The notes below the pieces were generated by a model. The model did no database searches, had not been told where the DNA came from, and saw nothing but the letters and a program-made list of their open reading frames with translations. A program made the position numbers and the translations under genes. Shown here piece after piece: positions 1 through 28,500 of a stretch of DNA of 28,500 nt. Origin of the DNA: an uncultured Lachnospiraceae bacterium. Lineage in GTDB: Bacteria; Bacillota; Clostridia; Lachnospirales; Lachnospiraceae. The stretch is from NCBI GenBank assembly GCA_902783095.1, contig CACZPX010000271.1, positions 1 to 28,500 on the forward strand. Direction: 5' to 3'. Positions within the stretch are counted from its first letter, which is position 1, and each line of letters begins with the position of its first letter.

Positions 1-356
1 GCCTGGATGCCGGAACGGAAGATCTCCGATACGTAGCAGCCCGAGTTGATGCACAGGGCGATGGCTACGGAGATGAACGGCGACGGGTTGAAAAACGGCA
101 GGATCTTCGGTACCAGGAAATAGCCGACGTACAGCTGCAGCAGCATGGGCGTGCCGCGGATCACGCCGACGATCGCCGTACCGATACCGCGCAGGACCAC
201 AAAGCGGGATTTACGGGCAAAGTACAGGAGCAGGCCGATGATCACGCCGAAGCCGACGGTGATCACGGCGAGCAGCAGCGTGTGGCTGACGCCGGTGAGG
301 AAAAACACATCCCCGTACTGTGTAATGATTTTCCAGATGTTCTTAAAGAATGTCAC
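1..356 (-). CDS. Polar amino-acid ABC transporter permease (GlnP/HisM-like), runs off window start
   Basis: Not in ORF track. Manual translation from GTG at 356 (SD GGAGG upstream): hydrophobic N-term, IRGTPMLLQL, and NSGCYVSEIFRSGIQ (EAA-loop region). Confidence 0.9.
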   Translation of the reverse strand, partial: MTFFKNIWKIITQYGDVFFLTGVSHTLLLAVITVGFGVIIGLLLYFARKSRFVVLRGIGTAIVGVIRGTPMLLQLYVGYFLVPKILPFFNPSPFISVAIALCINSGCYVSEIFRSGIQ

Positions 357-396
357 GATTCGTCCTCCAAAGGGATATTACAAACGGGCTTTACAG

Positions 397-433
397 ACGC
401 TTTCCGGATCAGATGGCCGGATCCGGAAAGCGT
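397..433. other. Intergenic 14-bp hairpin between SBP and permease genes (mRNA stabilising or processing stem)
   Basis: ACGCTTTCCGGATC-N9-GATCCGGAAAGCGT perfect inverted repeat; no U-tract on the minus strand. Confidence 0.6.
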
Positions 434-474
434 TTGTCCTTAGATTCTTCAATCGGTCGTTGTGCAGCTCCAAA

Positions 475-1314
475 TCACTCTTTGGATTCGGTGCTGAGCA
501 GCTGCCCGTTCTCGTCGTAGGCAGCGTTTACGCCATCCAGAGCCTTGGCTTCTTCATACCAGCCCAGATACAGGTTCTCTGCCAGTGCCTTGGCAAGGAT
601 CTCGTTGACCTGCTTGGTCAGCTCGTCGTTGCCCTTCTGCATCAGGATGACGTTGCCCTCATTGGGATCGATCTCAAAGTTGAAGCCGCTCTTGGCCAGG
701 CCGCCGACCTTTGCGATGATGGACTCGCCGTTGGAGTTGGCAACTGCCAGGGCGTCGATGGCGTCGTTACGAAGCGCTTCTACAGCGGTGCCCAGATCGG
801 TGTACTGAACGATCTCCACGGAATCCGGAAGCTGGGACTCGCAGTAGCCAAGCTGCAGGGAAGCGACCTGAGCGCCGACCTTCAGGCCCGCAAAGTCTTC
901 CGGCTTGCTGAACTGGCCGCCTTTTTCCGCCTTCACGATGATGGTCTGGATGCTCTCTTCACCGTCGGTGTAGTAGAAATCGGACAGGTTGAAGTTCTCG
1001 GCACGGTCGGGCTTGTAGCCGAAACCGGAGATGGCCATGTCCACGGCGCCGCTCTGCACGGCCGCCTGGCAGGCGTCAAAGCTCATGGGCTGGATCTCCA
1101 GCTCTTTGCCCATCTGCTCGGCGATGTACTTCGCCAGGGTGATGTCAAAGCCTACGTACTGGTCCTGGCCGGACTTGCTGGTATCTACGAACTCCATCGG
1201 CGCAAAGTCGGGAGAGGTCGCGACCGTGAGCTTCTTGTCATCGCTGCCGGAGCAGGCCGTCATGCTCAGTGCCATTGCAACTGCTAAGATAAGTGCGAAA
1301 CATTTCTTCATCAT
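475..1314 (-). CDS. Polar amino-acid ABC transporter substrate-binding lipoprotein (SBP family 3)
   Basis: Start re-called at MMKKCF (SD AGAGGT); lipobox MTAC; motifs ATSPDFAPMEF, GFDITLA, GAVDMAISG. Confidence 0.92.
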   Translation of the reverse strand: MMKKCFALILAVAMALSMTACSGSDDKKLTVATSPDFAPMEFVDTSKSGQDQYVGFDITLAKYIAEQMGKELEIQPMSFDACQAAVQSGAVDMAISGFGYKPDRAENFNLSDFYYTDGEESIQTIIVKAEKGGQFSKPEDFAGLKVGAQVASLQLGYCESQLPDSVEIVQYTDLGTAVEALRNDAIDALAVANSNGESIIAKVGGLAKSGFNFEIDPNEGNVILMQKGNDELTKQVNEILAKALAENLYLGWYEEAKALDGVNAAYDENGQLLSTESKE

Positions 1315-1366
1315 TTTTTTACCTCTTGTTTTGTGTTGGTTTTTGTTTGGTGTTTTATGCTTGCAT

Positions 1367-1395
1367 AATATACAACCTGAAAAGCGGTCTGTCAA
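1367..1395 (-). promoter_or_regulatory. SigA-type promoter of ABC transporter operon
   Basis: TTGACA-17-TATATT on minus strand. Confidence 0.75.
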
Positions 1396-1403
1396 CCACT
1401 TTT

Positions 1404-1417
1404 TGAATATTTATTCA
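1404..1417. promoter_or_regulatory. ARG-box-like palindrome
   Basis: TGAAT-ATTT-ATTCA, matching the ArgR/AhrC core TGAAT-N4-ATTCA, just upstream of the -35. Confidence 0.55.
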
Positions 1418-1695
1418 TTTTACTTTATAACTATGCTTTCGATTCTTATGCAGGCCGCGCAATTCGCTTTAGGATGTTAAGCAAGCGGCAGAATGCGCGG
1501 ATCCTGACGGTTGGCGGAACGTAAAAGATCCGGTTTTCGGTCCGGGAGCGGGTGTTTAGAAGTGTATATTATGCAGTATATTTTGCATGTTATTCATTTT
1601 GAGCGGCAGCGCAGGCGCATGGCCTGAGCATAATATAAGAGCGGTGGAATGATCCGCCGCCCTCTGTTATAAAATGAAACGCTGCGCAGGTCCGG

Positions 1696-2553
1696 TCACA
1701 GCTTTGCCAGATACTCGATCACGCTGTGCGCGGCCACGTTGCCCTCTCCCACCGCCTTGGTGTACTGATAGGGCCGGCCGGTGCAGTCGCCGGCCGCAAA
1801 TACGCCGGCGATATTGGTCGCCATGCCGCGGTCCACCTTAATGTGGGCGCCTTCCGTCTCCAGGCCGGGCAGCAGGGTCCCCAGGCTGATGGCGTCGCGC
1901 AGCGCGAACAGGCCGCTCACCGGCAGTTCCGTACCATCCGCCAGCTTTACGCCGGACAGGCGGCCGTTCTCGCTCGTCACGCCGGCAATGCGGGAGGTGA
2001 GTTTCTCCGTGTTGCCGCCAAAGTCCGGAGCGTTTTTATAGGGCATGTAATAATAGACCTTTTCGGCCAGGCCGGCCAGGAACTGAACCTCGTGCTCAAA
2101 GCGCGGGCTGCCGCAGATCACCGCGATGGTCTTGCCCCTGTAGAGCATGCCGTCGCAGGTGGCGCAGTAGCTTACGCCGCGCCCCACCAGGTCCGCCTCG
2201 CCGGGCAGCACGTTTCCGGGTGCCACGCCGGTGGCCAGAATCAGGGTCTTCGCTTCCGCAAAGTCCGCGCCGATGGCCAGCGCAAAGTGATCGCCCATCG
2301 GATAGATCGCGTTGACCATCCCCTCGGTTATGGCAAGGTCCATAGCGGCGATCTGTGCCTGGAAGGCGTCGTTTAAAACCTGACCGGAGGCGTTGATAAA
2401 GCCGGGATAGTTGGAGATCTGCTCCGCTTTGGTCACCTTGTCCGACAGATTTTTGCTGCCGATCCAGACGACGTTCTTGTTGTGTATCTTCAGGTTTAAG
2501 GCGGCGGACAGGCCGGCCGGGCCTGTGCCGATGATGGCGGTATCGTATAACAT
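1696..2553 (-). CDS. trxB: Thioredoxin reductase-like flavoprotein, probably ferredoxin-dependent (FFTR) type
   Basis: Start re-called at MLYDTAIIGTGPAG (FAD motif); GVSYCATCDG redox motif; GVFAAGD; the NADPH GGGxxA motif is replaced by ICGSPRF. Confidence 0.85.
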   Translation of the reverse strand: MLYDTAIIGTGPAGLSAALNLKIHNKNVVWIGSKNLSDKVTKAEQISNYPGFINASGQVLNDAFQAQIAAMDLAITEGMVNAIYPMGDHFALAIGADFAEAKTLILATGVAPGNVLPGEADLVGRGVSYCATCDGMLYRGKTIAVICGSPRFEHEVQFLAGLAEKVYYYMPYKNAPDFGGNTEKLTSRIAGVTSENGRLSGVKLADGTELPVSGLFALRDAISLGTLLPGLETEGAHIKVDRGMATNIAGVFAAGDCTGRPYQYTKAVGEGNVAAHSVIEYLAKL

Positions 2554-2648
2554 AAGATTCACCGGGCTGCTGCGGGGGATGCCGCGGCAGACTTCCTTTC
2601 CCAATATTCTATTGTATCAAATATATCATAGCGGCAAGGAGAATGCAA

Positions 2649-2894
2649 GGGGAGAACTTCGCTCCACGAAGGCTCCCCTCACATCCTCAGAAAAGAGGCC
2701 GGGGATATGCAAGCATATCCACCCTCTACGGGGAAGCCTCTTCATTCGAAAAACGGTCTGCTTTCGCCGGCCTCGCGGGCTTCGCCCGCTTCTGTTTTTC
2801 TCATGAAGGGGGAGCACTTCGCTCCGCGAAGGCTCCCCTCACATCCTCAGAAAAGAGACCGGGGATATGCAAGCATCTCCCTGGTCTCTTTTCT
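2649..2894. repeat. Structured intergenic element: two ~72-bp direct repeats at 160-bp period plus hairpins; distal copy forms a terminator-like stem
   Basis: 2649-2720 is nearly identical to 2809-2880; AGAAAAGAGACC (2849-2860) pairs with GGTCTCTTTTCT (2883-2894). Confidence 0.8.
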
Positions 2895-2920
2895 TCGTAT
2901 GCGGCTTCCCCTGTGGCGGA

Positions 2921-4195
2921 TCAGCACTCCTGGGTCATGATACTGATCACGGTCTCGTCCGTGGAGCGCATGCCTTCTCTGGCTACGCGGGATACCGCCT
3001 TGATGGTCTCTTCCACGCCTTCTACAACGATGCCGTCGCCGCCCACAAATTCGGAGCCGTGCATCTTCATCTGCATGCCCAGCAGGCCGCTTTCCACGGC
3101 GGAGGAGATCTTCGCGGCGCAGCTGGCCTTGGCGCCGTCGCAGATCATGCCGGAGTTGATGGCGATCGCGTTGATGACGGTCTGCGCGATGGTATCATAG
3201 TCGCCGCCGTACAGGTAGGTGATGCCTGCCCCGGCGCCGCAGCCGGCGCTGGTGGCGCCGCAATAGGCCGACAGGCGGCCGATACCGGTCTTAAGGTGTA
3301 TGGTGACCAGATTGGAAATGCAGAGCGCGCGCAGCAGCAGTTCGTGCGTCACGCCCAGTTCCTTTGCGTATACGATGACGGGCAGGGAGGCCGTAAGACC
3401 CTGGTTGCCGCTGCCGGAATTGATCACCACCGGCAGGTCGCAGCCGTTCATGCGGGCGTCGGAACCGGCCGCCGCGTAGGCTTTGGCGCGGTTCTGCACG
3501 GTGTTGCCGTAGGATGCCATCAGCACCTGGCCGATCCGTGCGCCGTATTTGCCCTTCATGCCCTCTTCGGCGATGGCCGTGTTCATGGCGATCTGGCGCT
3601 CCAGCACCTCGCGCACGTCGTCCAGGTCCACGGTATTGGCAAAGTCCACGATGTCCGCCACCGAAAGCAGCGAGCGGTCCGTGGCGTATTCCTTGCGCTC
3701 CTCCGCGTATTCCTTCTGGAAGGTCGCTGCACCGTCCTTCTTGATCAGGATCACGTTGGTGTGATGCCCGGCGATCTCCACCTGCGCGCTGTGCCCGTCC
3801 GCCTCTACCGTGATATCGATGTCAAACACGTAGGGCTTGGGGGAGCGGGAATAGGAGAAGTTGCCCTCCGACAGCAGGGCTTCGATGGCGGGCTTGTCCG
3901 CTTCGGAGAGCCCTGCCAGGATCTGCAGCTCCGCCTTGCAGTCTCCGGAGACGATGCCGGCCGCCGCTGCCGCGGAGATGCCGCGCATGCCGCCGGTGTT
4001 CGGTACAAACACGCTCTTTACGTTTTTGATGATGTTCGCGCTGGCCAGGATCGTCACCTTCTGCGGCCTCGTACCGAGAGCCTCCGCTGCCAGCGCGGCT
4101 GCGTAGGCGACCGCGATCGGTTCCGTGCAGCCCATGGCCGGGATCAGTTCCTCTTTTAAGATGGCGATAAATTCCTCATACTTGCGTCTGTCCAT
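2921..4195 (-). CDS. cyuA: L-cysteine desulfidase (YhaM/CyuA/CdsB family, serine dehydratase alpha-like, Fe-S)
   Basis: Start re-called at MDRRKY (SD GGAGG); motifs PAMGCTEP, SGSGNQG, YCGA, MICDGAKASCAAK. Confidence 0.85.
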   Translation of the reverse strand: MDRRKYEEFIAILKEELIPAMGCTEPIAVAYAAALAAEALGTRPQKVTILASANIIKNVKSVFVPNTGGMRGISAAAAAGIVSGDCKAELQILAGLSEADKPAIEALLSEGNFSYSRSPKPYVFDIDITVEADGHSAQVEIAGHHTNVILIKKDGAATFQKEYAEERKEYATDRSLLSVADIVDFANTVDLDDVREVLERQIAMNTAIAEEGMKGKYGARIGQVLMASYGNTVQNRAKAYAAAGSDARMNGCDLPVVINSGSGNQGLTASLPVIVYAKELGVTHELLLRALCISNLVTIHLKTGIGRLSAYCGATSAGCGAGAGITYLYGGDYDTIAQTVINAIAINSGMICDGAKASCAAKISSAVESGLLGMQMKMHGSEFVGGDGIVVEGVEETIKAVSRVAREGMRSTDETVISIMTQEC

Positions 4196-4335
4196 TGCGG
4201 ATCCTCCGATGATGATGGATTTTGTAAAACTTATTGCCTTCCGGTAGTATATCATATACAGGCCATGGCAGGAAACAGTTTTTTACGCGTCTTTTGATGA
4301 GTTATTCTTTTTCGGGGCGGCCGCGGCCTGACCTG

Positions 4336-5166
4336 TCACTTCAGCTCGGTAAAATACAGGCGCACGCGGTCTTCCTCCTGCAGGGAAAGCGCCAGCCCCT
4401 CCAGATAGAGCCCCGCCTCCAGCATCTCGTCCAGAACCTGCGCGGAAAGCAGCGCATCCAGACCCAGCGCGGCCGACAGCCGCTTCATGTTGTCCGCCAG
4501 CCAGGCGGTCTTAAACCCCAGCGCTTTGGTGATGTAATACAGTTTTTCCTCCGCGGCGGTCCCGTCGTCGTTGACGCCGATAAACGCGGGCTTAAAACCG
4601 TTTTCACAGATGGCCGCATGGTCCCGCCGCACCGCATCCGGCACGGCTATGCCGCCAGGGATCCGTTCCGGCGCCGCGTGCAGGTAGTACTTAAACGCGC
4701 AGACGTCTTTGCCCGCGCATTCCGCGCCAAGCTGATACAGGGTGCAGCCTGCGTCCAGGCGGGCGTAAAGCCGCGTGCGCACGCCCTGCTCCAGCCCGGG
4801 CCCGGCGCCGGCCGCCGCAAAGAAGGCCTCGGCGACCGCCGTCTCCTGCGCGCGGTCCATGTGCTTGGGCAGCTTAAAGATCAGCCGCTGCGTAACGGCG
4901 CCGTCCCGCCTGCCGTCCGATACGTCGCAGAGCTGCACGCCGGGCAGGGCCGTAAACGGCGCAAACCGCGCAAACAGGTCCCGGTAGGGCGCCGAAAGCC
5001 GGTCGGCAAACGGCGTATCGCTGCCGTCCCTGCGGTAGATGCGGCTCTTTACCGTCTTCGCGGCGCGGTCTATGGTCAGCCCCACGTACTCCAGACTGCG
5101 ATCCCCCTGCCGTCCGTAAGCGGACAGCGGGGGGATCATGGTTTCGGATATGATCTTGTTCATCAT
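4336..5166 (-). CDS. Hypothetical protein, 276 aa; possible ABBA/PT-barrel fold
   Basis: SD AGGAGA directly after the upstream stop; GC3-rich coding bias; five beta-hairpin-like segments, four ending in R/K-x-Y. Confidence 0.75.
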   Translation of the reverse strand: MMNKIISETMIPPLSAYGRQGDRSLEYVGLTIDRAAKTVKSRIYRRDGSDTPFADRLSAPYRDLFARFAPFTALPGVQLCDVSDGRRDGAVTQRLIFKLPKHMDRAQETAVAEAFFAAAGAGPGLEQGVRTRLYARLDAGCTLYQLGAECAGKDVCAFKYYLHAAPERIPGGIAVPDAVRRDHAAICENGFKPAFIGVNDDGTAAEEKLYYITKALGFKTAWLADNMKRLSAALGLDALLSAQVLDEMLEAGLYLEGLALSLQEEDRVRLYFTELK

Positions 5167-5173
5167 TCTCCTG

Positions 5174-6754
5174 TTATTCTTTTGTGGTCTCCTCTTCGGC
5201 AGACTCCGTTTCCTCGGTGCTCTCGCTCTCTTCGGAAGCGCCTTCCTCCGTGGTCTCCTCTTCGGTGCTCTCGCCGGACTCTTCCGCCGTGCTTTCGGTC
5301 TCCTCGCCTTCCGCCGTCGTCTCGCCTTCGGCCGTCGTCTCCTCCGGCGCCACGGTCGGATTGATCACGGCCATATTGTCGTCAAAGTAGACGTCGGACA
5401 TGATCACGTAGAACGTGCCCTCGTCCACGCCGCCGGTCGTAAACTTGATCACGTTGGCCTTGGACACGTCCAGGTCAAAGGCCGCCGGCTCGGACAGGCG
5501 GTTCATCTCGCGCGTCCAGACCACCACGCCGTCGATCTCCACAGAGAAGGTGCAGTTCTGGTTGGCGCTGCGGTCGTCGGTGGACAGCACGCCGTGCAGG
5601 TGGTTGTACTTGTAGCCCAGATAGTACTCGCCGTAGCCCAGGTGGTCGTCGCCCCAGCCGCCGTCCTGACTGGAGACCACGAACAGGTTGCCGGGCTCAT
5701 AGGTGTTGCCCAGCGAATCGGTGAGCGGGTCGCCCTCGGTGATCTCTTCAAAGCGGTCCTCGTTCTGGCGCTTCACCTCGGTCAGGTAGACGGGCTTCTC
5801 CTTGTTGATCTGCTCGATCAGATCGTCAAACTCCTTGGCTTCCACGATCTGCGTGGCGTTCTGCAGCATCTCCAGCGCCTTCAGGTACTTTCCGTCGGAG
5901 CGCAGCGCGCCCGCCTTCTCCACGATCATCGCGACGTAGGTATCGGAGTACTCCTTGATGACCTTGTCGGCCTCGGCGTCGTCGCCCCACTCCTCCTTAA
6001 ACTGCTTCATGGTGTTCAGCGCGGACTCATAGTCGTCCTGCTTCACAAATTCGGCAGCCTCGGCAACAGCCGCTTCACGCGCCTGCGCCTTCTTGTATTC
6101 CTCGTATTCCGCCGTAACGGTCTCGATCTGCTTGGTGATCTGCTCGTCGCCGGGGAAATCGTACAGCGCGCTGTTCAGTTCGGACAGGGCGCCCTCGTAA
6201 TTGCCGGCAGCCGTCTCTTCCTTGACCTTTGCAAACAGCTGGTCGATATAGGCCGCCTTCGCCTCCGCGGCCTTGGTCTGCGCCTCCTCGTAGTGCGGCG
6301 TATCCAGTTCCACAACCGCGCTGTAGTCCAGGTAGGCGGAACGGTAATCCTTGCTCTCAAAGGCCTTGCCGGCGCGCTCAAACGCTTCTTTGGATTCCCG
6401 AAGAGCGCGCAGATCGCCGGAGGCCATGCCGATGCTCTGGTCCAGTTCGGACAGATACAGGTTGCTGATGGCACTGATCTTCATCTGCGCGGTATCGTAG
6501 TCGATCGTCTCTTCCGCGTAACCCTTGACGATGGCGTCGATGTTCTCGCCCAGCTTCGCAACGAGTTCCTTGCGGTCATCCGCGTCGGGCGTCCACTTGC
6601 TGTAGACTTCGTAGGCCTCGTTGTACTTGCCCTCCATGATATAATCGGAGATCTTGTCCACCTTGCTGCAGCCCGTCAGGCCCACGGACGTAACGAGCAC
6701 GGTCGTAAGACCCATCAGTGCCTTGCCCTTCAATCTTCTGGTTTCCTTGTTCAT
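5174..6754 (-). CDS. Lipoprotein with helical/TPR-like N-region, C-terminal NPCBM/NEW2-like domain and acidic E/T-rich tail
   Basis: Start MNKETRR (SD GGGAGG); lipobox LTGC; segment YYLGYKYNHLHGVL...FSVEIDG...FDLDVSKANVIKF resembles NPCBM; tail EETTAEGETTAEG. Confidence 0.8.
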   Translation of the reverse strand: MNKETRRLKGKALMGLTTVLVTSVGLTGCSKVDKISDYIMEGKYNEAYEVYSKWTPDADDRKELVAKLGENIDAIVKGYAEETIDYDTAQMKISAISNLYLSELDQSIGMASGDLRALRESKEAFERAGKAFESKDYRSAYLDYSAVVELDTPHYEEAQTKAAEAKAAYIDQLFAKVKEETAAGNYEGALSELNSALYDFPGDEQITKQIETVTAEYEEYKKAQAREAAVAEAAEFVKQDDYESALNTMKQFKEEWGDDAEADKVIKEYSDTYVAMIVEKAGALRSDGKYLKALEMLQNATQIVEAKEFDDLIEQINKEKPVYLTEVKRQNEDRFEEITEGDPLTDSLGNTYEPGNLFVVSSQDGGWGDDHLGYGEYYLGYKYNHLHGVLSTDDRSANQNCTFSVEIDGVVVWTREMNRLSEPAAFDLDVSKANVIKFTTGGVDEGTFYVIMSDVYFDDNMAVINPTVAPEETTAEGETTAEGEETESTAEESGESTEEETTEEGASEESESTEETESAEEETTKE

Positions 6755-6828
6755 GAGCGTTTTCCCTCCCACGCGTTTCCGTACGATTCCTTGAATGTTG
6801 TTGACGTTTTCGCTGTCAAACTTTACTT

Positions 6829-6857
6829 ATTATAATAATACACAATCCATCCTGCAA
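6829..6857 (-). promoter_or_regulatory. SigA-type promoter for lipoprotein/hypothetical operon
   Basis: TTGCAG-17-TATAAT on minus strand. Confidence 0.7.
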
Positions 6858-8092
6858 GTGTTTTTCCGGGGCACGCAGGCGGCCTTTCGGCCGTTTGATG
6901 TTCCTGCGGCAGCCGTTTCGATCGTTACTCCGTGATGCCAAGCATATCGGCGAACGCGCTGCGCAGCGCCTGCAGCGCGGCTTCTTTTTCCGGCGGCTGC
7001 GCCAGGGCGGCCGGCTGCGGCGGCGCCGTTTTTCCGTAAAAAAAGACAGCCGGTGTCGTTCCGGCTGCCTTCCTTAAAGGAAGCGGTGTTGCCGGCCGTC
7101 GCGGTGACAGCCTTCGGCTGTGTGGTGATGCCGTACACGCTCAGTTTGGCCGGGGAACAGGTGAGCTTATCGCCGCTCTCCAGGGTCACGATGCAGCGGT
7201 ACTGATAGCCGTTGCGCGCCGCGGTGGCCGGGATCTCCATCGTGGCCTTCTTCGCGGTGGCGAAGGTGGAGTTGTTCCAGGTCTTTCCCTTATTGTTGGA
7301 ATACTGCCACTGATACGTCGCGCCGGTCACGGCCTTGACCTTGACCTTAGCGGTGGAGGAGAGCTTTGCGTTCACCTCGCTCTGCAGGTTCAGACAGGTC
7401 AGCGTAGCAGGAGCGCAATATCCGTCGTCGAGATTATCCCATTCGGCACTGGTGCCGGCATACCAGACGTTCGCATCACTAAAGCAGTAATATCCCAGAG
7501 ACTCTATGCCGGTCCGCAGATAGATCTGGCTGCAGCCTAAGAATGCTCTGTCTCCGATCTTTGTAACGGATTTCGGCAGAACGACCGAAAGGTTGGAGCA
7601 ACCCTGAAACGCTTCGTCGGCGATCGTCTTGACCGAGCCCTTCATGGTCACGGTCTGCAGCATGGAACAGCCTCTGAACGCATTTCGGGAGATGGCCGTC
7701 ACCTTGCTCGGGATCACAACACTTTTCAGATTGGTATCGCGAAAGGACTCTTCTCCGATGCTTGTGAGCGTGGCCGGAAGATTGACCTTATTGAGGTTTG
7801 TGTCCTCGAAAGCGTGCGTTCCGATCGCGGTGATCCCCGTCTCTACCGTTACCGTAGTTAACTGACCGCGGTAATCCCACCAGGGTGTATTCACCCGGGA
7901 TGAATAGTCCGCCATATTGCCGGTTCCGGAAATGGTAAGCACGCCGTTTTCCTTGAACGTCCACTGCGCGTCCTCACCGCACCAGCCGGAAGCCACGACG
8001 GCCGGTTCCGCCGCCTTTGCGGGCATCGCCGCAAACAGCAGCGTAAGGACCAGCGCCAGTGCTGTCAAAGGCATCCATGTCGTTCGTTTCAT
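6830..8092 (-). CDS. Secreted BspA-type leucine-rich repeat (LRR_5) protein with Ig-like domain; C-terminus apparently truncated, with spurious read-through tail
   Basis: Signal peptide ending PAKAA; SGWCGEDAQWT...LTISGTG N-cap; LPxxLxxIGxxAF repeats; Ig motif YQWQY...YQYRC; second Ig breaks after TAGNTASFK. Confidence 0.8.
   Translation of the reverse strand: MKRTTWMPLTALALVLTLLFAAMPAKAAEPAVVASGWCGEDAQWTFKENGVLTISGTGNMADYSSRVNTPWWDYRGQLTTVTVETGITAIGTHAFEDTNLNKVNLPATLTSIGEESFRDTNLKSVVIPSKVTAISRNAFRGCSMLQTVTMKGSVKTIADEAFQGCSNLSVVLPKSVTKIGDRAFLGCSQIYLRTGIESLGYYCFSDANVWYAGTSAEWDNLDDGYCAPATLTCLNLQSEVNAKLSSTAKVKVKAVTGATYQWQYSNNKGKTWNNSTFATAKKATMEIPATAARNGYQYRCIVTLESGDKLTCSPAKLSVYGITTQPKAVTATAGNTASFKEGSRNDTGCLFLRKNGAAAAGRPGAAAGKRSRAAGAAQRVRRYAWHHGVTIETAAAGTSNGRKAACVPRKNTCRMDCVLL
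7038..7069 (-). terminator. Rho-independent terminator inside the LRR ORF
   Basis: Minus strand GGCAGCCGG-AACGACA-CCGGCTGTC-TTTTTTT. Confidence 0.75.
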
Positions 8093-8318
8093 TTTTTCTC
8101 CTCCTGCATTGATCTTTCTCGTTTTGCAAGGCTGTAAACGCCTTTGGGTATCGGCCTTTTTTATCGGCTCTGTATGATAGACAGGCGACCCGCCGCTTTG
8201 GATTTAATATTTCCAAAAAAAAACAAGTTTTCCGTCCCTCCTGCAGCGTCCCCTTTTCTATGTATTATATAGAGAGAGCACGGTCGACATTCAAGTCATT
8301 TCCTATAGTATATCATTC

Positions 8319-8350
8319 AAAAAAGACCCCGGATGCTCCGGAGTCTTTTT
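8319..8350 (-). terminator. Terminator after cvpA (bidirectional shape)
   Basis: AAAAAGAC-CCCGGA-TGC-TCCGGA-GTCTTTTT stem with A/T tails on both sides. Confidence 0.75.
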
Positions 8351-8363
8351 GCGGGATAACGGT

Positions 8364-9041
8364 TCAGATGATATTTCCCAGCGACAGCGCGCCGTTGTAA
8401 AACAGGCTCAGGAACGGATTGCCCGACATGGCCTGCACGGCCTCCTGCCCGATATCCGTGTAGGAGAACACGGTGATGACGTAACACAGGATCCACACCA
8501 GGATCAGCCCGCGCACCAGCCCCAGCACGATACCGAAGATCTTGTTGACGCCGCTTACGAGCGGCACCTTGCCGACAAGACCGGTCAGAAGCAGGATCAG
8601 CTTCAGCACCACAAAGGACAGGATGAGCGTCACCAGGATGCCCAGCGCCTGGGTCACCTTGGTGGCCATATACATGGACGCGTTGTGCAGATATTCCTCC
8701 GGCAGGATGCGGTCGGAGATCCTGTCGTTAAAGCTCTGCAGCAGCAGGGAGGGGATGAAGCTGTCCTCCAGCACCTCCTTGAATTCCTCCGTGGTCTTCG
8801 CCTGCGCCTCGTCCACCATGTCCGTCAGTTTACCGTCAATGCTTTCGTACACCGACTGGCGAAACCCGGTCTTCCGCGTGATAAAGTCCGTGACGAGCGG
8901 GCTTAAAACGACCACCAGCGCCACGCTGATCAGCAGCGAGGACATCCCCACGACCGTGCGCAGGAATCCTTTCTGAAACCCGATCAGCGCCGACAGCGCC
9001 AGCATTCCGATCACGATGATCAGCAGTATGATCTCCATCAT
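8364..9041 (-). CDS. cvpA: CvpA family membrane protein
   Basis: N-term GFQKGFLRTVVG and C-term VNKIFGIVLGLVRG typical of CvpA; start overlaps upstream stop (ATGATG). Confidence 0.8.
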   Translation of the reverse strand: MMEIILLIIVIGMLALSALIGFQKGFLRTVVGMSSLLISVALVVVLSPLVTDFITRKTGFRQSVYESIDGKLTDMVDEAQAKTTEEFKEVLEDSFIPSLLLQSFNDRISDRILPEEYLHNASMYMATKVTQALGILVTLILSFVVLKLILLLTGLVGKVPLVSGVNKIFGIVLGLVRGLILVWILCYVITVFSYTDIGQEAVQAMSGNPFLSLFYNGALSLGNII

Positions 9042-11254
9042 TCGCCCTGCTTAAAGATGTCGTCCAGGTCCAGGTCCGCGTCGGGGAACTCCTCTTTGAG
9101 CTCCTCCAGACCGTGGCTCGTGAGCGCCTCCAGCGTGACCTTTCCGGGCTCCGCCGGCGCGGCGTCCCGCGCAAAGGGATTGTCCTCTTCCGTGGCGGGC
9201 GCGGCAGTCTCCTCAAAACCGGCGGGCAGCGTCTCCTTTTCCGCCGGCATGTCCGTGCCGGGCAGGGTCAGCTGTTCTCCGTATACGATCCGGTCCTCCG
9301 CGCCGCGGCCGACCGGCGTCTCCAGCGCGGCCTGCAGGGTGGCGTCCTCCAGCACGGGTTCCTCCATGACCGGCAGATCCGCCGTCTGCAGCGCTTCCTG
9401 CGCCACCGGCTTTTCGTAGGCGGTCAGATCGTCCTCCGCCTCCGGCTCGTTTAAGGCGGCGTCCTCATCCAGGGGAGCCGTCACTTCCAGCGCGTTCGTC
9501 TCCTCCGCCGCCGAAGGATCCACCGGCAGGGCGGCCTCCTCGTTGATCTGCGCGGGGTCCTCATAGACCTCCGGCAGGCGGCCGGTCTCCGAAAGGACCG
9601 CGGGCTGCGGGGCCTCGTCGGCTGCCTGCTGCGGCGCGGCTTCCGTCCGGGCGGGCGCCGGCGCTTCCGGTGCAGCCGGGACAGGCTCGGGCTCAGCGGC
9701 CTCCTGCACCGCAAATGCGGGCGCTTCCTGCACGGCTTCCTCCGCCGCGGGCGCTTCCGGCGCGGGCTGTTCGGGCTTTGCCGTCTGTGCGGGCGCTCCC
9801 ATGCCCATGCGGGCCTTCAGTCTGTCAATGCCCATGCCGCTGTCTGCCAGCACAAAGAACTTGCGGCGGTCCATATGCTCGGAGGCGCGCACCAGTTCGC
9901 CCAGCAGTTCCTCTTCCAGGCTGTTGGCGCCCAGTATGATCAGGTCCTTGCCCTCAATGCCGGGCAGAGAGTGGATCAGTCCCTTTTCGTTCAGTTTCGA
10001 GGCGGAGATGCGGGTCACCTTGCCCACGGCGGTCTTCTCCGCCTGATGGGCGGCGGCCAGCTGCTCCACGGCAGCCTTTAAGCCCTCCGCCGGCGTCTCC
10101 GCGGCGGCAAACAGGATGTGCGGCACGCGGCCGGGCACTTCACTGTCGAAATCCAGTTCCATCTGGTCGTATTCGCCCTCCGGCTGCTGTGCCGGACGCT
10201 GCCAGCGCGCAGGCGTCTCGTTGTTGAACACGCGCGCGCGGATGTCCTCGATGCTGATGCGCTGCGTGGGCGGCACACTTTTGCCGCTCTGCTGCGGCTG
10301 CGCGTCTACGCGGCGGGTGGGCCGGTAGATCTTAACGTCGTCCTGTTCCGCCTCCGGCTGCGTCTCCTCTTCCGTCTCCTCCGGGAAGAAGGCGCCCTCG
10401 TCCGCAAATTTTACGTACGGCTCGCCCTTGGCGCCGTTGATGATGATCTTGGGCAGCTCCTCCGGATGCTCCGGGAGCGCCTTTTCCTGCGGTACCTCCG
10501 GCTGCGGCGCGGGGGCTCCCTCCTCCGGTCCGCCCGGCAGGATCCGCGCGATGGCGGCCTCCGCGGCCTCTTCCCCCGAAAGCTCCAGTTCGGGCTCCCG
10601 CTTCTTTTCGGGCACGGGCGCGGGCTTTACCGGCTGCGGCCGCTGCTCGCGGCGCACGCGGTAGTCCTCCACCGGCTCGCTCTGCGGTACGAACTTGGCC
10701 TTTAAGTCGATGGCCTTGTCCACGTAAGGGCCCACGCCGAACCACAGGATGATCTCGTCGCACAGGGCTACGCACTTCTGCGGCTGTCTGGCCTTGGCGT
10801 ACAGCAGCGCCAGTCGGTAGGACCACTCCTCGTCAAACTCGGTGCGCTTGTAGGCCTCCAGGATGGTGATGCGCTTGTCCAGCGATTCGCCCTTGGCCTC
10901 CGCGATCTTGTAGCGCAGGATATAGCGGGAGTTGTCGTCCGATGCCTCCTGCAGATAGCTGCGGTAATAGTTCTCCGCGTCCCGGATCTTGCCGCAGGCC
11001 AGCGACAGCTCCGTCAGCTTGTACAAATAGCGGCGGCCGGCCGGGGCCTCCTCATAGGCCATCAGCAGGATGTCGATCGCCGTATCGTACTGCTGCACGT
11101 GCTCGTACACGCTGGAGACGAGCGAGAGCATGCGCACGCTGCGCACCATCGACCAGTCGATGGTATTGCAGATCTTGGCCGCCGTCTCGTAATCCCCCTG
11201 CTTGACCAGCCGCTGGATCTTCTCCGCCTTCATGTTATAGACACTTTTATCCAT
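9038..11254 (-). CDS. Tetratricopeptide-repeat protein with long acidic Pro/Ala/Glu-rich regions
   Basis: N-terminal ~185 aa of TPR-like helices (AIDILLMAYE, AENYYRSY, LALLYAKA); low-complexity linkers. Confidence 0.75.
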   Translation of the reverse strand: MDKSVYNMKAEKIQRLVKQGDYETAAKICNTIDWSMVRSVRMLSLVSSVYEHVQQYDTAIDILLMAYEEAPAGRRYLYKLTELSLACGKIRDAENYYRSYLQEASDDNSRYILRYKIAEAKGESLDKRITILEAYKRTEFDEEWSYRLALLYAKARQPQKCVALCDEIILWFGVGPYVDKAIDLKAKFVPQSEPVEDYRVRREQRPQPVKPAPVPEKKREPELELSGEEAAEAAIARILPGGPEEGAPAPQPEVPQEKALPEHPEELPKIIINGAKGEPYVKFADEGAFFPEETEEETQPEAEQDDVKIYRPTRRVDAQPQQSGKSVPPTQRISIEDIRARVFNNETPARWQRPAQQPEGEYDQMELDFDSEVPGRVPHILFAAAETPAEGLKAAVEQLAAAHQAEKTAVGKVTRISASKLNEKGLIHSLPGIEGKDLIILGANSLEEELLGELVRASEHMDRRKFFVLADSGMGIDRLKARMGMGAPAQTAKPEQPAPEAPAAEEAVQEAPAFAVQEAAEPEPVPAAPEAPAPARTEAAPQQAADEAPQPAVLSETGRLPEVYEDPAQINEEAALPVDPSAAEETNALEVTAPLDEDAALNEPEAEDDLTAYEKPVAQEALQTADLPVMEEPVLEDATLQAALETPVGRGAEDRIVYGEQLTLPGTDMPAEKETLPAGFEETAAPATEEDNPFARDAAPAEPGKVTLEALTSHGLEELKEEFPDADLDLDDIFKQGE

Positions 11255-11314
11255 CTTTCATTCCTCCGTGCCGGGCCGCATTGCGCGGCAGTCAGAGCCG
11301 CAGTCTGTCACGGT

Positions 11315-11914
11315 CTATAATTCCACCCGTCCCTTCAGCGCGCGGGACAGGGTCACTTCGTCCACGTATTCCAGGTCGCCGCCCACGGGCACGCCGCTCG
11401 CGATGCGGCTCACCCTGATGCCGGTCGGCTTTACCAGCTTGCTGATGTACATGGCCGTGGTCTCCCCCTCCAGGCTGGAGTTGGTCGCGATGATCAGCTC
11501 CTTCACCGGCTCGGTGGAGAGCCGCTGCATCAGTTCCTTCAGCCGGATGTCCGAAGGTCCGATGCCCAGGCTGGGCGAGATCGCGCCGTGCAGCACGTGA
11601 TACGTCCCGCTGTACTGGCCGGTCTTTTCGTAGGCCGCCAGGTCCCGCGGGTTCTCCACGACCATGATGGTGCTCTCATCCCGCGCGCCGCTGCTGCAGA
11701 TGGGACAATAGTCCTTGTCCGTGAGCGTGCAGCACCGCTTGCAGTAGCGGACGTTCTCCCGCGCGGAGACCATCCGCTGTGCCAGCCGCTCCACCGCCTC
11801 TTTGGGCATGTTGATGATGTGGAAGGCCAGCCGCTGCGCGGACTTGCTGCCCACGCCGGGGAGCTTGCCCAGCTCTTCGATGAGATCGCCGATGTGGCCG
11901 CCGTAGTACTCCAT
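11315..11914 (-). CDS. recR: Recombination mediator RecR
   Basis: LPGVGSKSAQRLAFH, C4 zinc finger CKRC...CPIC, Toprim IATNSSLEGETT, GVPVGGDLEYVD. Confidence 0.98.
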   Translation of the reverse strand: MEYYGGHIGDLIEELGKLPGVGSKSAQRLAFHIINMPKEAVERLAQRMVSARENVRYCKRCCTLTDKDYCPICSSGARDESTIMVVENPRDLAAYEKTGQYSGTYHVLHGAISPSLGIGPSDIRLKELMQRLSTEPVKELIIATNSSLEGETTAMYISKLVKPTGIRVSRIASGVPVGGDLEYVDEVTLSRALKGRVEL

Positions 11915-12273
11915 CAGAAGGACAGGCCTCCCAGTCCGCCCATGTTGCCGATGCCGCCGGTGATCCCGTTAAAGGCGGCCTGCGCCTCCTTCTCCACGGT
12001 GCGGAAGGCCTCGTTCACGGCCGCCATCACCAGATCCTGCAGCATTTCAACGTCCTCCGGATCCACCACTTCGGGATCGATCTTCACCGCGGTGATCTCC
12101 TTCTTGCCGGAGATGGTCACTTCCACCGCGCCGCCGCCGGAGGAAACGGTATAGACCTTTTCCTGCAGGGCCTTCTGGGTCTCCTCCATCTGCTGCTGCA
12201 TGCGCTGCGCCTGCTTCATCAGATTGTTCATATTGCCGGGCATTCCGCCGGGAAAACCGCCTCTCTTTGCCAT
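11914..12273 (-). CDS. ybaB: YbaB/EbfC nucleoid-associated protein
   Basis: Start re-called at MAKRGG; MNNLMKQAQRMQ, SGGGAVEV, DVEMLQDLV; conserved position between dnaX and recR. Confidence 0.96.
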   Translation of the reverse strand: MAKRGGFPGGMPGNMNNLMKQAQRMQQQMEETQKALQEKVYTVSSGGGAVEVTISGKKEITAVKIDPEVVDPEDVEMLQDLVMAAVNEAFRTVEKEAQAAFNGITGGIGNMGGLGGLSF

Positions 12274-12345
12274 AACGTCACCTGCTTTCTTTATGTTCGT
12301 GATCGAATGATCGGTATTCTTCTTTTTTTGGGACTGCATCCCGTT

Positions 12346-14043
12346 CTACGACAGCGTCTCCGTGATCTCAAAATGGAAGATGGACCGGATGTCGTCGCCC
12401 GCATCCTCCGCACGGCCGCCGCCCTTATTGGCGCGGAAGTTCACAGCCACGTCCCTGCCGCAGGCCTCCTTTAAAAGGCCGGCCAGCGCCGTTTTTGCGC
12501 CGTAGACCGTGGCCATGTCCATGGAATCCTCGTCCGCAAACGTCACCGTGTAGCTGCCGTCCGGCCCCGGGCTGCCGGCGGAGCCCTTAAAATAGGGACG
12601 CACGCTGCCGTCCAGTCTCGGCACCAGCTGCACCAGGTCCGGAAAGTCCGTGCCCGCCGCCTGCCGCCGTTCGGGGGCCGGCTTCTGCACGGCCGCCTTT
12701 CCGGGAAGTTCCGCGCGGATACCGGGATCCGGTTTTGGCGCCGGCACGTCCTCCGGCCAGTCCGGCCAGGGAGCCTCCTGCGGCAGCGGGATGCGGCCGT
12801 CCGGTTCCGGCATGTCCTGCCCGCCGCCCTGTGGTCTCTGCGCCGCGCCGTATGCGGCGGGGCCGTTTGCCGCGGCCAGCGGGATCACGCCGCCCGCAAG
12901 CTTCTGCTCCAGCGCGGCAAGCCGCTCGTTCACCGCCGTCAGATCCTGTTCGGCCTCCGGCATGGCGGAGCGGATCACGCCCACCTCAAACACCGCCCGC
13001 TTGGATACGGTCTGCCGCATCGTCTCGTGCAGGGCGGAATACTGACGGATCAGGCGCATCAGCATATCGGTCCCCACCGCCGCCGCGTCCTCGGAAAGAC
13101 GCGCCAGATCGTCGTCGGAGACCTCCAGCAGCTCCCGCATTTCGGGCGCCGCCTGTCTTAACAGTACGTCCCGCAGGTACCATACCAGGTCCTGCGTAAA
13201 CTGGGAGAGATCCTTGCCGCTCATGGAGATCTGCTCCGTCAAAAGCAGCAGTCCCGGGACGTCCCGCTGCAGGATCAGCCGCAGAAACCGGGAAAAGATC
13301 TCCGTATCCACCGCTCCCAAAAGCTCCAGCGCGCGGTCAAAGGTGATGGTCTCCGACCCGGCCGCCGCGGTCACCTGGTCCAGCAGGCTCAGCGCGTCGC
13401 GGAAGCCGCCGTCCGCCTTGCGGGCGACGTACTTTAGGGCGCGGTCTTCCACGTCAAAGCCCTCTTCGCCGCACACCAGGCGCAGGCGCTCAAAGATCAC
13501 GTCCGTGCCGATGCGGTGAAAATCGTACTGCTGGCAGCGCGAAAGGATGGTCGCCGGCAGCTTGTGCGGCTCGGTGGTGGCCAGAATGAACACCACGTAC
13601 TCCGGCGGTTCTTCCAGGGATTTTAACAGTGCGTTGAAGGCGGGGGTGGAGAACATGTGCACCTCGTCGATGATGTACACACGGTAGCGGCCCGTGGCCG
13701 GCGGATACTTCATCTCCTCCAAAATCTCGCGGACGTTGTCTACGCCGTTGTTGGACGCCGCGTCGATCTCAAAGACGTTCATGGAGGAGCCGGCCTCGAT
13801 GGCGCGGCAGGAAGCGCAGACGCCGCAGGGCTCTCCGTCCCGCGGATCTTCGCAGTTGATGGCGCGCGCCAGGATGCGCGCCGCCGTGGTCTTTCCGGTG
13901 CCTCTGCTGCCGCAGAAAAGATAGGCATGGCCGATACGCCCGGACCGGACCTGATTTTTAAGGGTGGTCATGATCGGTCCCTGGCCCTTTACGTCATCAA
14001 ACACCTTGGGGCGCCATTTTCTATACAGGGCTGTATAGGCCAT
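12346..14043 (-). CDS. dnaX: DNA polymerase III subunit gamma/tau
   Basis: Start re-called at MAYTALYRKWRP; Walker A GSRGTGKTT, zinc motif, EIDAASN, IIDEVHM, TILSRCQ. Confidence 0.97.
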   Translation of the reverse strand: MAYTALYRKWRPKVFDDVKGQGPIMTTLKNQVRSGRIGHAYLFCGSRGTGKTTAARILARAINCEDPRDGEPCGVCASCRAIEAGSSMNVFEIDAASNNGVDNVREILEEMKYPPATGRYRVYIIDEVHMFSTPAFNALLKSLEEPPEYVVFILATTEPHKLPATILSRCQQYDFHRIGTDVIFERLRLVCGEEGFDVEDRALKYVARKADGGFRDALSLLDQVTAAAGSETITFDRALELLGAVDTEIFSRFLRLILQRDVPGLLLLTEQISMSGKDLSQFTQDLVWYLRDVLLRQAAPEMRELLEVSDDDLARLSEDAAAVGTDMLMRLIRQYSALHETMRQTVSKRAVFEVGVIRSAMPEAEQDLTAVNERLAALEQKLAGGVIPLAAANGPAAYGAAQRPQGGGQDMPEPDGRIPLPQEAPWPDWPEDVPAPKPDPGIRAELPGKAAVQKPAPERRQAAGTDFPDLVQLVPRLDGSVRPYFKGSAGSPGPDGSYTVTFADEDSMDMATVYGAKTALAGLLKEACGRDVAVNFRANKGGGRAEDAGDDIRSIFHFEITETLS

Positions 14044-14067
14044 TGTCTTCTCCGCTATAAAAACATC

Positions 14068-14333
14068 TCCGCGCATCCTGCTTCGACATGCTGCACCACC
14101 CGTTACCTGTCCTGCGGACTCAGCCCAGGCGCCCTCGCGGCACATGGAAGGTTCTGCTTAGTGCTGCTTCGTTCCCGACCTGACACGGTTCACAGATTCC
14201 CATTGCGCAAGACCCAAGCCTCAACACCCGCAAAAACAGGGCTGCGGCAACACAGACAAGCCTCGGCAGGATATCACCCCTGCTGTAGCGGATTGCAGGT
14301 ACAGGGCACCGCTATCTCCCCGGCTGCGCGGAT
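14068..14333 (-). ncRNA. ffs: Large bacterial SRP RNA (scRNA, Alu plus S domains)
   Basis: Alu motif GGGGAGATAGCGGTGCCCTGTACCTGCAATCCGCT; S-domain TCAGGTC-GGGAAC-GAAGCAGC; terminal helix TCCGCGCA/TGCGCGGA; usual position upstream of dnaX. Confidence 0.96.
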
Positions 14334-14363
14334 ACTTTATGACTTAATATTTTTAACTGATTT

Positions 14364-14392
14364 ATGATAGCACGGATCCGCGGATTACGCAA
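14364..14392 (-). promoter_or_regulatory. SigA-type promoter of ffs-dnaX
   Basis: TTGCGT-17-TATCAT on minus strand. Confidence 0.65.
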
Positions 14393-14441
14393 GGTTCGGA
14401 ATGCGCTTCCGCAAAATTTGCGAAACCGCCCGCGAAAAGCC

Positions 14442-14474
14442 AAAAAAGGGGCAGCCGCAAAACGCAGCCGCCCC
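14442..14474 (-). terminator. Terminator after patB
   Basis: Minus strand GGGGCGGCTGC-GTTTT-GCGGCTGCCCC-TTTTTT; pairs only on this strand (two G-U). Confidence 0.8.
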
Positions 14475-14496
14475 GTGTAATACCTTTTTGTCCGTC

Positions 14497-15705
14497 TTAC
14501 ACGAACACGTACTTCTTCATGCGGTCCAGCGCCTCTTCCACGCGGGAAAGCGGCAGGGCCAGGTTCATGCGGAAGTGGCAGGGGCCGTGGAACCCGCGGC
14601 CGTCCTGAACGGCGCAGCCCACGTCCCAGCAGGCCTTCAGCACGTCCTCAATGGTGGTGCCGTGGTCCGCGCACCACTCGGTGCAGTCCACGAACAGCAT
14701 GTAGGTGCCCTCCACGCGGGTGCACTTTACACCCTTGTACTGCTCCAAAAACGCCTTGGTCACGTTCAGGTTGTTGGCCAGCACCGGGATCAGCTCGGAG
14801 AGCCACTCTTCGCCCACCGGGCTGTAGGCGCCGATCAGCGCGTACATGGACAGCACGTTCAGCGAGTTGTAATGGGTGGTGGCCGCCTCCGCGCAGATGC
14901 GGTCGTTCAGCCACTTGTTGTAGATGATGTGATAGCTGCCGATCAGGCCCGCCAGGCTGAAGGTCTTGGACGGAGCGTACAGGGCCACCGTATGCTCCCT
15001 GGCGTAGTCGGACACGGACTGGGTGGGGATGTGCTTGTGGCCGGGCATGATCAGGTCGGACCAGATCTCGTCGGAGATCACGTACACCTGGTACTTCTCA
15101 AACAGGGCCATGGCCTTTTCGATCTCCCAGCGTTCCCACACGCGGCCGGCGGGGTTGTGCGGCGAGCAGAACACGGCGCAGTGAATCTTTTCTTCTACGA
15201 TGCGGCGCTCCATGTCTTCAAAGTCCATGCGGTAGACGCCGTCCTCGTCCTTATAGAGCGGGCTGTGGCTGAAGGTGAAGCCGCCGGAGGCAGCGGCGCC
15301 GGTAAAGCCCACGTACGTCGGAGAATGCACCAGGATCTTCTCGCCCTTGGAGACCAGCACGCGCAGCGCGGACAGGAATCCGCCCAGCACGCCGTTTTCG
15401 TAGCCGATGTTTTCCTTGGTAAGGCCCTTCACGTCATTGTGCTTTGCCTGCCAGTCGATGATCGCCTGGAAGTACTCCTCGCGCGGACGGAAATAACCGA
15501 ACAGCGGATGCTCCAGACGCTTCTGGATCGCCTCCACGATAGAGGGCGCCGCCTTAAAGTTCATGTCCGCGACCCACATCGGGATCACGTCAAAGCCGTC
15601 CTTGGGACCGCCGGGCATAAAGCCGTTCGCCGCGCCCACCTGATCCACTGCCAGGGCGTCGTGTCCCTTGCGCTCGATGATCGAGGTAAAATCATACTTT
15701 CCCAT
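14497..15705 (-). CDS. patB: MalY/PatB family PLP-dependent C-S lyase/aminotransferase
   Basis: IPMWVADMNF, CSPHNPAGRVW, ISDEIWSD, APSKTFSLAGL (PLP Lys), EGTYMLF, RMNLA. Confidence 0.9.
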   Translation of the reverse strand: MGKYDFTSIIERKGHDALAVDQVGAANGFMPGGPKDGFDVIPMWVADMNFKAAPSIVEAIQKRLEHPLFGYFRPREEYFQAIIDWQAKHNDVKGLTKENIGYENGVLGGFLSALRVLVSKGEKILVHSPTYVGFTGAAASGGFTFSHSPLYKDEDGVYRMDFEDMERRIVEEKIHCAVFCSPHNPAGRVWERWEIEKAMALFEKYQVYVISDEIWSDLIMPGHKHIPTQSVSDYAREHTVALYAPSKTFSLAGLIGSYHIIYNKWLNDRICAEAATTHYNSLNVLSMYALIGAYSPVGEEWLSELIPVLANNLNVTKAFLEQYKGVKCTRVEGTYMLFVDCTEWCADHGTTIEDVLKACWDVGCAVQDGRGFHGPCHFRMNLALPLSRVEEALDRMKKYVFV

Positions 15706-15815
15706 GTTTTAAGTCTCCTTCGTCTTATCTGTCGTCAAATCACCGCAGCTTCCGTGCGGAGGGGGTTGATCCGTCCATGAAGGCCGCCGCGCAGGCAGCA
15801 GGCCAAACCTTATAT

Positions 15816-15844
15816 ATTATAGCGGGTCCCGCGGGCAATTGCCA
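15816..15844 (-). promoter_or_regulatory. SigA-type promoter of patB
   Basis: TGGCAA-17-TATAAT on minus strand. Confidence 0.65.
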
Positions 15845-15876
15845 GCCTTTCATACGATTCTTTTTGCCGGGCGAAC

Positions 15877-15985
15877 AGGACAGCGGGAGGACAGCGGGGA
15901 CGGTCCTCAGTGTCATCACGAGGACAGCGGGGACGGTCCTCAGTGTCATCATATGAGGACAGGAAGGACCGTCCCCGTGTCTTCA
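15877..15985. repeat. REP-like cluster 1 (forward, forward, inverted; core GGGGACGGTCCT)
   Basis: AGGACAGCGGGGACGGTCCTCAGTGTCATCA at 15888 and 15921 (33-bp period); inverted unit 15954-15985. Confidence 0.85.
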
Positions 15986-15989
15986 CGCA

Positions 15990-16018
15990 TTGCAAAACCG
16001 CGCCGGCGGTATTATAAT
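15990..16018 (+). promoter_or_regulatory. SigA-type promoter of DUF3881 operon
   Basis: TTGCAA-17-TATAAT. Confidence 0.75.
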
Positions 16019-16058
16019 GGCACCACTTTATAAGGGAACGGATCGGATTACCAGAGAG

Positions 16059-16931
16059 ATGATGCACCAGTACCTGCGAACCATAGGCTTTTCCAAATAC
16101 AACCACGTGCGCGAACTGCGCCCCATCCTCAACAAGATCATCATGGACCCGGAGACCGTGTCCATGGTCCACGACGAGGATGAGATCTACGGCTATTTTT
16201 CCCGCTCGTTCGGCGAGAATTTCGGCCTGCGCCTGTTCGTCACCTATGAGGGCGGCGCGGCCTACAAGGAGGACTATTTCTTCCCCTACGCCGTCACGGA
16301 CGTGGTCTCCTCCCACGCGCAGTGTACGGTGGAAAAGCGCAGCGACCGCACGGCCTATTCCGGCCTCTGCGACGAATCCGCCTTTGGCATCTCGCTGATC
16401 TTCTTTGTGAGCAACGGCATGGCCTACGCCCGCCGCGCCCTGTCCGGCCCTGTGCCCATCGATTACGTGGCGCTCACGGCGCTGTCCATCTCCGGCAAAG
16501 TCCTGCTGCCGTTAAACAAGACGGCGCATGAACGGGAGCTGGCCCACGCCCTGGCCCTGGACCGCGCGCACCTGATCGAGGCGGCCAAGGGCGGCGACGA
16601 GTCCGCCATGGAGAGCCTGGCCATCTCCGACATGAACACGGCCGAGCAGATCTCCGAGCGCATCACGCGCGAAGACGTCTACTCCCTGGTAGACAACACC
16701 TTCATGCCCTTTGGCATGGAGTCCGACAAATACAGCATCATCGCGGACATCCTCTCCGTGCAGGAATTAAAGAACGCCGCCACCAAAGAGACCGTCTACC
16801 GCATGATGGTCGAGTGCGCCGGCGTGCGCATGGGCCTGCTGATCAACAGCGCGGACCTGCTGGGCGTGCCCACGCCCGGCTGCCGCTTTAAGGGCGACGT
16901 GTGGCTGCAGGGCGAGGTGCATTTTTTCTGA
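16059..16931 (+). CDS. DUF3881-family protein
   Basis: Start re-called at MMHQYLRTIGFS; C-terminal ...FKGDVWLQGEVHF. Family recognised from recall only. Confidence 0.7.
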   Translation: MMHQYLRTIGFSKYNHVRELRPILNKIIMDPETVSMVHDEDEIYGYFSRSFGENFGLRLFVTYEGGAAYKEDYFFPYAVTDVVSSHAQCTVEKRSDRTAYSGLCDESAFGISLIFFVSNGMAYARRALSGPVPIDYVALTALSISGKVLLPLNKTAHERELAHALALDRAHLIEAAKGGDESAMESLAISDMNTAEQISERITREDVYSLVDNTFMPFGMESDKYSIIADILSVQELKNAATKETVYRMMVECAGVRMGLLINSADLLGVPTPGCRFKGDVWLQGEVHFF

Positions 16932-16955
16932 TCGTTACGATCACAGGAGGTTGAT

Positions 16956-17792
16956 ATGATCTGTCCACATTGCGGATTTCAGACAGACGGCACGTCCGGC
17001 TACTGCCCCAGATGCGGCAAACCGCTGCAGGCCGGGCCAAACCGCTCCGCCGCGAACGATAACCGGCAGGCTGGCGCACAGGCGGCCAAAAAAACCGCGG
17101 CGACCGGATTGCTGCTCGGCGCGGCGGCCCGGGCAAGAAGGCTTCAGGAGGCCGTGGAGGAGGGGGAGCTGATCGGCGCCCGCACCTACAACGCCGTCAT
17201 GATGGGCGTGCTGCTGTGGGGCATCCTGGTCAACTACCTGCTCTGCCGGTACGTGGGGAACGTGTATCAGTACATCGAACCCATCCCCTTCCTGATCCTG
17301 TACGTGGTGTTCGCCTTTGCCGGCATCATCATCTCCGGCAAGTCCCAGAAACCGGCAGTCAGTTTTCTGGGCTACAACATGGTGGTGGTGCCCTTTGGCC
17401 TGGTGATCTCCACCATGGTGGAAGCCTACGGCGGCATCGACTCCGCCATCGTCACCTACGCCTTCCTGTACACCCTGTTCATCGCGCTGGGCATGACGGC
17501 AGCGGTGGTGGCCTTCCCCGGCGTTTTCTCAAAACTGGGCGGTGCGCTGGGCGGCGTGCTGATCGGCGTGATCCTCTGCGAGCTTCTGCTGCTCATCTTC
17601 CGGGTGGAACAGTCCGTGACCGACTGGGTGGCCGCCGGCCTCTTCTGCCTGTACATCGGCTACGACGTCTACCGCTCCCAGCAGTTCCCCAAAACCGTGG
17701 ACAACGCGGTGGACTGCGCGCTGGACATCTATCTCGATATCGCCAACCTCTTTGTCCGCCTGCTGCAGATCCTGGCTAAAAAAGACGACTGA
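16956..17792 (+). CDS. Zinc-ribbon plus Bax inhibitor-1/YccA-family membrane protein
   Basis: CPHC...CPRC N-term; about 7 hydrophobic segments; C-term YDVY...ALDIYLDIANLF motif; SD AGGAGG. Confidence 0.8.
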   Translation: MICPHCGFQTDGTSGYCPRCGKPLQAGPNRSAANDNRQAGAQAAKKTAATGLLLGAAARARRLQEAVEEGELIGARTYNAVMMGVLLWGILVNYLLCRYVGNVYQYIEPIPFLILYVVFAFAGIIISGKSQKPAVSFLGYNMVVVPFGLVISTMVEAYGGIDSAIVTYAFLYTLFIALGMTAAVVAFPGVFSKLGGALGGVLIGVILCELLLLIFRVEQSVTDWVAAGLFCLYIGYDVYRSQQFPKTVDNAVDCALDIYLDIANLFVRLLQILAKKDD

Positions 17793-17802
17793 GCGCAAAA
17801 CG

Positions 17803-17848
17803 CCCCCGGTATCCATATACGTTCATACGCGGATACCGGGGGTATTTT
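17803..17848. terminator. Terminator between convergent BI-1 and cupin genes
   Basis: CCCCCGGTATCC / GGATACCGGGGG 12-bp stem, followed by TATTTT and preceded by AAAA. Confidence 0.75.
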
Positions 17849-17892
17849 CGTCCCCGCTTTCCTGTCCTTCTTTTTGTAATCCGCTGGTTTCC

Positions 17893-18909
17893 TTACTCCG
17901 GCTGCCAGACAAGATCCGTCGCGTAGACCTGATACTTCCGCAGGAAGCGCAGCAGATCCTCTTTGTTTTCCACCTGCGCCGGATCATTCTCCTTTACGGC
18001 GCGCAGATCCTCCAGGCAGGCCTGCAGGTCGTGATATCCGCCGTAATTGTACAGGGCGGTATCCTCCAGCACCTCCACCGTGTAGGTGTGGTACGGCGGG
18101 ATGTCGATGATGGTCTCATCCTCCACGATAAACGTCTGCGGCTTTGCCTCGGCGTGCGTATGGCAGACCGTCAGCTTCAGTTTCCCGTGCTGTACGTAGT
18201 ACAGGTCATAGCCTTTGTGCGGATAGTCAAAGGCCGCCTTCAACCCCTTTTTCAGGTCCGCGTGCCAGATCTCCTTGCAGCCGGCGGTCTCGAACTTGCA
18301 GATCTTCAGCTGCAGCGCATAGCCGGGGCCCTCGTGCCGCACCCACGCAAAGTCAGGCGTACGGCACTGGAACACCTGGCTGTGGTCCACCGGCGCGTCG
18401 TTCCAGGCGGCCGGTTTCTGTCTGGCCACGAGTTTGCCGGTCCGGTACATCTTCATAAAGTCCGCGTCTTCCTTGCAGGGCTCGTAATAGTCGTTGACCA
18501 TGTTCTTTTCCAGGATGCCGCCGGACATATCGATCTCCTGGAACAGTTCGCGCCAGATGGTATCCTCCTCCAGAAAGACAAAGCCGTGCGCCGTAAACGG
18601 CGGCAGATGGATCAGGTCGCCGGCCTTTGCGACAAAGTGCACGCCGTTGACCACGCAGTCCACGCTTCCCTTCGCGATCTCAAAGGTCTCAAAGCCCTTT
18701 TCGTGCCAGTGATACCCGACCTCAGTCCCGGCGTGATAGACCGTGTCGGAAAACTCATCCTGCTGACGCGGCCCGCGCGGCAGGATAAAGTCGTTGACCA
18801 CCTCGCCGCCCTCGTTGTAGTGGCGCAGCCAGTCCGCGGGGTCCATCATCCGGATGACGTAGCGGTGATTGGTAAAATTCGGGATCTTCTCCATTTCTGT
18901 CAGTTTCAT
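17893..18909 (-). CDS. Bicupin-type protein
   Basis: Start re-called at MKLTEM (SD AGGAGG); first cupin HWHEKGFE...LPPFTAH; second cupin-like YYVQHGKL...IPPYHTY. Confidence 0.75.
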   Translation of the reverse strand: MKLTEMEKIPNFTNHRYVIRMMDPADWLRHYNEGGEVVNDFILPRGPRQQDEFSDTVYHAGTEVGYHWHEKGFETFEIAKGSVDCVVNGVHFVAKAGDLIHLPPFTAHGFVFLEEDTIWRELFQEIDMSGGILEKNMVNDYYEPCKEDADFMKMYRTGKLVARQKPAAWNDAPVDHSQVFQCRTPDFAWVRHEGPGYALQLKICKFETAGCKEIWHADLKKGLKAAFDYPHKGYDLYYVQHGKLKLTVCHTHAEAKPQTFIVEDETIIDIPPYHTYTVEVLEDTALYNYGGYHDLQACLEDLRAVKENDPAQVENKEDLLRFLRKYQVYATDLVWQPE

Positions 18910-19145
18910 GCGTTGCCTCCTGTATATCTCGAAGCCGGTCCTCCGCGGCGCTGCCCTCTTTTCGTTCATTGTATCCGAAGGGCGGCTGTCCCGCAAGACG
19001 CCGAGCGTGTTTTTGTATTGCCGGTCCGCCGGAGCCCCTGTCCGGCTGGCTTCCCGCAGCTTCCTGTGCTATGATGAGCGTGTGCGGCCGGCGGCCGGTG
19101 CACGGCCGTCTTCGCCGCTTTGAATCCATCCGAAAGGAGCAGAAA

Positions 19146-20894
19146 ATGGATCATCCGAGACCGCAGCTTGCGCGTGAACGCTTCATTTCTTTGGACGGCA
19201 GCTGGGACTTTTCCGTAGTGGAGCCGGAGACCGGCACCGCCGCAAAGCCCGGCATCCTGCCCTCCGCCGTAAAAAAGATCGGGACCGCCGCAAAACGGCT
19301 TCTGCCCGCGGCGCGGGCCGCAGAGGATCCGCAGTCCGCGGTCAAGCCGAGGCCGGACCTTCCCCATACGATCAACGTCCCCTACCCGCCGGAGGCGCCG
19401 CTCTCCGGCGTCGGCCGGCATTTTCCGGAAGGTTCTGTCCTCCGGTACCGCCGCAGCTTTTCCGCGCCGGCGCTTTCGCCCGGCGAGCGGCTGCTGCTGC
19501 ACATCGACGGCGTGGACCAGCAGGCCCGCGTCTTTTTCAACGGGAAAGACCTGGGCACGGTCTGCACGGTCTTAAACGGCCCCGCCTCGCTGGATATCAC
19601 CCCGTGGCTGCAGCCGGACAATACGCTGATCATCACCGTCACGGACGATCTGCGCGACCGCCGCTTTCCGTACGGCAAGCAGTCCCTGACCCCCGGCGGC
19701 ATGTGGTATACGCCGGTGTCCGGCATCTGGCAGTCCGTATGGCTGGAGCCGGTGCCCAAAGACTTCGTACGCGGGCTGAAGATCACGCCGTCCTTAACCA
19801 GCGTGCACATAAAGATCGACGGCCCCAAAGAGGGCGTGATCCGCTGCGAAGGCGCCGTGTACCCCTTTAAAAACGGCCGCGTCACCATCACGCCCGCGCA
19901 GCCGCACCTGTGGAGCCCGGAGGACCCGTACCTGTACCGCTTTACCGTGACCGCGGGCAGGGATACCGTCCATTCCTACTTTGCGCTGCGCAAAGTGGAA
20001 GTGCGCGGGCGGCGGATCCTCTTAAACGGAAAGCCGGTCTTTTTGCACGGGCTGCTGGATCAGGGCTATTTCCCGGACGGTCTTTGGACCCCGCCCGCGG
20101 CGGACAGTTTTGAAAAGGATATCCTGGCCGCGAAGGCGCTGGGCTTTAACATGCTGCGCAAGCACATCAAGATCGAGCCGGAGCGCTTTTACTACGACTG
20201 CGACCGGCTGGGCATGCTCGTCTTCCAGGATATGATCAACAACGGGCGCTACTCTTTCGCGCGCGATACGGCGCTGCCGACCGCGGGCTTTACCAGGCTC
20301 CCGCAGCGTCTGCGCAGGCACAGCCGCGCCTGCAAAAAGGCCTTTCTGCAGGCCTTGAGCAGCACGGTGCGGCGCCTGTACAACCATCCCTGTATCTGCG
20401 GCTGGACCATCTTCAACGAGGGCTGGGGCCAGTTTTCCGGCGACGAGGCCTATAACGATCTCTCGCGCCTGGACTCCACCCGCGTTATAGACGCCGCCTC
20501 CGGCTGGTTTGCGGGCGGCAAGACCGACGTGGACAGCCGGCACGTGTATTTCCGGAAATTCCGCATGCCGAAGGGCGAAAAGCCGGTGATCCTGTCCGAG
20601 TTCGGCGGCTACGTATGGAAGATACCGGAACACAGTGCCGACCCGGAAAAGACCTACGGCTACAGGACGTTTAAAACGCAGGCCGCCTGGATGGACGGGC
20701 TGGAGGCACTGTATAAAAAGCAGATCATCCCGGCCGCGCAAAAGGGGCTGTGCGGTGCCGTCTATACGCAGCTGACCGACGTGGAGGAGGAGTGCAACGG
20801 GCTTCTGACCTACGACCGCGCCGTCTGCAAGGCGGATGCGGCCCGGATGCAGGCGCTGGCGGCCGCCCTGCGGGACGCGGCGCTGCAAAATTGA
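19146..20894 (+). CDS. Glycoside hydrolase family 2 (cytoplasmic)
   Basis: Start re-called at MDHPRPQL (SD AAGGAG); LDGSWDF, SGIWQSVWLE, LWSPEDPYLY, GFNMLRKHIK, acid/base FNEGWG, nucleophile SEFGG. Confidence 0.9.
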   Translation: MDHPRPQLARERFISLDGSWDFSVVEPETGTAAKPGILPSAVKKIGTAAKRLLPAARAAEDPQSAVKPRPDLPHTINVPYPPEAPLSGVGRHFPEGSVLRYRRSFSAPALSPGERLLLHIDGVDQQARVFFNGKDLGTVCTVLNGPASLDITPWLQPDNTLIITVTDDLRDRRFPYGKQSLTPGGMWYTPVSGIWQSVWLEPVPKDFVRGLKITPSLTSVHIKIDGPKEGVIRCEGAVYPFKNGRVTITPAQPHLWSPEDPYLYRFTVTAGRDTVHSYFALRKVEVRGRRILLNGKPVFLHGLLDQGYFPDGLWTPPAADSFEKDILAAKALGFNMLRKHIKIEPERFYYDCDRLGMLVFQDMINNGRYSFARDTALPTAGFTRLPQRLRRHSRACKKAFLQALSSTVRRLYNHPCICGWTIFNEGWGQFSGDEAYNDLSRLDSTRVIDAASGWFAGGKTDVDSRHVYFRKFRMPKGEKPVILSEFGGYVWKIPEHSADPEKTYGYRTFKTQAAWMDGLEALYKKQIIPAAQKGLCGAVYTQLTDVEEECNGLLTYDRAVCKADAARMQALAAALRDAALQN

Positions 20895-20930
20895 CGCATG
20901 TATAGAATTTTGTATATTTAAAAACAGCTG

Positions 20931-20959
20931 TTGACAGCCCTCCGGCATCGTGCTAATAT
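20931..20959 (+). promoter_or_regulatory. SigA-type promoter of T-box/trpB2
   Basis: TTGACA-17-TAATAT with extended -10 TG. Confidence 0.85.
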
Positions 20960-20969
20960 CGTGCCCATA

Positions 20970-21254
20970 AATCGATGAGGAAGAGTAGTAAGTCCCCTCC
21001 CTTTCCCTACAGAGAGCCGCGGGCGGTGAGATCGCGGCGGGCAATACCGGACCGAATGGACTTCCGAGAGCAAACGGAAATGCGGCGACGCAGAGTATGG
21101 GCGACGGGATCTGGCTCCCCGTGATCAAGGGTCAGCGTATGATGGTACGCAGTGAGAGGGCGCATTGTAAAGATGCGTCAAGCGGGGTGGCACCGCAGAG
21201 TACACCAGTGAGTATTCTGTCCCGGCAAACGATATTGTTTGCCGGGTTTTTTTT
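20970..21254 (+). promoter_or_regulatory. T-box riboswitch, Trp specifier
   Basis: GA motif, AGAGAGC and GGTGA motifs, specifier GAA-TGG-A (21057-21059), T-box AAGCGGGGTGGCACCGC (21180-21196), antiterminator stem, terminator CCCGGCAAAC/GTTTGCCGGG plus T8. Confidence 0.95.
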
Positions 21255-21286
21255 ATCCGGCAGACGCCAAAAGGAGGATCCCTTCC

Positions 21287-21334
21287 ATGACACACTTGCC
21301 GGGAAAGCGCTGGCGCAGCGCGCCGAACAGATGA
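21287..21334 (+). CDS. Putative 15-aa leader uORF (MTHLPGKRWRSAPNR)
   Basis: AAGGAGG SD 9 nt upstream of ATG; one TGG codon. Translation unproven. Confidence 0.35.
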   Translation: MTHLPGKRWRSAPNR

Positions 21335-21422
21335 GAACGCCCGCAGCCGGCATATAACAGGCTGCACCGATCATCCGAAGACGTCCGAAAAGGATCAGCG
21401 CCCCAAAAAAGAAAGGAAAATC

Positions 21423-22808
21423 ATGATGAATACCAATATAAAGAACGAGATACCCTATAAGATCTACCTCACCGAAGACGAGATGCCCAAAGCCTGGTAC
21501 AACCTGCGCAGCGCGATGAAGAATAAACCCGCGCCGCTCTTAAATCCCGGCACCGGCCTGCCCATGACCGCTGCGGAGCTGGAGGGGGTGTTCTGCGCGG
21601 AGCTTGTGGCGCAGGAGCTGGACAACGACACGCCGTATTTTGAGATCCCGCAGGAGATCCGCGACTTCTACAAGATGTACCGCCCTTCGCCCCTGGTGCG
21701 CGCCTACTGCCTGGAGGAAAAACTCGGCACGCCCGCGCACATCTACTACAAGTTTGAGGGCAACAACACCAGCGGCAGCCACAAGCTGAACTCTGCCATC
21801 GCACAGGCCTACTACGCCAAAAAACAGGGGCTTGCGGGCGTCACCACCGAGACCGGCGCCGGCCAGTGGGGCACCGCGCTGTCCATGGCCTGCGGCTATC
21901 TGGGACTGGACTGCAAGGTATACATGGTGAAGGTAAGCTACGAGCAGAAGCCCTTCCGGCGCGAAGTGATGCGCACCTACGGCGCCTCCGTGACGCCCTC
22001 TCCGTCCGATACGACTGCGGTCGGCCGCAAGATCCTGGCGGAGAATCCGGGTACCACCGGCAGCCTCGGCTGTGCCATCAGCGAGGCCGTGGAAGCCGCC
22101 GTCTCCACGCCCGGCTACCGCTACGTACTGGGCAGCGTCTTAAACCAGGTGCTGCTGCACCAGAGCATCATCGGTCTGGAGACGCAGGCCGCGCTCGATA
22201 AGGTCGGCGTAAAGCCGGACATCATCATCGGCTGCGCCGGCGGCGGCAGCAACCTGGGCGGCCTGATCGCCCCGTTCATGCGCGACAAGATCAACGGGGA
22301 CCTGGATTGCCGCATCGTGGCGGTGGAACCGGCCAGCTGCCCCAGCCTTACGCGCGGCGTCTACGCCTACGATTTCTGCGACACCGGCATGGTCTGTCCG
22401 CTGGCCAAGATGTACACGCTGGGCAGCAGCTTTATCCCCGCGCCCAACCACGCCGGCGGCCTGCGCTACCACGGCATGAGTTCCATCCTGTCGCAGCTGT
22501 ACGACGACGGCCTGATGGAAGCGGTGTCCGTGCCGCAGGTGGAGGTCTTCAAGGCGGCGGAGGAATTTGCCCGCGTGGAGGGCATCCTGCCCGCGCCGGA
22601 AAGCAGCCACGCCATCAAGGCGGCCATCGACGAGGCCTTAAAGTGCAAGGAGACCGGCGAGGCCAAAAACATCGTATTCGGCCTGACCGGCACCGGCTAC
22701 TTTGACCTGGTGGCCTACCAGAAATTTCACGACGGCCAGCTGGACGACTACATCCCCACCGACGACGACCTGGCAAAGAGCCTGGCCAAGCTCCCGCACC
22801 TCGGCTGA
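21423..22808 (+). CDS. trpB2: Tryptophan synthase beta chain type 2 (TrpB2)
   Basis: YKFEGNNTSGSHKLNSA (PLP Lys), TETGAGQWG, GCAGGGSN, HAGGLRYHG, PAPESSHA; 461 aa, TrpB2-type length. Confidence 0.93.
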   Translation: MMNTNIKNEIPYKIYLTEDEMPKAWYNLRSAMKNKPAPLLNPGTGLPMTAAELEGVFCAELVAQELDNDTPYFEIPQEIRDFYKMYRPSPLVRAYCLEEKLGTPAHIYYKFEGNNTSGSHKLNSAIAQAYYAKKQGLAGVTTETGAGQWGTALSMACGYLGLDCKVYMVKVSYEQKPFRREVMRTYGASVTPSPSDTTAVGRKILAENPGTTGSLGCAISEAVEAAVSTPGYRYVLGSVLNQVLLHQSIIGLETQAALDKVGVKPDIIIGCAGGGSNLGGLIAPFMRDKINGDLDCRIVAVEPASCPSLTRGVYAYDFCDTGMVCPLAKMYTLGSSFIPAPNHAGGLRYHGMSSILSQLYDDGLMEAVSVPQVEVFKAAEEFARVEGILPAPESSHAIKAAIDEALKCKETGEAKNIVFGLTGTGYFDLVAYQKFHDGQLDDYIPTDDDLAKSLAKLPHLG

Positions 22809-22888
22809 GGACGCGGGTGAGGACGCGGGGACGGTCCTTCCTGTCCTCATTGTGAGTGAGGACACGGGGACGGTCCTTTCTGTCCTCA
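22806..22888. repeat. REP-like cluster 2 (partial plus two forward 32-bp palindromic units)
   Basis: TGAGGACRCGGGGACGGTCCTTYCTGTCCTCA at 22818-22849 and 22857-22888. Confidence 0.85.
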
Positions 22889-22911
22889 AAATTCCGACGT
22901 CTGCGCTACCC

Positions 22912-22950
22912 TGTCATCCTGAGCGGAGCAGCAGCAGAGCCGAAGGATCC
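22912..22950 (+). repeat. Single arm of a TGTCATCCTGAGCG...GAAGGATC-type palindromic repeat
   Basis: Sequence resembles a widespread bacterial REP-like family; no partner arm in window. Confidence 0.5.
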
Positions 22951-23012
22951 ATAACAGATTGTCAGGAGGCACTACTCCCATGCCGCAGCCGCGGCGCCTC
23001 CTTGCGATACCC

Positions 23013-23045
23013 GCAGCCGGCCTCTCCTCGCCGGCTGCACTTTTT
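23013..23045 (+). terminator. Terminator of trpB2 transcript
   Basis: GCAGCCGGC-CTCTCCTC-GCCGGCTGC-ACTTTTT. Confidence 0.75.
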
Positions 23046-23051
23046 GCCCTA

Positions 23052-23080
23052 TTGCATTTCCCGCTGTCCCGCTCTATAAC
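23052..23080 (+). promoter_or_regulatory. SigA-type promoter of putative antitoxin sRNA
   Basis: TTGCAT-17-TATAAC with no plus-strand protein gene directly downstream. Confidence 0.7.
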
Positions 23081-23086
23081 GTGCAT

Positions 23087-23172
23087 AACAAGACAGCCGA
23101 AAGGTGAGCATCCACCTGCCCCGGCAAACCAACGAAAGCCGTCAGCTCACAGCAGGGTCCGACGGCTTTGAT
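23087..23172 (+). ncRNA. Putative type I antitoxin sRNA (~85 nt)
   Basis: Own promoter; hairpin AGGTG/CACCT; terminal stem AAAGCCGTC/GACGGCTTT; antisense to the 3' end of the toxin ORF. Ends are approximate. Confidence 0.6.
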
Positions 23173-23249
23173 CTATGATTGACATTCAAAATACCGACAA
23201 CGATCAACCCGAAAGTCAATATGATCATCAGAATCTCGTAATCACTCAC
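23142..23249 (-). CDS. Putative holin-like type I toxin, 35 aa (MSDYEILMIILTFGLIVVGILNVNHRSKPSDPAVS)
   Basis: Not in ORF track. GTG start with SD AGGAGGT 6 nt upstream; single TM helix; N-term S-x-Y-E pattern as in the putative holin-like toxin (Hol_Tox) family. Confidence 0.75.
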   Translation of the reverse strand: MSDYEILMIILTFGLIVVGILNVNHRSKPSDPAVS

Positions 23250-23413
23250 AGAACCACCTCCTCCGCAAGACTCGGATCGGGTGCAAGCACGTCCCCGGCT
23301 GCCCGGGTAAACACATTACAGGGAGCAAAAGATAAGTTGAACGAAAGCAGAAGCTTTTCTATGCAATATAATATAACGGGCATCTGTCAATGTGTAGTAC
23401 AGTATCTGTTTTG

Positions 23414-23476
23414 CGAAGACAGTAAGAACCGTCCCTGCGTCCTCTGAGGACAGTAAGGACCGTCCCCGCGTCCTCA
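23414..23476. repeat. REP-like cluster 3 (two inverted units)
   Basis: 23445-23476 is the reverse complement of 22818-22849 with 1 mismatch; 23414-23445 is a degenerate copy. Confidence 0.85.
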
Positions 23477-23515
23477 CAATCTTTCCAAGCGGAGCATATG
23501 CCTTAGTTACTTGCA

Positions 23516-23544
23516 TTGACAAAAAGGCCTGCACGCCGTAATAT
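23516..23544 (+). promoter_or_regulatory. SigA-type promoter of aor operon
   Basis: TTGACA-17-TAATAT. Confidence 0.8.
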
Positions 23545-23597
23545 CAATGCCAGATGATCCTTTGTTTTTGTCGAAAGCTTACCGAAGGAGCGCACTT

Positions 23598-25529
23598 ATG
23601 TCTACAAAATACTGCGGCTACATGGGGCGGGTCGTGCTGGTGGACCTGACCGCGCAGACCGTATCCGAATATCCGTGGAGCGACCATGACCGCGAACTGT
23701 TCATCGGCGGCAAGATCATGGGCGCCAAGATCCTGTACGACAGCTTTTCCGGAAAGGAAACGCCCTTTTCGGAGGAGAACCTGATCGTGATCAGCACCGG
23801 CCCGCTCACCGGCACCGGCGCGCCGTCCTCGGGGCGGTTCAACCTGTCCACGCTCTCGCCGCAGACGGGGTTTATCACCTCGTCCAACTGCGGCGGCAGC
23901 TTTGGCTATTTCTTAAAGAAGGCCGGTCTGGACGCCGTCATCTTAAAGGGCCGCTGCAGCAGGCACACCTGGATCACCATCGAAAACGGTTCGTTCCGCT
24001 TCCGCGACGCGGATGCGGACGGCCTGTGGGGCCTGACGGTCACGCCCGCGCAGGAGGCCGTTGAACGCGTCCTCACACAGGAGTGGGGCGCGCGCCGCCC
24101 CTTCGGTCAGATGGTGATCGGTCCCGCCGGCGAAAACCAGGTGCTCTACGCCTCCGTCTTAAGCGGGGAGCGCGCCGCCGGGCGCACCGGCGTGGGCGCG
24201 GTGTTCGGCTGGAAAAATCTGAAGGGCATCGCCGTGTGGGGCAATCACGCTTTTAAGGTGTACGACCCGGTCAAAACGCAGAAGTTCAACAAAAAGTGGT
24301 TTGCCTACCTGCGCCGCCACCCGCTCACCGGCAACCAGCTGCCGCGGCTCGGCACCGCCGGCCTGGTGAGTTCCATGCAGATGCGCGGCATGCTCTCCAC
24401 CAAAAACTACAACTACGGCCGCTACGATGATTTTGAAAAAGTCAACGGCGAAACGCTGGCCGAGGAATACAACATCGTCAACAAGGGCTGCCTCACCTGC
24501 CCCATCAAGTGCGCGCGCACCGTAAAGGTAAAGGGCCGCGCGGTAAAGGGCCCTGAACTGGAGACGCTGGGGCTTTTGGGCGGCGGCATTTTAAACAACG
24601 ATCTGGAAAAGATCCTGGTCTGGAACAACGAGCTGGACGAGCTGGGCATGGACACCATCTCCTGCGCCAGCACACTGGCCTACGCCATGGAGGCCAACGA
24701 AAAGGGCCTGTGGAACAACGGGCTGGAATTCGGAAAAACGGACGGCCTGTCGCAGCTTTTTGAGGACATCGCCTACCGGCGCGGCCTGGGCGCGGAACTT
24801 GCGCTGGGCAGCAAGCGCCTGTCGGAAAAGTACGGCGGCAAAGAGTTTGCCATTCATTCCAAGGGGCTGGAGCTCGCGGCTTACGAGCCGCGCCGCGCCG
24901 TGGGCCAGGGCCTGGGCTACGCGGTGAGCAACCGCGGCGGCTGCCACTTAAACGGCGGCTATCTGGTCATTCTGGAGGGTCTGGGCCTGTTCACAGACCC
25001 GCAGACCTGGCACGCCAAGGCGGACTTTACCATGCTCTTCCAGGACCTGATGGAGATGATCGGCGCCTCCGGGCAGTGCCTGTTCACCTCCTACGCCTTC
25101 TTCCCGGGCTTTCTGATCACCCGGCCGAACGGCCTCATCACCCGCATCGCCAACAGGGCCATCCCGTTTATCGGCTTCGCGCTGCGCGCCATCAACAAAT
25201 TCCCGCTGGCGCTGCATCTGCACCTGCCGGTCTTCCACCAAAGCAAGGCCTTCCCGCTGGCCGTGGGCATGCCCATGACCTTCGGCAAGTACATCCGCTG
25301 CGGCGAGCGCGGGTATACGCTGGACCGCGCGCTCTCCGTCCGCTTCGGCGTTTCCGCCAGGGACGATACGCTGCCGGCGCGTCTGACCGATATCCCGCAG
25401 GACCCGAAGGATCCCAGGACAAAGGTCCCGCTGGCCAAAATGAAGAAAGTCTACTACAGGGCGCGCGGCTGGAACAGAAACGGCGTCCCCACAAAACGGA
25501 CGCTCAAAAAGCTGCAGATCATCGAGTAA
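23598..25529 (+). CDS. aor: Aldehyde:ferredoxin oxidoreductase family (W/Mo-bispterin)
   Basis: Start re-called at MSTKYCGYMGR (SD AAGGAG); GAVFGWKNLKGI, CLTCPIKC and SGQCLF Fe-S ligands, DELGMDTIS, GGCHL, DDTLPARL. Confidence 0.92.
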   Translation: MSTKYCGYMGRVVLVDLTAQTVSEYPWSDHDRELFIGGKIMGAKILYDSFSGKETPFSEENLIVISTGPLTGTGAPSSGRFNLSTLSPQTGFITSSNCGGSFGYFLKKAGLDAVILKGRCSRHTWITIENGSFRFRDADADGLWGLTVTPAQEAVERVLTQEWGARRPFGQMVIGPAGENQVLYASVLSGERAAGRTGVGAVFGWKNLKGIAVWGNHAFKVYDPVKTQKFNKKWFAYLRRHPLTGNQLPRLGTAGLVSSMQMRGMLSTKNYNYGRYDDFEKVNGETLAEEYNIVNKGCLTCPIKCARTVKVKGRAVKGPELETLGLLGGGILNNDLEKILVWNNELDELGMDTISCASTLAYAMEANEKGLWNNGLEFGKTDGLSQLFEDIAYRRGLGAELALGSKRLSEKYGGKEFAIHSKGLELAAYEPRRAVGQGLGYAVSNRGGCHLNGGYLVILEGLGLFTDPQTWHAKADFTMLFQDLMEMIGASGQCLFTSYAFFPGFLITRPNGLITRIANRAIPFIGFALRAINKFPLALHLHLPVFHQSKAFPLAVGMPMTFGKYIRCGERGYTLDRALSVRFGVSARDDTLPARLTDIPQDPKDPRTKVPLAKMKKVYYRARGWNRNGVPTKRTLKKLQIIE

Positions 25530-25540
25530 GGAGGCATCCC

Positions 25541-25795
25541 ATGGTCCAGATCAAACTGTTCGGGCTGATCCGTCTGGACACCGGCTTAAAGGAGCTGCGT
25601 GCGGACGTTTCCAGCGTAAAGGAGATCTACCCGCTCCTTTTGCGGGAGGCCAGGCGGGCCAATCCCGCCACCAAAATCTCCGCAAAGGATATAGACGGCT
25701 GCATCGTGCTGGTGAACAGCGTGCAGACCGGCAAACACGCAAAATTAAAGGACGGGGACACGGTCATGCTGATGTCGCCCGTCTGCGGAGGATAA
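25541..25795 (+). CDS. moaD: MoaD/ThiS-family sulfur carrier, 84 aa
   Basis: SD AAGGAGG; MVQIKLFG...LKDGDTVMLMSPVCGG with C-terminal Gly-Gly. Confidence 0.88.
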   Translation: MVQIKLFGLIRLDTGLKELRADVSSVKEIYPLLLREARRANPATKISAKDIDGCIVLVNSVQTGKHAKLKDGDTVMLMSPVCGG

Positions 25796-25799
25796 CGCC

Positions 25800-27473
25800 A
25801 TGGCTGCCTATTCCATCACCGAAAAATGCATCGGCTGCACGCTCTGCGCCAGAAACTGCCCGGTCAGGGCCATTTCCGGCAGGTTAAAGGAGCGGCACGC
25901 GATCGATGCGGATCTGTGCATCTCGTGCGGCCTGTGCGGCAGGCTCTGCGCGCAGGGCGCCGTGCTGGATGATACGGGACGGCCGGCGGCGCGCGTTCCG
26001 AAGGCAGACTGGAAAAAGCCCGTGATCGACACGGACCTGTGCGCGGGCTGCAGCGTCTGCGTGGACAACTGCCCCGGGCACTGCCTGGAGATCACCGCGC
26101 CGCAGTTTCACGGCGACATCCGCACCGTGGCGGGGCTGGCACGTCCGGACGCCTGCATCGGCTGCGGCATCTGCGGCACGGTCTGCCCCGTTGGCGCGAT
26201 CACCATGCAAAAAGGCGGTCAGAAAGCGGCCGCTGCAAATACAGTAAAAAAAGGGGGAAATCCTGTGGCAAACGTCTTCTACAAAGCATATTGCCGGACC
26301 TTCCAGGCCGGCATGAAAGTCGGCAACTACTTCCTTGGCTACCGCACGCCCAAGTATATGGAGGGACCGGGCAGCATCAAAAAACTGCCGGCGGCCCTGA
26401 AAAAACGCGGCGTGGACCACGTGCTGGTGGTCACCGACGCCAACCTGTTAAAGCTGGGGCTTTTAAACGGCATGCTTGCGGCCCTGGACGAGAACGGCTT
26501 TGACTACACGCTGTTCTGCGACATCGCGCCCAATCCCACCAGCACCAACGTGGAGGACGGCTTTGCGGTCTACCGCGAACACGGCTGCCAGGCGCTGATC
26601 GCCTTCGGCGGCGGCGCCCCGATGGACTGCGCCAAGGGCATCGCGGCCAAGGCCGTGCATCCCAAAAAGACCGTGGCGCAGCTGCAGGGCATCCTCAAGG
26701 TGCACAGGCGCATCCCGCTCTTCTTTGCCGTTCCCACCACCTCCGGCACCGGTTCGGAGACCACGGTGGCCGCGGTGCTCACGGACGCGGAGACGCACCA
26801 CAAGGCGTCCATCATGGACCCGTGCATCATTCCCAAATACGCCGTGCTGGATCCGGAGCTGACCATGGGCCTGCCGCCCTTCGTCACGGCGACCACCGGT
26901 CTGGACGCGCTCTGCCATGCGGTGGAGGCCTACACCAACCACACCTACAACACCCGCTTGGAAAACAAGCTGGCCAAGGCTGCCGTGCAGCTGATCCATC
27001 ACAGCCTGCTGGCGGCCTACCGCGACGGTTCGGACCTGAAGGCCCGCCAGAACATGCAGCGCGCCGCCTTCTTTGCCGGCCGCGCCTTTACCCGCGGCTG
27101 CGTGGGCTACGTGCACGCGGTGGGCCACACGCTGGGCGGCCTGTACGGCGTGCCGCACGGTCTGGCCATGAGCGTGATCTTGCCGCACGTGCTGCGGCAG
27201 TTCGGCTCCGCCGTGTACAAGCGGCTGGCGGAGCTGGCGGACGAGATCGATCTGCCGGGTGAGACCGATCAGGAAAAGGCGCTGGCCTTTATCGAGTGGA
27301 TCGAACAGCTGCAGCGCGAGATGAATATCCCGGCCGGCTTCGACTGCATCAAAGACGAGGACATTCCGCAGATCGTGGAATGGGCCAAAAAAGAGGCCAA
27401 CCCGCTGTATCCCGTGCCCGTGATCTGGGACGAGGAGGATCTGCGCGCCCTGATCAGCAAGATCCGCCTGTAA
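25800..27473 (+). CDS. Polyferredoxin (4 x CxxCxxCxxxC) fused to iron-containing alcohol dehydrogenase
   Basis: Four Fe-S motifs in the first ~135 aa; ADH motifs FGGGAPMD, PTTSGTGSE, GLDALCHAVE, HAVGH, PHG. Confidence 0.88.
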   Translation: MAAYSITEKCIGCTLCARNCPVRAISGRLKERHAIDADLCISCGLCGRLCAQGAVLDDTGRPAARVPKADWKKPVIDTDLCAGCSVCVDNCPGHCLEITAPQFHGDIRTVAGLARPDACIGCGICGTVCPVGAITMQKGGQKAAAANTVKKGGNPVANVFYKAYCRTFQAGMKVGNYFLGYRTPKYMEGPGSIKKLPAALKKRGVDHVLVVTDANLLKLGLLNGMLAALDENGFDYTLFCDIAPNPTSTNVEDGFAVYREHGCQALIAFGGGAPMDCAKGIAAKAVHPKKTVAQLQGILKVHRRIPLFFAVPTTSGTGSETTVAAVLTDAETHHKASIMDPCIIPKYAVLDPELTMGLPPFVTATTGLDALCHAVEAYTNHTYNTRLENKLAKAAVQLIHHSLLAAYRDGSDLKARQNMQRAAFFAGRAFTRGCVGYVHAVGHTLGGLYGVPHGLAMSVILPHVLRQFGSAVYKRLAELADEIDLPGETDQEKALAFIEWIEQLQREMNIPAGFDCIKDEDIPQIVEWAKKEANPLYPVPVIWDEEDLRALISKIRL

Positions 27474-27480
27474 TGACACC

Positions 27481-27558
27481 CGGGGACGGTTCTTGAGGTC
27501 CAACTGGCACTTCAGAACCGTCCCCGAGATTCGCTGGCACTGCAGAACCGTCCCCGAG
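27481..27558. repeat. REP-like cluster 4 (forward, inverted, inverted; core GGGGACGGTTCT)
   Basis: CGGGGACGGTTCT at 27481; AGAACCGTCCCCG at 27514 and 27544 (30-bp period). Confidence 0.8.
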
Positions 27559-27560
27559 GT

Positions 27561-28500
27561 TCAGGTAGGCAGGGTAAAGGAGAAGCGTACGGCGTCTCCC
27601 GTCTGTTTTGCGGCGACGGTGCCGCCGTGCAGCTCAATGATATTCTTCGCGATGGCGAGTCCCAGGCCGGTCCCCCGTTCGGACCGCGCCTTGTCCGCGC
27701 GGTAAAACGTATCCCATACGCGTTCAAGCTCCTCCGCAGTGAGGGGCTTTTCTGTTTCGTTCGCAATGACAAACGAGACCCTGCTCTGATCCGGCGCGCC
27801 TTGTCTGGCGTCACGTCTCCATACCGCGCGCGCATCTCCGTAACCGGCCGCGATCCGCACCGTGCTCCCCTCTTTGGCATACCGCACCGCGTTGCTGCAG
27901 AAGTTTTCGATCACCTGGGCAAGGCGCGCTTCGTCTGCCGTCACGGGCAGGCTCTCCGGCAGCTGCGTTTCAAACGTCAGCCCGCGCGCGGCCGCCAGCG
28001 GCCGCAGCCGCTCCAGCGTATCCGCCGTCAGCGCCGCAAGATCCGTCTCCGCGCGGGAGAGCTTTACGCGGCCCGCCTCCAGCCGCGACAGGTCCAGCAT
28101 CTCCAGCACCATCGCGTCCATGCGCTCCGTCTCCGACAGGATCGTCTGCAGATAGGCCGCCTTCTTGTCTTCGGCGATATTCTCCTGCAGCCCCTCCGCG
28201 TAACCGTGCACCACGGCCAGCGGCGTCTTTAATTCGTGCGCAATGGCGGACACCTGCGCCCTGCGCCGGTCTTCCGCCTCCCTTACGTAGGTCAGGGCGG
28301 TTTTCAGGCGGGTGATCTCGTCCCGGCTGCGTGCCCGGGCCTCTCTTTCCTCCTGATAACGGTCATAATAATACTGCGGCTCCTGCCAGAAACGCTCCCG
28401 CTGTTCCGGCGAAAAGATGTTGGCCCAGTCCGCGTCGATCCCCTGCTCCAGCTTTTCCAGCGGCTGCAGCAGGCGTTTGCCCAGGCGCCTGCAGATCCCC
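27561..28500 (-). CDS. Two-component sensor histidine kinase (HisKA plus HATPase_c), 5' part outside window
   Basis: Frame stays open to the window edge; H-box AHELKTPL, N-box NFCSNAVRY, F-box WDTFYR, G2 GTGLGLAI. Confidence 0.92.
   Translation of the reverse strand, partial: GICRRLGKRLLQPLEKLEQGIDADWANIFSPEQRERFWQEPQYYYDRYQEEREARARSRDEITRLKTALTYVREAEDRRRAQVSAIAHELKTPLAVVHGYAEGLQENIAEDKKAAYLQTILSETERMDAMVLEMLDLSRLEAGRVKLSRAETDLAALTADTLERLRPLAAARGLTFETQLPESLPVTADEARLAQVIENFCSNAVRYAKEGSTVRIAAGYGDARAVWRRDARQGAPDQSRVSFVIANETEKPLTAEELERVWDTFYRADKARSERGTGLGLAIAKNIIELHGGTVAAKQTGDAVRFSFTLPT

Follow-up and report, generated by a model that had tools for sequence, protein, structure and literature searches.

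The trpB2-aor spacer of the window analysed here (the whole 28,500-nt stretch of DNA) contains a predicted type I toxin-antitoxin module (Hol_Tox/TxpA kind), with two forward REP units (22818-22888) on one side and two inverted units (23415-23476) on the other. The module and the REP arrays, the latter presumably spread by a RAYT transposase, probably reached this hypervariable spacer of a rumen Lachnospiraceae genome independently of each other, the module being a neighbour of the repeats and not their cargo. Facing arrays across 0.1-1.8 kb are normal in this genome and enclose housekeeping genes too; we therefore regard the module as adjoining the REPs and not as carried by a cassette. An apparent cargo-carrying miniature transposon is in this case explicable by the ordinary habits of REPs, and whether the same brackets enclose housekeeping genes can serve as a test for cargo look-alikes. 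The features of the spacer are as follows:

22808-22818, plus strand: partial REP unit, starting within the trpB2 stop codon (TGA, 22806-22808), member of an inverted-repeat pair
22818-22851, plus strand: forward REP unit 1 (nhmmer E 2e-11; 0 mismatches to the pattern; DNA hairpin of -6.4 kcal/mol)
22857-22888, plus strand: forward REP unit 2 (nhmmer E 4e-11; hairpin of -7.4 kcal/mol)
22908-22958, no strand assigned: one unit of a second, short repeat family unrelated to REP, CCTGTCATCCTGAGCGG...GAAGGATCC
23013-23045, plus strand: intrinsic terminator, 9-bp GC stem and T run
23052-23080, plus strand: putative promoter of the antisense (antitoxin) RNA, TTGCAT, 17 nt, TATAAC
23087-23178, plus strand: predicted antitoxin sRNA of about 92 nt, with a 5' nested hairpin and a terminator hairpin
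23142-23249, minus strand: putative toxin ORF, 35 aa, GTG start, a small membrane peptide of the Hol_Tox/TxpA-like kind
23250-23320, minus strand: toxin 5' UTR with Shine-Dalgarno sequence GGAGGAGGTGG and -10 box TGTAAT (plus-strand ATTACA, 23315-23320)
23415-23445, minus strand: degenerate inverted REP unit (nhmmer E 3.4e-7; 3 mismatches to the 27-nt pattern, 5 to the 30-nt core)
23445-23476, minus strand: inverted REP unit (nhmmer E 8.9e-11)
23516-23544, plus strand: aor promoter, TTGACA, 17 nt, TAATAT

The positions of the REP units and the agreement of the outer REP arms (31/32) had been given in the original prediction and were reproduced. Its 525-bp insert was also recovered with all of its contents, namely the toxin ORF, the antisense RNA with a promoter, the terminator and the second-repeat unit, the distance between the inner REP units being 526-527 nt. 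Four matches to the 30-nt REP core were found in the window at up to 3 mismatches, compared to 0 in 100 shuffles. Elsewhere in the window, forward and inverted units were said to sit close together; those near 15952 are real, while those at 27481-27556 proved to be weak core matches (nhmmer E 1.9-32). The stretch 23445-23476 is 94% complementary to 22856-22888 and a RAYT gene is present in the genome, so that the two arms may be recognised by its product as terminal inverted repeats. The terminator at 23013-23045 is unchanged across three strains and most likely ends the trpB2 transcripts. The insert also contains two plus-strand ORFs (70 and 90 aa), which were taken as spurious; Pfam returned no match for either.

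The identity of the insert as a type I Hol_Tox module, which had been proposed earlier, was supported by homologues, conserved signals and a covarying sRNA fold. The window peptide scores 18.4 bits against Pfam Hol_Tox, under the cut-off of 23.3, and an exact look-up of its 35 aa returned nothing on record. Homologues of the peptide, with identities of up to 63%, occur in 37 of 300 genomes of the family, and one of them passes the Hol_Tox cut-off with 28.1 bits. The homologues share conserved signals, namely a Shine-Dalgarno sequence, a terminator located at the stop codon and a promoter for the convergent sRNA. In the window copy the family's TAG stop has changed to AAG, adding 8 codons (from 27 to 35 aa); strains L068 and L069 also carry an intact ORF. 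The -10 box of the toxin was assigned by aligning the stretch upstream of the ORF with its counterparts in 27 homologues, in which the box is TATAAT; the combination TACACA-17-TATTAT (23396-23368), delivered by a promoter scan, was dropped in preference for the homologous TGTAAT box. Likewise, the -10 box of the antisense promoter lines up with a conserved TATAAT of 27 homologous loci.

At its terminator hairpin the predicted sRNA reaches into the 3' end of the toxin ORF, and it would thereby overlap the toxin mRNA. Compensatory changes were observed in 15 of the 20 consensus pairs of its fold in a 29-sequence alignment, and the window copy folds likewise; a search for Rfam families gave no credible match to the sRNA. 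It appears that a type I toxin-antitoxin family extends across the Lachnospiraceae, with an antisense RNA that is supported by covariation and has no Rfam entry. A chromosomal module of this family, of about 300-350 bp, would encode a small minus-strand membrane peptide together with an antisense RNA (about 90 nt) convergent to it. Like RatA on txpA, this RNA would pair with the toxin mRNA over its 3' end and terminator and in this way prevent synthesis of the toxin. In the relative G027 the module is present in three tandem copies. The GC content of the window module is 48%, against 60.6% for the genome, which places it at the 2.4th percentile of 350-nt windows.

The annotation "holin-like toxin" has been linked to the TxpA family, where sRNA and toxin mRNA overlap at the 3' end of the latter (Fozo et al., 2010, PMC2887945). 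With txpA/ratA, Hol_Tox (PF16935) and EF3263 of E. faecalis (PMC2887945), the window module shares a stand-alone location in an intergenic region, a small peptide that is hydrophobic and has a basic C-terminus, and a predicted convergent sRNA (about 100 nt) over the 3' end of the toxin mRNA. It differs from this type in its GTG start, the lost stop codon, a -10 box with G as second base, a weak T tract 3' of the terminator, a peptide under the Pfam cut-off and an sRNA with no Rfam family.

The repeats are a true REP/REPIN family with a cognate RAYT, as the original prediction held, on the grounds of family copy number, doublets and one RAYT gene in the genome. At up to 7 mismatches, 69 REP units were counted in the 68%-complete MAG, versus 0 for five shuffled cores, while nhmmer returned 92 units in 51 clusters, nearly all of them between called genes. 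The unit is a hairpin-forming imperfect palindrome; its consensus contains no GTAG, and CGTC/GACG occurs within the unit and not as a 5' head. Short doublets form perfect hairpins with the same variable base on both sides. Among 21 "+-" clusters, the arms share the variable base in C34, C108, C230, C21 and C98, among others, and the doublet of C65 forms a perfect 36-bp hairpin (-50.8 kcal/mol, z -14). The RAYT gene matches Y1_Tnp (PF01797) with 43.8 bits, over the cut-off, carries the HVHLL and Y...QNP motifs, and reaches 64.3 bits against the NCBIfam RAYT model, for which the cut-off is 80. Its count as a single gene is provisional because the MAG is 68% complete. It is flanked by REPs in the order "+ + (936 nt) - -", and its product, a Y1/HUH enzyme, presumably spreads the REP units. 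The family was absent from the 7 other species of the genus; in a scan of species representatives it was found in just 4 other MAGs, all lacking aor, and a REP 24-mer had 0 matches in JGI metagenomes.

A full REPIN/RAYT system is documented here in one rumen Lachnospiraceae species. The systems of the cited papers belong to Proteobacteria, namely E. coli, Pseudomonas and Stenotrophomonas (Nunvar, 2010, PMC2817692; Bertels and Rainey, 2011, PMC3116915; Ton-Hoang, 2012, PMC3333891). Common to them and to the window system are short extragenic imperfect palindromes, inverted hairpin doublets with matching arms, a single Y1/HUH transposase gene between inverted REPs, and a lineage-specific family with units located shortly 3' of stop codons. 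The window system is distinguished by its host (Lachnospiraceae, Bacillota), by a RAYT that has a C-terminal helix-turn-helix tail and falls below the NCBIfam cut-off, by the lack of an evident GTAG head, and by seven loci with facing arrays on either side of whole genes.

These seven loci place the toxin-antitoxin bracket in its genomic context. All seven pairs of neighbouring clusters lying 100-2500 nt apart consist of a pure forward cluster followed by a pure inverted one, where random placement would give 0.18, and their spacing is 0.1-1.8 kb. The facing arrays enclose the RAYT gene, the toxin-antitoxin module, murB-whiA, pyrF-pyrD-pyrK, two AhpC/TSA genes, a gene for an HI0933-like flavoprotein and a 135-nt gap, meaning that ordinary chromosomal genes are contained in four of the seven. 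The toxin-antitoxin bracket matches the RAYT locus in its layout and in the orientation of the gene enclosed. Of 12 forward arrays, 10 lie 0-30 nt 3' of a rightward gene's stop codon, and the forward array 9 nt past the trpB2 stop occupies the usual place for this REP family. This 3'-end rule explains the forward-then-inverted polarity only partly. The inverted array departs from it because the next gene, aor, points away; a partnership with the forward array accounts for it better than a separate arrival does. This, the likeness to the RAYT locus and the part of the polarity that goes beyond the 3'-end rule count against our preferred reading. Such strict polarity across whole genes could bear on how RAYTs place REPs.

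The comparison for the trpB2-aor spacer was made on ENA contigs, which fell into just two classes, of about 98% and 84% nucleotide identity, with none between. The bracketed insert was present at the same site in two other strains and in run contigs (four runs, each from a different study), which over the region were fragmented and of 2-5x depth. Strains differ in the number of REPs, in the number of second-repeat units and in the aor leader. Specifically, a third REP unit is added at the inverted array (23445-23476) in L069, and the second repeat consists of two tandem units at the 22908-22958 site in L068. This second repeat is the sole multi-copy part of the insert, with 8 more copies in this MAG (G000) and 17 in the sister genome G001. 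In the sister lineages, whose aor is about 84% identical at the nucleotide level, trpB2 and aor are adjacent and their spacers of 218 or 322 nt hold other repeats; neither the module nor these REPs were found in them, and the whole spacer differs, not the bracket alone. Homology with the sister species restarts at the aor promoter (23516-23544), and the aor -35 box TTGACAAAA is kept in L064-L067. The trpB2 gene does not adjoin aor in the genus representatives, which lack the REPs, and the empty-site test failed there.

Beyond this site, no second copy of the insert turned up in G000 or among the related genomes searched (60, or 360 in the overall tally), nor did it match plasmids or phages; a module-specific 29-mer had 0 matches in JGI metagenomes. 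In all samples of the same species the REP-bounded unit was present, and neither a further copy nor a loss bounded by the terminal repeats came to light.

Taken in this way, a fast-changing trpB2-aor spacer would have gathered two kinds of selfish DNA independently. A species-specific REP hairpin, dispersed by a single RAYT (Y1/HUH) transposase, would have settled in two tandem arrays, the forward one behind the trpB2 stop and the inverted one on the far side of the module. It is possible, but rather unlikely, that an older mixed "+ + - -" REP cluster between trpB2 and aor acted as an insertion hotspot and was later split by the module together with about 160 nt to its left. Mixed clusters do exist between co-directional genes (4 of 24), the inverted array lies behind no gene's 3' end, the low GC of the module fits a foreign origin, and a recombination tract in strain L069 stops exactly at the REP array, so that the array acts as a mosaic junction. 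However, an empty cluster, for which the original prediction had suggested comparing strains, was seen in no strain or run, the sole joint across the insert in run contigs being a paralogous doublet on contig C253. Moreover, the arms of the bracket differ at the variable base, unlike those of true doublets, and the sister species have neither REPs nor module at the site. Type I modules are not known to bring insertion machinery with them.

The mobile cassette of the original prediction would be a REP-bounded non-autonomous element, moved by the RAYT in trans, with the module as its addiction module. The genome's cognate RAYT fits such an element, and so do the inverted REP ends, which resemble those of the RAYT unit. 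We consider this extremely unlikely, given that the insert is single-copy, occupies the same place in every sample and was found nowhere else in the genomes, metagenomes, plasmids and phages searched, and that essential genes lie inside identical brackets. Homologous modules also lack such flanks, as inverted repeats were absent from all 27 homologous toxin-antitoxin loci of other genera that were checked; this, and the absence of the REP doublet from sister species without the module, are the outcomes that the prediction itself had named as refuting its proposal. Furthermore, REPtrons apparently do not transpose as a unit (PMC3333891).

The "+ + (minus-strand gene) - -" layout shared with the RAYT locus would also agree with a former REPtron, in which a second RAYT copy between the arrays was lost and the module now stands in its place. 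In E. coli, tnpA-REP has been precisely excised with the flanking BIMEs kept, or replaced along with the BIMEs by hicAB (PMC3333891). Such a history is nevertheless very unlikely here, since neither tblastn (best E 0.68) nor blastn detected a RAYT remnant in the insert and the sister species have no RAYT at the site. In addition, RAYTs are normally single-copy. Facing REP arrays might, finally, form RAYT-accessible or recombination-prone brackets that preferentially capture or retain small selfish modules such as toxin-antitoxin loci, but we hold a recurrent association of this kind to be quite unlikely.

Independent accumulation remains our preferred reading. Among known systems, the yafL-fhiA site of E. 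coli, where hicAB takes the place of the REPtron in clade B1 strains, resembles the window locus in that a toxin-antitoxin system and REP/RAYT compete for one intergenic site (PMC3333891). At yafL-fhiA, the BIMEs were lost with the transposase gene (PMC3333891), whereas in the window the REP arrays flank the module; hicAB is a type II system, whereas the window module is of type I. As a side observation, preferential capture by REP brackets would fit both the polarity seen at all seven loci and this hicAB/REPtron swap.

Low-GC toxin-antitoxin DNA and RAYT-spread REP arrays probably accumulated independently in the hypervariable spacer between trpB2 and aor. Re-examination of this spacer bore out the original prediction as regards the bracket of facing REP arrays, the naming of its parts, the coordinates of the REP units and the 31/32 match between them. 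The two REP arms are 94% complementary, and the REP core gave zero matches in shuffled sequence (window and genome controls). Outside the toxin-antitoxin module, the insert comprises 160 nt with one unit of a second repeat family and a strong terminator. The window is the complete 28.5-kb contig C271 of the MAG G000 (68% complete, 1.85 Mb, 60.6% GC), which the names of proteins and contigs assign to a rumen Lachnospiraceae. The locus is laid out as follows:

22806-22808: trpB2 stop codon, within which a partial REP unit begins
22818-22851, + strand: forward REP unit 1, imperfect palindrome of ~32 nt
22857-22888, + strand: forward REP unit 2, imperfect palindrome of ~32 nt
22908-22958: second-repeat unit
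23013-23045, + strand: strong terminator
23142-23249, - strand: toxin ORF (35 aa), starting at GTG behind a strong Shine-Dalgarno sequence
23415-23445 and 23445-23476, - strand: inverted REP units
23598: aor start

The repeat system is REPIN/RAYT, a known kind. A profile search of G000 revealed 92 REP units grouped in 51 clusters (69 units at <=7 mismatches), the most frequent cluster (21 cases) being a forward unit, a gap of 4-14 nt and an inverted unit. The single variable base is identical between both arms of such doublets, which fold into perfect long hairpins, as on contig C65 (36 bp, -50.8 kcal/mol, z -14). Doublet form, sharing of the variable base between arms and hairpin fold are the REPIN signature (PMC3116915). 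The family is absent from the genus's seven other species representatives, and a scan of 185,579 species representatives located it elsewhere at five loci only, in four other rumen Lachnospiraceae MAGs. The sole Y1_Tnp gene in this 68%-complete MAG is the RAYT:

G000:C20:4132-4887, - strand: RAYT gene (Y1_Tnp), 251 aa

The protein carries the HVHLL and Y...QNP motifs, exceeds the cut-off of the Pfam model and scores 64 bits against the NCBI RAYT model (cut-off 80), its closest RAYT relative being 41% identical. Units of the same REP family as in the bracket flank the gene as '+ (54) + [936 nt] - (1) -', which is the REPtron layout (PMC2817692, PMC3333891). An extra C-terminal helix-turn-helix tail of ~50 aa (L003:1111-1866, G000:C20) lies outside the NCBIfam RAYT model (146 positions) and is matched weakly by excisionase and IS21 HTH models.

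Facing arrays are the usual layout in G000. All seven pairs of neighbouring REP clusters 100-2500 nt apart consist of a pure forward array and then a pure inverted array; if the 51 clusters were placed at random, 0.18 such pairs would be expected (P = 5e-5 for at least four). The order holds even across 0.1-1.8 kb of genes. Examples in G000 are:

C20:3977-5085
C50:3725-5200
C101:553-2184
C135:1930-3802
C245:4135-5913

Inside the seven pairs lie the RAYT gene, the toxin-antitoxin module, an HI0933-like flavoprotein gene, pyrF-pyrD-pyrK, two AhpC/TSA genes, murB-whiA and a 135-nt gap. Since such brackets hold ordinary, partly essential chromosomal genes, their contents cannot all be cargo. With genes called by a GC3-based method, whose calls were checked on the window, 10 of 12 forward arrays stood 0-30 nt past the stop of a rightward gene, and inverted arrays stood right ahead of a leftward gene's 3' end in 9 of 13 cases. 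This rule, sense orientation behind gene 3' ends, accounts for only part of the polarity. The bracket's forward array, 9 nt past trpB2, fits it, while the inverted array breaks it because aor points away.

Judging from its sequence, the module is a type I toxin-antitoxin system of the known TxpA/Hol_Tox kind. The toxin ORF scores 18.4 bits against Pfam Hol_Tox, under the 23.3 cut-off. Searching 300 Lachnospiraceae genera in six frames retrieved homologous peptides in 37 genomes, and one of these peptides exceeds the cut-off (28.1 bits). The entire module is kept across 27 fetched homologous loci, with a toxin-side TATAAT box, a 5' UTR of ~60 nt, a 27-aa peptide, MSTYEEF...LLIVAILNYTHKK, and a terminator hairpin starting at the toxin stop codon. 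The opposite strand also has a TATAAT box, after which the start of the RNA is conserved. Fozo et al. (PMC2887945) connect the 'holin-like toxin' annotation with the TxpA family, in which the sRNA overlaps the toxin mRNA at its 3' end; the convergent architecture seen here agrees with this. The antisense strand forms two hairpins in a 29-sequence alignment, with compensatory changes in 15 of 20 pairs; the antisense RNA of the window copy has the same predicted fold and matched no Rfam family.

The window copy departs from the family consensus at five places: the toxin -10 box is TGTAAT, the start codon is GTG, AAG stands in place of the TAG stop, which lengthens the toxin ORF by 8 codons and takes it into the terminator, the T tract 3' of the terminator is weak, and the sRNA -10 box is TATAAC. 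This copy may be attenuated. The ORF is unbroken in all three strains, and the toxin on L069, a contig of another strain, has additional I9N and I20V changes. The module's GC content (48.4%) falls at the 2.4th percentile among 350-nt windows of G000. In the relative G027 (L051, C119:110562-111267) the module occurs in three tandem copies at ~310 nt spacing. The conserved toxin 5' UTR (window 23288-23305) holds CCGGGGGACGTG, similar both to the REP core CGGGGACGG and to the GGGGACGTT repeats of the sister species; given the high GC content of the genome, chance may account for the likeness.

The second-repeat unit is the only multi-copy part of the insert within G000, and searches of 60 relatives, JGI metagenomes, plasmids and phages turned up no copy of the module DNA. 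Two ENA contigs of same-species strains (L068 and L069, 98% identical) have the same bracket architecture in the same place and differ from the window in forward-unit spacing; among strains, second-repeat units number 2 or 1 and inverted REPs 3 or 2. Logan contigs of four sequencing runs, drawn from four studies (cattle, sheep and other gut samples), also carry the insert nearly unaltered; one of the runs may be the source of the MAG itself. A contig joint that apparently skipped the insert was rejected, as it is a paralogous doublet at contig C253. In L069, the DNA from the REP-array end to the aor start codon (491-672, versus window 23477-23594) is unrelated and the first aor codons are altered; the aor leader has been replaced, with a recombination junction lying at the REP array.

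In sister lineages (aor 88% aa, ~84% nt), trpB2 still adjoins aor across a spacer of 218 or 322 nt, in which neither the module nor these REPs were found and own short repeats occur instead. The spot behind trpB2 draws a different repeat family per lineage. On the sister-lineage contigs, short repeats with a GGGGACGTT core stand right after the trpB2 stop (L064:1070-1130, L065:187-240, L067:3679-3730), and a palindromic GGGGATATTTCC family is also present in L065 and L067.

Under independent accumulation, RAYT would spread the REP arrays and the low-GC module would gather separately, both ending up in the trpB2-aor spacer. Insertion of the module into a pre-existing '+ + - -' REP cluster is a doubtful but viable alternative, since the bracket's inverted array is off the placement rule. 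It is unlikely that the site is a former REPtron whose RAYT has since been lost, a history comparable to that of E. coli strains that lost tnpA-REP by excision or carry hicAB in its place (PMC3333891). The original prediction had taken the module for cargo of a cassette or, alternatively, the REP doublet for an insertion hotspot; the cargo reading is left unsupported by single-copy DNA at a fixed site and by the ordinary, partly essential genes in like brackets. Neither flanking inverted repeats of ~20 nt or more nor this REP was found at any of the 27 homologous loci, and sister lineages without the module are also without the REP doublet; both observations, named beforehand by the original prediction as refuting, argue against a cassette, and its mobilisation by RAYT is very improbable. 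Among the papers searched, none connects REPs to type I toxin-antitoxin systems, and those on REPIN/RAYT mention toxin-antitoxin systems in general terms only.

The second repeat family, CCTGTCATCCTGAGCGG...GAAGGATCC, is common to G000 and the sister genome G001, where at least 7 units follow one another in tandem, one every ~50 nt (C169:3743-4065, L012/L014). Finally, the window encodes a bacterial large SRP RNA at 14069-14331 on the - strand (Rfam RF01854, 190 bits).

What the first reader, a model, noticed from the sequence alone, without database searches (positions are those of the whole stretch)
23052..23400. Unannotated convergent type I toxin-antitoxin pair
Seen: a 35-aa single-TM ORF on the minus strand with strong SD and a ~100-nt leader. 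An AT-rich promoter region at 23361-23398 contains TTGACA and TATATT/TATTAT, but not at clean 17-bp spacing. A plus-strand TTGCAT-17-TATAAC promoter drives an ~85-nt structured RNA overlapping the toxin 3' end. CCACCT occurs both in the sRNA (23112-23117) and opposite the toxin SD (23254-23259), allowing SD pairing. Known: this convergent 3'-overlap layout is typical of Bacillota type I TA systems (TxpA/RatA type). Inference: a functional TA with an undescribed antitoxin RNA.
Basis: partly seen in the sequence, partly recalled or inferred. Interest (0 to 1): 0.7.

Follow-up and report, generated by a model that had tools for sequence, protein, structure and literature searches.

The report
Diverged bsrG/SR4-like toxin-antisense RNA cassette
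This 300-base gap holds a small membrane-toxin gene facing an antisense RNA gene, a diverged copy of a toxin-antitoxin cassette already known from Bacillus and common in gut Clostridia, so it is real but ordinary.

Summary
The 35-aa minus-strand ORF (23142-23249) is a true homologue of the 'holin-like toxin' (Hol_Tox, TxpA/BsrG) peptides. A profile of 25 related toxins finds it alone among 39,175 ORFs of the genome (E 1.5e-8), although Pfam's own threshold is missed.

The plus-strand ~90-nt RNA (23087-23176) belongs to a conserved, structured antisense RNA family. My covariance model scores it 64 bits. The family occurs in 35 of 151 genera sampled from the window's family (Lachnospiraceae), nearly always convergent to such a peptide, and 20 of 22 base pairs show compensatory changes.

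Across the family the toxin leader pairs with the mRNA's own 3' UTR, as in helix P1 of Bacillus subtilis bsrG, and the sRNA is antisense to that 3' arm. The likely mechanism is therefore that of bsrG/SR4, not direct sRNA-SD pairing. By homology the toxin promoter lies at 23313-23341, giving a ~57-nt leader, not the ~100-nt one.

This copy is the most degenerate seen: GTG start, lost stop codon, weak promoters, weak P1. Transcription and toxicity remain untested. This scan has reported the same class on other DNA many times. Verdict: new member of a known kind.

The parts
23013..23048 (+). Intrinsic terminator (GCAGCCGGC..GCCGGCTGC plus T-run) just upstream of the sRNA -35. It ends transcription from the PLP-enzyme gene and insulates the sRNA promoter.
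   Evidence: Terminator scan. The apparently analogous GC-rich hairpin before the -35 in related loci was read by eye only.
23052..23080 (+). sRNA promoter: -35 TTGCAT, 17-nt spacer, -10 TATAAC. It lies at the homologous position of the family's TTGACA-17/18-TATAAT.
   Evidence: This is the only family member whose -10 lacks the final T.
23087..23176 (+). Antisense sRNA (~90 nt). It has a 5' tail with CAAGAC (23089-23094), SL1 (23096-23125, with CCACCT in its 3' strand), a linker, terminator hairpin SL2 (23135-23169) and a weak T-run.
   Evidence: Covariance model R1: 64.4 bits, E 3e-12. Fold -31 kcal/mol, z -3.5. Family covariation in 20 of 22 pairs.
23142..23249 (-). Toxin ORF, 35 aa (MSDYEILMIILTFGLIVVGILNVNHRSKPSDPAVS), GTG start. 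The last 8 codons run into the terminator hairpin because the family's TAG stop is AAG here.
   Evidence: Pfam Hol_Tox 18.4 bits, E 0.002, below the 23.3-bit cut-off.
23254..23264 (-). Shine-Dalgarno tract GGAGGAGGTGG (AGGAGG at 23257-23262, 7 nt from the GTG).
23255..23283 (-). SD-sequestering hairpin of the leader (CACC:GGTG and TCCG:CGGA). Its loop GUCUUG (23266-23271) is complementary to the sRNA 5' tail.
   Evidence: the same two-part hairpin in most of the 29 leaders, with compensatory changes read by eye. (tail-loop co-variation).
23294..23307 (-). 5'-terminal hairpin of the toxin mRNA (CCCGG-GCAG-CCGGG).
   Evidence: Compensatory CCCAG/CTGGG variants occur in other loci.
23313..23341 (-). 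Toxin promoter by homology: -35 TTCAAC (23336-23341), 17 nt, -10 TAATGT (23313-23318). Predicted TSS about 23306-23309.
   Evidence: Alignment with 28 related leaders, whose -10 sits at the same distance from ACCCGGGCAGCC.
23084..23141 (-). Toxin 3' UTR, if the mRNA reads through the shared hairpin. It is antisense to the sRNA 5' domain and forms the 3' arm of the P1-like helix with the leader.
   Evidence: The helix is weak in this copy.
23368..23396 (-). It has no counterpart in related loci and its role is unknown.

Best explanation
The locus is a diverged copy of the bsrG/SR4-like type I toxin-antitoxin cassette (toxin family TxpA/BsrG, Pfam Hol_Tox). This cassette is common in Lachnospiraceae and other gut and rumen Clostridia.

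Layout:
- Minus strand: a short mRNA starts near 23306-23309. It has a 5' stem-loop, a hairpin that hides the ribosome-binding site, a 35-aa single-helix membrane peptide and a 3' UTR.
- Plus strand: a ~90-nt sRNA (23087-23176) is made from a convergent promoter. Its terminator hairpin is the mirror image of the hairpin that holds the toxin stop codon. Its 5' domain is antisense to the toxin 3' UTR.

In the family, that 3' UTR pairs with the toxin's own leader, like helix P1 of bsrG.

Inferred mechanism, by analogy with bsrG/SR4:
1. The sRNA first contacts the toxin mRNA through the complementary terminator loops.
2. It zips along the 3' UTR, creating an RNase III substrate.
3. This frees the leader, whose anti-SD then closes on the SD.
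4. The toxin mRNA is thus both degraded and silenced.
5. Without the sRNA, the peptide is made and damages the membrane.

Shown here: homology of the peptide; homology, conservation and covariation of the sRNA; the conserved leader hairpins; and leader/3' UTR co-variation in the family.

For: Peptide:
- It aligns with Hol_Tox peptides of other genera; M1, S2 and E5 are invariant. Seven of 8 aligned peptides match PF16935, best E 6.6e-13.
- An HMM of 25 module toxins, built without the window's peptide, hits only this ORF in the genome (E 1.5e-8).

sRNA:
- Nucleotide-level conservation of the antisense promoter, SL1 and the terminator holds across Lachnospiraceae, Oscillospiraceae, Ruminococcus and Clostridium loci.
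- Model R1 finds the window copy at 64.4 bits. It finds 35 of 151 genera in the family, with 1-6 copies each.
- 96% of cells are paired and 20 of 22 pairs carry compensatory changes; 0 of 500 shuffles reach this.
- About 20 of 28 hits checked have a convergent small hydrophobic ORF ending in the sRNA terminator: 17 score with the toxin profile at E<=0.05, and a few more carry a different peptide type read by eye.

bsrG-like fold:
- Rfam BsrG (RF01412) aligns to a homologue's toxin mRNA below threshold (29.5 bits, E 2e-5 locally), including its 5'-3' helix.
- The full-length mRNA minimum-energy fold pairs the leader with the last 75 nt in 28 of 29 loci.
- The cognate leader/3' UTR duplex is stronger than non-cognate ones (-50.3 vs -44.4 kcal/mol, permutation p 5e-5).
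- One leader position and its sRNA counterpart match in 17 of 17 loci across four base states.

Experimental precedent: Jahn & Brantl 2013, PMC3834814.
Against: - No RNA evidence: the only RNA-labelled runs holding the stretch are unstranded contigs at depth ~3-4 and are probably DNA.
- This copy deviates from the family consensus at nearly every signal. The sRNA -10 is TATAAC and its -35 is TTGCAT. The sRNA T-run is weak (TTTGATCT). The toxin -10 is TAATGT. The start codon is GTG. The stop codon is lost, giving an 8-aa tail.
- Its leader/3' UTR duplex is the weakest of 29 (-37 kcal/mol) and no better than shuffles (z -1.2).
- Pfam's threshold is missed, and Rfam BsrG gives no hit in the window at E<=10.
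- The shared hairpin also looks like a terminator in the toxin direction. If so, the mRNA may end there and have no P1 arm.
Confidence: 0.8

Rival explanations
1. The cassette is a decaying, no longer functional remnant of such a module. The sequence is recognisable by descent, but the promoters are too weak and the RNA pairings too eroded for it to act as a toxin-antitoxin pair.
For: The sRNA -10 lacks the conserved final T, uniquely among 20 aligned loci. The family's TAG stop is AAG here, so the ORF runs 8 codons into the hairpin. The SL1 outer stem has lost a pair. The P1 duplex is the weakest of 29 and not above shuffles. The R1 score of 64 bits compares with 80-113 for canonical copies. 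There is a single copy in the genome, and none was found in 7 congeners.
Against: The ORF is intact with a strong AGGAGG SD and an intact hydrophobic helix. Both sRNA hairpins and both leader hairpins still fold. The SD (AGGTGG) and the SD look-alike in the 3' UTR carry the same two changes relative to the consensus GGGTGA. Metagenomic strain variants keep the whole cassette, with only a few substitutions per ~200-nt contig. In a 60.6% GC genome, AT-rich signals may simply look different.
Confidence: 0.3
2. One reading: the toxin mRNA starts at the AT-rich block (~100-nt leader), and the sRNA blocks translation mainly by pairing its CCACCU directly with the SD.
For: CCACCT is present in the sRNA and is complementary to AGGTGG of the SD. 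In canonical loci the equivalent TCACCC matches the SD GGGTGA. The distal block matches the sigma-70 consensus better (9 of 12) than the homology-based promoter does.
Against: CCACCT lies in the 3' strand of the conserved SL1 stem, so it is not free. The hexamer is no more frequent in the window than chance. The sRNA element that matches the leader loop and the one that matches the SD lie in an order that cannot form one continuous duplex. The distal block has no counterpart in 28 related loci. The extended leader x sRNA duplex is not above shuffles (z -1.4).
Confidence: 0.15
3. The peptide is not a toxin but a small membrane regulator, like the competence inhibitor ComI of Bacillus subtilis plasmid pBS32. 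The antisense RNA merely tunes its level.
For: Four of 8 homologues match NCBIfam ComI (best E 3.5e-7); the window peptide matches weakly (E 0.064). Fozo et al. 2010 found that some peptides with antisense RNAs, such as YhzE-2, are not toxic.
Against: The ComI matches for the window peptide are far below the 55-bit cut-off. Three homologues also match the type I toxin PepG1. Relatives of the same family (TxpA, BsrG, EF3263) are experimentally toxic.
Confidence: 0.08
4. A chance ORF and chance hairpins in a repeat-rich intergenic region, with no gene pair at all.
For: The region is flanked by genome-wide REP-like palindromes. GC-rich sequence gives strong duplex energies by chance.
Against: Significant profile and covariance-model hits. 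The ORF, leader, sRNA promoter and hairpins are colinear with dozens of loci in other genera.
Confidence: 0.02

Closest known systems
bsrG/SR4 of Bacillus subtilis prophage SPbeta (Jahn & Brantl 2013, PMC3834814; Rfam RF01412 for the toxin mRNA)
   Same: Small single-helix peptide starting M-[ST]-x-Y-E. Convergent sRNA whose terminator hairpin is antisense to the hairpin holding the toxin stop codon. Leader paired with the 3' UTR in a long helix (P1). SD inside a stem that can lengthen when the leader is released. Rfam BsrG aligns to a homologue's mRNA with these helices.
   Different: The match is below Rfam's threshold (29.5 vs 55 bits), and there is none for the window copy. The sRNA here is ~90 nt with two hairpins, against 180 nt and four for SR4. 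No separate toxin terminator follows P1. The host is a rumen Lachnospiraceae, not Bacillus, and no prophage context was seen. In this copy P1 is weak.
txpA/RatA of B. subtilis skin element and its Enterococcus faecalis relative EF3263 (Fozo et al. 2010, PMC2887945)
   Same: Same toxin superfamily: Fozo et al. counted 'holin-like toxins' within the TxpA family and found TxpA-like ORFs in Clostridiales. Convergent antisense RNA over the toxin 3' end; a ~110-nt RNA was detected for EF3263.
   Different: No Rfam antitoxin family, RatA included, matches the window. The sequence and structure of the antitoxin are unrelated as far as tested. TxpA itself is described as longer (59 aa; from my memory, not tested here).
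sprG1/SprF1 of Staphylococcus aureus (toxin PepG1)
   Same: Three of 8 homologous peptides match NCBIfam PepG1, best E 1.3e-5. It is a type I system with a 3'-overlapping antisense RNA (established knowledge).
   Different: The window peptide itself gives no PepG1 match. No RNA similarity was tested or found.
par (fst RNA I / RNA II) of Enterococcus plasmid pAD1
   Same: Convergent transcripts sharing a bidirectional terminator. A second contact lies outside the overlap, near the toxin ribosome-binding region (T1TAdb paper). Here the sRNA 5' tail CAAGAC matches the leader hairpin loop GUCUUG, and this pairing co-varies across loci.
   Different: The toxin is unrelated to Fst. Here the repeated elements are inverted, not direct, so they cannot form one colinear duplex. 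No Rfam hit.

Membership tests
Pfam Hol_Tox (PF16935) | Score at or above the curated gathering threshold (23.3 bits) | tested here: not met
   The window peptide scores 18.4 bits, E 0.002. Seven of 8 aligned peptides (the window's included) match, best E 6.6e-13.
TxpA/BsrG-Hol_Tox toxin superfamily (by descent) | Significant profile similarity to peptides of the same cassette; N-terminal M-S-x-Y-E, one hydrophobic helix, basic C-terminus | tested here: met
   An HMM of 25 cassette toxins, built without the window's peptide, gives E 1.5e-8 and 35.2 bits; the next ORF in the genome has E 2.9. M1, S2 and E5 are invariant. The basic tail (HRSK) is present but followed by an unusual 7-aa extension.
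Type I toxin-antitoxin system | Antisense RNA gene with its own promoter and terminator, overlapping the toxin mRNA | tested here: met
   Homologous sRNA gene at 64.4 bits. The promoter sits at the conserved position. Two hairpins, z -3.5. Family covariation. Caveat: weak -10 and weak T-run in this copy.
Type I toxin-antitoxin system | Both RNAs are transcribed | tested here: inconclusive
   Only unstranded Logan contigs at depth ~3-4, from runs that are probably DNA.
Type I toxin-antitoxin system | The peptide is toxic when overproduced and the RNA neutralises it | not testable with these tools
   Needs expression experiments.
bsrG/SR4 (Rfam RF01412 BsrG mRNA) | Covariance-model score at or above the gathering threshold (55 bits) | tested here: not met
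   No hit in the window at E<=10. Homologue L012 scores 29.5, 27.4 and 21.3 bits for its three tandem copies.
bsrG/SR4 architecture | 5' ~35 nt paired with the 3' UTR (helix P1), with the antitoxin antisense to the 3' arm; SD in a stem | tested here: inconclusive
   Family: predicted in 28 of 29 loci; cognate duplexes are stronger than non-cognate ones, p 5e-5. Window copy: 11+8 long-range pairs in the minimum-energy fold, but the duplex of -37 kcal/mol is not above shuffles (z -1.2). [quoted passage not shown]
txpA/RatA, par RNA II, SprF and other Rfam antitoxin RNA families | Match to the family's covariance model | tested here: not met
   No antitoxin family among matches up to E 10 in the window, or up to E 1 in three canonical loci.

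The most novel reading that the evidence does not exclude
The cassette family may work by 'leader mimicry'. Its two ends form an imperfect inverted repeat comprising the -10 box plus the first ~45 transcribed bases of both genes, and the two ends evolve in concert. The antitoxin RNA is therefore a near copy of the toxin's own leader and competes with it for the 3' UTR. A second, co-varying contact lies between the sRNA 5' tail and the loop of the SD hairpin. This antitoxin RNA family is present in about a quarter of the Lachnospiraceae genera sampled and has no Rfam model. If it is shown to be functional, it would be a new RNA family and a refinement of the bsrG/SR4 paradigm.
Probability: 0.3. 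Interest if true: 0.5.

Novelty: new member of a known kind. Interest (0 to 1): 0.3.

Why it matters
The finding adds one more example, and not a clean one, to a well-studied class, so its direct importance is small.

It has practical value for annotation. Such peptides are missed in metagenome-assembled genomes, and the antitoxin RNA has no Rfam model. A covariance model like R1 would annotate the RNA partner in roughly a quarter of Lachnospiraceae genera.

It has some conceptual value too. The family shows that the bsrG-type fold, with the leader paired to the 3' UTR, is conserved far outside Bacillus. It also offers many natural sequence variants for testing how an antisense RNA at the 3' end controls a ribosome-binding site at the 5' end.

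Tried and rejected
- The search for related loci could not use the short peptide alignment.
- A 16-nt pattern scan of genome contigs returned mostly chance hits. Only 15 of 120 were real cassettes.
- RNA evidence: two run searches and the single read-laying run gave only low-depth, unstranded contigs. A 'joint' skipping 556 nt (22888 to 23445) has only 24 nt on one side and lies in REP repeats, so I did not read it as an empty site.
- DNA searches of the phage and plasmid collections with a canonical cassette found nothing.
- Synteny in five congeners: the PLP-enzyme gene is conserved but the oxidoreductase gene is not adjacent, so no empty-site comparison was possible.
- An extended duplex between the sRNA 5' domain and the toxin leader looked striking (-37 to -50 kcal/mol). 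For the window it is not above dinucleotide shuffles (z -1.4), so I rejected it as evidence.
- RNAalifold on a sequence-based leader alignment did not recover the SD hairpin because of misaligned gaps. I used per-sequence folds instead. The SD is paired with probability 0.76 against 0.63 in controls, a modest difference.
- I considered a MITE-like mobile element bounded by the inverted repeat. I did not pursue it: the repeat arms are the two promoters and transcript starts, and copies occur in tandem rather than dispersed.

Full report
**Setting.** The finding lies in a 790-nt gap between two plus-strand genes. Upstream is a PLP-dependent (TrpB-like) enzyme gene (21423-22808); downstream is an aldehyde:ferredoxin oxidoreductase gene (from ~23598). 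The window is contig C271 of a 1.85-Mb, 68%-complete assembly with 60.6% GC. Runs that hold the sequence are sheep, goat and bovine gut metagenomes. A homologous peptide in a 'same family' genome is NCBI WP_408626298.1, 'putative holin-like toxin [Diplocloster]'. The organism is therefore a Lachnospiraceae.

**Observation.**
- The ORF is at 23142-23249 (-), 35 aa, with a GTG start.
- AGGAGG lies 7 nt upstream within GGAGGAGGTGG.
- The plus-strand promoter is TTGCAT-17-TATAAC at 23052-23080.
- The AT-rich block has a badly spaced TTGACA.
- CCACCT is at 23112-23117 and 23254-23259.

The hexamer pair alone is not remarkable: there are 15 copies in the window against 12.1 +/- 3.4 expected. The putative sRNA (23087-23176) folds into two hairpins at -31 kcal/mol, z -3.5.

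**The peptide.**
- Pfam Hol_Tox matches below threshold (18.4 vs 23.3 bits).
- A six-frame search of relatives found peptides such as MSTYEEFMIILAFASLIVAILNFTHKK in other genera, including three tandem copies in one genome. Seven of 8 aligned peptides match Hol_Tox, best E 6.6e-13.
- A profile of 25 cassette-linked toxins, built without the window's peptide, finds the window ORF at E 1.5e-8. Nothing else among 39,175 ORFs of the genome scores better than E 2.9.
- The alignment supports the GTG start: M-S-D-Y-E against M-S-T-Y-E.
- Homologues also touch NCBIfam ComI and the type I toxin PepG1.
- Fozo et al. 2010 already placed 'holin-like toxins' in the TxpA family and reported TxpA-like ORFs in Clostridiales.

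**The antisense RNA.** Related loci are conserved at the nucleotide level outside the ORF. A pattern scan recovered 15 more cassettes from Lachnospiraceae, Oscillospiraceae, Ruminococcus, Clostridium and Mediterraneibacter assemblies. All of them share four elements on the strand opposite the toxin:
1. TTGACA-17/18-TATAAT.
2. A 5' tail, AACA(A/G)GACAG.
3. Stem-loop SL1 (outer stem GCCGG/CCGGC, inner stem GGTGA/TCACC).
4. A terminator hairpin directly abutting the toxin stop codon. Its T-run is the complement of the toxin's C-terminal lysine codons.

A covariance model of 19 such RNAs (R1) gave these results:
- It scores the window copy at 64.4 bits, the only convincing hit in the genome.
- It finds the RNA in 35 of 151 genera sampled from the window's family, with 1-6 copies per genome.
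- On 55 aligned matches, 96% of cells are paired and 20 of 22 pairs show changes on both sides. This exceeds all 500 shuffles and all slid controls. The alignment is fitted to the model, which favours the structure.
- About 20 of 28 hits checked have a convergent small hydrophobic ORF ending in the terminator. Seventeen score with the toxin profile at E<=0.05, and a few more carry a different peptide type read by eye.

Rfam has no family for this RNA.

**Toxin promoter and leader.** In 28 related loci the -10 box lies 6-7 nt before a conserved ACCCGGGCAGCCGGGGGACGTGCT. The window has TAATGT (23313-23318) at exactly that place, with TTCAAC 17 nt upstream. This gives a leader of ~57 nt. The AT-rich block at 23368-23396 has no counterpart elsewhere and its role is open. 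The leader folds into a 5'-terminal hairpin (23294-23307) and a two-part hairpin that buries the SD (23255-23283). The same fold recurs in most of the 29 leaders, with compensatory variants such as CACCC/GGGTG to CATCC/GGATG and TCCG/CGGA to TCTG/CAGA (read by eye).

**Mechanism.**
- The first ~45 nt of the sRNA resemble the first ~45 nt of the toxin mRNA, and the two co-vary between loci. One position takes all four bases and matches in 17 of 17 loci. Most differences are G in the leader against A in the sRNA, which would give G-U pairs if the leader pairs with the complement of the sRNA.
- That complement is the toxin 3' UTR. Rfam's BsrG model aligns below threshold to a homologue's toxin mRNA and places just such a 5'-3' helix.
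- In B. subtilis bsrG, nt 1-35 and 232-262 form helix P1. SR4 first touches the mRNA through its terminator loop. In the complex the 5' arm becomes single-stranded and the SD helix grows from 4 to 8 bp.
- Full-length toxin mRNAs of this family fold with the leader paired to the last 75 nt in 28 of 29 loci. Cognate leader/3' UTR duplexes are stronger than non-cognate ones (-50.3 vs -44.4 kcal/mol, permutation p 5e-5).
- I therefore favour the bsrG/SR4 mechanism: the sRNA binds the 3' part, triggers decay, and lets the leader close on the SD.
Its complement in the 3' UTR is an SD look-alike. Direct pairing with the real SD is possible but is not the simplest reading.
- A further contact is suggested: the sRNA tail CAAGAC (23089-23094) is complementary to the leader loop GUCUUG (23266-23271). 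This pairing co-varies across loci (cognate -6.5 vs non-cognate -4.7 kcal/mol, p 5e-5). Related loci are not independent, so both p values overstate the evidence.
- The promoter -10 and discriminator regions also appear to co-vary between the two arms (read by eye). RNA pairing cannot explain that, which points to some concerted evolution of the inverted repeat at the DNA level.

**State of this copy.** It is the most deviant member seen.
- The start codon is GTG.
- The family's TAG stop reads AAG, so translation runs 8 codons into the hairpin.
- The sRNA -10 is TATAAC and its -35 is TTGCAT.
- The sRNA T-run is weak.
- The SL1 outer stem is shortened.
- The P1 duplex is the weakest of 29 and no better than shuffles.

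Against decay: the ORF, a strong SD and all four hairpins are intact, and strain variants in metagenomes keep the cassette. I put about 0.3 on it being inactive.

**Context.** The cassette is bracketed by two doublets of a 33-nt palindromic repeat (22817-22888 and 23415-23477). This repeat occurs at more than 50 places in the genome, so it is a REP-like element and not a boundary specific to the cassette. The peptide was not found in 7 congeners, and flanking synteny is not conserved.

**Novelty.** The toxin family, the convergent layout and the probable mechanism are all known. TxpA-like toxins in Clostridiales were listed in 2010, although a 2019 review notes them only for Clostridium bolteae among clostridia. 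This scan has already reported bsrG/SR4-like cassettes in gut Clostridia many times (47 notes share the search words; all 8 shown reach that verdict). I read those notes only after reaching the same comparison through Rfam and the paper. The finding is a sound but ordinary new member of a known kind.

Noticed in passing
window 22817-22888 and 23415-23477: Two doublets of a 33-nt palindromic repeat (GTGAGGACGCGGGGACGGTCCTTCCTGTCCTCA) flank the cassette in inverted orientation. The same repeat gives 108 matches at more than 50 places in the 1.85-Mb assembly, often as doublets, so it is a REP-like family.
   Followed up: partly
window 22910-22950: A ~40-nt element (CCTGTCATCCTGAGCGGAGCAGCAGCAGAGCCGAAGGATCC) recurs once more in the own genome (C65:13255-13297). 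In a congener (G001) it has at least 25 copies, including six in tandem at ~50-nt spacing (C169:3743-4030).
   Followed up: no
window 23367-23372 (+): A perfect TATAAT on the plus strand lies inside the AT-rich block, pointing towards the oxidoreductase gene. That gene also has its own TTGACA-17-TAATAT promoter at 23516-23544.
   Followed up: no
L012 (G027:C119:110562-111356): Three complete cassettes in tandem at ~305-315-bp spacing in a Diplocloster-like genome. Each has its own toxin and sRNA.
   Followed up: partly
L146, L158, L159, L160, L164, L167 (same-family genomes): More diverged members of the sRNA family sit opposite a different small peptide type (for example MVTYCDLFTFVIMLCAVITLVIYAQRKK). 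The RNA scaffold is thus shared by at least two peptide subfamilies.
   Followed up: no
all related loci, both ends of the cassette: The -10 box and discriminator of the toxin and sRNA promoters co-vary within loci (for example TATAATAGACTTA at both ends of L051 and L119). This suggests concerted evolution of the inverted repeat at the DNA level.
   Followed up: partly
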